Source of the DNA: Promethearchaeia archaeon
Lineage (GTDB): Archaea; Asgardarchaeota; Lokiarchaeia; Sigyniarchaeales; SOKP01
DNA length: 64,000 nt
NCBI GenBank assembly: GCA_029856155.1
Contig: JAHQWL010000088.1
Span: 25,459-89,458, forward strand
Direction of reading: 5' to 3'
Position numbers and translations under genes: made by a program. Shown one piece after another: positions 1 to 64,000 of this stretch. The notes beneath the pieces are model-generated. The model searched no databases. It saw nothing but the letters and a program-made list of their open reading frames with translations, and was not told where the DNA came from. How positions within the stretch are numbered: position 1 is the stretch's first letter; every line of letters begins with the position of its first letter.

Positions 1-1
1 T

Positions 2-859
2 ATGGTGATATCCGATGATTCATTTAACTCAATAGTAACAGGTATTCAACAAGGAAGGGGGATATTCGCAAGAATCCGAGCTGTAGTATTTTTCTATATT
101 GTTATTAATGTATTTGAAGGTATTGTCCAATTTATATTAGCTATTATACTAGATTTGCCTTATTTCTTAGATGAAGCTTTCTATTATCAATGGGTTTTTC
201 TTTCAATAACTTTACATATATTTCCAGGATTAATTCTTACATTTGATACTACTTCAAAAGACATAATGAAAGAAAAGCCGCGAGATTCAGAAGAAATCCT
301 TTCAAAAAATACTTTTAATCTATTATTTATATTTGGTATTTTACTTGCTATAAGTATGGTGATAGTGTATTTCATAACAATTACAGGCTTATATCCTGTT
401 TTTCCTGAAAATATAGTTCCAGGATATCTATATTTTGATGAATCACTATTACCTCCCGAGATATATAATATTCCAGAAGTTGCATTAGCCGACGTTTTAG
501 AAAAAATAAATGTAATCAGAACTATTGGAAAAACCTTAACAATGATGATGTGCACTCTATTTTTCTGTGAATCTTTTCTTGTATATCAGATTAGAAGGCC
601 AAATAAATCTTTGATAAAGAGTCTTATTGAAGATCGAAATAAATTTATGTTTCTTCTAATTGGACTTTTATTCTTTGTTTTCATTGCTCTAATATATATT
701 CCTGGAGTACAAGTTTTCTTAGCTTCTGCAGGACTCAATTTTATGTTCATGTTTCTAACAGGATTAGATTGGCTGGTATGTTTCTTAATCTCTTTAGTCT
801 GCATCGTATCGTTTGAGATTGTAAAGTTTGTGGCGCGTAAAAAAGATATTACGTTTTAA
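2..859 (+). CDS. Cation-transporting P-type ATPase, C-terminal part (5' end lies outside the window)
   Basis: DDSFNSIVTGIQQGRGIF hinge motif, MKEKPRD motif and several TM helices, as in the C-terminus of type II P-ATPases. Confidence 0.85.
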   Translation: MVISDDSFNSIVTGIQQGRGIFARIRAVVFFYIVINVFEGIVQFILAIILDLPYFLDEAFYYQWVFLSITLHIFPGLILTFDTTSKDIMKEKPRDSEEILSKNTFNLLFIFGILLAISMVIVYFITITGLYPVFPENIVPGYLYFDESLLPPEIYNIPEVALADVLEKINVIRTIGKTLTMMMCTLFFCESFLVYQIRRPNKSLIKSLIEDRNKFMFLLIGLLFFVFIALIYIPGVQVFLASAGLNFMFMFLTGLDWLVCFLISLVCIVSFEIVKFVARKKDITF

Positions 860-938
860 AATCATCTTTTTTCTTTTATTTTTCTTAAATTTGATAATAA
901 AGGATACTTTTTTATTATAAACTTGATTTTTTTCTTTT

Positions 939-1484
939 ATGTTAAGAGGGAAAAGAATCAAATTAGGTCCTATTAAAAGAGAATATATTGATTCATTTCT
1001 AAAATGGTTTAATGATCCCGAAATTACTCAATATCTTATAATCTATCGTCCAATGACTAGGATGGCTGAAGAAGAATGGATGGAAACATTAAAAGAACGT
1101 GAGGATACTATTCATTTTTCTATTGTTATTCCAAATGAAGATGGATCAGAGATTCTTATAGGTAATTGTGGAATTCATAAAATAGATTGGAAAAATCGAG
1201 TAGGAGAACTTGGAATAGTAATTGGAGAAAAAGAGTATCAAAATGAAGGATTTGGTACTGAAGCAATAGAAATATTATTAGAATATAGCTTTAACACGGT
1301 GAACCTAAACAGAATCGAATTGCTTGTCTATGATTACAATGTTAGAGCCATGAAAGCATATAAAAAAGTAGGATTTATTGAAGAAGGGCGAAAGCGGCAA
1401 TTTATGTGGTATAAGGGAGCTTATCATGATGCGATAATGATGGGAATATTAGCTGAAGAATGGGTAAAGAAAAATAAAAAATAA
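939..1484 (+). CDS. GNAT family N-acetyltransferase (RimJ/RimL/SpeG-like)
   Basis: ELGIVIGEKEYQNEGFGTEA acetyl-CoA motif; NVRAMKAYKKVGF. Confidence 0.9.
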   Translation: MLRGKRIKLGPIKREYIDSFLKWFNDPEITQYLIIYRPMTRMAEEEWMETLKEREDTIHFSIVIPNEDGSEILIGNCGIHKIDWKNRVGELGIVIGEKEYQNEGFGTEAIEILLEYSFNTVNLNRIELLVYDYNVRAMKAYKKVGFIEEGRKRQFMWYKGAYHDAIMMGILAEEWVKKNKK

Positions 1485-1485
1485 T

Positions 1486-2541
1486 TTATTCTAATTCCTT
1501 AAAGTATGGGATTATCTTATCTCGAAATATTTCATAGACTTTATTTGTATCGGGACCTCTATTCATTAAACTCATATGTGTTGCTCCGGCTTGTTTATAT
1601 TTTTCTATACTTGAAATGACATCATCGATTGTGCCTAAACAATTAGTATCTTGCAGAATTGTTTCAGGCAATTTATCCAGATTCTCTAAGTAATCCATTG
1701 AATTCATACTATTCATTTCAAAATCATGAACATTAAAATCTTCTGGTAAATCTAAGTTAGGATATGCTTCGTTCGTAATGAAGGAATTTAATAGATAGGA
1801 AGATTTAAAGAATTCACATCTTTTTATAGCATTCTCGGGATCCTCATTATCAATGGCTACAAAGCAATCATAAACATAATCAATCTCAGTAGGATCTCTG
1901 CCAGCTGCTTTTGCTGCATCAAAAACCTCTTTTTGTTTCTCCTTATAGAGCCATGGCGGTTGATAAAGTGGATACCACCCATCTGCTAATTCTCCAGTTA
2001 TTTGACGAGTTTTTGGTCCATTGCCAGCAATATAAATTGGTGGACTTTTCTGAATTGGTTTTATTTGAATATAGGCTTTTTTTATTTCTCCCCAGAATTC
2101 ACTGTTTCTATTAACTTTTTTCTTGGTCCAAAATTCCCTCAATAAGATAATATACTCTCGTAATTTTGAAACAGATTTGTTTCTATCTAAACCATACATG
2201 TCAATATTCATTGCCTCTCCTGCTCCAAGCCCAATCATACCTCTCCCATTAGAGATCTGGTCTAATGTAGCTACTTTATGAGCCATTAATGCTGGATGAA
2301 AGCGATGACAATCAGAGACACCAGTGCATAATTTAATTTTTTTTGTTATCATCGCTAAGGATGTTAAAAAGCAATAGGCATCATAGCATGTTCCTGGACC
2401 TGGAGGTAACATTATTGTATGATCTGCATAAAAAACACCAAAAAACCCACACTCTTCAGCCTTTTTTGTTCCTTCGAACATATATTCAAGACGAGGCGTT
2501 GGTACAGGGATATGGAAACTAAACTTCATTATTCTAATCAT
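1486..2541 (-). CDS. LLM class flavin/F420-dependent oxidoreductase
   Basis: YADH, HPALMAHKVATLDQISNGR, GLGAGE, PPIYIAGNGP, ADGW motifs. Confidence 0.9.
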   Translation of the reverse strand: MIRIMKFSFHIPVPTPRLEYMFEGTKKAEECGFFGVFYADHTIMLPPGPGTCYDAYCFLTSLAMITKKIKLCTGVSDCHRFHPALMAHKVATLDQISNGRGMIGLGAGEAMNIDMYGLDRNKSVSKLREYIILLREFWTKKKVNRNSEFWGEIKKAYIQIKPIQKSPPIYIAGNGPKTRQITGELADGWYPLYQPPWLYKEKQKEVFDAAKAAGRDPTEIDYVYDCFVAIDNEDPENAIKRCEFFKSSYLLNSFITNEAYPNLDLPEDFNVHDFEMNSMNSMDYLENLDKLPETILQDTNCLGTIDDVISSIEKYKQAGATHMSLMNRGPDTNKVYEIFRDKIIPYFKELE

Positions 2542-2692
2542 ACTCCTCTAGTATTGTTTAATCTTTTTTTGAACATTATTTATCAAAATTTGTATTTTTA
2601 TTCAAATCTTTTGATAAATTTTAAAATCCAAGAGATTTATAAAATTTTTAGAATTTCTTTAACATAATAAGAAAATATATAGAAGTGATAAA

Positions 2693-3814
2693 ATGGATAT
2701 TGATATAAAATTCGGGACAGAGGGTACATTTATCCCTCCTTTTGATAGGGGTATTGAAACCATAAAGAGAATCGAGAATAGTGGTTATGATTCAGTATGG
2801 TTTGCAGATCATTTAATGGGGTGGATTCCAGAATCAATTTGGACTCCAGACCTTATTGAAATGTCAACAATTCAGAATAGTCCACATGATTTTTACGATG
2901 TTTTTTCTGTAATGTCAGTGGCAGCTTGGAACACTAAAAATGTTAAATTGGGTACGAGTGTTACAGAGACTTTTAGGAGACATCCAGCTGTGCTAGCCCA
3001 AACCTTTTTAACGTTGGATCATATATCAAAAGGGCGATCAATTCTCGGCATCGGTACCGGTGAAGGGGAAAATATCATTCCATATGGTATAAAATGGGAG
3101 AAACCTGTTAGCAGATTGGAAGAGGCAATAAAAATAATAAAACTCCTTTGGGAAAATGAAGGAAAAGTCAGTTTTGATGGGAACTTTTGGAAATTAAAAA
3201 ATGCTGTCCTTTCTATAAAACCCTATGAAGAAAAAAAATATCCTCCGATATGGATCGCAGCACATGGCCCTAAAATGTGTGAATTGACGGGGAGATTAGG
3301 AGATGGTTGGATACCGTCCAACTTTAATCCTAAAACATATAAAGAAAAGCTTGATATTATTCAAAATTCAGCAAAAAAAGCAGGACGTAGTCCAGAAGAT
3401 ATTACACCCGGTTTATGGTGCAATTTAATTATTGATGAAGATCATAATGAATGTGATAAACTATTAGAATCCGCTTATGTAAAAAACTATAGTTTAATTC
3501 AATCAAATGAATATTTTGAAAAATTTGGTATTTCACATCCATTCGGCAAAGATTTTTACGGCCTTCTTGACTATATCCCTACAAACTATGACCGAGAAAC
3601 TATGCTTGAAGCTTTTAGTAAGATACCAGCAAAATTGTGCGATGAAAGTTTTTTACATGGCACACCAGATGAGATTATATCTAAAATTGAAGACTATGCC
3701 AAAGCTGGTTTGAAACATATTGTTCTTTATAATATTACCTATAATTGCGATATTACTAAAATAAAAAGTTCATTTGGATGTGTAAAGAAAATATTACAAT
3801 ATTTCAAGGGTTAA
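2693..3814 (+). CDS. LLM class F420-dependent oxidoreductase (phthiodiolone ketoreductase-like clade)
   Basis: WFADHLMGW, RRHPAVLAQTFLTLDHISKGR, GIGTGEGEN, PPIWIAAHGP, GDGW. Confidence 0.85.
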   Translation: MDIDIKFGTEGTFIPPFDRGIETIKRIENSGYDSVWFADHLMGWIPESIWTPDLIEMSTIQNSPHDFYDVFSVMSVAAWNTKNVKLGTSVTETFRRHPAVLAQTFLTLDHISKGRSILGIGTGEGENIIPYGIKWEKPVSRLEEAIKIIKLLWENEGKVSFDGNFWKLKNAVLSIKPYEEKKYPPIWIAAHGPKMCELTGRLGDGWIPSNFNPKTYKEKLDIIQNSAKKAGRSPEDITPGLWCNLIIDEDHNECDKLLESAYVKNYSLIQSNEYFEKFGISHPFGKDFYGLLDYIPTNYDRETMLEAFSKIPAKLCDESFLHGTPDEIISKIEDYAKAGLKHIVLYNITYNCDITKIKSSFGCVKKILQYFKG

Positions 3815-3890
3815 ACTCTATGAAAAACTTTTTTCCAAATTAAATAATGTTTTTCCTATTGTTTTATTTATAATTTATAAGTGAGCAATT

Positions 3891-5024
3891 ATGGATATTT
3901 CAGAAATAAAAATAGGAACTGAAAGTAGCATTTTTGGACCAGTTGATAAGGGAATTACTCAAATAAAAAGGTTAGAGGAAATTGGTTTTGATTCTGTTTG
4001 GATGGCAGATCATTTAATGGGTTGGACCCCTGAATCAATATGGACTCCGGATCTTATTAAAGTAGCAGCGGTTCAACAAGATCCTCACATTTTTCATGAG
4101 GTATATTCTATATTAGCTGTTGTTGCATGGATTACAAATAAAATATTGTTGGGAACAAGTGTCACCGAGACATTCCGAAGGCATCCAGCAGTATTGGCAC
4201 AAACCTTGATAACTCAAGATAATATATCTAAAGGTCGAGTTATTTTAGGAATTGGTACTGGAGAAGGAGAAAATATTGTTCCTTATGGGATAAAATGGGA
4301 TAAGCCCGTAAGTAGGCTAGAAGAATCAATAAATATAATTAAACTCCTTTGGGAAAGTGATAAAAAAGTAAATTATAACGGAGAATTTTGGAAGCTTAAG
4401 GATGCTGTTCTAACCGCAAAACCATTTAAAAAAAATAAATATCCTCCTATTTGGATTGCTGCACATGGACCTAAAATGCTAAATTTAACTGGACGATTGG
4501 GTGATGGATGGTTACCCGCATATTCGGACCCTCAAGCTTATAAATATAGATTAAATCATATTCACAATGCAGCTAAAAAAGCTGGAAGAGATATTGATGA
4601 GATTACACCTGGTTTGTATTCATATCTAATTATAGATGAGGATCATAACGCATGTGATGATTTAATTGGGAGTCCTTATGTTAAAAACATGTTGTTAACA
4701 TTTCCGAATTCTGTTTATAAAGAATATGGAACAAAACATCCATTAGGCGAAGATTTTTATGGATTAATTGATTACATTCCCACGAAATACGATCGAGAAA
4801 CAATACTAGAAGCTATTAATAAAATTCCTCAAAAAATGTGTGATGATCATATCTTGCACGGGACACCTGATGATATTATTGGAAAAATTGAAGAATATGC
4901 AAAGGTTGGAATGAAACATATTGTTCTTACTAACTTAACCTTTGTAAATGATTTATCGAAAGTTAAAAGCTCATATTATTATATGCAAAAAGTACTAAAA
5001 TATTTCAAGGATAACAATCCTTAG
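3891..5024 (+). CDS. LLM class F420-dependent oxidoreductase, tandem paralog of 2693..3814
   Basis: Same motifs; long identical stretches shared with the upstream gene. Confidence 0.85.
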   Translation: MDISEIKIGTESSIFGPVDKGITQIKRLEEIGFDSVWMADHLMGWTPESIWTPDLIKVAAVQQDPHIFHEVYSILAVVAWITNKILLGTSVTETFRRHPAVLAQTLITQDNISKGRVILGIGTGEGENIVPYGIKWDKPVSRLEESINIIKLLWESDKKVNYNGEFWKLKDAVLTAKPFKKNKYPPIWIAAHGPKMLNLTGRLGDGWLPAYSDPQAYKYRLNHIHNAAKKAGRDIDEITPGLYSYLIIDEDHNACDDLIGSPYVKNMLLTFPNSVYKEYGTKHPLGEDFYGLIDYIPTKYDRETILEAINKIPQKMCDDHILHGTPDDIIGKIEEYAKVGMKHIVLTNLTFVNDLSKVKSSYYYMQKVLKYFKDNNP

Positions 5025-5298
5025 AAATCTAAAAGAAAAAAATTTTATTTCATTTTTGCTAAATTTTTATTTTATCTTTAATTTCAATTTTCAAGCAAAA
5101 ATTTTTTACATTTTGAATAAAAATTCAGGTTTCATAAGCACTAATAAAATATTATCTACAAATTTTAATAATTCAATTTCCGATTTATCCCATATAGAAT
5201 AAATAATAATGATTCAAATTTACATATCACTATTACTTAGATAATAGTACCAAAAGATTTACTCAAATATTTGATTTATATTGGAATGTAGAAGAACG

Positions 5299-8200
5299 AT
5301 GACTAAAATTAACAATTATAATATAAAGAAAAATAAAATTGTTTGCATTTTAATTATTTTCCTTACATTACTTATAACTTCTGATGTTAATCGAATAGCT
5401 AGAGATAATCTAAATAAAAAAAATGAATCAGATCTCATAACTACACCTAATAGTGATTTAGATTTAAAATTAAGTGATGAACCTTTAAATGAATATTCTG
5501 GAATAGGAAAAGCTCAAAATATTTCTGAAAGTGGGAATGGGAATTTTCAAAATTACAATTTGGATATAACAAATAACGATAATGCTTCGATACAAGTTCC
5601 AAATTATTGGAAAGCTAATGAAATCATATGTAATATATCCAATATTTATGAATATGATAAATATTGGATAAATGATACATTTGATTCGGGATATGATTCA
5701 GATTTTTGGAAAGGTTACACTAACTCTGAATATGTTTCTTTTGGTTGGCATGAGGCCTCAACTGGAACAAATGATTCAATATATATGAAATTTAGTGAAT
5801 CTGGTGCTTCATGGGTTAATGTAATTGCTAATTGGAATTGTACACTTCCAGTCCCAAAAGAACACATACCATTTGATAATTGGGAAATAATATATAAATA
5901 CCGTGTAATATATACCGATTATACTTGGCTACCTGGTGGAGGTGCTTATAATAGTTTAACTATTGATGTTGATGGTAGATCTCAGGAATTTACTCAACAA
6001 AAGCTTGATACTTTAGATAATGATACCTGGTATACTGGAAATGTTCCTTTGATTCAACCAGAGATATATAATTGGGCCCTTCCTGGCAATATATCATTAA
6101 TATTTGAAATAGGTTATAAAAATTCTTTCATTAATCCAACGGGTTATTTAAAAGTATTTTATGATAATATTACTCTGAAATTATCGACAATCCCAAAACC
6201 CTCTCAAATAAATCTTACTATCAATGATTTGACTAATGGGTATAATGCAAGTGTTAATGATCTTATTGAATTTGGTAAAGGGACAGTAAATTTAAAAAAT
6301 ACTTGGAATGGAGATGAAGGGGGAAAATACCATTATTTTTCGTTTTCCCATAATTCTACTGGTAATTTAGTTATCTATACAGATTTTTATGCAGAAGCTA
6401 CATCCTCTCGAAAAACAAACTCGCTATTGTTGATCGAGGGGAGTGAATTTATGGCTGAAAATAATTCTAAGACACAATGGACAATGTTTTTTACAGTAAC
6501 TCAACCTGGTTCTTATTCTAATGATTATTATTTCAATATTTCTAAACCATTAAATTGGAATATTACTGAGGTAATTGATCCTTATTTAAATAATAAAATA
6601 AATGATACAATAGGGGCAGGGTATGGTAATACAACTTTTACAATTCCTAATAACATAATAACTAATGGTTTATGGAAATTTGTAGCGGAGGCTCCAAATT
6701 ATATAAAAGAAGCAAATTTTTATAAATGGAGTGGTGTTGATTGGATTAAAAACTCTACTTTCCATCATGGAGAAAAATTAAAGATTAATGCTTCAATTAA
6801 TACTGAATTAATTCCAATTACAGAATTAACAAATGGATCTTTACAAATTTTTTATCCCAATGGAACCCTATTTTACGCAGAAAATACTTCTGTAAGTAGT
6901 GGTGGAAGTCTTGAATTTTCAGAAATTATCATAGGGAGAAAAAATGCAAGTGCTGGAAAATATTCAGTATGTATTATTTGGAATGATGATGATGTTAACA
7001 TGACTCAAGTTGGATTCTATAAACTAGAATTTATTGTATACCACCATACAAGTTTAACCGCTATTGACTCCTTTTTCGAACAGACTGCTGGAGAACCTCT
7101 CCTAATAAAAGTGAGATTTAATGATACTGTTCTTAATAAGGCAATTGAATTTGCGACAATCACTTATAAATCAACATTTGGTTCATCTGGAACAATGGCT
7201 TATATAGGTGCTGGAACATATTTTTCTGAAGTAAACACGGATGGTTTGGCACTTGGAGATTATTATTTTTCATTTAATGCCTCAAAACTCTATTATGAGA
7301 ATCAAACTGCTATAAATTTGATCCAATTAAGAATTATCGCCCAACCATTAACTTTGGAAGTGCCGAGTACTATTATTAGTGCGATTGCAAATGATTATGC
7401 TATTTGTCAGATAAATGTTACCGGGGCGATTTCTGAGGCGTTTATTACAGATGGTGTTAATATTAGCACGGATTGGGAAAATCCATATTCTATTGAAGAT
7501 TTTAATAACGGTACATTCGAACTTAACTTTTCTACATATCATTTACCCTCTCAAGGTATTATAGAGACTTTCACAGTTACTATTTTTGCTAATAAGACTG
7601 ATTATGGGAGTACTACTAGCTATATTTCGATACAAGTAACACCGTTAGCCACCACAGCATATTTAAACCAAACTGTTGTTAATGTATTATTAAATCAAGG
7701 TTTTTATTTAAAAGTAAATTATACTATTGCGGGAACGGGTGAATTAATTACCGGAGCAACCTTAAATGTGACATGGGCATCAACTTATACGATTTTTCCT
7801 GTTGCTGATGGTTTTATCGTATATTTTTCTACTAGTGGTCTTTCAATAGATATCTATACAATATTCTTTCAATTAAATCATCCAGAATATCAAACAGCAT
7901 TCGAAAGCATATTTGTAATTATAGAGGAAAATCCAACTTATATCGAAGTATATTTGAATCAACTAGACAGAACAACGGAAAAAACGATAACGATTCAATG
8001 GAATGAGGCTTTAAATATTACTATTTTATATAAAGATTCTTTAACCAATGATTTTATTTCTGGGGCTATAGTATATATGAATGGATCAGGGATTTCAAGA
8101 GTCTTAGATGAAAACGGACAACAATATTATACTATTTTAAGCTCGGGAGTCATGTCTGTTGGAATTCATTTTTTGACGGTTTCAATTGAAAAAGATAATT

Positions 8201-9423
8201 ATATTTTTGTTTCAGAGATTCTTAAAATAGTAGTAGAACAAGTAGTAATTTCTGTTGGGACTATCGATATTGAAAATTCTCTTGATGTTTATGCTGGAAG
8301 TGATCAATTAATTAAAATAAACTTAACGGAACAAAATTCTGGAAATTTAATTCCAAATGCCAATATCTCCTTCTTGTGGAGATTTGATATAGGTGAATTT
8401 GAAAATTTAGGTGATGGTACTTACCAAGTTCAATTAAATATTCCAAGTAGTGCATTGGGAAGTTATAGCGTAGAGCTTATAATATCTGTTGAAGGAGGAT
8501 ACTATAAAACAACAGAATCGTCTTTTCTTATAGTAGTATTACAAGAACAAACTCCAGATAATAGTTATTTAATCTGGGTAATAGCAATAGTGCTATTAAG
8601 TGTAATAGGGGTTCTTGGCGTTTTAATTGCAAGAAGTTATATATTCTTACCGAGGAAAAGAGAAAAGGAACAACAATTTTTAGACAAAATTCAAGTCTTT
8701 AAAGATCTTGAGAATATTCAAGGAATTATGCTTATTCAAAAATTAAGTGGCATGCCATTTTTCACAAAAAGTGTTTCTGAATTTAATTTTGAAGAAAATA
8801 TTCTAATTTCTGGTTTCATTCAAGCAATTACTTTATTTGGTGAACAATCTGTTATAGCTACTTCATTAAAAGAGAAAAAAAAACATCATGAAATATATTC
8901 TGAACATATAATTGAATTGAATTTCAAATTTTTTCATTTGTTGATTTGTGATTATCAGTGTCTAAGAACTCTTCTGATCCTTAAAGATGCATCTTCAGAG
9001 AAATTAAAAAATCAGTTATATATATTAACAGTTGAAATATGCTCTAAGTTTTCAGAAGAAATAGAAGATTATAAAGGAAAAGCTATTGAATTTGAAGAGA
9101 TTATTGAAATTTTAATGAACAAGTTCTTATTTTTATTTTATAATGAGCCTTTTAAGTTAAATCAAGGTGAAGTCTTTATAGAGTCTATGAAAAAGAGTCG
9201 CGAATTAGAATCAATGGAGTCTCGAGTTCTTAATGTAATAATAACTTTAACCAATTATAGTGAAGAAATCACACTAGATAGAATAATTCAAGAAATTGGC
9301 GAGGAAAATATAGATTTAATTTATGGGGGTTTACAATCTTTAATTGAAAATAAATTTATACTTCCTGCCTATTTCAAAAATAACAATTCAAATTCTTCAC
9401 CAAGTAAATCGATAAAGGGTTAA
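5299..9423 (+). CDS. Large single-pass cell-surface glycoprotein with cytoplasmic longin-like and winged-helix-like domains
   Basis: N-terminal signal/anchor; beta-rich Ig-like repeats with dozens of N-x-S/T sequons; TM YLIWVIAIVLLSVIGVLGVLI followed by a basic patch; longin-type SGMPFF...LISGFIQAI. ATG 5299 preferred over TTG 5281. Confidence 0.7.
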   Translation: MTKINNYNIKKNKIVCILIIFLTLLITSDVNRIARDNLNKKNESDLITTPNSDLDLKLSDEPLNEYSGIGKAQNISESGNGNFQNYNLDITNNDNASIQVPNYWKANEIICNISNIYEYDKYWINDTFDSGYDSDFWKGYTNSEYVSFGWHEASTGTNDSIYMKFSESGASWVNVIANWNCTLPVPKEHIPFDNWEIIYKYRVIYTDYTWLPGGGAYNSLTIDVDGRSQEFTQQKLDTLDNDTWYTGNVPLIQPEIYNWALPGNISLIFEIGYKNSFINPTGYLKVFYDNITLKLSTIPKPSQINLTINDLTNGYNASVNDLIEFGKGTVNLKNTWNGDEGGKYHYFSFSHNSTGNLVIYTDFYAEATSSRKTNSLLLIEGSEFMAENNSKTQWTMFFTVTQPGSYSNDYYFNISKPLNWNITEVIDPYLNNKINDTIGAGYGNTTFTIPNNIITNGLWKFVAEAPNYIKEANFYKWSGVDWIKNSTFHHGEKLKINASINTELIPITELTNGSLQIFYPNGTLFYAENTSVSSGGSLEFSEIIIGRKNASAGKYSVCIIWNDDDVNMTQVGFYKLEFIVYHHTSLTAIDSFFEQTAGEPLLIKVRFNDTVLNKAIEFATITYKSTFGSSGTMAYIGAGTYFSEVNTDGLALGDYYFSFNASKLYYENQTAINLIQLRIIAQPLTLEVPSTIISAIANDYAICQINVTGAISEAFITDGVNISTDWENPYSIEDFNNGTFELNFSTYHLPSQGIIETFTVTIFANKTDYGSTTSYISIQVTPLATTAYLNQTVVNVLLNQGFYLKVNYTIAGTGELITGATLNVTWASTYTIFPVADGFIVYFSTSGLSIDIYTIFFQLNHPEYQTAFESIFVIIEENPTYIEVYLNQLDRTTEKTITIQWNEALNITILYKDSLTNDFISGAIVYMNGSGISRVLDENGQQYYTILSSGVMSVGIHFLTVSIEKDNYIFVSEILKIVVEQVVISVGTIDIENSLDVYAGSDQLIKINLTEQNSGNLIPNANISFLWRFDIGEFENLGDGTYQVQLNIPSSALGSYSVELIISVEGGYYKTTESSFLIVVLQEQTPDNSYLIWVIAIVLLSVIGVLGVLIARSYIFLPRKREKEQQFLDKIQVFKDLENIQGIMLIQKLSGMPFFTKSVSEFNFEENILISGFIQAITLFGEQSVIATSLKEKKKHHEIYSEHIIELNFKFFHLLICDYQCLRTLLILKDASSEKLKNQLYILTVEICSKFSEEIEDYKGKAIEFEEIIEILMNKFLFLFYNEPFKLNQGEVFIESMKKSRELESMESRVLNVIITLTNYSEEITLDRIIQEIGEENIDLIYGGLQSLIENKFILPAYFKNNNSNSSPSKSIKG

Positions 9424-9450
9424 TTAATTTTTAGTATCTCTAAAATAAAT

Positions 9451-10221
9451 CTATTTAAATCCTTGACAAAAAGAATCCACGTTTTCTGGTAATACATTAT
9501 GATTATAACCTCCTTCTAATAAAGCAAATCGTCTTCCCCTACATAATTTCTCAGAATATTCGTTCATTAATCTTCCTAGTTCTGTGTAATCTTCAGGGTA
9601 TAGAAGATGCCCCCAATCCTCGATACCTTGATCGAATCCAGCACTTGCAACAAAAATATCAATATCCTTCAAATTTTCCATATATGATTTTACTTCATTA
9701 ATATAACCAGTTCTCCCACTTGAATCAGGATTAAGAATCTTAACCTTAAAGTCGTCATCTCTATTTGTTAAAATGTTTATATTTCCGTCTCCTGTATGAA
9801 GATCAAAATCTAATATAAATGCTGATTTAATTTTACTTTCAGAATATAATCTCAATAGACTTATACTAATATTGTTAAAATAACAAAATCCCCAACAAGA
9901 ATCTGCTGAAGCATGATGACCTGGAGGCCTAATAACGGCAAATGTTGGATTACCTTTAAACCCTTCCTCAGCAGCTAAAATTGCTCCGCCAGCAGCTAAG
10001 GATGCTAATTCACACAATAATTTGTCTCTTTTTATATTTTGGAGATGCCTATGAGTATGAGCTCTTAAAATATCTTCATCTGTCGCGGGAGTAGGAGTAA
10101 TGATTTCATATTCTTTGTTTTCTGAAATTTTGTCCATAATCCCTTCTAATCTTCCTGGAGAAGCTGCAGGGTCCCATGCATACTCAGAATTATAGTATTT
10201 TTCATGAAACACAATTTTCAT
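9451..10221 (-). CDS. Histone deacetylase/AcuC family Zn-dependent deacetylase
   Basis: RPPGHH, GFCYFN, DFDLHTGDG, SAGFD, LEGGY. Confidence 0.92.
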   Translation of the reverse strand: MKIVFHEKYYNSEYAWDPAASPGRLEGIMDKISENKEYEIITPTPATDEDILRAHTHRHLQNIKRDKLLCELASLAAGGAILAAEEGFKGNPTFAVIRPPGHHASADSCWGFCYFNNISISLLRLYSESKIKSAFILDFDLHTGDGNINILTNRDDDFKVKILNPDSSGRTGYINEVKSYMENLKDIDIFVASAGFDQGIEDWGHLLYPEDYTELGRLMNEYSEKLCRGRRFALLEGGYNHNVLPENVDSFCQGFK

Positions 10222-10320
10222 ACTTTTATCAACCTTATTTAATTACATTTAAAAAACCATATGATGAATATTATTTAACCATTTTAATAGATTTATTAAC
10301 TTTTTTTATAATATACGAAA

Positions 10321-11412
10321 ATGCTAAATTATAATGATATATACCGTAATTTGCAAATACACTTAGATCAATTTCCTGTAGGATTTCCAGCTACAAAAAC
10401 AGATATTGAAATAAAAGTCTTAATGCACCTTTTTTCAGAAAAAGAAGCGTTGATTGCGACAAAATTAAATTGGTCGTATGATACTCTTGAAAATATATAT
10501 AATCGTCTTGAGAGTAAGGATATTTCTATTGAATCGTTAGAATATTCGCTTAATACTATGATTAAAAAAGGTACAATAAAATATAAAACTGAAAACGGAA
10601 AGAAATTATATGCTAATCTTCCGTTAGTTGTAGGTATTTTTGAATATCAAGTTAACAAGCTCACTAAAGAATTTTTTCAAGATTTTGATGAATACTTGGT
10701 ATCTGCATTTGGAGCAGAGTTATTAGGTACAAAAGTTTCTCAATTTCGTACCATCCCGATACAACAAAGTATCATACCAGAAAATTTTATAGCAAACTAT
10801 GATGAAGTAAAACAAATAATTCAAAATTCTGAAGAACCCTTAACTGTAGCTAATTGTGTCTGTCGTCAGAGCAAAGAACTTTATGATCAACCTTGTGAAA
10901 AAACATCTTTGAGGGAAACCTGTTTTTATTTTGGAAAAACAGGACAATTATTTTTAGACCAAGGATGGGCTCGTCAAGTAAGTAGAGAGGAGGTTTTAAA
11001 TATTATGCAACAAGCTGAAAATGATGGACTTATTTTCCAATCAGGAAATACTATTAATCCAGAATTTATTTGTTGTTGTTGTGGTTGCTGCTGTGCGATT
11101 CTTACAAAATTGCAGAAACTCCCACGCCCTTCAAGAGTAATTTCAAGTAATTATCATGCTGAAATTAATCCTGATTTATGTGTTGGATGTGGAACATGTG
11201 TTGATCGATGCCAAATAAATTCAATAAAACTATACGACAATTTAGCAAAAGTTATACTTAAACGATGTATTGGATGTGGAGTATGTATTCCATCTTGTCC
11301 GGAAGTAGCAATTCAGCTTATAAAAAAAGAAGGAGAAATGAGACCTCCATCGACACAAGAAGATTTATTTTCACAAATAATGAATAAAAAGCAACAATTA
11401 AGAAAAAAATAA
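10321..11412 (+). CDS. 4Fe-4S dicluster ferredoxin-domain protein
   Basis: Two CxxCxxCxxxC motifs, plus NCVCR and an ICCCCGCCC cysteine cluster. Confidence 0.85.
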   Translation: MLNYNDIYRNLQIHLDQFPVGFPATKTDIEIKVLMHLFSEKEALIATKLNWSYDTLENIYNRLESKDISIESLEYSLNTMIKKGTIKYKTENGKKLYANLPLVVGIFEYQVNKLTKEFFQDFDEYLVSAFGAELLGTKVSQFRTIPIQQSIIPENFIANYDEVKQIIQNSEEPLTVANCVCRQSKELYDQPCEKTSLRETCFYFGKTGQLFLDQGWARQVSREEVLNIMQQAENDGLIFQSGNTINPEFICCCCGCCCAILTKLQKLPRPSRVISSNYHAEINPDLCVGCGTCVDRCQINSIKLYDNLAKVILKRCIGCGVCIPSCPEVAIQLIKKEGEMRPPSTQEDLFSQIMNKKQQLRKK

Positions 11413-11439
11413 TTTTAGATGAAATTGAAACATCATTTC

Positions 11440-12384
11440 TTAAAGTCTTCGACTTAACTTATCAATCATATCTTTTGTCATATTAATAAGATTATAACTG
11501 GGATTCCAACCCCATTCCTCACGAGCAAGCGAATCATCAATCGATTTTGGCCATGAATCTGCAATTTCTTGTCTAAAATCAGGTTTGTAATCTATTTCAA
11601 ATTGAGGTATATGCTTCTTAATTTCTGCAGCAATTTCTCCTGCGGAGAAACTCATACCAGTAATATTATATACTCGACGTTTTAGTTTTGAATTATCTGC
11701 TTCTAAAAGATCGATCATACATTTCAAGCAATCCGGCATGTACATCATAGGTAACGCTGTATCTTCTTTTAAGAAGCATGTATATTTCTTATTCTTAATT
11801 GCTTCATAAAATATCTCAACAGCGTAATCTGTAGTACCACCCCCTGGAAGCGTTTCACTACTAATTATTCCAGGAAGTCTCATTGAGCGAATGTCTAACC
11901 CATATTTTTTGTAATAATATTCTGCTAATAGTTCTCCTGCAACTTTCGTGATACCATACATAGTTGTAGGTTGTAGTATTGTGATATTTGGTGTATTCTC
12001 TCTTGGAGTAGTAGGACCAAAAGCAGCTATTGAACTTGGCCAAATTATAGTTTTAATTTCATACTTCCTACTTGTTTCAAGAATATTAATTAATCCATTC
12101 ATGTTTATATCCCAAGCAGTCTGAGGCATTTTCTCACCTATTGCTGAGAGTATTGAAGCCATGTGAAATATTGTATCTATCTCATATTCATAGAAAACTC
12201 TTGAAAGCGTATTTTTTTCTAAAGCATCTAGATATATTACTGGACCAGATTTTCTAATTTCATCTGGAAGTGGGGTTTTTCTTCCAGTAGCTATTACATT
12301 ATCATTTCCATATGTATTCCTCAGGAAGGGAACTAATTCACTTCCAATTTGACCCGCAGCACCTATTACAAGTATTTTTCTCAT
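11440..12384 (-). CDS. tdh: L-threonine 3-dehydrogenase (SDR/epimerase type)
   Basis: GAAGQIG, SSIAAFGP, YGITK, PGGGTTDYAV, MMYMPD; divergent from kbl. Confidence 0.9.
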   Translation of the reverse strand: MRKILVIGAAGQIGSELVPFLRNTYGNDNVIATGRKTPLPDEIRKSGPVIYLDALEKNTLSRVFYEYEIDTIFHMASILSAIGEKMPQTAWDINMNGLINILETSRKYEIKTIIWPSSIAAFGPTTPRENTPNITILQPTTMYGITKVAGELLAEYYYKKYGLDIRSMRLPGIISSETLPGGGTTDYAVEIFYEAIKNKKYTCFLKEDTALPMMYMPDCLKCMIDLLEADNSKLKRRVYNITGMSFSAGEIAAEIKKHIPQFEIDYKPDFRQEIADSWPKSIDDSLAREEWGWNPSYNLINMTKDMIDKLSRRL

Positions 12385-12566
12385 TTTTATCAGATTTTAT
12401 AATGTTAAGTTGTTAGTATAATTCATAATATACTCAATAAAAAAAGGTTTATTCATAATAATCCCATCTTTAAACCCCATTTAGAGGATAAGTAAAACTA
12501 AAATACTTTTCACAATAGACATAAATAATAATTAAACTCACTAATTTCAAAAAAATTTTAGGTGAT

Positions 12567-13757
12567 ATGATGAAAAGAGATCCTGTTGCTTTTCTTAAGG
12601 AAGAAATGACCGAATTAAGAAGCAACAATCTTGAATGGATTATTCGATATTTAGAAGAAGGGTCAAAACCTCACTCCACTGTAGATGGCAAGAAAGTGTT
12701 AATGCTCAATACGAACAACTATCTCGGTCTAGCAACTCATCCTAAGATTATACAAGCTGCAATAGATGCGACAAAAAAATATGGTGCTGGAGCAGGAGCG
12801 GTTCCTGTCATTGCTGGTAGTTTTGATTTGACGAAAGAGTTCCAAAAACAATTTGCTAAATTTAAGGAAGTTGATGCTTCGCTTTTATGTCAAACAGGAT
12901 TTGCAGTTAACACAGGATTAATTCCTATGTTAGTTGGAAAACAAGATATAGTAGTTTCAGACGAGTTAAACCATGGTTCGATAATTGACGGAGTAAGGCT
13001 ATCTGGAGCAAGTCGTATTATTTATAAGCACAATGATGTTGGAGATTTAGAGAGACAATTAAAAGAGGCTGAAAAGCAAGAACCAAGAAGAATCTGTATT
13101 ATTACTGACGGAGTCTTCTCTATGGATGGAGATATGGCTCCACTAGACGGTATAGCTAAAGTTGCGGAAGATTTCGGAGCCATGATTTTCGTTGATGATT
13201 GTCACGGAGAAGGCGTATTGGGAGAGGGAAGAGGTATCGTTGCTCATTTTAATCTACAAGGGAAAGTTCATGTTGAGGGTGGTTCAATGAGTAAAGGATT
13301 CGGTGTATTTGGAGGTACTGTAGCCGGTTCAAAAGATTTAATTGAATTCTGTGCCAATAAAAGCAGAACTTACCTTTTAAGCACTGCACATCCCCCCGGA
13401 GTTGTAGCTGCTAACATCGCTTCAATTGATGTAGTCGAAACCGAGCCCGAACACGTCAAACGAGTGTGGGAAAACACGAATTATTTCAAAAAAGAAGTTC
13501 AAAGTATGGGATATGATACAGGAAACTCGTCAACTCCTATAATTCCATTGATTATTGGAGATCCGGGAAAAGCTCAAGAGCTAGCACGAGTTCTTTTTGA
13601 AGACGAAGGAATCTATGGGACACCTATAGTATTCCCTATGGTCGCAAGAGAATTATCAAGAATACGAGTACAGATGAACGCCTTGCTGACAAAGGAAGAT
13701 TTAAACATGGCGTTAGCTGCCATAGAAAAAGTTGGAAAGAAATTAGATATTATTTAA
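12567..13757 (+). CDS. kbl: Glycine C-acetyltransferase (2-amino-3-ketobutyrate CoA ligase), PLP class II
   Basis: NNYLGLA, DELNHGSIIDG, DGVFSMDGD, DDCHG, SMSK PLP lysine, RIRVQM; adjacent to tdh. Confidence 0.88.
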   Translation: MMKRDPVAFLKEEMTELRSNNLEWIIRYLEEGSKPHSTVDGKKVLMLNTNNYLGLATHPKIIQAAIDATKKYGAGAGAVPVIAGSFDLTKEFQKQFAKFKEVDASLLCQTGFAVNTGLIPMLVGKQDIVVSDELNHGSIIDGVRLSGASRIIYKHNDVGDLERQLKEAEKQEPRRICIITDGVFSMDGDMAPLDGIAKVAEDFGAMIFVDDCHGEGVLGEGRGIVAHFNLQGKVHVEGGSMSKGFGVFGGTVAGSKDLIEFCANKSRTYLLSTAHPPGVVAANIASIDVVETEPEHVKRVWENTNYFKKEVQSMGYDTGNSSTPIIPLIIGDPGKAQELARVLFEDEGIYGTPIVFPMVARELSRIRVQMNALLTKEDLNMALAAIEKVGKKLDII

Positions 13758-13780
13758 TTTATTTTTTAATCATTTTTTAT

Positions 13781-14109
13781 TTATAAAAAAAACTGTTTTA
13801 TAACAGTTATATATTCATATCTGGTCACAAGAAGAATTCCTTCATTTAGATTTATATCAAGAATCCTTTCTAGATGCATTACTTCCTCACTCACTATCTC
13901 AATGGTATTAAGAAAACCTGAAAAAACAGTTTCGGTTATATTCATGTCTGTCCAGTCATGATCATATAAAGGATTACCTTTATTATCTCTTACCGCGATT
14001 CTATAAACAATATAAGGCAAAAAATAGAGAATTTTAACTTTTTCATGATACCTATTGTTATTATTAATATTCAAATGAAATTTGATAGTTGGACGAAAGT
14101 GTTAAAAAT
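13781..14109 (-). pseudogene. Internal fragment of a paralog of the 7TM-longin gene (15257..16582)
   Basis: Near-identical DNA to about 15683..15990 (LPYIVYRIAVRDNKGNPLYDHDWTDMNITETVFSGFLN shared); both ends missing. Confidence 0.85.
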
Positions 14110-14184
14110 TAAAGAAAACATTCGGTCATATCTAACAAAAAACAAGATCAATTTTTATAGACAACAAAAAAGATATGATATAAA

Positions 14185-14352
14185 TTGGAGACAAAAAAAC
14201 AGACTATAATTATTGTATTAATTGCAGTAATAGCTACAGCCGGAATAGCTGTAGGAATAACTTACGTCCTTGTAGTCCCTACTCCAGGAACAGAAGCAGA
14301 AGTGGATGCACTCGAAATAATTTTATTCAATTATATGCATATGGCTTTTTAA
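14185..14352 (+). pseudogene. 5' fragment of a paralog of the sugar-binding protein gene (17526..18881); 55-codon ORF
   Basis: TTG-ETKKQTIIIVLIAVIATAGIAVGITYVLVVPTPGTEAEVDALEI versus MEPKKQTIIFVLIAVISTAAIVAGVTYVILAPTPEGEVDALEI; upstream tcaatttttatagacaacaaaaaaga also conserved. Confidence 0.85.
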
Positions 14353-14475
14353 GCTTCTTCTGACTTCGTTTTTCGAGATATTTCGTCCAATTAAAAGACA
14401 TAATAAAAAACATAATAGTAATTGTTATGTTGTGTTTTTACATTTATATTTAGGATTAAGAGAGGAATCGATTGA

Positions 14476-14745
14476 CCAAAGAAAGCCAAATTAGAAAAGG
14501 AATTAAAAGTTGAGGAAGGGATTTTTAGGTTAATAAAACAACCTCAGCAAATTACTGAAGAAGAAGTCTCGATTTCTAAAGAAAAGAAAATTTGCCTTGT
14601 ATATAAAGGAAAAGTTTTTGGGCTGAATTTTATTTGTCCTCAATGTGAGGCTTTTTACTGTGCAAAATGTTCTGAAGCATTAAATAATTTAGAAAATGCG
14701 TGTTGGACTTTAATTTTCACAGGGATTTCTGCTTATCTTATATAA
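14476..14745 (+). pseudogene. Startless fragment of a Cys-rich zinc-finger domain of a type common at Lokiarchaeal protein C-termini
   Basis: ITEEEVSISKEKKICLVYKGKV..FICPQCEAFYCAKCSEALNNLENACW; no start codon, first CxxC degraded to CLVY, last CxxC cut. Confidence 0.65.
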
Positions 14746-14918
14746 AGACGATATAATGGAATAGCCTAAAAAAAATCAACTATTTTACTTGTTTTAGCTA
14801 CTTCTAACAAATTTTTCTTTATATTCTTTATTTATATGATATTTATAAATTGTAGTGTTTTATCTTTTTTGGGATATTTATCAGTATTTTAACTGTGCCT
14901 GAACAAGCTATCAAAACT

Positions 14919-15170
14919 ATGGATAAGAACCAAGATTTGATAACTAATTGTGGTTTTGAACTTATAAAACAATTGAACTGGCCTGAGGATTGCTGGTGGA
15001 CTGAATATTATAGCCTATTGGAAAAAAAAGTCAAGGAGATCCGTGAATAAAAAGAAAATCCAGATATTTTCAAAAATATTAGCGTCATCGAGGCAGAAAT
15101 TAGGCGGGTAAAGACCAATCCGAAGAATAGCGATTGTGCGCATTATATTTTACAAAAAAAAGGAGATTAA
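14919..15170 (+). pseudogene. 3' fragment of a class I SAM methyltransferase-like gene with an internal TAA
   Basis: LITNCGFELIKQLNWPEDCWWTEYYSLLEKKVKEIRE*KENPD...HYILQK; in-frame TAA at 15048-15050; no SAM-binding N-terminus. Confidence 0.55.
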
Positions 15171-15189
15171 TTTATAAAAGGTAAAAAAG

Positions 15190-15255
15190 ATGAATCGGAT
15201 AAATGTAGTAGGGGCAAGACTTCATAATTTAAAGGATTTAAATGTGGAATTTTCA
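15190..15255 (+). pseudogene. 5' stub of a UvrA-family gene
   Basis: MNRINVVGARLHNLKDLNVEF matches the UvrA N-terminal IxVxGARxHNLKxxxxxI signature; homology stops at the stop codon of the opposing gene. Confidence 0.7.
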
Positions 15256-15256
15256 A

Positions 15257-16582
15257 TTATTCTAAATATTTATTTTTTTCTACTTCTTCCTTTGACTTTT
15301 TCAATTCCAATTCATCAATTTCATTTTTAAATTCATCATAGAAATCAAAAAATTCAGAAGGGTCTGAATATGGAGTTTTAATTAATTCATTTAAAACATT
15401 TTCATATTCATCTTCGTTTTCAAAAATATTTTTAAAATTATTCTCAATCTGTTTTGGCAATTCATGATATTTAGCTGATAATGTCATAAGCTGGTTTTTA
15501 TTTTTAATATTCTGATATGGAATAATTGAGAAGTATTTATTTATAAACTCATAAGCTGATTTATACTCGTTCATATCTATACAAGATTTTTCGAGAAGAC
15601 TTTTAAATTTATTTTCAAAATCATTTGTAAAATTATTAACACAATCTCTTAATAATTTGGATGCTTTAGATGCAAGTAAACAAACAGTTATATATTCATA
15701 TCTGGTCACAAGAAGAATTCCTTCATTTAGATTTATATCAAGGATCCCTCCTACATGCATTACTTCCTCACTCATTATCTCAATGGCATTAAGAAACCCT
15801 GAAAAAACAGTTTCGGTTATATTCATATCTGTCCAGTCATGATCATATAGAGGATTACCTTTATTATCTCTTACCGCGATTCTATAAACAATATAAGGTA
15901 AAACGTAGAGAATTTTAATATCTTTTATGATAACTATTGTTATTATTAATATACCAATCAAATTTGATAGATAGACGAAAATGTTAAAAATCGGATTAAT
16001 ATTATTGAGTAGATGAAATATAGAACCTCCAACAAATATTATAGTTCCTGTAAAACATAATAAAGATTTTTTTTTATAATAAAAAGGGCTACTTGACCAC
16101 GTTTTAATCCCCCAGAAAAATAAATAAGTAAGAAATACTGAATAAAAGATAATAAATGCAATATTAAAGAGTCCATTAGGTACATATTTTTCAAATCCCA
16201 TTTCTATTACAAGCTTGACAGCGTTAGGTTGGGTTCCCAAAAAAATAAGTAAAAAACCCAAACAACAGGATAAAATAAGACCAAAAGTATAATATGACTC
16301 TTTTAACATATTATTAAAAAATAGAATAAAAAAGAATGTAAATGGGAATACAAGCATAATATGAATACGAGCAAAAGCTCCATTTTCAAAAATAATAGAA
16401 ATAATATTTGTTAAAAAATATAAGCCCAAAAACCATGATGTTAGTCTTAAATAAAATAACAGTGGAAATCTTTTCGTAACCTTAGATACCTGTATTGCGA
16501 TCGTTATTATTAGAAAGATTACCGTCATGGAAATTAAAGAAGCAAACTCTAAAATAATAAATAAGTTCATAATGATCCCCAT
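15257..16582 (-). CDS. 7TM membrane protein with cytoplasmic longin-like domain
   Basis: Seven hydrophobic segments in residues about 1-220, then VYRIAV..GNPLY...VFSGFLNAI longin-like pattern and an acidic helical tail. Confidence 0.7.
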   Translation of the reverse strand: MGIIMNLFIILEFASLISMTVIFLIITIAIQVSKVTKRFPLLFYLRLTSWFLGLYFLTNIISIIFENGAFARIHIMLVFPFTFFFILFFNNMLKESYYTFGLILSCCLGFLLIFLGTQPNAVKLVIEMGFEKYVPNGLFNIAFIIFYSVFLTYLFFWGIKTWSSSPFYYKKKSLLCFTGTIIFVGGSIFHLLNNINPIFNIFVYLSNLIGILIITIVIIKDIKILYVLPYIVYRIAVRDNKGNPLYDHDWTDMNITETVFSGFLNAIEIMSEEVMHVGGILDINLNEGILLVTRYEYITVCLLASKASKLLRDCVNNFTNDFENKFKSLLEKSCIDMNEYKSAYEFINKYFSIIPYQNIKNKNQLMTLSAKYHELPKQIENNFKNIFENEDEYENVLNELIKTPYSDPSEFFDFYDEFKNEIDELELKKSKEEVEKNKYLE

Positions 16583-16613
16583 TTTTATATATATATTAAT
16601 TTAATTTACCTTA

Positions 16614-17315
16614 TCAAATTATATCTTTTTTAAAATTTTCTAAAAGAAATTCTTTCATTCTCTGTGAAATACAAATCTCTTTTGTGGATTCATCTTTATA
16701 GATTAAAATTTGATGTTCCATTAATATTTTTAATCGATAATTAACATTTTCTCTCTTAAAGTTAATCTTCTTATAAACATGTGGTTTTTTAATCTTTTTA
16801 TAGTCCATAAATAGTTGAATAATGTTTCTATTAAGTTCATCTTTCATAAAAAAACACAATTTTCCAAAATCATCTTCTATATCCAAAGGAAGAAATAAAG
16901 AATAATTTCCAACTTTAATTTTTTTTATATATTTAAATTTAAGTAGCATCTTTAAATGCCAAAGTAATTGTCCTGCACTTCCAGAATGATCTGTAAAAAC
17001 CTTCTCCCTTATATAAGAGAATGTTGCACCATTAAGACTATCTATCACATGATAAATCTTTTTCCTATATAGATTCAATAATATCGTGTCTCTTGTATGT
17101 TTTGAACCATCAATAAGTATTTTATTATTATTTAAAAATTGTATGATCTCCAATATATCTCCTGTAGAAATGCCCAAAGATCTAACAGCTATATTATAGA
17201 GTTTTTTTACTTTCACAATCTTATTATTTTTGATTAATTCTTTAGCAATTTCTATTATTTTTTGAACATTAGGATTTTCTAACGATAGTGGCCCAACGAC
17301 ATTTTTAAATTTCAT
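16614..17315 (-). CDS. Multi-winged-helix transcriptional regulator (ArsR-like, archaeal type)
   Basis: RKKIYHVI..GATFSYIR..GQLLWHLKML and a second wHTH with VNYRLKIL. Confidence 0.75.
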   Translation of the reverse strand: MKFKNVVGPLSLENPNVQKIIEIAKELIKNNKIVKVKKLYNIAVRSLGISTGDILEIIQFLNNNKILIDGSKHTRDTILLNLYRKKIYHVIDSLNGATFSYIREKVFTDHSGSAGQLLWHLKMLLKFKYIKKIKVGNYSLFLPLDIEDDFGKLCFFMKDELNRNIIQLFMDYKKIKKPHVYKKINFKRENVNYRLKILMEHQILIYKDESTKEICISQRMKEFLLENFKKDII

Positions 17316-17525
17316 TTTTAAGAATAATACCTAATAAATAATCTAAATTTTGAAAGTAGACAAAATTGAGAAGGTTTCCCAATTTTGATTATATCTTCTA
17401 ACACTTTAAAAATTTTTGGAAAATGTTAGTCCTTATATCCTTTAATAACGCTAAAAATATTTCTTAATATCTAAAAAAAAATTAGTATCAATTTTTATAG
17501 ACAACAAAAAAGAGATGATATAAAA

Positions 17526-18881
17526 ATGGAACCTAAAAAACAAACAATAATTTTTGTTTTAATTGCCGTAATATCTACCGCTGCAATTGTTGCAGGAGTA
17601 ACTTATGTTATTTTGGCTCCCACTCCAGAAGGAGAAGTGGACGCACTCGAGATATACCACTGGTGGACATCGGGAGGGGAAGCAGCAGCAATTACAGCGC
17701 TTGTAGATGAGTTCATAGCACTACATCCCGATACAACTGTTCAACAGGTCCAAATTGCTGGAGGAGGAGGTTTTGAAATGAGAGTAAAGATAAAAACATT
17801 GATGCTTGCAGGACAACCTCCAGATACTTTCCAAATTCATAATGGTTATGAGTGGAAAATATTTTATGATGCCGGCTTGTTAAATAATATAGATCCTATC
17901 TGGACAACAGCGTTAAAAGCTGCAGTTCCTGATGTTGTAGAAGATATAAGTAAAGGACCTGATGGCCATTACTACGCTGTCCCTGTTAACATTCATAGAA
18001 GTAATGTATTATGGTTTAATTATGAAATACTTAATGATACTGGAATAGATCCCGCAACACTTACTACTTGGCCAGCTTTTTGGGCTGCATGTGATGCTAT
18101 AATAGCCAATCCAAACTATACCATTACGGCACCAGTCGCAATGGGAGAGCAATGGACTGCTGCACATGCTTTTGAACAAGTTCTTGCTAGTGTAGGTATT
18201 GATACCTATGAAGCATGGATAAATGGAGAAATTGATAGTACTTCAGCAACCCATTACGCTGATTTAGTCACTGCCTGTGAAATCTATAAAACCCTTACAA
18301 CTTATATTAATTCTGATTGGGCTGGAAAATCATGGGATAGTGCTATAGCTAAATTGCTTGCCGCAACACCAACTGCTGCGTTTGCAATTATGGGTGATTG
18401 GGCAAACGGAGAATTCTTCCAAGCAGAATGGGATCATGGTGTTGACTATGGAACTATCGGAGTTCCAGGAACAGGTAATATGTATGGTCTTGTAGTAGAT
18501 TGTTTTGAAAAACCAAAAAATATTCTTCATCCAACTGCTGTAGACAACTGGTTAGGAGTGGTTGCTTCAAAAGATGGACAAGATGCCTTTAATCCTCTAA
18601 AAGGATCAATATCCGCCCGAACTGATGCAAATATTTCTAAGTATGGGGCTTATCAACAATCTGCTATAGCAGACTTTAATACAATTGACGCTTCTCCTAC
18701 TTCATATATGTTTCCAAGTGTAGTTCATGGTAGTGGTGCTCCAGAAGCATTTAATACTGATTTTATTCCTTTAATCGGAGCATTAACCTCAGGTACAGCT
18801 ACCGCCTCTCAAACAGCTACAGCTTTAGCTGCCCTAGCGGCTACATATAGCAGTGATTTTATCAAAACATGGAGTTTATAA
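17526..18881 (+). CDS. Sugar ABC transporter substrate-binding protein (glucose-binding GtsA-like)
   Basis: N-terminal anchor, HWWTSGGE, PPDTFQ, PVNIHRSN, MGDW, FNPLKGSI. Confidence 0.9.
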   Translation: MEPKKQTIIFVLIAVISTAAIVAGVTYVILAPTPEGEVDALEIYHWWTSGGEAAAITALVDEFIALHPDTTVQQVQIAGGGGFEMRVKIKTLMLAGQPPDTFQIHNGYEWKIFYDAGLLNNIDPIWTTALKAAVPDVVEDISKGPDGHYYAVPVNIHRSNVLWFNYEILNDTGIDPATLTTWPAFWAACDAIIANPNYTITAPVAMGEQWTAAHAFEQVLASVGIDTYEAWINGEIDSTSATHYADLVTACEIYKTLTTYINSDWAGKSWDSAIAKLLAATPTAAFAIMGDWANGEFFQAEWDHGVDYGTIGVPGTGNMYGLVVDCFEKPKNILHPTAVDNWLGVVASKDGQDAFNPLKGSISARTDANISKYGAYQQSAIADFNTIDASPTSYMFPSVVHGSGAPEAFNTDFIPLIGALTSGTATASQTATALAALAATYSSDFIKTWSL

Positions 18882-18896
18882 AATAAATTCTAAAAC

Positions 18897-18907
18897 TTTT
18901 TTTTTTT
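18897..18907 (+). terminator. Oligo-T tract after the binding-protein gene (possible archaeal terminator or attenuator)
   Basis: T11 run 15 nt after the stop codon. Confidence 0.4.
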
Positions 18908-18956
18908 ATATTATTTAGTAAGATTAAATTTACTCAAAAAATAGTAAGGTGTTAAA

Positions 18957-19910
18957 TTGGAACAAATAAGTGAAGAGATAGATAAAATTGAAGATTTTAA
19001 AGTTGAAAAAAAGCTTAAATTTTCAAAAGATATAATAAATAACATATTTGCTAGAGATAAATTAATTATTCGATTAATTTTCATTACTTGTTGTATTCTT
19101 GTAGCATACTTTGTATATTATTTTATAGTATGGAATATTCTTGTCTCAATGACAGATTGGCAGGGATTAATTCAAACTTATAATTTTGTAGGTTTTGAAA
19201 ATTATCTCAGAATGCTTGATGATCCAATATTTTGGACTTCTTTAACAAACAATCTTGTCTTTATGCTTGTATTTATACCGTCCAGTATTGTTATTGGACT
19301 CTTCTTAGCAATACTTTTAGATCAAAAAATCAGGAAAGAGAGTGTCTTTAGGACAATATATTTATTACCTTATGCGCTTTCATTCATTGTTACTGCTTAT
19401 TTATGGCAATGGATGTTTACTGAAGAGGGTGTTATTAATTTTATATTAGATCTATTTGGTCTTGGATTTTTAAAGATGTCTTGGATAAGTGATCCAGATA
19501 TAGCGCTTTTCAGTGTTTCATTCGCTTTAGTTTGGCAATTTTCTGGTTACATAATGTTAATTTTTTTAGCAGCAATAAGAACCGTTCCACAATCACATAT
19601 TATGGCTGCCCAAATAGATGGTGCGTCTGGTTTTAGACTATATACACGTGTTATTATCCCACAAATTAAGACATCGACTTTTACAGCTTTTGTTATTCTT
19701 ATGATATTTTCCTTAAAAGCGTTTGATTTTATATGGATTTTAACCGATGGAGGTCCAGGTTGGGCAACTACAATTTTACCAATTACTGTATATAAAGTAG
19801 CCTTTAAATCAAATCAATTTGCTTATAGCTCTGCAATTGCAACAACATTATTATTAATAGTTATGGTAATTGTAATTCCTTACCTTTATATAACATATAG
19901 GAAGAGGTAA
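18957..19910 (+). CDS. Sugar ABC transporter permease (MalF-type)
   Basis: FVGFENY; EAA-like loop AAQIDGASG. Confidence 0.92.
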   Translation: MEQISEEIDKIEDFKVEKKLKFSKDIINNIFARDKLIIRLIFITCCILVAYFVYYFIVWNILVSMTDWQGLIQTYNFVGFENYLRMLDDPIFWTSLTNNLVFMLVFIPSSIVIGLFLAILLDQKIRKESVFRTIYLLPYALSFIVTAYLWQWMFTEEGVINFILDLFGLGFLKMSWISDPDIALFSVSFALVWQFSGYIMLIFLAAIRTVPQSHIMAAQIDGASGFRLYTRVIIPQIKTSTFTAFVILMIFSLKAFDFIWILTDGGPGWATTILPITVYKVAFKSNQFAYSSAIATTLLLIVMVIVIPYLYITYRKR

Positions 19911-19916
19911 TAAGAA

Positions 19917-20834
19917 ATGAGTTCACATGAAGTAAACCAAACTGAAACGTTAGACGTAATAGATGATTTAAAATGGGAAAAGATTCACGGTAGTAAAGGA
20001 TTTAGATTATTAAAAATAAGGCAAATAATAAAAAAAATAATACTTTATACTGTTTTAATAGTTGCCTTAATTGTAACGGTAATACCACTTTGGTCCGGTA
20101 TTATGTCTGCCTTTAAAACTCAAGCAGATTTATCATTAACATCACCACTTGCTCCACCTACAATTCCAACATTCGAGCCTTTAATTTATGCTTGGAAGGA
20201 ATTGCAGCGACCTTTAATAAATTCCGTTCTATTTACTACTCTAGCAACTATCTTTTCTTGTTTGCTCGGTTCTATATGTGGTTTTGTATTGACTAAATTA
20301 AAGTTCAAAGGTTCTAATACTGTATTTCTTCTTATTACTTTAGGAATTTTCCTTCCATATCAGTCTATTATAATTCCTCTTTTTATTACTATAAGAAATT
20401 TGGGAATATATGATACAATGTGGGCTATGATATTAGTACATTCAGTCTATGGAATTCCTATGACGACACTTCTCTTTAGAAGTTATTATGAATCGATACC
20501 AATCAGTATAATAGACGCGGCTAAAACTGATGGGGCGGGAGTAATGGCGATATATAGAAGGCTTATACTTCCATTATCTCCTTTACCCTTTGTTGTTGCT
20601 GGAGTGTTTCAGTTTACTAGTATTTGGAATGATTATCTTTTTGCTCTGATACTTACAGGGTCAAATTTCGAACCAGCTTCATTTGCCCTTTCAAATATGG
20701 CAGGAGGAACTGAAACTGCTTGGAATAATACAATGGCGGGTACTTTTTTGTATTCTTTACCTATTTTACTTATTTTTGTTTTGTTAGGTAAATATTTAAT
20801 GCAAGGATTAATGGCAGGAGCAGTAAAAGGTTAG
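19917..20834 (+). CDS. Sugar ABC transporter permease (MalG-type)
   Basis: DAAKTDGAG loop; WNDYLFAL. Confidence 0.92.
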   Translation: MSSHEVNQTETLDVIDDLKWEKIHGSKGFRLLKIRQIIKKIILYTVLIVALIVTVIPLWSGIMSAFKTQADLSLTSPLAPPTIPTFEPLIYAWKELQRPLINSVLFTTLATIFSCLLGSICGFVLTKLKFKGSNTVFLLITLGIFLPYQSIIIPLFITIRNLGIYDTMWAMILVHSVYGIPMTTLLFRSYYESIPISIIDAAKTDGAGVMAIYRRLILPLSPLPFVVAGVFQFTSIWNDYLFALILTGSNFEPASFALSNMAGGTETAWNNTMAGTFLYSLPILLIFVLLGKYLMQGLMAGAVKG

Positions 20835-20844
20835 AGGTTATATT

Positions 20845-21966
20845 ATGCCAAATGTAAAAATAAGAAATTTAGTAAAGAAATATGGAGATATTTATGCACT
20901 GGATAAAATAAACTTAGATATAAACGATGGTGAACTATTCATATTACTTGGCCCATCTGGTTGTGGAAAAACAACAACTCTCTTTAGTGTCGCAGGGTTG
21001 ATTAAACCTGATGAAGGTGAAATATGGTTTGGAGACCATTTGATTACTAGTGCTGAGAGGAATTACATTGAAAGACCTCAAGATAGAAATATTGCTATGG
21101 TTTTTCAAGACTATGCTATCTACCCTCATTTGACTGTTTTTAAAAATATTGCCTTCCCATTACAAATTATAAATCTAAGTAGAGATGAAATTAAAAAAAG
21201 AGTTTTTGATACAGCAAAAAGTCTTGGAATAGAAGATCTTCTAGAAAGGAAGCCAAAACAACTTAGTGGTGGCCAACGACAAAGAGTAGCTTTAGCCAGG
21301 GCAATTGTTAGGGAGCCTAATGTATTTTTGATGGATGAACCTCTTTCTAATCTTGATGCTAAATTGAGAGTTTTTGCTAGAGCCGAACTTAAAAGATTGC
21401 ATAAAAAATTAGGAATTACAATTATTTATGTAACTCACGACCAGATAGAAGCACTTTCAATGGGAACTACAATTGCGATTTTAAACAAAGGAAAAATTGA
21501 ACAAGTAGGTAAACCAGATAGTATTTATAACTTTCCTAAAAATTTATTTGTTGCGGGGTTCATTGGAAGTCCTCCTATGAATATGTTAGATGGTAGTTTG
21601 AAAAAAGATAATGGAAATGCATATCTAGATTTCGGTTTTACAGAATATAAATTACTAAATGAATTACATCAAATTAATACAGTAAAACATAAGGAAATAG
21701 TGTTAGGCATTCGACCAGAAGATGTTCTTATGTCAAAAGAAATTGTTAATAATTCCGTTAGAGCAATAATTGATATTATAGAACCAATGGGGAGAGAATT
21801 TGAAATACATCTAGATCTAGGGAAAAAAATAATAATTAGTGTAATGAGAAAAATTGAGAATTTTAGAATTGGTGATGAAGTTTATCTAACTTTTAATGAT
21901 AAAAAACTCCATTTTTTTGATAAAAAAACGGGAGAAAATATATTTACATCAAATTATAATGATTAA
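20845..21966 (+). CDS. Sugar ABC transporter ATPase (MalK/MsmX type)
   Basis: GPSGCGKT, LSGGQRQR, DEPLSNLD, FIGSPPMN, TOBE tail. Confidence 0.95.
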   Translation: MPNVKIRNLVKKYGDIYALDKINLDINDGELFILLGPSGCGKTTTLFSVAGLIKPDEGEIWFGDHLITSAERNYIERPQDRNIAMVFQDYAIYPHLTVFKNIAFPLQIINLSRDEIKKRVFDTAKSLGIEDLLERKPKQLSGGQRQRVALARAIVREPNVFLMDEPLSNLDAKLRVFARAELKRLHKKLGITIIYVTHDQIEALSMGTTIAILNKGKIEQVGKPDSIYNFPKNLFVAGFIGSPPMNMLDGSLKKDNGNAYLDFGFTEYKLLNELHQINTVKHKEIVLGIRPEDVLMSKEIVNNSVRAIIDIIEPMGREFEIHLDLGKKIIISVMRKIENFRIGDEVYLTFNDKKLHFFDKKTGENIFTSNYND

Positions 21967-22008
21967 TTCCATTGGAACAAAAGATATTATTTTTTATTCC
22001 ATTCTTGT

Positions 22009-22134
22009 TTATAATGGTTTTGCTAGTATAGCTTTAACTCTATGATTTTTAAATTCCCTTGTTGGTACTGGTTTAATTAGACAAATCGTATCTGTCTTTC
22101 TCCCTGTTCCACCAATAGCAATGATCTCTCTATC
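22009..22134 (-). pseudogene. 3' fragment of a paralog of the pyruvate-kinase-C-domain gene (23693..24277)
   Basis: DREIIAIGGTGRKTDTICLIKPVPTREFKNHRVKAILAKPL* versus DDDIICIGGTGRGADTVCLIKPMTTSLFHQLRVKAILAKPL*. Confidence 0.85.
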
Positions 22135-22152
22135 AATAAAAAGGATATGCAG

Positions 22153-22542
22153 TCACATAGTTATTTCAATTCGATTTTTTTCAGGATCTAATATCGTACT
22201 TTCGAAATAACCGTCCCCCGTATATCTTGGACCACCTAAAATTTCATAACCATCATTAGCTAACCGAGTAGTCAAAGCAATTACCTTTTCCTTAGATCCT
22301 ACAGATATAGCTAAATGAATAAAACCTGTAAACTGTTTATATGGGTTATTTGAAGATTCTGGAATTGATGGCATTTGCATTAGTTCCAACCTAGTTCCAC
22401 CATCAAAGGTTAAGAAATATGACGAGAACTAATGTTTACTATTGAAGTATAGATCATTTGATTTTGCACCAAAATAAGTTTCATAAAAAATTCTAATCTT
22501 TTCCAAGTTCCTAACCCAGATTGCAATATGGTCGATTTTCAA
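22153..22542 (-). pseudogene. VOC/glyoxalase family gene interrupted by one in-frame TAG
   Basis: SD AGGTGA plus TTG at 22542; MKIDHIAIWVRNLEKIRIFYETYFGAKSN..KH*FSSYFLTFDGGTRLELMQ...GDGYFESTILDPEKNRIE; TAG at 22429-22431. Confidence 0.85.
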
Positions 22543-22649
22543 TAGAATTTCACCTTAAATAGTTTTAATTCATTTAGTCTAATCTTCTTCTAAATGCTAT
22601 CTCTTATTTTCTTTATTATTATTTCTTAAAATTAACGTATAGTAATTAT

Positions 22650-23642
22650 TTATTCTCCGGGATATTTAAAATGCCATTGAGAACGTAATATGTCCATAGT
22701 TTTCATTATTTCTAAAGTTTCATCTAATGGCATGATCTTACTTTCGATTTTATTGGTATTTAAACATTGCATTACTTCCATTGCTTCATAGTTATAACCG
22801 GTTGATTTAAACGGTATCCTAATCGTTTTTTTTGGTTTTCCCTCTAATTTCAAAATCATTTTCGTTGGATGAAAAAAGTCAGGAATTTCCAGATATCCTT
22901 TAATTCCATAGATGAAAGCATCATGTGGCATAATCAGCCTATGTGAAGAAGAAAGCATAGCAGTTTGTCCATTTTCATATTCAAATAAATAACAAGATTT
23001 TTCATCCACATTTGTTTTTCCAATATATGCGCTACTTTTAATTTTCGAAGGAGGTTGTTTATAAATCATTCTCGCAAATGAAATAGGATAGATTCCCAGA
23101 TCAAGTAATGCACCCCCTCCTAAATCAGGATTGAATGAACGGGCTTTAGGGTCTAATTCCTTTTTAATTCCAAAGTCAGCCGTAACATGTTGAATTTCTC
23201 CTAATAGGCCCTCGTCTACAAATTCATTTAATTTTACGATACAAGGTAAAAATCTTGTCCACATAGCTTCCATTAAAAATATATTATTGTTACGGGCTGT
23301 GTTAATTAACCCTTCAGCTTGTTTAGCATTCAATGTAATAGGTTTTTCACAGAGAACTGGTTTTCCGTGATTTAGACAGAGTAATGTATTTTTATAATGG
23401 AAATTATGAGTAGTTGCAATATATATAACATCCACAGCGGGATTCTTTACCAATTCTTCATAATTATTATATACATTTTTCACACCGAACATTTTACCAA
23501 AACTTTCAGCTTTTCCCTCTGTTCTAGAAGCAACACCCTCTAATATTGCATCGGGAACTACCTTTAATCCCTCAGCAAACTTATAGGCTATCCTTCCACA
23601 ACCTAAAATTCCCCATTTTATTATATTACCCATATTATTCAT
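22650..23642 (-). CDS. Gfo/Idh/MocA oxidoreductase (dihydrodiol/xylose dehydrogenase-like)
   Basis: WGILGCGRIA, LCEKP, MEAMWTRF, GGGALLDLGIY. Confidence 0.92.
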   Translation of the reverse strand: MNNMGNIIKWGILGCGRIAYKFAEGLKVVPDAILEGVASRTEGKAESFGKMFGVKNVYNNYEELVKNPAVDVIYIATTHNFHYKNTLLCLNHGKPVLCEKPITLNAKQAEGLINTARNNNIFLMEAMWTRFLPCIVKLNEFVDEGLLGEIQHVTADFGIKKELDPKARSFNPDLGGGALLDLGIYPISFARMIYKQPPSKIKSSAYIGKTNVDEKSCYLFEYENGQTAMLSSSHRLIMPHDAFIYGIKGYLEIPDFFHPTKMILKLEGKPKKTIRIPFKSTGYNYEAMEVMQCLNTNKIESKIMPLDETLEIMKTMDILRSQWHFKYPGE

Positions 23643-23692
23643 TTATTATTTTAATCGAATTTAATAGTAAAATCTTGTTATTCCCTTTTTGT

Positions 23693-24277
23693 TTATAATG
23701 GTTTTGCGAGTATCGCTTTAACTCTTAACTGATGAAATAAACTTGTAGTCATGGGTTTTATTAGGCATACTGTATCTGCTCCTCTCCCTGTCCCACCAAT
23801 ACAAATGATATCATCATCAAGATTTGAAATTAGTCCCGCATCAGCAACCATGGCTGCAATCTCCATACAAACTTTTGTACCCTGACTGAAATTTTCTCGA
23901 AGATATTTAGCCATAATCTCTACAGGAGCCCACTGCTTTAAAGACATCCGAAGGCTTCTTTCTACTGAACCAAATGCGTGTGTCGCGGAAAATACAATTA
24001 AACCGTCCTGTCTCAACTCTTTTATTAAATCCTCAGGAAATTCTTGTCTCTTTTCTGTTCCACCAAAGTAAAATGAGTGGGTAACAATTATCAGTTTATA
24101 TTTTTTAAGATCAAAGATATCTTTTGCCTTTTGAGCAGTCATACCAGTAGTGCTGGCAATTACAATCTCTTTTATACCAAATTTTTCAGCGTATTTTTTA
24201 GCAATTTCTAATGCTTTTTCAGTGTTCTGAGGCCCCCCATTTTCAAAATAAGTAACTTCAATATTTAAATCTGGCAT
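23693..24277 (-). CDS. Pyruvate kinase C-terminal (alpha/beta) domain-like protein
   Basis: YFENGGPQNT, VIASTTG, QGTKVCMEI, ADAG, GGTGRGADT. Confidence 0.8.
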   Translation of the reverse strand: MPDLNIEVTYFENGGPQNTEKALEIAKKYAEKFGIKEIVIASTTGMTAQKAKDIFDLKKYKLIIVTHSFYFGGTEKRQEFPEDLIKELRQDGLIVFSATHAFGSVERSLRMSLKQWAPVEIMAKYLRENFSQGTKVCMEIAAMVADAGLISNLDDDIICIGGTGRGADTVCLIKPMTTSLFHQLRVKAILAKPL

Positions 24278-24470
24278 ATATCATCAAAATTTTTACTTTT
24301 AATATTTAAAATATTATTTTTTTATTAGTAAAGAATATGATTCTAATTAAATGAATATTATTAAGGTCAAGGTTGTTCTTTATAAGTATTGATATAGTTT
24401 TAAAAAGATCAAAATCTAAATACATTTAATTACTTTTTAATGTAAATTTAATAACAAATGTGGATATAAT

Positions 24471-25922
24471 ATGAGCGAAAGAGAAATTTCTTTAAAAGAA
24501 AAAATATTATTTGGCACAAACGCGTTCCCAGATCAAATGACTTATCAAGCATTTACTATTTATGTGTTTACTTTTTTCTTTGCTGTTGTACATCTCAGCA
24601 TGCTTGAAATGTGGATAGGATTCGTTCTATGGGGTATTTGGAATATGTTTAACGATCCTCTTTTAGGAGCATTAAGCGAAAAAACAAAACAAAAAGGTAG
24701 ATTGGGAAAACGTAAATTTTATTTGATAATTTCATTTATCCCGCTCGCGTTGATAATGATTTTTCTTTTTACAGTAATTCCAAGGGACCCACTTAGTACC
24801 TCACAGTTTACTTTTCATTTCTGGTATTTTATGTTAATAATTTTCACCTTTGAATTCTTTTATACAATGTTTTCAGTAAATACAAATGCTGTATTCCCCG
24901 AAATGTTTCCCACAGAAAAACAAAGAGGCGATGTAAACGTATTTATAAAAGCCTTTACTATGGTTGCTGTAATACTTGCTTCATTAATTCCTACATTTAT
25001 CGTAACTCCTTCTTTAGTTCCAACAACTGATCCATTAGTTGATCCAGTAACTTACGCAGCAGAAGTTGCTAGTATTCAGAATAAATATATTATTTCTGGT
25101 ATAGTATTAGCTGTAATAATATTGATCACAGCAATTTTGTTTATTTTCTTTGGTGTGAAAGAAAAAGAAGAACAAATAAGTGATTTTGAAAAAAGACCAG
25201 GATTTTTCGAATCATTGAAAATAACATTTTCAAATAGAACATTTATAAAATTCACACTTGGAAATATGCTTATTTGGTATTGCTTTAATATATTATTAAC
25301 AATATTTCCACTCTACGCTGTCTACGTACTGGGAAGAACTAAAGGAACCTCATTAATTGGCATTACATTGATGTTAGCGCTATTATCTGCAGCATTTCTT
25401 ATGCCTATTCAAGCAAGGATTAGAAAAAGATACGGTACTCGTAAAGGATTAATGATTGGCTTGGGAATATGGATAATCACTTTATTTCCCCTAGTTCTTT
25501 TATCAAATAATGAAATAAGTAGAACATTATCATTATTTGTCTTTATAACGATAGGATTTGGCTTATCAGCTGCGCTATTTTTTATTGATATAATTCACGG
25601 TGATGTAATTGATCAAGATGCACTTAAATTTGGCATAAAAAGAGCAGCTAGCTATTATGGTGTAAATGCTTTTATCCATCGTTTTTCAATGATACTTGGA
25701 ATTACAACTATTTATATTATCTTTTCGGGAACTGGATGGAGTAGTTATGTACCTGTTGTTGCTGATCCATTATTAAGAGAAATTGGTATAAAAGCTTTGA
25801 TGTTTCTGTTTCCTTCAATAGCTCTTATTGGATCAATTCTCTTCTTTAAATTTTACGATTTACATGGTGAAAAGCTTGAAAAAATGAGACAGGAATTAGA
25901 AAAACATCCCGAATTAAAGTAA
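24471..25922 (+). CDS. MFS transporter, GPH/MelB-like family
   Basis: WNMFNDPLLGALSE..GRLGKRK; about 12 TM; DVIDQD..G.KRAASYYG. Confidence 0.88.
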   Translation: MSEREISLKEKILFGTNAFPDQMTYQAFTIYVFTFFFAVVHLSMLEMWIGFVLWGIWNMFNDPLLGALSEKTKQKGRLGKRKFYLIISFIPLALIMIFLFTVIPRDPLSTSQFTFHFWYFMLIIFTFEFFYTMFSVNTNAVFPEMFPTEKQRGDVNVFIKAFTMVAVILASLIPTFIVTPSLVPTTDPLVDPVTYAAEVASIQNKYIISGIVLAVIILITAILFIFFGVKEKEEQISDFEKRPGFFESLKITFSNRTFIKFTLGNMLIWYCFNILLTIFPLYAVYVLGRTKGTSLIGITLMLALLSAAFLMPIQARIRKRYGTRKGLMIGLGIWIITLFPLVLLSNNEISRTLSLFVFITIGFGLSAALFFIDIIHGDVIDQDALKFGIKRAASYYGVNAFIHRFSMILGITTIYIIFSGTGWSSYVPVVADPLLREIGIKALMFLFPSIALIGSILFFKFYDLHGEKLEKMRQELEKHPELK

Positions 25923-25937
25923 ATATTTTTTTTTTTT

Positions 25938-26852
25938 TTATCTTAATCCTAATTTTTCCCTGGTTTCATCAACAGTAGCGGGATCTCTCCCAAGTTCTTT
26001 GGTTAATCGAACCATCCTTTTTACTAACTGAGCATTACTCTCTACCATTTCTCCTTTCTGATAATATAAAATATCTTCAAGCCCAGTCCGGACATTTCCC
26101 CCCATACAAAGAGCAATCGTTGTTGTTCGAAGATTTAATTTGCCTACAGTAACTACTTGCCAAGTGGATCCTTCTGGTAATAAATCAACCATGTTTAATA
26201 AATTTCTAATTGTTGCTGGTGCTCCTCCTCCGATACCTAAAACAATACTAAAGTGAAGTGGAGGTTCAAGAACCTTGAATCTTGAGACTAACGTCTCAAT
26301 ATTGGTAATATGACTTGTATCATATACTTCAATCTCAATCCCAAAACCCTTTTTATTACAGCGCTCAACATATCGTTTATTGAAAGACAATGGATTATCA
26401 AAAGTATGGTTACCATATTTAGTTTGAAATTCAAAGGTACCAGCGTTAATAGTATGCATATCTGGTGGAGGATCTATATTGAGAAGATTTAACCGTTCTT
26501 TAAGAGTGGGCATAACAATGGTTTGACCGTATTTCCGTCCTTTACTACTAGTTTTAGTACCATATGCTATGCGGGCACCTATTCCATTCCCAATTTGAAC
26601 AATAATTGGACACTTTTCACGTATGAGCTTAACAGCTTTATTATAATATTTGAGATCCGGTGTATTTTGTCCGTCTTCGCCACGAACATGAAGATGTATT
26701 ATTGAAGCACCTGCTTCATAACATTCCAATGCATCTTGAGCTTGCTCTTCAGGAGTTATAGGTATTGCTGGATTTGCCCATTTTCCTTGAATTCCTCCTG
26801 TAATTGCTGCTGTTATAATTACTTTTTCATCTGTAAGTAAATTTGGTTTCAT
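25938..26852 (-). CDS. Beta-keto acid cleavage enzyme (Kce/DUF849 family)
   Basis: IITAAITG, PITPEE, HLHVR, NVRTGLED. Confidence 0.9.
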   Translation of the reverse strand: MKPNLLTDEKVIITAAITGGIQGKWANPAIPITPEEQAQDALECYEAGASIIHLHVRGEDGQNTPDLKYYNKAVKLIREKCPIIVQIGNGIGARIAYGTKTSSKGRKYGQTIVMPTLKERLNLLNIDPPPDMHTINAGTFEFQTKYGNHTFDNPLSFNKRYVERCNKKGFGIEIEVYDTSHITNIETLVSRFKVLEPPLHFSIVLGIGGGAPATIRNLLNMVDLLPEGSTWQVVTVGKLNLRTTTIALCMGGNVRTGLEDILYYQKGEMVESNAQLVKRMVRLTKELGRDPATVDETREKLGLR

Positions 26853-27051
26853 TTTTTAAACCTTTTATTTAATTATTAGCAATTTTATTATTTGTTACGG
26901 TTGTTTATGTTAATTGTAATAATAATCTCTTTCATTTAATTCTCATGATTTAGAAAAAATTCAGTTTTATATTAAAATAAATAAAAGATAAATATAATTT
27001 TGGAATTAAATACCTTATCGTAATTATAATAAATTTAGAATCACTCTAATC

Positions 27052-28824
27052 ATGCCCAATTATACTCCTAAAGAAGCTGAATTCTATGCTCGTTTTGGTG
27101 AACAAATGCAAAAGGCTCTAACTAATCCAAATCAGAGTATAGCCACATCTATTGAAGAGTTGGCAAAAAACATGCCAAAAAAAAAGGCTTTACTATATGA
27201 AGATTCTTCTTGGACTTGGCAAGAATTTAATGAAGAAAGCAATATAATCGCAAACCATTTTCTTAATTCAGGATTAGAACCAAATGATACTGTTGCTTTA
27301 ATGCTTGAAAATTCACCTGAATACCTCTTTTATACAACTGGAATTAATAAACTGCAAGGGATTAGTGCGTTAATTAATTTTAATCTTAGGAAACAAGCAT
27401 TAATCCATTCTTTTAAATTGGCAGAACCAAGGTGGATAATTGTTGATGGTGATAGTTTACCTTACTTTATTGAAATTGTTGAGGATTTAGATTATCCCTA
27501 TGAGAATATTTATGTTATTAATAACAATAAGAATAATCCTCATGATTTTACTAACTTACAAACTATCACTAAAAACTTATCCAGAACTAATCCTGATACT
27601 ACTTATAATTCAATTTTACATCAAACTGCATTGTATATTTACACTTCAGGCACAACAGGTCTCCCTAAAGCCTGTGTAATGGAAAATTTTAAACTATTTA
27701 CTCAAGGTAACTTCTTAGGAATAGCTTTTGCAAAAACGGATATAAACGATATTGTATATATCCCAACCCCACTTTACCATAATTTAGCTATAGGCGTTGC
27801 CTGGCCAGCTATTTCTCAAACTGGTGCTACTCTAGCAATAAGAAAACGTTTTTCTGCCTCTGAATACTGGAAAGATATCCATAAATTTCAAGCGACTTGT
27901 AGCATCTATGTTGGTGAAATCCCTCGATATCTTCTCAATCAACCACCCTCTGAATATGAAAAAAATCATACACTCAAAAAGATGTTAGGATTAGGCCTCC
28001 GAAAGGAGATATGGGAGAGATTTCAATCTCGTTTTCAGATTGGACATATATACGAATTTTATGGATTAACTGAGGGTCATCGATCTCTTATTAATGTTGA
28101 GGAAATTCCCGGAATGATAGGGAGATTAACTCAATCTGGATTAATTTTAGTGAAAGTTAATCCTGAAACAGGTGAATTTTACAGAAATGAGAGAGGTTAT
28201 TGTATCAAATGCAAACCAGGTGATATTGGAATGGTTTTGCTTAAAATTGATAAGGGAACCTTTTTCATGGGGTACACAGATAAAGAAAAAACAGAAGACA
28301 AATTTCTACATGATGTTTTTTTAAAAGATGATACTTATTTTAATACCAATGATATGTTAATGCTTCATGATGACCTTTGGGTATCGTTTGCAGATCGATT
28401 CGGTGATACTTACCGATGGAAAGGTGAAAATGTATCTACTCTTGAAATAGAATCCATTCTAAATTCTTATCCATCAATTTATATGTCCGCTGTTTATGGT
28501 GTTTCTATTCCAAATACAGAAGGAAAAGCTGGAATGGCTGCAATTAAATTAAATCCCTCTTTGAAGTTTGAAATTGATAATTTTTCTCAATTTATTGCAG
28601 ATGTTTTTCCAGTTTATTCTATTCCTGTCTTTATTCGAATTTGTGAAGATGAACTAGAAATTACAGGCCCCTATAAAATAAAGAAAACTAACATACTTCG
28701 AGAAGCATATCATATTGACTTAATCACTGATAAAGTATATCTATGGAATCAACAGGACAAAATCTATATTTCGTTGGATAATGATATATATCAGAAATTA
28801 ATTAATGGGCAGTTGAGAATATAA
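27052..28824 (+). CDS. Long-chain fatty acyl-CoA ligase, FATP/FadD6 type
   Basis: YIYTSGTTGLPK, YVGEIPRYL, EFYGLTE, DRFGDTYRWKGENVST, EGKAGMA. Confidence 0.92.
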   Translation: MPNYTPKEAEFYARFGEQMQKALTNPNQSIATSIEELAKNMPKKKALLYEDSSWTWQEFNEESNIIANHFLNSGLEPNDTVALMLENSPEYLFYTTGINKLQGISALINFNLRKQALIHSFKLAEPRWIIVDGDSLPYFIEIVEDLDYPYENIYVINNNKNNPHDFTNLQTITKNLSRTNPDTTYNSILHQTALYIYTSGTTGLPKACVMENFKLFTQGNFLGIAFAKTDINDIVYIPTPLYHNLAIGVAWPAISQTGATLAIRKRFSASEYWKDIHKFQATCSIYVGEIPRYLLNQPPSEYEKNHTLKKMLGLGLRKEIWERFQSRFQIGHIYEFYGLTEGHRSLINVEEIPGMIGRLTQSGLILVKVNPETGEFYRNERGYCIKCKPGDIGMVLLKIDKGTFFMGYTDKEKTEDKFLHDVFLKDDTYFNTNDMLMLHDDLWVSFADRFGDTYRWKGENVSTLEIESILNSYPSIYMSAVYGVSIPNTEGKAGMAAIKLNPSLKFEIDNFSQFIADVFPVYSIPVFIRICEDELEITGPYKIKKTNILREAYHIDLITDKVYLWNQQDKIYISLDNDIYQKLINGQLRI

Positions 28825-28850
28825 AAAAAAATTTTTTTGGAGATATAATT

Positions 28851-29723
28851 TTGAAAAATCTTTTAGATGGAAAATATGCATTAATTACGGGTGGTGGAAG
28901 AGGAATTGGAAAAGCAGTCGCTCTTGAGTATGCAAGAAATGGTGCTAACATCGCAATTACAGCTTTAGAAGAAAATGAGTTACTTGCAGTTGTTGATGAC
29001 ATCAAAAAGTATGGTGTGGAAGGGATTTCCATTCCTGCTGACTTGACAAATGTTGAAGAAGTAAAATTAGTCGTAGAAATGTATTTTAAGAATTTTAAGA
29101 AATGCGATATTTTAGTAAACAATGCAGGGATGTCATATTATTGCTCAATGTTAGATGTATCCCTCGAGAAAGCAATAAAATTATTTAATCTTAATCTTAT
29201 TGCCTATTATGCAATAATTAAATTAATACTTCCTAAAATGGTTGAACAACAAAGAGGAAATATCATCATGACGGCTTCTGTTCATGGAAATATGTTTTTT
29301 AATCCAAATCAAGTAGCTTATTCTTCTACAAAAGCAGGAGTTTCTGCTATGGGAAAATGTCTTCATAATGAATTAAATCCATTTAATATCCAGGTAAATG
29401 TAATTCTTCCAGGAGCAATTCAAACTAAATTATATGAAGATAGTGCAGAACGAGGACAATTAGCACCTAAACCAATCTCTCCTGAAGCAATTGCTCCGAT
29501 ATACGTTTTTCTTGCAAGTGATTTATCATTTAAGCGGTACCAAGGAAAGATAATAAATCAAATGTTGCTCTTTGATCTTTTACCTAAAATTAAGAAAGAA
29601 GTGAATAACACAGATTTTAAAATTAGAGCTATAACCAAATCTATGAAAAGTAAACTAAGGAAAGGTGAATACAGTTTATTACGAAAAAATCAAGAATTAA
29701 TAGATTTTCTAATTAAATATTGA
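28851..29723 (+). CDS. Short-chain dehydrogenase/reductase
   Basis: TGGGRGIG, NNAG, YSSTK, PG. Confidence 0.92.
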   Translation: MKNLLDGKYALITGGGRGIGKAVALEYARNGANIAITALEENELLAVVDDIKKYGVEGISIPADLTNVEEVKLVVEMYFKNFKKCDILVNNAGMSYYCSMLDVSLEKAIKLFNLNLIAYYAIIKLILPKMVEQQRGNIIMTASVHGNMFFNPNQVAYSSTKAGVSAMGKCLHNELNPFNIQVNVILPGAIQTKLYEDSAERGQLAPKPISPEAIAPIYVFLASDLSFKRYQGKIINQMLLFDLLPKIKKEVNNTDFKIRAITKSMKSKLRKGEYSLLRKNQELIDFLIKY

Positions 29724-30436
29724 ATTTACATTCTGTATGTGGAATAATTATGAAGGAAATACTGACTAAAATGGAAAAAGATGCACTTTTAACTCATTTA
29801 GTTTTCGTAATTATATGTGTAATCTTAATTCTTGTGCCCTTTGGTTTTGGTATGGGTTTAAAATTGTTTTTACTAGTAATAATCTATAATATAATGATTG
29901 GATTTGTAAGTATTTGGCGGAAATATGAAATCTGGATAAATATTTGGCTTTTTGTATTAATACTTAGTATATTTCAACTATTCCCAGATTGGTTTTTATC
30001 TGCTGAACTTGGCATTTTGGTATTTCCTGAAGATGGATTCATTAAAGTTGGAACTGTCTCACTATACATGATGGGTTTATGGTCTCTACCGTTATTTTTA
30101 ATTACATTTATTGGAACTAGTTTTCAAGAACGGTATTCAAAATTAATTACATATTTGACTGTGACATTAATGACATTGATTATATTTGGATTAGCTGAAC
30201 AAACAATGTGGATGCTTCAATCTTGGTATGCACAAAATGTAGTTATGATTGGGCATGTAGCATTATATATAATTATTCCAGAGGTTATCCTTGGTTTATC
30301 AACCTATTTAGGATATAAAATAATTCAACAGAAAAACCATTTCTTTAAAATTCCAGTTGCATTTACTATAATGCTTTTATATCTTGGAAGTGCGACATTC
30401 TTTTATTTCTTAATTGAACAAGTGTTATTAGGGTAA
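29720..30436 (+). CDS. Conserved multi-pass membrane protein
   Basis: About 7 hydrophobic segments; FPDWFLSAELGILVFP motif; the start may be a downstream ATG. Confidence 0.65.
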   Translation: MNLHSVCGIIMKEILTKMEKDALLTHLVFVIICVILILVPFGFGMGLKLFLLVIIYNIMIGFVSIWRKYEIWINIWLFVLILSIFQLFPDWFLSAELGILVFPEDGFIKVGTVSLYMMGLWSLPLFLITFIGTSFQERYSKLITYLTVTLMTLIIFGLAEQTMWMLQSWYAQNVVMIGHVALYIIIPEVILGLSTYLGYKIIQQKNHFFKIPVAFTIMLLYLGSATFFYFLIEQVLLG

Positions 30437-30549
30437 AAAGAAACTTAAAATTAAAGTATTCAATATTGATAATTTAGAGATTATTGAAGATTTTTAAGTA
30501 TTAAAGTTAATATTAAATTAAAAAAAAATAAAAAGAGGAGAAATAAAAA

Positions 30550-30783
30550 TTGACTCTATGTTTTGTTTTAATGAATGTTCAAGCGGGATTTGTAGAACCT
30601 GTAGTTCGTGGTTTAGAAAAAATACCTGAAGTTAAAGAAAGTTATCCAGTTACCGGAGGTATTGACATAATTGTTAAAGTAGAAGGCCCAGATGTAGAAA
30701 CAATTGCAAAAACAATTCTAGCGAAAATCCATAGTCTTCCGGGCGTTAACCGTACAGAAACTCATATTGTTGTGCCATTATAA
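30550..30783 (+). CDS. Stand-alone Lrp/AsnC ligand-binding (RAM) domain
   Basis: EVKESYPVTGGIDIIVKV...GVNRTET; no HTH; SD GAGGAG upstream. Confidence 0.85.
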   Translation: MTLCFVLMNVQAGFVEPVVRGLEKIPEVKESYPVTGGIDIIVKVEGPDVETIAKTILAKIHSLPGVNRTETHIVVPL

Positions 30784-30862
30784 ACTCTATAAATCTAGAA
30801 CAGTGCTATTATAAGCATTAAAAGAAAAAAAAAGAAGTTAATTGGATTTTTCTTAAAATATT

Positions 30863-31660
30863 CTAGGATTCATCAGAATTTTTAGGTTCTTTTTCTATTT
30901 CCCTTCTAATAAATTTAATGTTTTCTTTAAGGGTTTTTTTTATTGGGTCATCTTTTATCTCAAGTTTATTTAAAATCTGAACTGCTTCCTCAAATAATTC
31001 TAATGCTTCAGGGTATTGAGCTTTTTTATAGTATAATCCCGGAAGATTAAAGAATTTATATGATATACATTGGATGGCAGTTATAATGATCCATATCAGT
31101 ATGAGAATTGATAAGATCCATTCGATTAAGGGATTAAACACAATAAGAAGAATTATCAACATAAATCCTATAAAGAAACCATAATATGCCAAATATTTTT
31201 TAAATGCTGGACCTTCATACATCATTGATTTTGGTACTAAGTACATTAAATAACTATAAAGAACGATATAGAAAGACGAACCAATAAAGGCAGTGGATGC
31301 AACAAAACTATGAAATGCTACGAATGCCGCTATGTATGTTTCATCTGGAATTATTCCGACTAAGGCAATACACATGTTAGAGAAAATTGCTATGCCTGTT
31401 GCTAACCTTCTAAGATTATCATTTATATTAACTAGTTCTCTTTCTAAATAAATATAAAATGGAATTAACAATGAGCCTGTCACCACAAAAGCAATACTGA
31501 ACAATGATTTAGCTTCCATTAATCCTAATGTACTTACGGTGTGTATTAATGGTGAATATCCCGGAGTAACTAAAGCAGTTAGAGGTAGCATAATTGCCAT
31601 AAATAACGCACCCGCAAGACCAAATAATACTTCCATCCTAGATTCTGTTTTTAATACCAT
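30863..31660 (-). CDS. DUF998-like membrane protein with a C-terminal TPR-like helix pair
   Basis: PGYSPLIHTVSTLG, FHSFVA, tail YPEALELFEEAVQI; ATG 31660 preferred over GTG 31762. Confidence 0.65.
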   Translation of the reverse strand: MVLKTESRMEVLFGLAGALFMAIMLPLTALVTPGYSPLIHTVSTLGLMEAKSLFSIAFVVTGSLLIPFYIYLERELVNINDNLRRLATGIAIFSNMCIALVGIIPDETYIAAFVAFHSFVASTAFIGSSFYIVLYSYLMYLVPKSMMYEGPAFKKYLAYYGFFIGFMLIILLIVFNPLIEWILSILILIWIIITAIQCISYKFFNLPGLYYKKAQYPEALELFEEAVQILNKLEIKDDPIKKTLKENIKFIRREIEKEPKNSDES

Positions 31661-31857
31661 TTTTATCACTTCTAAAAATAATGGATAAAATATATTAATG
31701 TAAAAATTCCACCATTTTATAACATAATTATTGTCGTAAAAGTTTATTAAACTTTTACCCACTTTTCCTATTATAAATTACTCTTCTATAATAGAATTCC
31801 TATAATGATAACCGTATAATTATTATACTTCAGAATTATAACTTTTATTAAAATAGG

Positions 31858-32043
31858 TTGAACTTAAGTAATAATAGAATTTGCGAAGTACCAAAGGCTA
31901 TAGCGAGATTAGAAAGGCTTCAATCAATTAATTTAAGCTTCAATAATATATCAATATTGCCAAAGGCAATAGAAGAAATAGAGGGATTGCGCTTTATCTA
32001 TTTGGAAGGAAATCCAGAGTTAACAAATACTGGGAAAAAATAA
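31858..32043 (+). CDS. Short leucine-rich-repeat ORF (probable remnant)
   Basis: LSNNRICEVP, LQSINLSFNNISILP, LRFIYLEGNP: about 2.5 LRR units in 61 aa. Confidence 0.55.
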   Translation: MNLSNNRICEVPKAIARLERLQSINLSFNNISILPKAIEEIEGLRFIYLEGNPELTNTGKK

Positions 32044-32154
32044 AATATTAAGATAAATTTGTTATTATAGAAAAGTATTTTTATTGTTCTAAACAATTAA
32101 GAAATATTTATAAATTAGGTGAACAACCATATATAAGAGAAGTGTGATATTTTA

Positions 32155-32703
32155 ATGGACGGAGAGAAATTTACTTTCAAAATTACAGTGATCGGAGATG
32201 GTGCTGTAGGAAAAACGTCATTAATCCGAAAATTTACTGAAGGTGGTTTTGAAGATGCCTATATCCAAACTATAGGAGCACAATTTTCTAAATATACTGA
32301 AGAAATAGATGGTGATAACTGTAAATTATTTTTTTGGGATATAGCGGGTCAAGATACCTTCCATTTTTTACGTCCTGCTTTCTATAAATCTAGCTTGGCT
32401 GCTATTATTGTATTTTCTCTTGAAGAAAATGATTTTGGTAGAGATAGTTTTAAACATGTCCAGAATTGGCAAAATGAAATAAAAAAATTCTGTGGAGAAA
32501 TACCTATTTTACTGTTTGGAAATAAAGTTGATTTAATTGATGAGAAAAACTTCGATGAAGAGAAAATCCAAAAATTTGTTGATAAAAAAGACTTTTTTGG
32601 GTATTATAAGACTTCCGCTAAAACTGGACAAGGAGTATACGAAGCATTTCAAGCAATTATTCAAAACTTATATTCTAAATACAAGGAAATCTCTGAAAAA
32701 TAG
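32155..32703 (+). CDS. Rab-like small GTPase
   Basis: GDGAVGKT, YIQTIG, WDIAGQ, NKVD, TSAK; no C-terminal prenylation Cys. Confidence 0.92.
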   Translation: MDGEKFTFKITVIGDGAVGKTSLIRKFTEGGFEDAYIQTIGAQFSKYTEEIDGDNCKLFFWDIAGQDTFHFLRPAFYKSSLAAIIVFSLEENDFGRDSFKHVQNWQNEIKKFCGEIPILLFGNKVDLIDEKNFDEEKIQKFVDKKDFFGYYKTSAKTGQGVYEAFQAIIQNLYSKYKEISEK

Positions 32704-32770
32704 AAAAAATTGAAAATTTAGGCAAACTTTTGAATTTTACATTTAAAATCTTTAAAATTTACTACTCTAC

Positions 32771-33355
32771 TCAGTAAATTTTAAAAATAATATCGTTTAA
32801 AGGTCTTTTAGGAACGTGCATTTTCCCCTCATTGTCTTTCCAATAGTTGAAAGAATCTATATAAGGTTCTATTACAGATTCTTCATCTGGATATCCTATA
32901 CTAATTACTTGTTTAATTATATAGTAATCTGGAATCTCTAATAATTTGCCAATTTTTTTTACATTAATTGATCCCATCCAACAGCATCCAAAACCAAAAT
33001 TAACAGCACCAAGCAATATATTTTCAACGGCAGCTCCAACATCAAAATCAATATATGCATTTTTTATGTGTGTATTTACAAGCACTATAATATATGCTGT
33101 AGGTTCTCTTCCTTTTTCGGGAGTTCTTTGTTCCTCAGGGAGTGAGGCAGCCCAATTTACTAATGGAAATAATTTCTCCCTGATTACAGCATTATGAACA
33201 ATAATGAATTCAAGAGCTTGAATATTACGTGCCACTGGAGCTATACGGGCATAATCAATTAACTTTTTTAAAAGTTCTAATGGGACGGGATCTTGTTTAA
33301 ATCTTCTTATCGTTCTTCTCTTATATATTATTTCTTCCAAATTCAAATTTTTCAC
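32771..33355 (-). CDS. Nitroreductase family protein
   Basis: RRTIRRF, AP..RNIQ, DVGAAVENILL, GCCWMG, IGYP. Confidence 0.92.
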   Translation of the reverse strand: MKNLNLEEIIYKRRTIRRFKQDPVPLELLKKLIDYARIAPVARNIQALEFIIVHNAVIREKLFPLVNWAASLPEEQRTPEKGREPTAYIIVLVNTHIKNAYIDFDVGAAVENILLGAVNFGFGCCWMGSINVKKIGKLLEIPDYYIIKQVISIGYPDEESVIEPYIDSFNYWKDNEGKMHVPKRPLNDIIFKIY

Positions 33356-33366
33356 TTCATTTTTGC

Positions 33367-34410
33367 TTATTGATGGGATTTAATTAAACTTTCCGCCAAT
33401 TTATAAAAGCTTTCTTCTACATTTTTTCCAGTTAACGCAGAAGTCTCAATATACTCTAAATTAAGTTCATTTGCGATTTTTAGTGCTTCTTCAGATGCTA
33501 TATTTCTTTTAGACATTAAATCTTCCTTATTTCCTAAGATAAAGCCAATCAAAATTTCTTGCGAAGGAACAACATTTTTTTTAATATCTTCGTACCAATT
33601 TTGAATACTTTCAAAAGATTTGCGATTTGTTAAATCAAATATTAAAATTACTGCTTCTAGCCCCATATAAAAATGACGCCTCATAAGCTCGAATTTACTT
33701 TGTCCTGCGATATCCCAAAGAATCAAATTGACATGATCATCTTGTACTTGAATATTTTTTTCTGAAATTGATACACCCAACGTAGGAATATAGGTTTGCA
33801 TAAAGGCATGATCTATAAACCGAAGTATGGTGCTTGTTTTTCCAACTCCTGGATCTCCACATACAACAATTTTATAGTTGAATCCTAATCCTCTTTCTCT
33901 TGGTTTTTTTTCTTCTGGAAAAGCCTCTACTGTAGTGATCTTTTTTTCTTTATTACGTAGGTCATCTAAAATTTCTGAAATTCTAGTTTTCAAATTGGTT
34001 AGTTCAACATAAATTTCATCAGAATTAGCCTTTCTATTCTCTAATTCAATAATTTTTTGAACACTATCAGCAAATGTAGACTCAAGATAATTAATATATT
34101 TATAGAAAATAAGGTCATATGCTTCATTGAATAATACTGTAATTGATGATATTGCCGCACCTCCCCTGCTAGCTTCATTTTCTCGTTCTACATATTTAAT
34201 GATACCTTTTAAATTGAACATTGGAAAAGGAATTATAACTAAAGACTGAGGTATGATTCCTTGATCAGTTGAGAGAATCGTGATTGATTTAATGCTCACT
34301 GACATTCGAATGTCATCTTGTAGATCAACTGGATCCCATAAAAAAGGTTGTGGACCAACTTTTTCGTCCAATAACGTATAAACTATTGAGGTGATTATTT
34401 TTTCAGTCAT
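33367..34410 (-). CDS. uDENN/longin-like domain fused to a Rab-like GTPase
   Basis: N-terminal DEKVGP...PFP...ENEASRGG; C-terminal GDPGVGKT, WDIAGQ, NKED, ETSA. Confidence 0.85.
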   Translation of the reverse strand: MTEKIITSIVYTLLDEKVGPQPFLWDPVDLQDDIRMSVSIKSITILSTDQGIIPQSLVIIPFPMFNLKGIIKYVERENEASRGGAAISSITVLFNEAYDLIFYKYINYLESTFADSVQKIIELENRKANSDEIYVELTNLKTRISEILDDLRNKEKKITTVEAFPEEKKPRERGLGFNYKIVVCGDPGVGKTSTILRFIDHAFMQTYIPTLGVSISEKNIQVQDDHVNLILWDIAGQSKFELMRRHFYMGLEAVILIFDLTNRKSFESIQNWYEDIKKNVVPSQEILIGFILGNKEDLMSKRNIASEEALKIANELNLEYIETSALTGKNVEESFYKLAESLIKSHQ

Positions 34411-34541
34411 TGCCGAGATTAAATGATATAATAATTATAGAAAAATTCAATGTTTTATTTGACTATATTCTATAATTTATAAAAATAGGAGTTTATAAAA
34501 ATTTGTGAATTTGAATGGTTTACATTTTAAATACTAATAGT

Positions 34542-34563
34542 TCGTGAAACACCTCTTTCACGA
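34542..34563. promoter_or_regulatory. Perfect 8-bp inverted repeat (hairpin or dimeric protein site)
   Basis: TCGTGAAA-cacctc-TTTCACGA between the two longin-Rab genes. Confidence 0.4.
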
Positions 34564-34579
34564 TGAAAACTCTTGATAA

Positions 34580-35623
34580 TTACAAACGTGATTTGTACAA
34601 TAAAGTAGCAATTGTAGAAAAAGCATAATCAACATTTTCTCCTTGTAGTGCAGAAGTTTCTATAAACCCTAAATTTAATTGGCTTGCTAGATTATTTGCC
34701 ATATCAGTTGTTATTATTCTCTGCTCAACTAAGTCGTTTTTATTTCCAATAACAAATCCAGTTAGCATATCTGATCTATTTTTTAATTGAGCGAGGACAT
34801 CAGAATACCACTTTGGAATGCTATTAAAGGTCTCGATTCTAGTTAAATCAAAAACTAAAAAAACCGCGTCAAAACCTCGGTAAAATTGTTGCCTCATTGT
34901 TTCAAATTTGACTTGTCCTCCTATATCCCATAAAGTTAATTGAATTATAGCATCTTCAACCTTAAATATCTTATCTGTTACATGAACTCCTAGAGTTGGT
35001 ACATAAGATCTTCTAAACGCATTATTTGTATATCTTAAGATTAATGAAGTTTTACCTACGGAGGGATCGCCTATTATTATTATTTTAAATTGATAATCTA
35101 TTAAACTTCGGTCTTTATATTGCTGTTCAGGGAATGCCTCACTCTCTTGTTGAGCCATTTCTTGAAGTTTTAATTCTTCCAAAAGAGCAGATATATTAAA
35201 TTCAAGATGTTCAATTAATTTAACGAAATCTTCCCTGGATGCTTTTGATTTTTCTAAATTTATTATTTCTGGTGTAAGATTATTAAAAGGAATAGATAGA
35301 TCATTAATATATTTATAAAAAATTACATCATCTATTTCTTGAAACAACAATACAAGTGCAGATAGACCAATACTTCCTCTTCTTGAAGGATCATCCCATT
35401 TAATGTATTTAACAATTCCCTTCAAATTCTTTGAAGGAAAGGGGAGGATTACTAAAGATTCTGGGATAAGTCCTTCTTCACCCGATAGGATTGTTAATGC
35501 CTTAATGCTTATGTGAATTAAATCCATTTGTGTGAATGTATTGGGTTTCCATGCTACGGGATTTGGTCCCATTTCATCACTCATTTCTATGTATACTATC
35601 CCTTGAATTATTTGACGTTTCAT
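34580..35623 (-). CDS. uDENN/longin-like domain fused to a Rab-like GTPase (paralog of 33367..34410)
   Basis: SDEMGP...PFP...DDPSRRGS; GDPSVGKT, WDIGGQ, NKND, ETSA; same length (347 aa). Confidence 0.85.
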   Translation of the reverse strand: MKRQIIQGIVYIEMSDEMGPNPVAWKPNTFTQMDLIHISIKALTILSGEEGLIPESLVILPFPSKNLKGIVKYIKWDDPSRRGSIGLSALVLLFQEIDDVIFYKYINDLSIPFNNLTPEIINLEKSKASREDFVKLIEHLEFNISALLEELKLQEMAQQESEAFPEQQYKDRSLIDYQFKIIIIGDPSVGKTSLILRYTNNAFRRSYVPTLGVHVTDKIFKVEDAIIQLTLWDIGGQVKFETMRQQFYRGFDAVFLVFDLTRIETFNSIPKWYSDVLAQLKNRSDMLTGFVIGNKNDLVEQRIITTDMANNLASQLNLGFIETSALQGENVDYAFSTIATLLYKSRL

Positions 35624-35748
35624 AATTATTTAGAATTCTTCTGAATGAGAAATTAAAGCAATGATAGAGTGTAAATATTTCGTTTTTAACTAATAATATA
35701 ATCTTTTTATATAAATATTAATTTGCTAAAAAAAAAAATGAAATTAGA

Positions 35749-36459
35749 TTATACTTTTAAACCTAAATACATAAGCCAGAAACTAGATAGATACCCAATT
35801 CTTACTATAATCACTAAAATTCCTGGAACAGTTAACCCCTCTAACAAGCCAAATATACAAAAACATATCGAACCTGCTGAAAGATAAAGAAAATTTCTAC
35901 GTATGACTCCTGAAGATTGAAGAGCTTTATATAAAAAGCCTAGTCCTAAAAAGACAAGAACTGTTATTAACATAACACCCATTAATATTCCCGCTAAAGT
36001 CATTAAATTTACATTATAATCAATTAAGTTTATAAGTGGGTCGTCTGGTGGTGAAGGAACGAAATTAAAAGACCCTAGAGGATCTAAAAATACAACGATT
36101 TCAAAGAATATTGAAATTATTAATATAATTACTAGGATATACATTTTTATTTTTGGGGTAAGTAATTCTGCACCGATATACATTGCTGTTATGATCGCAG
36201 GAGCAAACCAAATATAAGATAGAATAGCAACCGAACCATTATTAGGTAGATTGTGTCGAATAGTAAGAACTAATAGAAAATCTATAAATACACCTAACCA
36301 CATAAGCCCAGCAAACATGTTGGCTGTACCTAAAAAAGCAACTAATTTAGCCTTTGTTTTTCTTGAACGATAAATAAAGAATAAGCCAAATATAATGCCA
36401 AAAATCACTACCCCTGACGCAGTAACTCCATCAATCCATCCATTTATATCCAATACCAA
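35749..36459 (-). CDS. Stand-alone 7TM membrane protein
   Basis: Seven hydrophobic segments in 236 aa; SD AGGAGG before the TTG. Confidence 0.7.
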   Translation of the reverse strand: MVLDINGWIDGVTASGVVIFGIIFGLFFIYRSRKTKAKLVAFLGTANMFAGLMWLGVFIDFLLVLTIRHNLPNNGSVAILSYIWFAPAIITAMYIGAELLTPKIKMYILVIILIISIFFEIVVFLDPLGSFNFVPSPPDDPLINLIDYNVNLMTLAGILMGVMLITVLVFLGLGFLYKALQSSGVIRRNFLYLSAGSICFCIFGLLEGLTVPGILVIIVRIGYLSSFWLMYLGLKV

Positions 36460-36560
36460 GATTAAATCTTCCTCCTTTTCATTTTGTTATTTATTGGAAG
36501 AAAAATTATTTTTATAATATGTATTATATAATCTTTTATTGTAATAAATACTAGGTTTAA

Positions 36561-36634
36561 TGGGAAAGAGGGGATTTGAACCCCCGACCTCTTGGTCCCG
36601 GACCAAGTATCATACCAATCTAGACTACCTTCCC
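36561..36634 (-). tRNA. tRNA-Pro (anticodon CGG), intronless, CCA not encoded
   Basis: Cloverleaf GGGAAGG/CTTTCCC-A; anticodon stem CTTGG/CCAAG with loop TCCGGGA; T arm GGGGG-TTCAAAT-CCCCT. Confidence 0.92.
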
Positions 36635-36796
36635 ATAGTAACTAAATACACTAAAAATAAGTAATTTAATTGAATAAAACTTTAAATATATTTAAAATCT
36701 CTAGAATTAATTTTCTTCTACATTAGGATTTTTTAAGCAATCTTACTGAATTTGATAATTATGGAAAATCATCATAAAACATCCAAGAAAATTTTC

Positions 36797-37087
36797 TTAA
36801 TCTTTTATTTTTTCTAAGATAGAGATGATTCGGTAAATTGTAGTGCGGGAGTGGAAGGGGATATTGGGATCTTGACTTAAATCACCAACCATATACATTA
36901 CATTGCTGGAAAGAACACCTGGGGTCTCATCTTCCCTATGTAATTCATTAATACCTCTTTGTGCGATTCTCTTTATATTCCTAGGTACACTACGGTCATT
37001 TATCATTCCATTTAAAAGATATTCAACATTTTCAAAGCCCTTTTTTTCTTCTTCAGTTAGTGTTCTTGGCATTGAAAAAATCACCAT
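36797..37087 (-). CDS. UPF0147 family protein
   Basis: DRSVPRNIKR and DPNIPFHSRTTI motifs. Confidence 0.88.
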   Translation of the reverse strand: MVIFSMPRTLTEEEKKGFENVEYLLNGMINDRSVPRNIKRIAQRGINELHREDETPGVLSSNVMYMVGDLSQDPNIPFHSRTTIYRIISILEKIKD

Positions 37088-37486
37088 ATAAAGTCTACAG
37101 CAGATTAATAAAATAGAAATTTAAAATGTAAAATATTTTTTAAAATATAATTTTTTTGATTTTAAAAGAATTATAGCAGAATCCTAATTCAAAATTTGTC
37201 TTTTAAATTTAGTATCGTATTATCTGAATTCATTAATTTGAGGCTAAAATTTATGAAATGAATCAATAACCTTATTTTTCAAACGTTTTCAGAAGTTAAT
37301 GAAATCGATTCTAATCCGAGTATTTGAACAATTAAAAGTTATTGTTGGAGTCTAAAAAAATTCCTAAGATAAAAAGCTTAAAAATAATGGTATCAATATC
37401 AAGTTTATATCTTATAATATGAGATTCAATCTAAATATGGATCTTAAATTATTAAAAAAAAAATAATATATAATGGGTGATAAATA

Positions 37487-38329
37487 TTGACACTTTCACC
37501 ATATGAAGGATATAAATTTTTCCAAATGGAAAAGGATAAAGATGTATTAATTATAAAATTAAATCGACCTAAAGTAAATGCATTAAGCGAAAATGTTTTT
37601 GAAGAATTATTCAATATAGTTAAAACTGCAAATGTTGATACAGAAGTAATTTCTGTTGTTATAGCTAGCGCAAATCCAAAGCTTTTTACAGTAGGAGCAG
37701 ATATTAAAGAAATGATTAAAAAATATGGTAGAAAACCAAAAAAGGCTATTGATAATCTAAATTTAGGTCATTCCACACTTAATTTAATTGAAGACTCTCC
37801 AAAATGCTTTATAGTAGCATTCAAAGGTACATCTTATGGAGGAGGTATCGAACTAGCATGTGCGTGTGATATCAGAGTTGCTTCAGAAGATGCATATTTT
37901 GCTATGCCTGAAACAAGAATTGGGCTTGTTCCAGGATATGGAGGAACCCAACGACTTCCTCGTATTATTGGTTGGGGGCGAGCTAAAAAATTTATATTAA
38001 GTGGAGAGCCAATAGATGCTCAAGAAGCCTTCAGAATAGGTCTAATTGATGAAATTGTACCTAAAGGCAAAGAATTACAAAGAGCTTTGCATTATGCTCA
38101 TTCAATTGCACGGGGAGCTCCAATATCGGCAGCATTAACTAAGAAAGCTATAAATGAAGGTTTTAATATGAATTTAAAAGATGCGCTTGAGAAAGAAAAA
38201 GAGTGTTTTATGAGAAATATCAAAACCCAAATGTGGGAAGAGGGACTATGGGGTTTTATCAGAAAAAAACCTCCAGCATTCAAACGTATTGGGGAAATTG
38301 GATATCCCTTTGAAGATTATTTTGCTTAA
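37487..38329 (+). CDS. Enoyl-CoA hydratase/crotonase family protein
   Basis: LNRPKVNAL, GADIKE, GGGIELACACDIR, PETRIGLVPGYGGTQRL (both catalytic Glu present). Confidence 0.92.
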   Translation: MTLSPYEGYKFFQMEKDKDVLIIKLNRPKVNALSENVFEELFNIVKTANVDTEVISVVIASANPKLFTVGADIKEMIKKYGRKPKKAIDNLNLGHSTLNLIEDSPKCFIVAFKGTSYGGGIELACACDIRVASEDAYFAMPETRIGLVPGYGGTQRLPRIIGWGRAKKFILSGEPIDAQEAFRIGLIDEIVPKGKELQRALHYAHSIARGAPISAALTKKAINEGFNMNLKDALEKEKECFMRNIKTQMWEEGLWGFIRKKPPAFKRIGEIGYPFEDYFA

Positions 38330-38391
38330 AAGGGAATATTCTTCATATGAAAAAAAAAATCAAAAATTCATAATTTTTAATTTAATATAGA

Positions 38392-39003
38392 TTATACAAT
38401 TAATTCAATTTTTTTTCCGCAAAAACTACATTTTTTTAATTCTCTACTAAAAAATTCTCCACATTCATTACATTTTTGTAAATTTGCATCTATTATTTCT
38501 TTAGCTATACTTAAAAATGCTTCTTTTACATTTTGCCCTGTTTTTGATGAAGTAATAAAAATTTCTTTATTTGCTGTATATTTATCACAAAACTCCTTTG
38601 CTTCTTCTTTAGATACTTCTCTCTTATCTTTCAAATCAATCTTTGTAGCAATAAATGATTTAACAACATTTTTAGAAGCATTTTCATCGATAATCTTAAC
38701 CCAATTTTCTAAACCATATAATGATTTTTTATTGGTCATATCAAAAAGAATTAGAGCTGCTGTGGCTCCTTGTATATATGGAGGGAATAAAGTACGAAAT
38801 TTTTCTTCTCCTCCAAAATCCCAAATACTTAGGGTTATTGGTATTAACTTGGAATCATATTTTAATTCAATTGTTTTCTTCTTAAAATCGACACCAATAG
38901 TTTCCTTTAGAGTTTCAGAAAATATATTATCACAAAATCTTATTAATAGTGAACTTTTACCTACATTTTTATCCCCAGCTAAAACAATCTTAAATTTATA
39001 AAT
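38392..39003 (-). CDS. Rab-like small GTPase with a C-terminal zinc ribbon; apparent non-AUG (ATT or ATC) start
   Basis: Frame is open from 39006: IIYKFKIVLAGDKNVGKSS..TIGVDF..WDFGGEE..ATKID..TSSK..CNECG-x9-CSFC; the ORF track shows only the 3' half. Confidence 0.85.
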   Translation of the reverse strand: MYKFKIVLAGDKNVGKSSLLIRFCDNIFSETLKETIGVDFKKKTIELKYDSKLIPITLSIWDFGGEEKFRTLFPPYIQGATAALILFDMTNKKSLYGLENWVKIIDENASKNVVKSFIATKIDLKDKREVSKEEAKEFCDKYTANKEIFITSSKTGQNVKEAFLSIAKEIIDANLQKCNECGEFFSRELKKCSFCGKKIELIV

Positions 39004-39300
39004 GATTTAATCACCCTTTAATTAATAATATAGAATTATAAGATAAAATCATAAATAAATTTAATAATTTTCATTACCTCTCTATACTTTCTTTAGGTTC
39101 AAGATTTCACTCATAAGTTGGACTTTTTAAAAGCTATTAGAAAATTTATACAAAAACTAGGAGATTAAATATTAGTTTTATTTGGCTTTTTTAATTTGCT
39201 AACTATCGCAAAGATTTTATTTGTTACGGCGTCTTTTACTCCAAAATAAACTTCATTTAAAAAAAATATTTAAAATATATCTATTTTTTTTATTAGAACT

Positions 39301-42213
39301 CTAATAGATTCCAAATTCACGGATTTCTCGCATTATTTCTGGAATTTTTTCTCCTAATTCAATAATTTGGCTTTGATATTTATTAAAATAATCGTTAAAT
39401 TTCTTATTCTTCCCTAGATCTATTTCTTTTACGAAATCATACGATATTTGTTGGATTGTGTCAAATGTGTTATTGAATTGTTCAGTAGATGCCATAAGTT
39501 TTTGATTTACTTCTTTACCTTGTTTCCTTACCATATTTCGTAATTTCCCACGGGGAATTCTTATTTTTTCTATTATAGTATCACATTCAAGGAGAAAATG
39601 ATAAGATATTTTTTTCTCTTCCTCATTAAGTCTTGCCTCCATTATTTCGGTTCTCCAAGTATTTATCCTTCCTCTAGCAAAAGTATCAAAATTGAGAGAG
39701 AGAGAATCAATGCCTTCTCTAACTAAAAATCGAAGGAATTCAGGGTCATCGCTAGGAGCTTGCCCACAAATTCCAACTTTTTTACCGTATTCATGAGCAG
39801 TTTTGATTAAATGACTTAAAGATCTTCTAATCGCTTCACTATTAGTAGTATATTTAAATTCTTTAGCTATTGGTATTAATTTAGAGCCATCTCTATCAAC
39901 CCCATATATTAATTGGGTCAAATCATTGCTTCCAATGCTAAATCCATCAAAATATTGGCAAAATAAATCTGCACAAATAATATTTGAGGGAATTTCAGCC
40001 ATAACATAGACTTTTAAATCATCTTCTCCTCGAATTAAACCTTCACTTTCCATTATTTCTATAATCTCTTTTCCTTCTTCTGGTGATCGACAAAATGGAA
40101 CCATTGGAATTATGTTTTTTAAGCCCCACTCCCGAGCTTTTTTGATAGCTCTTAATTCTAATATAAAGGCATGTTGGAAATCATCAGAAACATACCTTGA
40201 AGCACCTCTAAAACCCATCATTGGATTATTTTCTTCACCTTCGTATATCCAACCGCCTATTAAATTTGCGTATTCATTAGTTTTAAAATCTGAAAGTCTA
40301 ATTACGCATTCACCAATACTACCATCGGATAATATCTTCCATACTCCCGCAGCAATTGTAGCTATTCCTTCAGCCAATTTATCAATATAAAATTCTACTT
40401 TATCCTCATAACCGATTGTTAAAGTCCTTATTTTATCAAGAGTATGCTTTAATTGAAAAATTTCTTGATTAAACGGATCTTTATGATATAAATCGCTTTT
40501 TTTAATATTTTCAATCTTTTTTCTTTGATCTAGTAATATATCATATCTCATTACTAAAGCTTCAAAATCAATTAATGCGTTTGGATGAATTTGAGCTTCA
40601 TCATTGATTATAAATTCAAGACGGGCTAACCCTGTCCCGTCTGGATGCTTTCCTTGGCTTAATGCGCCTTTAGGGATTCCTAAATTCACTAGTACTCTCG
40701 TCTGAGTTCGTGGAAGTTTAGCAAATTCAATTGTATCAAAATCATATTCCACATCTTTTAACCAAATTCTTGGTTCCCCTTCGCTACAATCAATTGTTAT
40801 ATAATCAATTCCATCGCGCTGTTTCTCTTTCATAACCTGAACTATTTCATCAGCTCCGACAATTGATGAAATATTTAGCTCGCGAGATACAATTGCTGCA
40901 TGACAAGTAGGACCACCTCGTTCAGTAATGACCCCTCCCAGATTTTGCATATAAGATGTCCAATCGGGATTTGTTTCTTCTGTAATAAGAATGTCGCCTT
41001 CTCGTAATAAATGAGCGTCGTTAATTGATTCAATTATTTTTACTTTCCCATAACCTATTCTTCGTCCAATCGCGATTCCTGAGTTTTCTACCAATAGTCC
41101 ATCTTGGGTCAATTTAACAGGATCTTCAAGAAGATAGAAGATTTCTTCAACATCGCCTTTGATACTATGAACTGTTTCGGGGCGTGCTTGGACTATATAT
41201 ACTTTTTCATTGTTACCGACTGCAAATTCAATGTCCATCCTTCGACCGTAATGTTCTCTAATTTTTTGGGCATAATCTGCTAATATTAGGACCTCATTTT
41301 CTGTTAGACAATATTGCATCTGCTTTTTTTCGGGCACTTGAATCACTTCAGTTCCTATTTTTTCAGTGCCTTTTGTAAAAATCATCATTTTCTCTTTTTT
41401 AGCAAGTTCACGACGAATAATCCTTAGTTTTCTAGGATCATGTTTGAATACAATGAATTCATCCCCTTTTTCAACACCTTGTACTATTAATTCTCCTAAA
41501 CCCCAAGTTCCCCTAATAACAACTACGTTTGGATTACCCGAATCAGGGTCTTCAGTAAACATTACTCCAGAGGATTTAACACCGCCTAATCCGCCTGCCA
41601 TCTCTTGAACTCCTACTGAAAGTTTTACGGCAAAGTGATCGAATCCCGCCCTTTCGCGATACATTGTCGCTCTTGTAGTAAATACAGATGCCATGTCTTT
41701 TAAAATATATTCTAATATTTCTTTTTCACCCGATATATTCAGATGAGTATCTTGCTGCCCTGCAAAAGAAGCATCGGGTAAATCTTCAGCTGTAGCAGAA
41801 CTTCTGACAGCAAATGTAGACTCTTCACCAATCTTCTCAATCAATTTAGAATAAGCATGTAATATCTCATCCGCTAGAGAATCTGGAATTTTAGATTGTT
41901 CAATAACATATCGTATATTAGCGCAAAATTTATCTACTATCTCAACAGATTTTATATCTTCTGATTTCAATTCACTAGAAATCCTATTTATATCTCTTGC
42001 GATTAATTCTCGAAGTGAAATTTCTTTCTCTTTAATAGTATAATAATTTGTATCCAAGACGTAGTCAAAAGCTTTAGATGTAACAGCAAACCCAAGTGGA
42101 ACTGAAATCCCAAAACTCATCAATTCTCCGAGTGAAGCATTTTTCCCTCCTACCAGAGGTACATCTTGTACACGGACATCTTCAAAGAATTTAATATATT
42201 TATAATCGCTCAT
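39301..42213 (-). CDS. ppsA: Phosphoenolpyruvate synthase (pyruvate, water dikinase)
   Basis: VGGKNASLGE, VRSSATAEDLPDASFAGQQDT, QARPET, GGPTCHAAIVSRE, SIGSNDLTQ, GICGQAPSD. Confidence 0.95.
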   Translation of the reverse strand: MSDYKYIKFFEDVRVQDVPLVGGKNASLGELMSFGISVPLGFAVTSKAFDYVLDTNYYTIKEKEISLRELIARDINRISSELKSEDIKSVEIVDKFCANIRYVIEQSKIPDSLADEILHAYSKLIEKIGEESTFAVRSSATAEDLPDASFAGQQDTHLNISGEKEILEYILKDMASVFTTRATMYRERAGFDHFAVKLSVGVQEMAGGLGGVKSSGVMFTEDPDSGNPNVVVIRGTWGLGELIVQGVEKGDEFIVFKHDPRKLRIIRRELAKKEKMMIFTKGTEKIGTEVIQVPEKKQMQYCLTENEVLILADYAQKIREHYGRRMDIEFAVGNNEKVYIVQARPETVHSIKGDVEEIFYLLEDPVKLTQDGLLVENSGIAIGRRIGYGKVKIIESINDAHLLREGDILITEETNPDWTSYMQNLGGVITERGGPTCHAAIVSRELNISSIVGADEIVQVMKEKQRDGIDYITIDCSEGEPRIWLKDVEYDFDTIEFAKLPRTQTRVLVNLGIPKGALSQGKHPDGTGLARLEFIINDEAQIHPNALIDFEALVMRYDILLDQRKKIENIKKSDLYHKDPFNQEIFQLKHTLDKIRTLTIGYEDKVEFYIDKLAEGIATIAAGVWKILSDGSIGECVIRLSDFKTNEYANLIGGWIYEGEENNPMMGFRGASRYVSDDFQHAFILELRAIKKAREWGLKNIIPMVPFCRSPEEGKEIIEIMESEGLIRGEDDLKVYVMAEIPSNIICADLFCQYFDGFSIGSNDLTQLIYGVDRDGSKLIPIAKEFKYTTNSEAIRRSLSHLIKTAHEYGKKVGICGQAPSDDPEFLRFLVREGIDSLSLNFDTFARGRINTWRTEIMEARLNEEEKKISYHFLLECDTIIEKIRIPRGKLRNMVRKQGKEVNQKLMASTEQFNNTFDTIQQISYDFVKEIDLGKNKKFNDYFNKYQSQIIELGEKIPEIMREIREFGIY

Positions 42214-42325
42214 TTTTAAGAGAAACCCTTAATCTATCTTAGTAATAAGATTTTCACTAAATAATAATTATTATTCTTCTGATTATAAATTAAACGTTAA
42301 TAAAAAAAGTAACGTCAAAAACCGA

Positions 42326-42844
42326 TTATTTTAGCTCTTTTTCAAAGACATCATAGTCCTGTGAAGTATACAAGCAAAAAAAAACTTCTTCAATTTGAGT
42401 ATTACCTTGTAAATAACCTTTTGTCGTTGAAATCATAATTTTTGCACATTTTTCTATTGGGTATCCAAAAATTCCCGTAGATATTGCTGGAAATGCAATT
42501 GTTTTAAGCTTATACTCATCCATCAATTTTAAACTATTGAATGTAGCATTTTTCAATTTCTCATCCTCATTACCTTCACCCATTCTTGGTCCTACAGCAT
42601 GAATAACATATTTAGCATTTAATTTGCCTCCAGTTGTGATAACTGCTCCCCCAATATAAGTACTCCCAATCTTATTACATTCTTCTTGAATTGTTGACCC
42701 ACCTTTTGCCCTAATAGCCCCAGCTACACCGCCACCAAGGATTAGATTTGCATTAGCAGCATTTACTATAGCATCTGTTTCTAGTTCGGTAATATCACCC
42801 TGAATTAAGCTAATAAATGAGTTTTTTACTTTCCATTCCTTCAT
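42326..42844 (-). CDS. Macro domain protein (ADP-ribose/O-acetyl-ADP-ribose hydrolase type)
   Basis: GDIT, AIVNAAN, GGGVAGAI, VIHAVGP, AFPAISTGIFGYP. Confidence 0.93.
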   Translation of the reverse strand: MKEWKVKNSFISLIQGDITELETDAIVNAANANLILGGGVAGAIRAKGGSTIQEECNKIGSTYIGGAVITTGGKLNAKYVIHAVGPRMGEGNEDEKLKNATFNSLKLMDEYKLKTIAFPAISTGIFGYPIEKCAKIMISTTKGYLQGNTQIEEVFFCLYTSQDYDVFEKELK

Positions 42845-42898
42845 ATTGAAACCTTAATATTGATCTAAATAAAAAAATAATTAAATAAATGTATTTTA

Positions 42899-43615
42899 TT
42901 ATTCTTCATTACCTTTTTTAAAGATTTCATCGAGTTTTTGCCTGTCTTCATCAGACATCTTACTCATAGCCTCCATATTTTGCCGCATCAAATCCATCAT
43001 GATTTTTTGTGAAATCAATTGATTTAAGATAGGTATTGCAATCCGCATCCTTGTTAATTCATAATGCATAGTCTTCGCTGTTTCTCGCATCTCTTTTAAC
43101 TCATCTTTAGTCATGCCTTCTTCACCAATCCCGGGACAATCAGCATCAACAACAATAAAGTTTTTTCCATCAAATTCTAAAGGATATGTACGGCAACTTA
43201 AAGGACGGTGATCATAAACTAAGCATTTTTTTTCATCTTTATTATATAAAGGACATTTTACGTTAAGTAATTCTTCTATAGGTATACTTCCAAATGGATC
43301 CTTATTGGTTTTTTCCTCTTCTCCTTCCTTAGGGGGAGGTGCTAAAGGTTTTAGTATTAAATCAATACCTCCATCTGGTTTTTGATAGATACTTAAATAT
43401 GGCATAAAATTAGCAACAACCCCATTTCTAGCCCACATTTCTAAATCCCATAATGTTATAGGTATTGGTCCTCTCGCAGAACAACAATTATCACAACGAG
43501 TGCATTTAAAAGTAAACTTTGCTTTCGTTTTTTCTTCAGTATTTTCTTTTTCAGTAGATTCTTCTTCAATATCGTGTCCTTCAGAAGTTTGACTATTTTT
43601 TTCTTCTTCTGACAT
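42899..43615 (-). CDS. YkgJ/CxxCxxCC cysteine-cluster protein
   Basis: FKCTRCDNCC, CPLY..CLVYDHRPLSCRTYP, CPGIG. Confidence 0.85.
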   Translation of the reverse strand: MSEEEKNSQTSEGHDIEEESTEKENTEEKTKAKFTFKCTRCDNCCSARGPIPITLWDLEMWARNGVVANFMPYLSIYQKPDGGIDLILKPLAPPPKEGEEEKTNKDPFGSIPIEELLNVKCPLYNKDEKKCLVYDHRPLSCRTYPLEFDGKNFIVVDADCPGIGEEGMTKDELKEMRETAKTMHYELTRMRIAIPILNQLISQKIMMDLMRQNMEAMSKMSDEDRQKLDEIFKKGNEE

Positions 43616-43730
43616 TAAAATTCCACCATTATTTATTTTTATAAATTAATATATTAAATTGGTATGAAAAAAAAGAATATACCTTCGAAAAAAAATTTTA
43701 TTTTTATTTCAAATAAATATGTATGAATTT

Positions 43731-44330
43731 TTAAGAAGTCATAAACAATTTTTTCCTATCTAATAATCGTCCAAGATTAATCAATGCCGGTTCGATTATA
43801 ATTTCCTTACGAATACCTGTAAAAACTATTTTTCCTGTACTAAATATCAGAAAAACAGACTTTACGGGATTAAAAGAATTATATACCAAACCAGGAAAAA
43901 CCTCTGGTTCATAAATAGCATTTTCCAATACAGTAACTGCGAGATCTAAATTTATTTGTTTATAAAAGTTTGCAGTTCCTACAATGTTCACGATTTCTTG
44001 AACAATTAAACTTTCTTCTATAGAAATCTTAACATTTTCATTAAGTTTCAATATTAATAGCTTAATCACTAAATCGATTTGATTAAATAATTTTAAACCT
44101 GTTATAATTAGTTTTCCATTTCTAAAAATAATAGATACACATTTTGGGTACTTGAATCTTATAAAAAGTCCTGGAAAACGTTCTGGATTATACTCAGAGT
44201 TATTTATTTTTGCATTTATTTTTCTTAAAGCAAGATCTTCGCCTAAATTTAATGATATTTTAACAACAATATTTTGAATAGTATATGTCAGACTTTTTAT
44301 CTCATCTTCTGATTTTACATCAAGAACCAT
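43731..44330 (-). CDS. tbp: TATA-box-binding protein (divergent)
   Basis: Two repeats: YNPERFPGL..IFRNGKLIITG and YEPEVFPGL..IFSTGKIVFTG. Confidence 0.9.
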   Translation of the reverse strand: MVLDVKSEDEIKSLTYTIQNIVVKISLNLGEDLALRKINAKINNSEYNPERFPGLFIRFKYPKCVSIIFRNGKLIITGLKLFNQIDLVIKLLILKLNENVKISIEESLIVQEIVNIVGTANFYKQINLDLAVTVLENAIYEPEVFPGLVYNSFNPVKSVFLIFSTGKIVFTGIRKEIIIEPALINLGRLLDRKKLFMTS

Positions 44331-44642
44331 TAATGGACTCCTTAATATTTCTTGCTCTAATATATTTCCAATTAATTATTAAGGAGGCATTCTATTTAAC
44401 TCTACTTTTTCACCTTAATTTAAATGAAAATGTTTAATTTGTTTATTTCAGCTAATGTAGAACTTCTTTAAGAAAAAATTATTAAAAATCGTCAATAAAA
44501 CATAAAAAATAATCCATTGGAACAATTTAATAAAATTTAATAACAAATGAAATTAAAAAGGATTACGATTTAACCTTTCTAAAAAAGATTTTTAATAAAG
44601 ATTAATTTGATTTTTTATATTGATTTATTTAAATTATTTATC

Positions 44643-44876
44643 ATGAAGCGATTGATCTTAAAAAAAATATATATCTGGTTTTTGTTAACTATTAATTTAT
44701 TATTTGCATTTATTATCGGTTTATCAATTCCATTGTTAGAATCTGCCAGCTTTTTTAATCTTGGTTTTGTTATGATTCCATTATTAATAATTCTTAATTA
44801 TATAATAGTCGATAGGTTTCACTATTATCTGAAACATACAGATGAAGAAGGGGAAAATAAAAATGCGCAAATTTAA
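44643..44876 (+). CDS. Small two-TM membrane protein overlapping the archaeosortase start
   Basis: Two hydrophobic helices; ATG 44643 preferred over TTG 44607. Confidence 0.55.
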   Translation: MKRLILKKIYIWFLLTINLLFAFIIGLSIPLLESASFFNLGFVMIPLLIILNYIIVDRFHYYLKHTDEEGENKNAQI

Positions 44877-45732
44877 GGAATTAAGTAATATTAAAAAACC
44901 AATTATAGAATATAACGAACGAAAATATATCTTTTCTATTAGATCTTTAATTTTGTTCGCTATAGGAGCACCACTATCGGCATATCTTATATATATTTTC
45001 TTTGATTGGGAAGCTCAATTTTGGCTTCATGAGATTGTTGTAAAGCAGACGGTATATTTCTTGAATCTTTTTTTTAATATGGGTGCAGAAGCGCAATTTG
45101 CTCCAAGTGGAATATATCATTGGAAGTTTGCTATACCTGGGAAAACACCTATATATTTTGAAACTTTTTGTACAGGCATTCAAGCAATCTGTATTTTTGC
45201 AGGAATCATCATATTTACACCCCACAGTCAAGATTCAGCCGCAAAAGAAGATATTGTATGGCGGAAAACAAAAGCCCTCATAGTCTCATCAGTTATCTTT
45301 TATGTTGTGAACATAATACGAATGTTAATTCAAATTGAATTATATTATATTGGGTATGATTGGAATGATATACATGTATCAATAAGTGCCGCTTCTTCGT
45401 TTATTGCAGCAATTATTGTTTTATTGATGCATAAATGGATTCCAGAATTTATTTTATCAATAATTTATACTGGAACCCTTGTAAGTGAACCTATAAAGGT
45501 AAAAAGAAAGAAAAAAGTAAAAGAAATGGTGGAAAAAGTGAACAAAGCTGAATTAAAATTAATGCGAAAAATTTTAAGGATGGATAAAAAAACTTATTTA
45601 CGTGAAATGTCTACTTGGTCAGAAGAGTTTGGTTATATAATTGACGGGAATTACTTAACAATTCCCCCGGAAAAAGTTTCAAATTTTATTGAATTATTAA
45701 TGTTGGATAAACCTTTTAAGAAAAATAATTAG
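44842..45732 (+). CDS. Archaeosortase/exosortase family protein with a C-terminal winged-helix-like extension
   Basis: Catalytic Cys (FETFCTG), Arg (VNIIR) and His (DIH) among TM helices; soluble tail ..WSEEFGYIIDGNYL.. Confidence 0.8.
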   Translation: MKKGKIKMRKFKELSNIKKPIIEYNERKYIFSIRSLILFAIGAPLSAYLIYIFFDWEAQFWLHEIVVKQTVYFLNLFFNMGAEAQFAPSGIYHWKFAIPGKTPIYFETFCTGIQAICIFAGIIIFTPHSQDSAAKEDIVWRKTKALIVSSVIFYVVNIIRMLIQIELYYIGYDWNDIHVSISAASSFIAAIIVLLMHKWIPEFILSIIYTGTLVSEPIKVKRKKKVKEMVEKVNKAELKLMRKILRMDKKTYLREMSTWSEEFGYIIDGNYLTIPPEKVSNFIELLMLDKPFKKNN

Positions 45733-45790
45733 AATATAATAACGTTTTTTCACTATAAAAACATAATAATAAGAAATTTTTGATTGAATT

Positions 45791-46693
45791 ATGTTAGAGT
45801 TTGAATCTGAACAAAAAATAGTCCAAATTGGTAATATTAAATTAGGTGGTCAACCAGGGGAAAATCCTATTGTTATGATCGGAACTGTTTTTTATGCAAA
45901 GCATGCTGCGCTATTGGATGAAAAGACAGGTAAAATCGATAAAAATCTTATTGAACGAGAATTAAATGAATTTACAGAATTAATTGAAGATACTCAACTA
46001 CAAGGAATAATTGATGTTGTAGGATCATATCCAGAAGCACTTGTAAAGGAATGTGAATTTATTGCAAATAATGTAGAATATCCCTTTTTGGTTGATGGAT
46101 TGAATGATTCCTCAAGAGTTCCAGCAATGCAAAGATTACAAGAAATCGGCTTATTAGATAGAGCCATATTGAACAGCATTGATGAAAATACTACTGATGA
46201 AAACTTAAAGCGTTTAAAGGAAATTGGAGTTAAAAATGCTGTGCTACTAACATTTGGAAATAGGTATATCTTTCCAAAGCAGAAGTTGAAATTCTTAGAA
46301 GAGACATTAATCCCTAAGGCTAAAAAGGCGAATATTGATAATTGTATTGTGGATACAGCTGTATTAGATTTACCCTCAATTTCAATCAATTTTGAAACAA
46401 GCGGATTGGTTAAAAAAGAATTGGGGTTACCAACTGGATTTGCTCCAGCTAATGCGATTTATGGGTGGAGTTTTGCTAAAAAGTATGGTGAAAATGCTAG
46501 ATGCGGGGCTATAGCATCAATAATGACCTATTGCGCTTCTGCTCCTAGTGATTTTATTTTGTTTGGCCCATTAAAATTCGCAAAATGTATTATACCTGCA
46601 ATTTCTTTAATTTCTGGAGTCAATTCTTATTACAGAAAAAGGATTTTAAGAAAAAAAATATATGAGAGATCGCCTTTAAAAACAATATTTTAA
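45791..46693 (+). CDS. mtrH: MtrH-like pterin-binding methyltransferase
   Basis: EQKIVQIGNIKLGGQPGENPIVMIGTVFY, ILNSI, VDTAVLD, DFILFGP. Confidence 0.85.
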   Translation: MLEFESEQKIVQIGNIKLGGQPGENPIVMIGTVFYAKHAALLDEKTGKIDKNLIERELNEFTELIEDTQLQGIIDVVGSYPEALVKECEFIANNVEYPFLVDGLNDSSRVPAMQRLQEIGLLDRAILNSIDENTTDENLKRLKEIGVKNAVLLTFGNRYIFPKQKLKFLEETLIPKAKKANIDNCIVDTAVLDLPSISINFETSGLVKKELGLPTGFAPANAIYGWSFAKKYGENARCGAIASIMTYCASAPSDFILFGPLKFAKCIIPAISLISGVNSYYRKRILRKKIYERSPLKTIF

Positions 46694-48192
46694 GCAATAT
46701 ACCTCAAAAGTAAATCTTGAGTGTATTTTAAGAATCCTGGCAATTCTTCATTAATTTTATCTTTTTTATTCTCATTATCTACTAAAAATAAGAGGAACAT
46801 ATAGTTTTCTTCAATTTGAATTCTTTTAATAAAAATTATTGTATTTGAAACACTGAATAGAGCTTCATTTTGTTGTAATGCTTTAAATTTTGAAAATATT
46901 TTAAATAAAACTGTGAATTGAGGTGCTGAAACTTCAAATACATTCATAACTTCTGATTTAGGGATTTTGGTTATTTTGATTGCTTTTTTACTATAATAAT
47001 CTGCTAAAACCAAGCCATCAAGACTTAATAATAGAGTTAAATAAGTATCTGTCATTATAGAAAAATTTTTAAGGTTATGATTAATCAGATCTCTATTAGG
47101 GCTTAATTTTGAGATACCTGAAGAAAATGCTCGTAAAATTGTAATTATTTGGAAGATACTTGTAGTGTATGTTTCAACAGAGTCATCTTGGCTAATTTTT
47201 CTTAACTTTGTTCTGATAAATTCGATATTTTCTTTAATCTCTCCAGTATTTAAGATATCAGAATCTCCTTTTGATAATATATACACTATTGGTGTATTTT
47301 GATTGAATCCTTTTATAACACTCTTAAGATTTTGAAGATATTCAATACCTTCATCAAATCTAGCTTTATCTTTAATATCGATAAAATAAAATAAAAGATC
47401 CGCCTCATATAGATAGATTTCAGCTTTGTTAATGTATTTTTCTCGAAATTTTCTCTGCCCTCCTAAATCCCAAAGAAAGATTGTAGCCCCTAATGCTTCA
47501 ATAGATTTTATACTTGCTCCTGCTGTGGGTTTAAGACCGATCAGTTTACTATATTTACGATCTATAGATAATAAAAAACTAGTTTTACCTGAATTATCCA
47601 ACCCAGCAAATAAAATCTTCATCTTCCTATGAGTAGTAATTGGAGTTGAAGGATTTTTCTCAATTTCTATTAATTCTGTTAAAAGTTCTTGGAAAGATTC
47701 TTCAACATTTTCACGTGGAGGGTAAGAATCAAGCATTTTTTTATCAAAAATTTTGAAAAATTCAGTAACTACGGGTTTAATTCGATTTATATTATTATAT
47801 AAAAAGCTTCGGCTTTTTTCTTCTGCTAGTATCGAAAATGCAGTTGGAATTGGATGATCTTTGGAGTCTGTCCTAATAAAATGAAAATATGTAAGAGAAG
47901 TTGTGTTAAAATCAGGATATGGTAAAATAGCAAAATATTGAATTTTTGTGATATCTTTTTCTTCTAAAACAATCTTATCACTAATAAAAAGGCTTAGATT
48001 TTTTATGGAAATTTGAGTAATGTCTCTGTATGTTAAAATAAGATTGCCTTGGACTCTTGATTTTTTGGCAAGTTCTTCAAATTCTTTCTCAGTAACATAA
48101 TTAGGGAAACAGTAAATTGGGGTTGGACCCAGCTCTCCAAAAACACTGAGGACGAATCCCTTTATAATTGAAGATTTAAGTAATTCTTCCAT
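46690..48192 (-). CDS. uDENN/longin-like domain + Rag/Arf-like GTPase + roadblock-like domain
   Basis: SVFGELGPTP..LPYPD; GLDNSGKT, WDLGGQ, SKGD, TSIF; LLLSLDGLVLAD roadblock pattern. Confidence 0.8.
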   Translation of the reverse strand: MEELLKSSIIKGFVLSVFGELGPTPIYCFPNYVTEKEFEELAKKSRVQGNLILTYRDITQISIKNLSLFISDKIVLEEKDITKIQYFAILPYPDFNTTSLTYFHFIRTDSKDHPIPTAFSILAEEKSRSFLYNNINRIKPVVTEFFKIFDKKMLDSYPPRENVEESFQELLTELIEIEKNPSTPITTHRKMKILFAGLDNSGKTSFLLSIDRKYSKLIGLKPTAGASIKSIEALGATIFLWDLGGQRKFREKYINKAEIYLYEADLLFYFIDIKDKARFDEGIEYLQNLKSVIKGFNQNTPIVYILSKGDSDILNTGEIKENIEFIRTKLRKISQDDSVETYTTSIFQIITILRAFSSGISKLSPNRDLINHNLKNFSIMTDTYLTLLLSLDGLVLADYYSKKAIKITKIPKSEVMNVFEVSAPQFTVLFKIFSKFKALQQNEALFSVSNTIIFIKRIQIEENYMFLLFLVDNENKKDKINEELPGFLKYTQDLLLRYIA

Positions 48193-48286
48193 TATTTTAT
48201 ATAATCATTTTTTTATTTTAAGTTTAAAACTTCTTAAATTATTTTAAGCAAATTTAATTATTAATAGCTTTATATTTAAATCATAA

Positions 48287-49249
48287 ATGTTTCTTAAAAA
48301 AATCGCGGAAAGCATTAGAAATAACCAAAATATCATAGAAAAGAAAGAAATTAACCCCATTGTACAATATATAGATAAAAATTCCTTTAAGAGCTCTAAA
48401 GTATTTCGTGATATAGGTGAAGATTCTGCTGCGATAAATAATAATGAAAAGTTAACTTTAATTACAACTGATAGAATAAAAACATCATTTATCGAAAATT
48501 TTCCATTTGGGGCGGGATTTAGTTCTATTTTAGTTAGTATTGATGATATTTATGCATGTGGAGGGATCCCATTAGCCGCTACTATAATTTTATCTATTAA
48601 AGAGCCAGGGATTTTTACTGAGTTACTAAAAGGAATTTGTGAAGGTTCAAAAAAATTCCAAGTTCCAATCATTAGAGGTCATACAAATGTTAATAGTGAA
48701 TGTTATGAATTAAGTTCCACAATGATTGGAGAAATAAAAAAAGAAAATTATATATCTGCTGGTAATGCTCAATTATCTGATAATATTATTTTAGCCGTTG
48801 ATTTTGATGGAAAAGTAGGAAAGGCTAGTAAATTTTATTATGATACTACAACATTTAAATCTTCAGAAGACGTTCTCAAAAAAAGAAAAGCTATGAATGT
48901 TATTGCCGAAAAACATTTAGTTAATGCCTCCAAGGATGTTTCGAATGGGGGGATATTTGGAACTTTATTACAAATGATCAAATATTCAAGTGTAGGTGCT
49001 GATGTCAATATTAATAAAATTATAATCCCTCCAAAATTAATTGAACAAAATTATAAAATAGAAACATATATTAAAATGTACCTAACAACCTCATATATTC
49101 TTACAGCATCTAAGAGTAATTGTAATCGGGTAATAGAAATATTTAATGAATATGGACTAGAAGCCCAGGTTATAGGAAAAATCATTAAAGAAAAAAATCT
49201 TTTGAGAATAAACAATAGTAAAGAAACAATTGATGTAATAAGATTTTAA
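48287..49249 (+). CDS. AIR synthase (PurM/ThiL)-superfamily protein
   Basis: IGEDSAAI, DDIYACGG.P, RGHT, KDVSNGGIFGT. Confidence 0.8.
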   Translation: MFLKKIAESIRNNQNIIEKKEINPIVQYIDKNSFKSSKVFRDIGEDSAAINNNEKLTLITTDRIKTSFIENFPFGAGFSSILVSIDDIYACGGIPLAATIILSIKEPGIFTELLKGICEGSKKFQVPIIRGHTNVNSECYELSSTMIGEIKKENYISAGNAQLSDNIILAVDFDGKVGKASKFYYDTTTFKSSEDVLKKRKAMNVIAEKHLVNASKDVSNGGIFGTLLQMIKYSSVGADVNINKIIIPPKLIEQNYKIETYIKMYLTTSYILTASKSNCNRVIEIFNEYGLEAQVIGKIIKEKNLLRINNSKETIDVIRF

Positions 49250-49265
49250 GCATCTTTGGTTAATC

Positions 49266-49975
49266 TTAGATAAGGGTTGAATGACACGAGCTACAAAATT
49301 TACGAGTGGCATCGTTTACGGCTCCACACGTTTGACAAATGATTTTAGTTGATCTTTTCTCTTTTCTTTCAGCTGCTTTTTCTGCTTTAAATTTTGCTAA
49401 TTTTTCCGAGACTTCTCTTACTTCTTTTTCTTTAGCTTCTCTTTCTGCTTTTCTTATAGCTTCTTCTTCTGCTCTTTCTTTAGCTAATTCTTCTGCTCTT
49501 TCTTTAGCTTCTTTTTCTCTCCTTTTCTTTCTTCCTTTTCTCTAGCTTATCTTTCTGCTCTTTCTTTAGCTTCTCTTTCTGCTCTTTCTCTAGCTTCTTT
49601 TTCTGCTTTTTCTCTAGCTTCTTTTTCTCTCACTTCTCTTTCCACTTTTTCTTTAGCTTCTCTTTCTGCTCTTTCTTTGGCTTCTTTCTCTCTCACTTCT
49701 CTTTCTACTTTCTCTCTAGCATCTCTTTCTATTCTCTCTTGTTCTTTCTTTTCTTTTCTTTGTTCCATTTTAAATTTAACTTTTTCTTTACTTTCTCCAA
49801 CTCTGTCTTTTAGCTTTGATGCAAATTTACCCAAACTATCTTTTGTACCACCTAATTTACCTTTTAATTTTGATTTACCAGTAGTTTCAGTTTTTTCTTC
49901 CTTTTCTTCTGAATTTTCTGAAACATTATCAGTATCTTTTTTATTATTTATTTCATTCATTTGGATTTGTACCAT
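49266..49975 (-). pseudogene. Glu/Arg/Lys-rich helical-repeat protein with a C-terminal zinc ribbon, interrupted by a TAA and a frameshift
   Basis: EAKERAERE-type repeats; TAA at 49547-49549 where GAA is expected; repeats resume in another frame and end IICQTCGAVNDATRKFCSSCHSTLI* at 49266. Confidence 0.7.
49433..49735 (-). repeat. Degenerate tandem coding repeats (12/24-nt periodicity, purine-rich on the - strand)
   Basis: Recurring ctttctgctctttctttagcttc and ctcacttctctttc units. Confidence 0.8.
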
Positions 49976-50107
49976 TTAATTAGTTTTATTAGATAAGATT
50001 AATATCGACTAGAATAGTATTTTATTTTTATTATTTTGCTTAAGCATAATTCAGTGTTTAAAAATATTTGAAATTTTTTAAAAATACGAAATCGGAGTAT
50101 AAGAAAT

Positions 50108-50629
50108 ATGTTTGTTGATATTAAAAATGAATTTAAAGGCATTATTTCTGTAATTGGAGCTAGTGATATTGATACAAAAACAGAGGAAATCACTTTTGAA
50201 ATTGGACGTTTACTTGCTCAAAACAAATTTATTGTCGCCTGTGGAGGGCTTTCTGGAGTAATGGAAGCTGTTTGCAGAGGAGCAAAAGAAGAAAATGGAT
50301 TAACTATTGGAATAATTCCTCATGTAGAAAAATCGATGGCAAATAAATACATTGATATTGTTATTCCATGTCCATTTTCACAGGCAAGAAATATTGTTGT
50401 TGTTCTCTGCGGAGATGCTTGCTTAGCTATTAGTGGCAAAGCAGGTACGTTATCTGAAATTTGCTTTGCTTGGATTTATCAAAAGCCAATTTTAGCGCTG
50501 ACTAGCGTCAAAGGATGGTCTTCAAAAATAGCAAATCAGAAATTAGACGATAGGAGACTTGATATGGTTTATGGTGTTGAGACCCCCCTAGAAGCTATTA
50601 CGAAAATAAAAGAATTACTTAATAAATAA
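50108..50629 (+). CDS. LOG-superfamily Rossmann protein (TIGR00725-like)
   Basis: CGGLSGVMEAVCRGA, TIGIIP, ARN, GTLSE. Confidence 0.88.
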   Translation: MFVDIKNEFKGIISVIGASDIDTKTEEITFEIGRLLAQNKFIVACGGLSGVMEAVCRGAKEENGLTIGIIPHVEKSMANKYIDIVIPCPFSQARNIVVVLCGDACLAISGKAGTLSEICFAWIYQKPILALTSVKGWSSKIANQKLDDRRLDMVYGVETPLEAITKIKELLNK

Positions 50630-50784
50630 TATGTAAATTTTTTCTCTTTTTGATTATAGAAATTATATTTATATAGGTATTTTTACAAGATATTAAATAA
50701 TGGAAAATCTAAAATAGCATGCTTAAATTTATTATCTTACAAAAAGAATATATTTATATTTAAATTATTTTTATAAGTTTAAAG

Positions 50785-51765
50785 GTGAAATACACTTTGG
50801 AAAAGAATCTTAAACAATCAATTTTATACTTGAAAAAGGAAGAACCCCCCAAACCTGAAATTTCAAAAATTCTATTCACTGGCCTTGATGAAGCAGGAAA
50901 GACAAGTATTATTCTCGCCCTTCAAAGAGAATTTTCTAAAATTGCAATTCTTTCTCCAACTCGAGGAGCTCAGAAAAGAATATTTGATTTTCTTGGTAAA
51001 GAAATATCAGAATGGGACCTAGGAGGTCAATTAAGTTACAGAATTGCCTATTTAAAGAATCCTGGTAAATATTTCGAAGGAACTGAAATTGCCATTTATG
51101 TAATTGATATCCAAAATAAACCTCGAATACCTGAAGCTATAAGTTATTTTAAAGACGTATTAGAGCAGTTTAAAAAATTAGAAATAAAACCCCCAATATA
51201 TGTGTTTCTTCATAAATATGATCCCGCATTAAGGAGAAGTGCACAAAATGAAATGGAATCATTAATAATCGATATAAAAGATAAACTTAGAGCTACTGAA
51301 TATAAGGAATTATATTATTATGAAACGTCCATTTATGATTTTGGCTCCATTATTACTGCTATGTCTGAAATCCTTTTAAGCTTATATCCAAAATCAGAAT
51401 TAATCGAAAAAACTATTGTAGAATTTGCTAAGAAAGTTGACTCAGAAGGAGTTGTTATAATTGATGATAATTCTCTTATAATTGGATCCTATTATAAGGA
51501 TGATGAAACCAAACATCTGCTGACAGCTAGCACGCCTTATTTTTTAACACTTAATGATTCATTCCAGTACACTGGTGTATCAGAAGATAGATTTGAAAGT
51601 AGAATGATAGTCCAAAGATTTGGTAAAAATTTCATATTTAAACAAATCACACTAAAGAAAGATTCAGATCCATACTATCTTATACTTTTAAAGGAAGATC
51701 CCGTTTTTCATAAAGAAGATCTTGAATCTTTCGCAAATTTATTAAAGGAGATTCTTTACAAATAG
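50785..51765 (+). CDS. Rag/Arf-like GTPase with a C-terminal roadblock-like domain
   Basis: GLDEAGKT, PTRG, WDLGGQ, HKYD, TSIYD; VVIIDDNSLIIG; true start may be TTG 50797. Confidence 0.85.
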   Translation: MKYTLEKNLKQSILYLKKEEPPKPEISKILFTGLDEAGKTSIILALQREFSKIAILSPTRGAQKRIFDFLGKEISEWDLGGQLSYRIAYLKNPGKYFEGTEIAIYVIDIQNKPRIPEAISYFKDVLEQFKKLEIKPPIYVFLHKYDPALRRSAQNEMESLIIDIKDKLRATEYKELYYYETSIYDFGSIITAMSEILLSLYPKSELIEKTIVEFAKKVDSEGVVIIDDNSLIIGSYYKDDETKHLLTASTPYFLTLNDSFQYTGVSEDRFESRMIVQRFGKNFIFKQITLKKDSDPYYLILLKEDPVFHKEDLESFANLLKEILYK

Positions 51766-51973
51766 ATTATTCTAATTCTTTTCATTTCCTACTAAAAAGG
51801 TTTTACCTTCATTTTATAATTACCAACATTAATAAAATTAAATTTTTATTTATATTTTATATTATTAAAAACAAAAAATCTAACTTCATTATTAGATCTA
51901 AAGAATCTTTTCGTTAGTTAAATACAAAGATAGAGAAAATTAATTAAACTTATCTGGAAGTGGAAATACCTCA

Positions 51974-53056
51974 TTGATTATATGTCAGAATTGTGGTACT
52001 ACAAATAATGAAAATGTCAATCGCGTCTGTAGAACGTGTGGTGCCTTATTACCAGTTCCAATAAAGCATCATAAACCCATAGATCAAAAAACTGGGAAAG
52101 AAAAGAAAAAAGAAAAAAAAAAAGCTGAAAAACCCGCAAAAGTATCAATTGAAACTGAGAAGAAGAAAGAAGAAAAATTAGATTTACATGAAATTCCTAA
52201 AGAACCAGAGATACGAGAGAATCAAATGAAGTTGCAAGAAATTCCTCCATCATCTAATAACATATTAGAAAGTAGTTCCTTAAGAGAAAATGGTTCTAGC
52301 TTAGAAGAAAGTGAATCAAAAGGCTTACAAGAAATTACTCCGCAACCTTTTAAAGGTTCTATTTTTAATTCTCAAAAGAATATGATATCCCCACCATCTC
52401 TACCTACTAGTTCTAAAGATGTTATTTCAGATGCTTTTTTAGAACTTAAAAATTCTGTTTTAGATAAAAATGATAAGAAATCTTCTGTTGAATTATCTCC
52501 AATCCCAGTAGAGTCTAATGAAAGTGATGCAGCTGTTTTAAAACAAAAACGATTAGAAAAGGATATGACTGAGGTGTTAGGATTTCTTTCTAAAAAAATT
52601 TCGGTTAAAAAATTAGAAATTCCTAAGGTGAAACCCTCTTATCAAAAAGATCAAGAGGAAAAAATACCACCTGCTAGTATGAATGAAATTTTAAAGCAAC
52701 TATTGCAATTAGATTTAAATATTGAAGCATCAGCCATAATAAAAACTGATGGGGCTATATTGGCATCTGCGATATCCAGTAGAATTTCTGATTCTCTTTT
52801 TGCGACAGTTGGAATGAACCTTTCAATGATAGGAACTGATATAATAGAGGGATTAAATGCTGGTTTATTAAAATCAATTTCAGTTAGAGGAACTGAAGGT
52901 GTATTGGATTTAGCTCCAATCGATCAAAATAATCCTAATGTTAAAGATATGCTTTTAATATTGTTTTCTCATCCAAAAATTAAAAGCGGAATAATCGCTT
53001 TTGCTGTTCATATAGTAAAAAAGCAATTAAAGGAATATTTAGGGTTAAAACTATAA
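51974..53056 (+). CDS. Zinc ribbon + long low-complexity linker + roadblock/LC7 (MglB-like) domain
   Basis: CQNCG..CRTCG; C-terminal IEASAIIKTDGAILAS..GLLKSISVRGTEG..SGII. Confidence 0.85.
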   Translation: MIICQNCGTTNNENVNRVCRTCGALLPVPIKHHKPIDQKTGKEKKKEKKKAEKPAKVSIETEKKKEEKLDLHEIPKEPEIRENQMKLQEIPPSSNNILESSSLRENGSSLEESESKGLQEITPQPFKGSIFNSQKNMISPPSLPTSSKDVISDAFLELKNSVLDKNDKKSSVELSPIPVESNESDAAVLKQKRLEKDMTEVLGFLSKKISVKKLEIPKVKPSYQKDQEEKIPPASMNEILKQLLQLDLNIEASAIIKTDGAILASAISSRISDSLFATVGMNLSMIGTDIIEGLNAGLLKSISVRGTEGVLDLAPIDQNNPNVKDMLLILFSHPKIKSGIIAFAVHIVKKQLKEYLGLKL

Positions 53057-53085
53057 ATTTTATTTAAAATGGATTAATTATATTT

Positions 53086-53880
53086 TTAAAATAGACTTTT
53101 TTGTAGATTTATCTTATTGATTCGAAGAAATTTGAAATAGTGTAAATTTTTTTGTAATTCCTGTAAAAAGGAATTTAATTCATATATTGAAACTAGAGGA
53201 ATTTGATTATTATTTAATTTAATACTGTTGTCTTCAACAGTAACCATAAGAGGTATTAATAAAAATGGTAATTTCTTCCGTAAATTCAGGGTATTGCTTA
53301 ATAATTCTTGAATAAGGTTTGAAAATATTTCTGGATTTTTTTTTAATGCGATTGCTCTACGATATTGTAAAGCTGCTGCTTTATTGATAGCGCTAAATGA
53401 ATCTTTACGTTTCCATTGTTTTGCATCAATAAGTAATACAAAATTAGAAGATATGCCAATAATATCAATTTCATATCTTTTTTGGGACGTTTCTGATTTA
53501 AAAGATGATTTATCTGAAAATCTAAAATTCTTTTTGGTAAGATAATTGTTTTTTGAAAGGATTTCTTTTACAAGAATTTCAAAACCATCAAAATTTAAGA
53601 TCTCAGTCATTTTTCTAATATCTAGTTGTATTATATTAATAGCTTCTATAATAAACATAATTTTATTGACAACAAGATATTGAAGATAATTACCTTTCTT
53701 AAATGAAATAAAATTGAGACGTTCTACAATATTTCTTAGTTTATAATTATCAAGTTGTTTTAGAAATGGAATGTCTGATAGCTCACACCAAACTTCAATA
53801 ACAGTTCTATCAGTTTCTATTAAGAAATGATAGATTTGAATGCATAGTTGTCTTAATGATGCTTCCGTTAAATAGTCCAT
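53086..53880 (-). CDS. PD-(D/E)XK nuclease-like protein (Mrr/NERD-like)
   Basis: FEILVKEIL, YEIDIIG, LLIDAKQW. Confidence 0.75.
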   Translation of the reverse strand: MDYLTEASLRQLCIQIYHFLIETDRTVIEVWCELSDIPFLKQLDNYKLRNIVERLNFISFKKGNYLQYLVVNKIMFIIEAINIIQLDIRKMTEILNFDGFEILVKEILSKNNYLTKKNFRFSDKSSFKSETSQKRYEIDIIGISSNFVLLIDAKQWKRKDSFSAINKAAALQYRRAIALKKNPEIFSNLIQELLSNTLNLRKKLPFLLIPLMVTVEDNSIKLNNNQIPLVSIYELNSFLQELQKNLHYFKFLRINKINLQKSLF

Positions 53881-54175
53881 AATTCTTGATAAATTGTAAA
53901 GTTAAAATAAGATACGGAGGGTATAAGAATTCTAAAAATTCTCTCGAGAATAAATATATTTATTGATTCCTATAAAATTAATTTTTAAATTTAGAGTTGA
54001 GAACGACAATAATCAGAAAAGCAATATTATGTAAATTTAATGTATTGGAACACATTTTCTTATTTGTATATTTTTAAATTTAATCAGTTAATAATTTTTT
54101 ATTTAAAATCTCTTAAATATTATAATTCAGTGAGTGTGTTTTTAATTAAAATAATAAAAAAAATACAAGATAAAT

Positions 54176-55981
54176 ATGGATTTATTACCTAAAGTATTTA
54201 GAACTGAGGGAAATGTTACTGAATTCGATCCATCCAAGATTTTCGAAAGTATCCTAAAGGAAACCAGAATGAGTGAAGAAAATGCAAAAAATATCACTGA
54301 ATTAGTTGTGAGAAGAATAATTAGCTCTGGCATAAAATTTCTATCAGGACCTCATATAAGAGAAATTGTATGTTCAATACTTTCTGAAGAACATTTTGAA
54401 AATGAACGAAAATTATACACTCGAATTGGAATGCCATTAATGGACTATGAAAAGATTCTTGAAAAAGGTCCAAGTGATAAGCCAAATGAACAGATAAATC
54501 CTGAAAAGATTCATCACTGGGCAGCCGATCGTATAGCTGAAGAATATGCCCATTTAAGAATATTAAATAATGAAGAGTCTAAAGCCCATTTATATGGTGA
54601 TATTCATATTAATGGACTAAATTACTTTGATTCAAGACCATTTAGTCAAGTTTGGGATCCTAGGTTTATTTTAAATGAAGATTTTCCTCCAATAGATAAT
54701 TTAAAAAATATTTACAAGCAAAAACCAGCAAATAATCTTATAGGTGCTTTAAAAAACCTTTCTAAATGGTTAGGAATAACACACAGTGAGTTCTATGGAA
54801 TTCAAGGATTTAATTTGATTAGTACTTTTTTAGCTCCATATGTGTATAAAATATCAGAAGAAAAAATAATGAAAGATCTGCGAGAATTTATTTATGAAAT
54901 TAACCATATTCCAATCATTATTGGACGCAGCATTTCAAAATCATTACTTTCCTCTTCATTTTCTATTCTTGACGCCTTTTTAGAAATCCCTGCCATAAAT
55001 CCTGGCGGAAAAACTGAAAAGGTCTATGGAGATTACCACGAAGAAAGTAAAAGGCTATTAAAGGCTCTTTTTCTTATTTTAAAAGAAGAATATTATAAAA
55101 ATCCTAATTCAATTCCCAATCATCAATCGATTTTAGATAATATATTAATAGATGAAATTAGTACTTTTGTACCAGGTTTTTGGGATGAGCCTGGTATAAT
55201 AAATTCAACCTATTTTATGAACCCTCGTCTAGATTTCTACAAAAAAAAATTAGTTGAGCATATATCGAATAATGGTCATTTTAATTATGGAACTCTTCAA
55301 AACATTACTTTAAACTTGCCTCGTTATTCTTACATGAGTAGAAATGAAGATGAATTTTTAGAATTGCTAAATTCAAAGCTTGATTTGTGTTCGGAAATTT
55401 TATTGAAGAAATTTAAAATAATTGAAAAAAGGATTAATTCAAATCATCTTCCTTTTTGTATAAGTAAAGTTAAGGGGGAGCCTATATTTAATATTAATAA
55501 TCAGAATTTATCAATAAGTATAGTTGGATTAAATGAATCGATTAAACATTTAATAAATTACGAGCTTCATGAGCATTCAGAGGCAATTAATCTAGGTAAA
55601 AAAATTCTAAATAATATATACATTAAATGTAGAGAATTATCTGATAGGGATACTAAACAATACATATTGAGTGAAAATCTTTCAGAAAAAGCGATTCACA
55701 GATTTACAAAATTGGATTTAAAACATTTTCCAAAGCAAATTAAATCATTATCTAATAAGACGGATTATAACTACACTAATTCTATTCATTATAGACACCG
55801 TATTGATGGTAATTTATTAAATATGCTGAAAGATCAAGGAGATTTTCATCAATTTATTCATAATGGTGCAGTTGAGTATATTTCCTTAAATAGTTTAAAA
55901 AAGAATGATTTAGTATTGAGAGATTTTATTGGAATAATTTGTAAGGACTCAAATTTATCATCAATGAAGTTTTATTCTTAA
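54176..55981 (+). CDS. ATP-cone protein homologous to class III ribonucleotide reductase NrdD, lacking the glycyl-radical C-terminus
   Basis: ATP cone FDPSKIFESIL..HIREIV; YTRIGMP, GDIHI, TLNLPR, IVGLNE, YTNSIH, HNGA; ends before the CxxC/RxxGY region. Confidence 0.8.
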   Translation: MDLLPKVFRTEGNVTEFDPSKIFESILKETRMSEENAKNITELVVRRIISSGIKFLSGPHIREIVCSILSEEHFENERKLYTRIGMPLMDYEKILEKGPSDKPNEQINPEKIHHWAADRIAEEYAHLRILNNEESKAHLYGDIHINGLNYFDSRPFSQVWDPRFILNEDFPPIDNLKNIYKQKPANNLIGALKNLSKWLGITHSEFYGIQGFNLISTFLAPYVYKISEEKIMKDLREFIYEINHIPIIIGRSISKSLLSSSFSILDAFLEIPAINPGGKTEKVYGDYHEESKRLLKALFLILKEEYYKNPNSIPNHQSILDNILIDEISTFVPGFWDEPGIINSTYFMNPRLDFYKKKLVEHISNNGHFNYGTLQNITLNLPRYSYMSRNEDEFLELLNSKLDLCSEILLKKFKIIEKRINSNHLPFCISKVKGEPIFNINNQNLSISIVGLNESIKHLINYELHEHSEAINLGKKILNNIYIKCRELSDRDTKQYILSENLSEKAIHRFTKLDLKHFPKQIKSLSNKTDYNYTNSIHYRHRIDGNLLNMLKDQGDFHQFIHNGAVEYISLNSLKKNDLVLRDFIGIICKDSNLSSMKFYS

Positions 55982-56139
55982 ACTGATTACTAACCGTATT
56001 TTTCTTAAAAAAAGTATTTAATAAGTATGGTTTTTTTGATTATATTGTAATAATATCTAGATTTTATAATATTTTAATTTAGAATTAAAATTCAATTTTA
56101 AATATAATAGGATTTTTCGAATATATAAGCGGGAATAAA

Positions 56140-57603
56140 TTGACAAATACAAAAGCTAATCATAAGAAAGGCAAACCCACCGAAGAAGAAACTTCTGATC
56201 TCAAATCTAATATAATAAAAGCAATTGTATTAAGTATTTTTGATGAGAATGGTCCTAGTCCCCATATCTTTTGGCCTAAAAATTTAGATGAAAGTGCAGG
56301 TCTTTTAATTGCCATGAAAACGATATCTCTCCTTATGGGAGATAGTACATATCAAAATGGAGAAACTACTGAAGGTGTGAATTATTTTGGAATATTGCCA
56401 TTCCCTGATCTGAAATTAAATGGTTTGACTTATTTTTTTCTCATTCCCGATGTAAAAGCTCGTGGTAAAGCTTTAGCAGCTACTATTACTGTATTGATAA
56501 ATGAAAATGACAGAGTATTCTTTTATGAGAATATGAAATACTTGAGAATCATCATAGATAAAACTGCAAACTTAATACAACTCAATAAGGAACATAATGA
56601 AAGAGAAAATATTATTGAAGATTTAAGAGAAGAACTTTTCGAGTTTACTATGGAACTAAAAGATCCGTTTTCAACGAGGAGACAAATAAAAATCTTACTT
56701 ACAGGGTTAGATAAGGCGGGAAAGACTAGCTTTGTGCATGGCATTAGGAGAAAATATTCTGAAATCATCAAGGCTTTACCAACTAAAGGCGTCGAGAGAA
56801 CTGAAGAAAATATTTTTGAAGAACAAAATTCTCTAATCTCAGTATGGGATTTAGGGGGACAAAAAAAATATCGCGAAAGATTCCTGGAGCAAAGTAAAAT
56901 ATATCTATATAATATTGATTTAATGTTTTTCTTCATAGATATTCAAGATGTAGATAGGATACATGAAGCTCTTGACCTGTTTAGGACGATTTTGAACTCT
57001 TTAATAGAATTAGAAGAATTTCCGCCAATTGTTTCATGCGTACATAAATTCGACCCTGACTTGAAAGGATCAAAAGACATATTTAAAAGCTTGGAAATTA
57101 TTGCTGATGGGATCAAAGAGAATTCCGAGAGGTTTTTTATTAAAATTTTCCAAACTAGTATTTTTGATCATTGGAGCCTTATTACGGCATATTCTTATGG
57201 ATTATCACAGTTAAGTACAAATCGTGAACTATTCAGAAATCAATTAAAAAAGTTTGCTAAAAAAACTAATTCAGATGCTATTCTACTATTAAACGAAAAT
57301 GGAATTATTCTATCCAGTTTCTCCAAAACCGATATTTCTGGAAAAGTTTTCGAAATTTCTGCTCCACATTTTCAAAGTTTATATAAGAACTTTAAAGAAT
57401 ACAAATTATTAGAGCAAGATTTTATAGTAACGTCTGGTATTACTGATGAGTCTAAAAAAGTAATCTTCCAAAAAATAAAAGTTGAAAAATATAATTTGTA
57501 TCTACTTCTATTTTTAGAAAAGTCTTCTGAAATTGAGAAAATTGAAAAAAACTTACCAGATTTTTCAAAAAATCTAGTTGACTTAATTCATACATACATA
57601 TAA
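56140..57603 (+). CDS. Folliculin-like uDENN/longin domain + Rag/Arf-like GTPase + roadblock-like domain
   Basis: FDENGPSP..LPFPD..FFLIPDVKARG; GLDKAGKT, PTKG, WDLGGQ, HKFD, TSIFD; ILLLNENGIILS. Confidence 0.85.
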   Translation: MTNTKANHKKGKPTEEETSDLKSNIIKAIVLSIFDENGPSPHIFWPKNLDESAGLLIAMKTISLLMGDSTYQNGETTEGVNYFGILPFPDLKLNGLTYFFLIPDVKARGKALAATITVLINENDRVFFYENMKYLRIIIDKTANLIQLNKEHNERENIIEDLREELFEFTMELKDPFSTRRQIKILLTGLDKAGKTSFVHGIRRKYSEIIKALPTKGVERTEENIFEEQNSLISVWDLGGQKKYRERFLEQSKIYLYNIDLMFFFIDIQDVDRIHEALDLFRTILNSLIELEEFPPIVSCVHKFDPDLKGSKDIFKSLEIIADGIKENSERFFIKIFQTSIFDHWSLITAYSYGLSQLSTNRELFRNQLKKFAKKTNSDAILLLNENGIILSSFSKTDISGKVFEISAPHFQSLYKNFKEYKLLEQDFIVTSGITDESKKVIFQKIKVEKYNLYLLLFLEKSSEIEKIEKNLPDFSKNLVDLIHTYI

Positions 57604-57621
57604 GAAAATAAAAAAAAATAT

Positions 57622-58908
57622 TTAATATTGAGAGTATTGTTCAAGTTGTTTCTTATGTCTCTTATTTCGCAAAAGGAACATCAATGAAATTACAGCAAAA
57701 AAACCTAAAATTATAAACGTAGTAGTAATGATTGGAAAATCAGATAGTGGATTAAGATTTGTCTCCAAAACAGTTATTTCAATTGAATACGTCCAGTCAT
57801 ATGCTGAATGGTCAATACACACAGGAGATGGATTAATAGGAAATTCAGAAGTATACTCGTATCCTGGTGATGCACCCGGTAAGAAAAACCATGCACCCAC
57901 ATTGAAATTAAATCTGAGAAAATCTATCCGATTAAAATATCCTCGTCCCCACGTAGGATCACATGCGATCCAGCCAATCTGAGGAATAAAATACTCGAGC
58001 CATGCATGAGCTAAAATCTCATTTGTGAAAGATGCTGTTTGAGTTGGTCCATTATAATTTAGATCAAAAAAATATTTATCACCAACAGTAGGACGATATG
58101 CAGGATTATTAGAAATAACAAATCCAGTTATCTTTCTTGCGGGAATGCTTTGAATTCGTAAAAGAGTAATCATCAAATCCGAAATATCTGAACAATCTCC
58201 TCTTCTCTGGTTATATGCTTCAAGAGCGCCAATTTCATCATCCTGCACTTGATAATCAATATTAGATACGATCCAATTGAAAATTTTCCTTGCTTTCTCA
58301 ACAGTGTTATTTTCAATACCTACAATATTATTAGATAGGGCTCTTAACGTTGGATTATTGCATTCATAAAATAATTCAGTCACATTATATAATGCGTGTA
58401 TTTCATCACCTGGAGTATAAATTCCAATATCTTCATCATTAATTTCATTAAAATAAATCTCATTGAGAGTAATATTATATTTTTGATGAAGAGTTATCTT
58501 ATCAGATATATTTATCGTAGGGTTAAATAAATCGTAAGTGTTGTTGAATTTATCCGCATGACCTTCTTCAATAAAATCCCAACCAGTGATTTCATTATCA
58601 AATCCCGTAACTTCTTGATAAGGGGGACAATATGGTGTTAGTGTTGAATTAGGTTGACGATTATCTAGTCTAGCTACTTTGAAATAGTAAGTTTGAGAAC
58701 CAGGTCTAGTGTGAGTAAGTATATAATTAATTTCTATTTCATATTGTACACTTTGCGAAATATTAAAATTGGAAACACCATAATCAGGAGTTGATAGTTG
58801 AGGATATTCCAATGCTGTGTTAAAAGGTGTTATAAAGGATATTCCTATGGAATTACTCAAAGGAAAAATAAGTAGGTAAAAAAACACGACGGTAAATTTA
58901 GTTTTCAT
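57622..58908 (-). CDS. Secreted, C-terminally anchored transglutaminase-like protein
   Basis: Signal peptide; triad GDCSD, HAWLE, CDPT; C-terminal TM followed by RNKRHKK. Confidence 0.85.
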   Translation of the reverse strand: MKTKFTVVFFYLLIFPLSNSIGISFITPFNTALEYPQLSTPDYGVSNFNISQSVQYEIEINYILTHTRPGSQTYYFKVARLDNRQPNSTLTPYCPPYQEVTGFDNEITGWDFIEEGHADKFNNTYDLFNPTINISDKITLHQKYNITLNEIYFNEINDEDIGIYTPGDEIHALYNVTELFYECNNPTLRALSNNIVGIENNTVEKARKIFNWIVSNIDYQVQDDEIGALEAYNQRRGDCSDISDLMITLLRIQSIPARKITGFVISNNPAYRPTVGDKYFFDLNYNGPTQTASFTNEILAHAWLEYFIPQIGWIACDPTWGRGYFNRIDFLRFNFNVGAWFFLPGASPGYEYTSEFPINPSPVCIDHSAYDWTYSIEITVLETNLNPLSDFPIITTTFIILGFFAVISLMFLLRNKRHKKQLEQYSQY

Positions 58909-59150
58909 ATTAAAATCATAGCATAAATATATATGTATTAGAAATGAAAACCTCTATTTTTAATTTTAACCATTAAGAAAATGTAATGTAATGATTCATA
59001 AGCATGAATTTTTTTATTTTTAATATAACAAAAAAAGCTATTCAATATTATTAAAGTGTGATTATTTTTTCAAATGATTTATTTTGGTACATTTTTATTT
59101 TTATATTATAGATTTATTTTTTCTCTAATGATATGAGTTGAGGTTTCTTA

Positions 59151-59783
59151 ATATACAAGATTTTTCTTATCGATGCTGATAATGGGATATCACTTTTAGA
59201 ATCCACATTTAAAGAATTAAAAAAGATTCAAGATGAAGTTATAGCTGGTTTTTTTAATGCAATTAATATAACCATTGATATAATTCAAAAAGCCATGGTA
59301 AAGGGGAGAAGAGTAAATGAAATGGATAGAGTATTACAATCGGAAGATTCAACTATTTTTATTCACTATCACCCATTATCAAGAATTTTATTCTGTTCAA
59401 TTTCAGATGCTGATGATAATACTGACAAAATTGAAGAAATAATGCATAAAATTGCCAATCGCTTTTGGAAAAAGCACCAATCTGATCTTAAAAACTTTAG
59501 AGCAACAACAGATAAAAGTAGATTTCAAACATTAAATGCAGATATAGAAAATCTTACAATTGGCGGAAAAATAGCTGAAGTTTTTCCAAATGTAATGATT
59601 GCTAAGAGTGTGTTAGAAAAGGTTCTATCCATGGGAATGATTGCTGATTTTGACTTTCAAGTCGCATTACAATGCACTGGAAAGAATTCTCCATTGAAAA
59701 TTTCAAGAAATTTGAATACAAAACGTACAACAATAGAAGAAATTCTAAAGAAGTTAGAAGAGTTAGATATTATCAAAATCTGA
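59151..59783 (+). CDS. Soluble longin-like domain + C-terminal winged helix; apparent non-AUG (ATA) start
   Basis: Frame is open 48 codons upstream of ATG 59295: IYKIFLIDADNGISLLESTF..VIAGFFNAI; tail SPLKISRNL..IEEILKKLEELDII. Confidence 0.7.
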   Translation: MYKIFLIDADNGISLLESTFKELKKIQDEVIAGFFNAINITIDIIQKAMVKGRRVNEMDRVLQSEDSTIFIHYHPLSRILFCSISDADDNTDKIEEIMHKIANRFWKKHQSDLKNFRATTDKSRFQTLNADIENLTIGGKIAEVFPNVMIAKSVLEKVLSMGMIADFDFQVALQCTGKNSPLKISRNLNTKRTTIEEILKKLEELDIIKI

Positions 59784-59944
59784 ATAAGCTATTTAATCTC
59801 AATTATGATATTTTTAATTAAAAATCTAAAATGCAATAATTAATAATATTATTAATTCAACTTAATGATTTTAAATAGAAAAAAATAAAAATTTTCCTAG
59901 TTTTTCAAATTTAAATAATATCATGTTATAATCGTTGAATAATT

Positions 59945-60550
59945 ATGGAAAGCAAACCAAGCCTAACTGCATTAGTAAAGAGTCCTTCTAAAGATGGTCA
60001 TATAAGAGAAAGCCATGGGTTCTCTTTAAAAGAGATTAAAGAAGCGGGAAAATCTATTGATCTCTTAAAAAACTCTAATATTAAAATTGATTATTTTAGG
60101 AAATCACTTCATACTGAAAACGTCAAGAGGTTAAAATCTTTAGAATTTCCATCTAAGGAAAAAAAGAAAAAAAAACCTTTTATTAAAAAAGAAAAGAAGA
60201 GAGCGCCATTTAAATCCAAAGAAGAAAAAATTAAAAAAAAACCTGATAAAACAATTGCAAAATCGGTACCAAAACTAGAAAAGAAAGTAAAAGTAAAACC
60301 TGCAAAGAAAGAAAAGGTAAAAATCACCAAAGTAGAAAAAGTAGAAAAATTGCCTAGCCCAGCTACAGGTAAACTTTTAACTGAATTATCTGGATTAGGA
60401 GATGCAACCGCGAAAAAATTCATTGAGCTTGGCGTTACCGACATAGAAGCATTATGCAAAGAGCAACCCGAAGAATTAGCGCCATTAATTAAGGGTGTCT
60501 CTGTAGATAGACTTAAAAAGTGGATTGAGGAAGGAAAAGGGCTAATTTAA
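59945..60550 (+). CDS. Ribosomal protein eL13-like domain + Lys-rich linker + helix-hairpin-helix domain
   Basis: R..HGFSLKEIKEAG..IDYFRKSLHTENV (eL13 pattern); LTELSGLGDATAKKFIELGV..IKGVS (HhH). Confidence 0.7.
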   Translation: MESKPSLTALVKSPSKDGHIRESHGFSLKEIKEAGKSIDLLKNSNIKIDYFRKSLHTENVKRLKSLEFPSKEKKKKKPFIKKEKKRAPFKSKEEKIKKKPDKTIAKSVPKLEKKVKVKPAKKEKVKITKVEKVEKLPSPATGKLLTELSGLGDATAKKFIELGVTDIEALCKEQPEELAPLIKGVSVDRLKKWIEEGKGLI

Positions 60551-60699
60551 TTGATTTAAGACTTCTTCAAGTTTATTTTATTAATTTACTGAAAATTAAT
60601 TTAAAGTAAAGTTCCAAATGACAGAAATTTTATAAAGAATAAATTTATTTTAGAAGTAAATCTAATTCTTGAAATATAAATTAGATAACGGGAAAGGAT

Positions 60700-61191
60700 A
60701 TGGAATATAATTATTTTGTTTATACTAAACCAGAATGTGGAGTTAAAATTAATAAAATGCCAAAATGGTATAAAGAAATAGAATACATAGGCGATGAGAA
60801 GCAAGGTTCTATTAATTTCCATACTGAAAATGAATATGATGAAATTTGGGGTCCAGTGTCAAAGATGGAAGTAAGTTGGGAAAAAAAAGAAAGAATGAAT
60901 TTTTTTTACTATAAAGAGGTACAAAATAGTATAGACATTTATAACGCCATTGGTATAGTAGTTACTGAAAAAAAAAGAGATTGGTTGAGGAGTCATGAAA
61001 TCACTTTCTGGTTAGGACATCGGAACAAAATGATGAGAAAAAGATATTATACAGAAAAAGTAATACATTGTATATTTTATTGTGACTTAACGGAAAGACT
61101 CTTTAATATCCATACTTTAGTAATTGGAGAAGCGTTCGAGGATTTTAAACCATATATATTAAATTCATATAATTCTATAGAATGTCATTAA
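60700..61191 (+). CDS. Hypothetical protein
   Basis: 163-codon ORF with plausible composition and AGGA upstream; no motif recognised. Confidence 0.6.
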   Translation: MEYNYFVYTKPECGVKINKMPKWYKEIEYIGDEKQGSINFHTENEYDEIWGPVSKMEVSWEKKERMNFFYYKEVQNSIDIYNAIGIVVTEKKRDWLRSHEITFWLGHRNKMMRKRYYTEKVIHCIFYCDLTERLFNIHTLVIGEAFEDFKPYILNSYNSIECH

Positions 61192-61934
61192 TTTATCGGT
61201 TTTCGGGCAAAAATAAAAAAATTATCTCGATCTGAAGGACCACCAGTTATTTTGAAATCTTTGATAATAAAATCTTTTAATAAATTCTTGAGTTCTCTTT
61301 TAGAGAAAAAGTGATAGAATCGATTATATGTTTTTTGATCCTTGGAAAGAGTCCAAGGGACAAATTTATCTCCAAATTCTTTTAAACCAATTAGTTCTTG
61401 TTGTTTTTTATAATTAACTGTAAATCGTCTTTTATACCATTCAGAAAGAAAATAAAATCTAAACTGCTTTTGCCACTTACGCCATACAGTTAGAATTAAA
61501 TTTCCATTTTTTTTCAATATGTCATATATTCGTATGATTGTATTCTTTCTTTCGGATTTTTTCATTATATGATGAATTGCTGCTATTGAGAAAACGGCAT
61601 TTATTGTATTTTTACGAAATGGAAGTTTAGAAATATCTGCCAATATAAGCTGAATAAAATTCACTTCATTTTGCGGATATTGATGAATATTTTTTAGTTG
61701 TGCTTGAGCTATTTTAATTAATTCGAGAGATAAGTCTAATCCAATCAACTTTTTAGGAGATGTGCCCATTATTTTAAAATTCCTGCCATTTCCACAACCT
61801 AAATCTAAAATTATACCATTGAAGGTATATCTTTTATTTTTTAAATGATTAAGAAAAAATTCTAGTGGACGCCACGGTTTTTTCCGTTTTGAATGATAAT
61901 CTTTTGCAAAATGGTTAAAACAAGAATTCTCCAT
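61188..61934 (-). CDS. Class I SAM methyltransferase, Trm9/ALKBH8-like
   Basis: RKKPW, LDLGCGNGR, IAAIHH, LTVW, VPW, RFYHFF. Confidence 0.75.
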   Translation of the reverse strand: MENSCFNHFAKDYHSKRKKPWRPLEFFLNHLKNKRYTFNGIILDLGCGNGRNFKIMGTSPKKLIGLDLSLELIKIAQAQLKNIHQYPQNEVNFIQLILADISKLPFRKNTINAVFSIAAIHHIMKKSERKNTIIRIYDILKKNGNLILTVWRKWQKQFRFYFLSEWYKRRFTVNYKKQQELIGLKEFGDKFVPWTLSKDQKTYNRFYHFFSKRELKNLLKDFIIKDFKITGGPSDRDNFFIFARKPIN

Positions 61935-61948
61935 AAGTAATCAATTTT

Positions 61949-63223
61949 TTAATTGAAAAATGTAATTTTACCTTTTTTAGCCATAATCTTACCGTCTTTA
62001 ATCACGTAAAGTAGATTTTTGGGATCCTTTAGAATTGATATTTCTTCTATTGGATTTCCATTACAAATTACTAAATCTGCTAGTTTATCTTTTTCTATAG
62101 AACCAATTTGCTTATCCATTTTAATGGCTTTCGCTCCCTGAATCGTTGCTGCTTGGAGTGCTTGAGAACTTGTCATTCCTACGTTTTCTATCATATTAAT
62201 AATTTCATGAGTTGTTGTACCATGGGGGTTCCCAGGAGTACCAGCATCAGTACCAATTGCGAAAAGTACACCTTTTTCAAAAGCTATTTTGTGATTATTA
62301 ATCATTTGTTGTTGAATTTGTTTTATTTTGGTTTTTACTTCGGGGGGTAATTGTTTTAAAATTTCTGGTTTGCTTATTCCAAAACCAGCTGTTTGAGTAG
62401 GTATTAAAAACGTTTGTTTTTTTATCATTAAATCAATAATTTCTTCATCAATAAGAGTCCCATGTTCTATAGTATCCACATTCGCTTGGACAGCTTTATA
62501 GATCCCTTCCCGTCCATGAGCATGACTTGCTACATGCATATCTAGTCTATGGGCTTCCTCTGTCATAGCTAATAATTCATCGTTTAAAAAAAGATTAGTG
62601 TCAACTTTAGAAGTAATTCCATGTAATACCCCCCCTGTAGTAACTGTCTTAATAAAATCAGCCCCAGAACGCTTTCTGTCCCTAACGGCATGCTTTATCC
62701 CATCTACACCTGCTTTAACTTCAGTTAATTTCCCATAATATTCAATTACCTCAATTGGTCCGATCGCTTCTTGATTACCCCATTGAGTGATAGGTAAATT
62801 TGCTATAAGTATTCGAGGCCCAGCGAGAGCACCAATATTAAATATTCTTCGTAAAGAGGGTCCCCATTCGGGAAGGCTTCCACAATCTCGTATGCATGTA
62901 TAACCATTAATCAAATGTTTTTGAGCATTTTGTAGAGCATAATAATGCCACATAGCTTTTGTGGTCCTAAGATATTTTCTCTCATAATCTGGTTCTGCTG
63001 TGTTTTCAAGATGTACATGACAATCAATCATTCCTGGTATAATTGTTTTTCCATTCACATCAATAATTTTATCGTTTAAATCTTTCTCGAAAGCATCATC
63101 TTCACCGCACCAAAGAATTTTCTGTCCTTGAATTATGATTGTTTGATTTTCTTTTAATATCCCATAAATGGAATCAAAAATATTTCCTGATTTAATTACT
63201 AATCTAGTTTTTTCTTGAGACAT
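61949..63223 (-). CDS. Metal-dependent amidohydrolase (prolidase-like, subgroup A)
   Basis: PGMIDCHVH, FIK, ASHAHG, TIEHG, GTDAG, ADLV; ATG 63223 preferred over TTG 63340. Confidence 0.9.
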   Translation of the reverse strand: MSQEKTRLVIKSGNIFDSIYGILKENQTIIIQGQKILWCGEDDAFEKDLNDKIIDVNGKTIIPGMIDCHVHLENTAEPDYERKYLRTTKAMWHYYALQNAQKHLINGYTCIRDCGSLPEWGPSLRRIFNIGALAGPRILIANLPITQWGNQEAIGPIEVIEYYGKLTEVKAGVDGIKHAVRDRKRSGADFIKTVTTGGVLHGITSKVDTNLFLNDELLAMTEEAHRLDMHVASHAHGREGIYKAVQANVDTIEHGTLIDEEIIDLMIKKQTFLIPTQTAGFGISKPEILKQLPPEVKTKIKQIQQQMINNHKIAFEKGVLFAIGTDAGTPGNPHGTTTHEIINMIENVGMTSSQALQAATIQGAKAIKMDKQIGSIEKDKLADLVICNGNPIEEISILKDPKNLLYVIKDGKIMAKKGKITFFN

Positions 63224-63352
63224 ATTAATGAAATTAATACCATTCAGATAATAAAGATTACTTACAAGAAAAAAAATAAATATACAAAAAGATAATAAAT
63301 TTGATAAACAATTTTCATTATATATCACTGAATAGAACAAGATTTTTGAAAC

Positions 63353-64000
63353 ATGAAAAAGATTACTGATATTTTACTTGATTTTTTTTCTATAATGAAA
63401 AGCGAGATATTCGAATACTATCAAAAAAGTTATTCTTATCTAAAAGACCTAATTGCTTACAAAAAAATTGATTTGAAAATAAAAACTGAAACCGAAAGTG
63501 AAAAACAAGTAAAAATTACTCTTGGAAAAATTTTAAAAGCAATCAAAACCGGTTTAAATACACTCGGTGTTTCAATGGATAAGTTAAATGAAAACCAAAA
63601 TAATTTTATGGGCACTCTGAATAGTAAAAGAGTTCTAATACCAGATTATAATTCATATTTTGAGATTTATATGGAAAAATACGTACATGAAGTATTATCC
63701 GTAATCTTACTTGAATATCTTTTTGATATTGATGTTAAAAAACTTGAGAATGTAAATTTATTTGATTTACTACCCGATCATTTCATTACAAAATTAGACG
63801 AATTTAAAAGTACTTATATTAATTCAGAGGATATTAAAAAAGATTTTCAAAAATATGATTACCAAAATTCTATTAATTTTACAGATTTAACTTTTATTGA
63901 ATCTGAGCAAATGGAGGAGCCAGATATTTTAACCCAATTAAGAGAAGCGAGACATGACAACATAGAAACTTTGAAAACTCCTAAGAAAGAACTCCTAGGA
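63353..64000 (+). CDS. Hypothetical protein, 5' part (runs off the window)
   Basis: Open frame from ATG 63353 (MKKITDILLDFFSIMKSEIFEYYQKSY...) to the window end; absent from the ORF track because it has no stop. Confidence 0.7.
   Translation, partial: MKKITDILLDFFSIMKSEIFEYYQKSYSYLKDLIAYKKIDLKIKTETESEKQVKITLGKILKAIKTGLNTLGVSMDKLNENQNNFMGTLNSKRVLIPDYNSYFEIYMEKYVHEVLSVILLEYLFDIDVKKLENVNLFDLLPDHFITKLDEFKSTYINSEDIKKDFQKYDYQNSINFTDLTFIESEQMEEPDILTQLREARHDNIETLKTPKKELLG

Follow-up and report, generated by a model that had tools for sequence, protein, structure and literature searches.

The window, a 64,000-nucleotide stretch of a Lokiarchaeial contig, carries on its plus strand an open reading frame at 56140..57603 (stop included) that begins with TTG and encodes the 487-residue protein P0001. 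Three domains follow one another in this protein: a longin domain (residues 24–175; 56209..56664), placed by an AF2 model and VIA-align structure matches; a RagGtr-type G domain (residues 180–359; 56677..57216), placed by Pfam Gtr1_RagA and by PDB 8yl2 and RagA; and a C-terminal roadblock domain (residues 360–487; 57217..57600), placed by secondary-structure order and structural alignment. Ahead of them stands a Lys-rich tail (residues 1–23; 56140..56208), predicted to be disordered (pLDDT <50) and variable in alignment A3. Within the longin, a GP motif (G38-P39; 56251..56256) occupies the β1–β2 turn, and Arg108 (codon CGT; 56461..56463), a candidate arginine finger, lies in the β4–β5 loop. 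The reading frame, the Arg108 codon, and the longin strings quoted in the preliminary description—IVLSIFDENGPSP, which contains G38-P39, and LTYFFLIPDVKARGKALAATITVLI—are all present. P0001 has 540 homologs, whose source names include Lokiarchaeia/Promethearchaeota, and the best 120 of these 540 are 474–490 residues long at 74–92% identity; P0001 is a real gene.

The AF2 model of the longin domain (pLDDT 91.4, pTM 0.88) gives two β strands, a helix, three β strands, and two helices that enter the linker, and we assign the predicted longin fold with high confidence. In VIA-align comparisons, the closest solved longin is that of the Roadblock-Longin entry 8yqg (Z 19.0; profile E 2e-23), which is dimeric and, unlike P0001, has neither the Arg nor an attached GTPase. 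The best eukaryotic structural matches are longins of GAP complexes—Lst4 (Z 13.5), C9orf72 (Z 13.0), FLCN (Z 12.4–12.6; rmsd 2.5–2.7 over 131–139 residues, 15–16% identity), and NPRL2-length GATOR1 chains (Z 12.2). DENND1 reaches Z 10.5, SNARE longins (VAMP7, Sec22b, and Ykt6) at most 9.3, roadblocks at most 9.1, and TRAPP longins at most 8.3. The fold is nearer to GAP-type longins than to SNARE or TRAPP longins, in agreement with the FLCN/NPRL2/SMCR8-C9orf72 kind of longin proposed in the preliminary description (Z 12.2–13.5 versus ≤9.3 for SNARE longins). By itself, this fold does not imply a GAP, because the best structural matches from Foldseek and VIA-align take in the noncatalytic Lst4 and C9orf72 and the GEF-type DENND1 (DENND1A/B are Rab GEFs). 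Most longin and roadblock domains are dimerization, platform, or regulatory modules (TRAPP, Mon1-Ccz1, DENN, Ragulator, and MglB). The P0001 longin might be a dimerization, platform, or GEF-like regulatory module in which the Arg-Gly pair is structural or binds a ligand or partner rather than being catalytic, a reading that we consider unlikely; the DENND1A/B, Lst4, and C9orf72 matches speak for it, as does a nearest solved relative that is dimeric and Arg-less.

P0001 scores below the Pfam Folliculin (PF11704) threshold, at 18.3–19.3 bits against a cutoff of 23.3, and other P0001-type N-domains score 17–22.5 bits. Across the family, 21 of 68 N-domains match this profile at E ≤ 0.1 (best E 8e-7), and P0001 together with four of the five further P0001-type N-domains scanned matches profile positions 49 to about 105, a span that takes in the ARG motif with R108. 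Unlike FLCN, P0001 has no large insertion, and no DENN domain follows its longin; the G domain and roadblock stand there instead. With a subthreshold Folliculin score and no DENN domain, P0001 is not an FLCN; its longin is related to that of FLCN. Profile searches of PDB sequences with N-domain alignments A1 and A2 returned 8yqg significantly and SMCR8 at E 0.2–1.3 over the GP region only, with FLCN and NPRL2 unmatched at E ≤ 10. Coiled-coil matches in the same searches were set aside as spurious, drawn by the helical linker. A single N-domain query found the domain in 46 of 201 sampled genomes across the phylum: By family, it was found in 40 of 40 genomes of the own family, 3 of 3 of a second family of the order, and 2 of 5 of one other family. 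No match to this single-sequence query was obtained elsewhere among the 201 genomes, which is not evidence of absence.

The GP motif is near-invariant, with G in 115 and P in 110 of 116 aligned family rows. It aligns with SMCR8 G68-P69 (profile match E 0.2) and weakly with FLCN G15-P16 (E 0.098). Human FLCN carries FCELHGP at residues 10–16 and R164 as the Arg within residues 154–165 (PDB 6ulg_L), in agreement with the FLCN strings quoted in the preliminary description. The proposed equivalence of R108 to R164 is supported by hhalign, which places one on the other at E 0.003 with a probability of only 9.9%, and the two proteins share the context F-F-x-x-D-x-x-A-R-G around the Arg. Conservation of the RG motif points the same way: No P0001-type ortholog cluster examined has lost the Arg, even at about 40% identity, and it stands at the finger column in 86 of 113 family rows and in 30 of 32 Ras-type longin fusions. 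Arg-bearing longins also occur in roadblock-longin and tandem-longin proteins without a G domain, and two P0001-type clusters retain the Arg despite a decayed G3 motif of their own. In PMC12290439, a GP turn combined with an Arg finger is reported as the hallmark of GAP longins and a subset of Asgard ones, a combination that adaptin, TRAPP, and DENND longins lack. That specificity, the invariance of the Arg in P0001-type orthologs, and its alignment with catalytic FLCN R164 argue against a purely regulatory longin, whereas the roughly one-quarter of family rows without the Arg argue for one.

The G domain carries GLDKAGKT (G1, residues 189–196; 56704–56727), WDLGGQ (G3, 236–241; 56845–56862), HKFD (G4, 302–305; 57043–57054), and TSIFD (G5, 339–343; 57154–57168). 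We take HKxD and TSIxD to be Rag-type, after RagA/Gtr1. Pfam Gtr1_RagA (PF04670) matches residues 184–396 at E 3e-24 (86.1 bits; cutoff 22), PDB 8yl2 matches residues 152–461 at E 2e-33, and RagA and Gtr1 chains match at E 1e-10 to 1e-8, with RagA at E 9e-11. In the AF2 model, residues 362–486 run α-β-β-α-β-β-β-α, the roadblock topology. As a single unit, residues 180–487 align to LokiRagO 8yl2 (Z 22.7), and the G domain and roadblock together align to RagC/Gtr2-numbered chains at Z 20–21 and to RagA-numbered chains at Z 17.6–18.7. The Rag-like GTPase followed by a roadblock-like domain that the preliminary description had proposed is thereby supported by profile and structure. An Arf-type G domain was considered and rejected: Pfam Arf, at E 5e-17, is outscored by Gtr1_RagA, and alignment across both the G and roadblock domains is confined to Rag/Gtr chains. 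The linker between longin and G domain is short, with the last longin helix ending near residue 171 and G-domain β1 starting at 183. The full-length monomer model (AF2 pTM 0.57) does not dock the longin confidently on the G domain, which would also suit a longin serving as a regulatory or platform module.

Relatives of P0001 lie nearby. P0124 (46690..48192, minus strand) is a 500-residue paralog with the same three domains that keeps the GP, lacks an Arg in the finger column, and carries an insertion of about 20–25 residues after β2; it is a candidate noncatalytic partner of P0001. Between these two longin-bearing paralogs, in a position conserved in relatives, P0122 (50785..51765, plus strand) encodes a plain Rag-like GTPase of 326 residues with a C-terminal domain and no longin (Pfam Gtr1_RagA E 1.8e-26). 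Two tandem 347-residue proteins (33367..35623, minus strand) join a GP/Arg longin to a Ras-type GTPase without a roadblock (Pfam Ras E 4.5e-47 for the first). A single contig carries P0001, P0124, and the plain Rag within 4–14 kb in at least 17 genomes from the genus, as well as in two from another family. P0001 and P0124 do not form one operon, because they are on opposite strands; in one genome their orthologs are 80 kb apart, and one complete genome of the same genus has a P0124 ortholog and no P0001 ortholog, so that P0001 is dispensable there.

Structure prediction for P0001 with P0124 gave weak support (ipSAE 0.43, with runs at 0.47, 0.43, and 0.37, versus 0.00 for the best control), one that may reflect memory, because Rag heterodimers have already been solved, and that does not separate a heterodimer from a homodimer. 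The runs agree in at least 90% of contacts with a partner pLDDT of at least 76, and no interface is reported. In the calibration of these dimer predictions, scores of ≤0.60 reached the mark in only 7 of 80 solved complexes but in both of the mismatched pairs that passed.

The linkage bears on a reading in which the finger acts in trans only: P0001 and P0124 would form a fixed heterodimer through their longins and roadblocks, a two-chain counterpart of FLCN:FNIP on RagA:RagC in which the single Arg would serve just one of the G domains. We regard this arrangement as possible, if somewhat doubtful. P0124, with the same three domains, the GP, and no Arg, stands to P0001 as FNIP, NPRL3, and C9orf72 stand to FLCN, NPRL2, and SMCR8 (PMC12290439), and the recurrent 4–14-kb linkage fits such a pair. 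Clusters that keep the Arg beside their own decayed G3, Arg-bearing longins that have no G domain at all, and the weak heterodimer prediction are likewise consistent with action on another chain. Weighing against a fixed pair are the blindness of that prediction to heterodimer versus homodimer and its lack of a reported interface, the complete genome with P0124 alone, the 80-kb separation, and the opposite strands.

With modest confidence, we favor reading P0001 as a Lokiarchaeial RagGtr-family GTPase with a GAP-type longin in front, a roadblock behind, and Arg108 as its off-switch. Arg108 would be, somewhat more probably than otherwise, a built-in GAP finger acting within a Rag-like dimer, and P0001 may constitute the self-contained GAP-GTPase switch that the preliminary description envisaged. 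P0001 would dimerize most likely through its roadblock and probably through its longin too, with either itself or the linked Arg-less P0124 as partner. In one dimer conformation, Arg108 and the GP turn would be presented to the nucleotide pocket of the Rag-like G domain, where the Arg would speed GTP hydrolysis—an internal, gated off-switch that would parallel the action of FLCN R164 on RagC and that of GTPases activated by dimerization. The data show the domain identities, the motif alignment, its conservation, and the gene linkage; we infer the dimerization, the GAP activity, and the target G domain, which could belong to the same chain or to the partner. The occurrence of one kind of longin on GTPases of two separate families suggests that its target is the G domain attached to it or paired with it. 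Against the favored off-switch stand the gating that a GAP always tethered to its GTPase would demand, of which the P0001 data show none, the unfixed position of the longin relative to the G domain in the monomer model, the noncatalytic and GEF-type longins among the best structural matches, the low hhalign probability, the subthreshold Folliculin score, and the complete same-genus genome that has no P0001 ortholog.

Roco Roc-COR, MnmE, and SRP/SR are GTPases activated by dimerization. The proposal for P0001 would resemble them in that hydrolysis is triggered by a residue within the GTPase's own dimer, instead of an external GAP; neither the folds nor the catalytic elements are related, and the resemblance is in mechanism only. 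In a stricter version, the longin would fold onto its own chain's G domain, making a single polypeptide a complete timer. Covalent fusion through a short linker is compatible with such a cis finger, as is the fusion of the same longin to Ras-type GTPases that lack a roadblock. We nevertheless rate it very unlikely: The monomer model shows no confident cis arrangement, Arg longins occur in proteins with no G domain and in P0001-type proteins whose G motifs have decayed, and known longin GAPs act on another chain.

Among known systems, human FLCN in FLCN-FNIP2 (a RagC/D GAP; PDB 6NZD, 6ULG, and 8DHB) resembles P0001 in its longin fold, the GP turn after β1, the β4–β5 loop Arg, and its association with a Rag-type GTPase. 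FLCN, however, is distinct from the GTPase and depends on FNIP; the putative GAP longin of P0001 is in the same chain as its GTPase. The solved Lokiarchaeota Rags, LokiRagO (8YL2) and LokiRagM (8ZLA/9M28), differ from P0001 in having no longin; a literature search found no paper on PDB 8YL2, 8ZLA, 9M28, or 8YQG.

The longin-GTPase-roadblock layout in Asgard archaea is described by Tran et al. 2024 (PMC10933270) and by Klinger 2016 as cited in PMC4917890, as the preliminary description had acknowledged for such fusions in general. The proteins covered in the accessible parts of these sources resemble P0001, with a Rag-like G domain between longin and roadblock in Lokiarchaeia; those parts give the layout and AF2 dimers, and hold no FLCN-type GP/Arg signature, pair of Arg-bearing and Arg-less paralogs, or gene linkage. 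A second study (Traffic 2025; PMC12290439) treats a set of 14 Asgard longins, and its "Folliculin/SMCR8 longin domain-containing" proteins have the same motif pair as P0001 in the same structural places. It asks whether the partner GTPases of Asgard GP/Arg longins are ArfR or Rag/Gtr, and its main text, in the portion available, mentions no GTPase fusion; here the partner is covalent, of RagGtr type in P0001 and of Ras type in the paralogs. The novelty claimed for P0001 was overstated in view of the layout in PMC10933270 and the GP/Arg motif in PMC12290439.

Layout and motif have each been published, and together they suggest which GTPases archaeal longins act on. In P0001 and its paralogs, the partner of an Asgard GP/Arg longin is written in the gene as Rag-type or Ras-type, which makes P0001 a one-protein system for testing whether the Rag/longin-GAP pairing predates eukaryotes. 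The P0001/P0124 pair is a concrete candidate origin of catalytic/noncatalytic longin heterodimers. Further still, and distinctly unlikely in our judgment, P0001, P0124, and P0122 could be an archaeal forerunner of the eukaryotic Rag/longin-GAP module, with P0001:P0124 as a heterodimer that sets a catalytic/noncatalytic longin pair on two Rag-like G domains (FLCN:FNIP on RagA:RagC in two chains); splitting of such fusions would in that case have given rise to the separate GAP complexes of eukaryotes. The P0001 gene is common in Lokiarchaeia and present in public databases, and its value lies in the testable pairing, not in a new kind of system. New in context are the GP/Arg longin on Ras-type GTPases and the linkage of P0001 to the Arg-less P0124 and a plain Rag.

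P0001, the longin–GTPase–roadblock protein under study, is encoded by a single, uninterrupted reading frame of 487 codons with a TTG start (56140–57603, + strand) in a window of ~29% G+C. With a 158-base AT-rich spacer upstream and, downstream, a transglutaminase-like gene in convergent orientation, it seems to form its own transcription unit. Searching a collection of 5.8 billion proteins returned 540 homologs, the best 120 of which are 474–490 aa long and 74–92% identical; among the matches listed, the sources are Lokiarchaeia or Promethearchaeota proteins, mostly labeled 'ADP-ribosylation factor-like'. P0001 is thus a real, conserved gene. Every string quoted in the preliminary description occurs in its product, and residue 108 is Arg (CGT codon, 56461–56463).

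Modeled alone (residues 21–178, 68-sequence alignment), the N-terminal domain reached pLDDT 91.4 and pTM 0.88 and adopts a longin topology—two β strands, a helix, three β strands, two helices—with R108 in the loop that joins strand 4 to strand 5. Foldseek and a second structural aligner agree on its relatives. The closest solved structure is 8YQG, a dimeric longin of a Lokiarchaeota 'Roadblock-Longin' protein (Z 19.0), followed by longins of eukaryotic GAP complexes: Lst4 (yeast FNIP; Z 13.5), C9orf72 (Z 13.0), FLCN (Z 12.4–12.6, rmsd 2.5–2.7 over 131–139 residues), and GATOR1 chains of NPRL2 length (Z 12.2), with identity highest for FLCN (15–16%). DENND1A/B (10.5 and 9.9), SNARE longins (≤9.3), roadblocks (≤9.1), and TRAPP longins (≤8.3) scored lower, a ranking that bears out the FLCN-type fold first proposed from sequence.

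Profile comparisons agree with the structural matches. Pfam Folliculin matches 21 of 68 family N-domains (best E 8e-7); P0001 reaches 18–19 bits, under the 23.3 cutoff, and of another five P0001-type N-domains compared with the profile, four reach 17–22.5 bits, these matches covering profile positions 49 to ~105. SMCR8 is the second-best PDB sequence for the family profile (E 0.2), with the family Gly-Pro (GP) turn placed on its G68–P69. P0001 falls outside the FLCN family, since it scores below the Folliculin threshold and lacks the DENN domain of FLCN. The FLCN segments quoted in the preliminary description are present in PDB 6ULG chain L, where residues 154–165 identify the catalytic Arg as R164 and GP corresponds to G15–P16. 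Aligning the family profile to FLCN 154–212 with hhalign matched the FLIPDVKARGKAL-AATITVLINEND stretch and set R108 on R164 (E 0.003, with a probability of just 9.9% for so short a target), in keeping with the proposed equivalence of the two residues; taken alone, GP aligns to FLCN weakly (E 0.098).

The C-terminal part is a RagGtr-type GTPase with a roadblock domain, as the preliminary description had read it. Gtr1_RagA is the top Pfam score (E 3e-24, 86 bits, cutoff 22). Among solved proteins, the nearest in sequence are two Rag-like ones from Lokiarchaeota, 8YL2 (E 2e-33, residues 152–461) and 8ZLA/9M28, followed by Arf family members and then RagA (E ~1e-10) and Gtr1. Residues 362–486 follow the secondary-structure order of a roadblock in the AlphaFold2 model of the whole protein (mean pLDDT 75.5). 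Over both domains together, residues 180–487 align to 8YL2 ('LokiRagO'; Z 22.7, 269 residues), to RagC-/Gtr2-numbered chains (Z 20–21), and to RagA-numbered chains (Z 17.6–18.7). It is the Gtr1_RagA score together with this two-domain alignment that assigns P0001 to the RagGtr family. The Arf-like P-loop is no ground against the assignment: Pfam Arf (E 5e-17) ranks behind Gtr1_RagA, and Arf and Arl proteins align over the G domain alone (Z ~16–17). Among the solved Lokiarchaeota structures, LokiRagO is a homotetramer, LokiRagM (8ZLA, 9M28) a monomer, and the 8YQG longin a dimer; the four entries were released in 2025–2026, and a literature search found no paper on them.

Searched exhaustively with the N-domain, a set of 1.84 billion cluster representatives yielded only 118 clusters. 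In the family alignment, which includes the window paralogs, Gly38 is kept in 115/116 rows, Pro39 in 110/116, and Arg108 in 86/113. P0001-type proteins (longin, Rag-type G, roadblock; ~460–490 aa) carry the Arg in every cluster, as D-x-x-A-R-G or, in one, V-R-G. A second type, represented by the paralog P0124, shares this layout (~500–512 aa) with a 20–25-aa insertion after strand 2 and lacks the finger Arg. Longins fused to a Ras-type G domain (~335–360 aa) keep it in 30/32, and proteins with an N-terminal domain plus longin (~287 aa, the 8YQG layout) mostly do. In tandem-longin proteins, the Arg is absent from the first longin and present in the second; P0161 (336 aa) and P0242 (395 aa), where both longins have GP and the second reads A-R-G, look like covalent catalytic/noncatalytic pairs. 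Of 201 genomes in a phylum-wide sample, 46 gave a match to the P0001 N-domain as a single-sequence query, including 40/40 of its own family, 3/3 of a second family in that order, and 2/5 of one other family; failure of such a query in the remaining genomes is not evidence of absence.

P0001 therefore joins covalently, in one chain, Rag-type G and roadblock domains and a longin of GAP type in which the two signature motifs are conserved. We consider it somewhat probable that P0001 would dimerize as Rags do and that one dimer conformation would place both R108 and the GP turn at a nucleotide pocket, making the protein a gated, built-in off-switch. The main rival, which we regard as unlikely, would make the longin a platform, dimerization, or GEF-like module and give the Arg a structural role. 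Under the off-switch reading, R108 could target its own G domain or a partner's. The monomer model, with a pTM of 0.57, shows no fixed docking in cis. We lean toward action across a dimer for this reason, and because Arg-bearing longins lacking any G domain exist, because eukaryotic longin GAPs act on a separate chain, and because two P0001-type cluster representatives (P0135 and P0136) keep the longin Arg with their own G3 decayed (WNFRDP, WNIKEN; one also with a GKK P-loop), a hint that this Arg can act on a second chain.

Complex prediction lends slight support to a P0001:P0124 heterodimer that would pair a catalytic and a noncatalytic longin on two Rag-like G domains. The pair scored ipSAE 0.43 (runs 0.47, 0.43, 0.37) versus 0.00 for the best control; ≥90% of contacts were common to the runs, with partner pLDDT ≥76. 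Among scores of ≤0.60, the mark was reached by just 7 solved complexes out of 80, and both of the mismatched pairs that reached it also scored in this range. The prediction does not separate heterodimer from homodimer, and its pass may reflect likeness to Rag heterodimers, since these are already solved.

GTPases fused to a longin or to a roadblock were described in Lokiarchaeum as early as 2016 (Klinger et al., cited in PMC4917890). Tran et al. (2024, PMC10933270) described the full layout in Asgard archaea, with a Rag-like G domain flanked by a longin and a roadblock. A Traffic 2025 study (PMC12290439) described GP and an Arg finger in 'Folliculin/SMCR8 longin' proteins of Asgard archaea and asked whether their partners are ArfR or Rag/Gtr GTPases; it makes no mention of fusions. 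P0001 shares GP and Arg with those proteins and adds the covalent RagGtr GTPase, and its paralogs add a GP/Arg longin joined to a Ras-type GTPase. The initial observation is confirmed and its interpretation partly supported.

Four longin family members lie in the window: P0001, P0124 (46690–48192, −), and two tandem 347-aa Ras-type fusions with GP/Arg longins and no roadblock (33367–34410, −, Pfam Ras E 4.5e-47; 34580–35623, −). Between P0124 and P0001 are a 326-aa plain Rag-like GTPase (50785–51765, +; Gtr1_RagA E 1.8e-26) and a 360-aa protein (51974–53056, +) that has no Pfam match at E 0.01. The latter begins with a zinc-ribbon-like CxxC...CxxC, contains a long stretch rich in Lys and Glu, and has a roadblock-like C-terminal region. 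The order P0124-type, plain Rag, P0001-type recurs within 4–14 kb on one contig in no fewer than 17 other genomes of the genus and in two of another family, where orthologs are ~42% identical. The P0001 ortholog is missing from one complete genome of the genus and truncated in one, and 80 kb separate the P0124-type and P0001-type genes in one genome of the order. The gene directly upstream of P0001 (54176–55981, +) codes for 601 aa that include an ATP cone and match anaerobic ribonucleotide reductase (NRDD; E 4e-56). A 201-aa protein at 59945–60550 (+), whose C-terminal domain is a helix-hairpin-helix, matches ribosomal protein L13e exactly at the Pfam cutoff (24.9 bits, E 2e-5).
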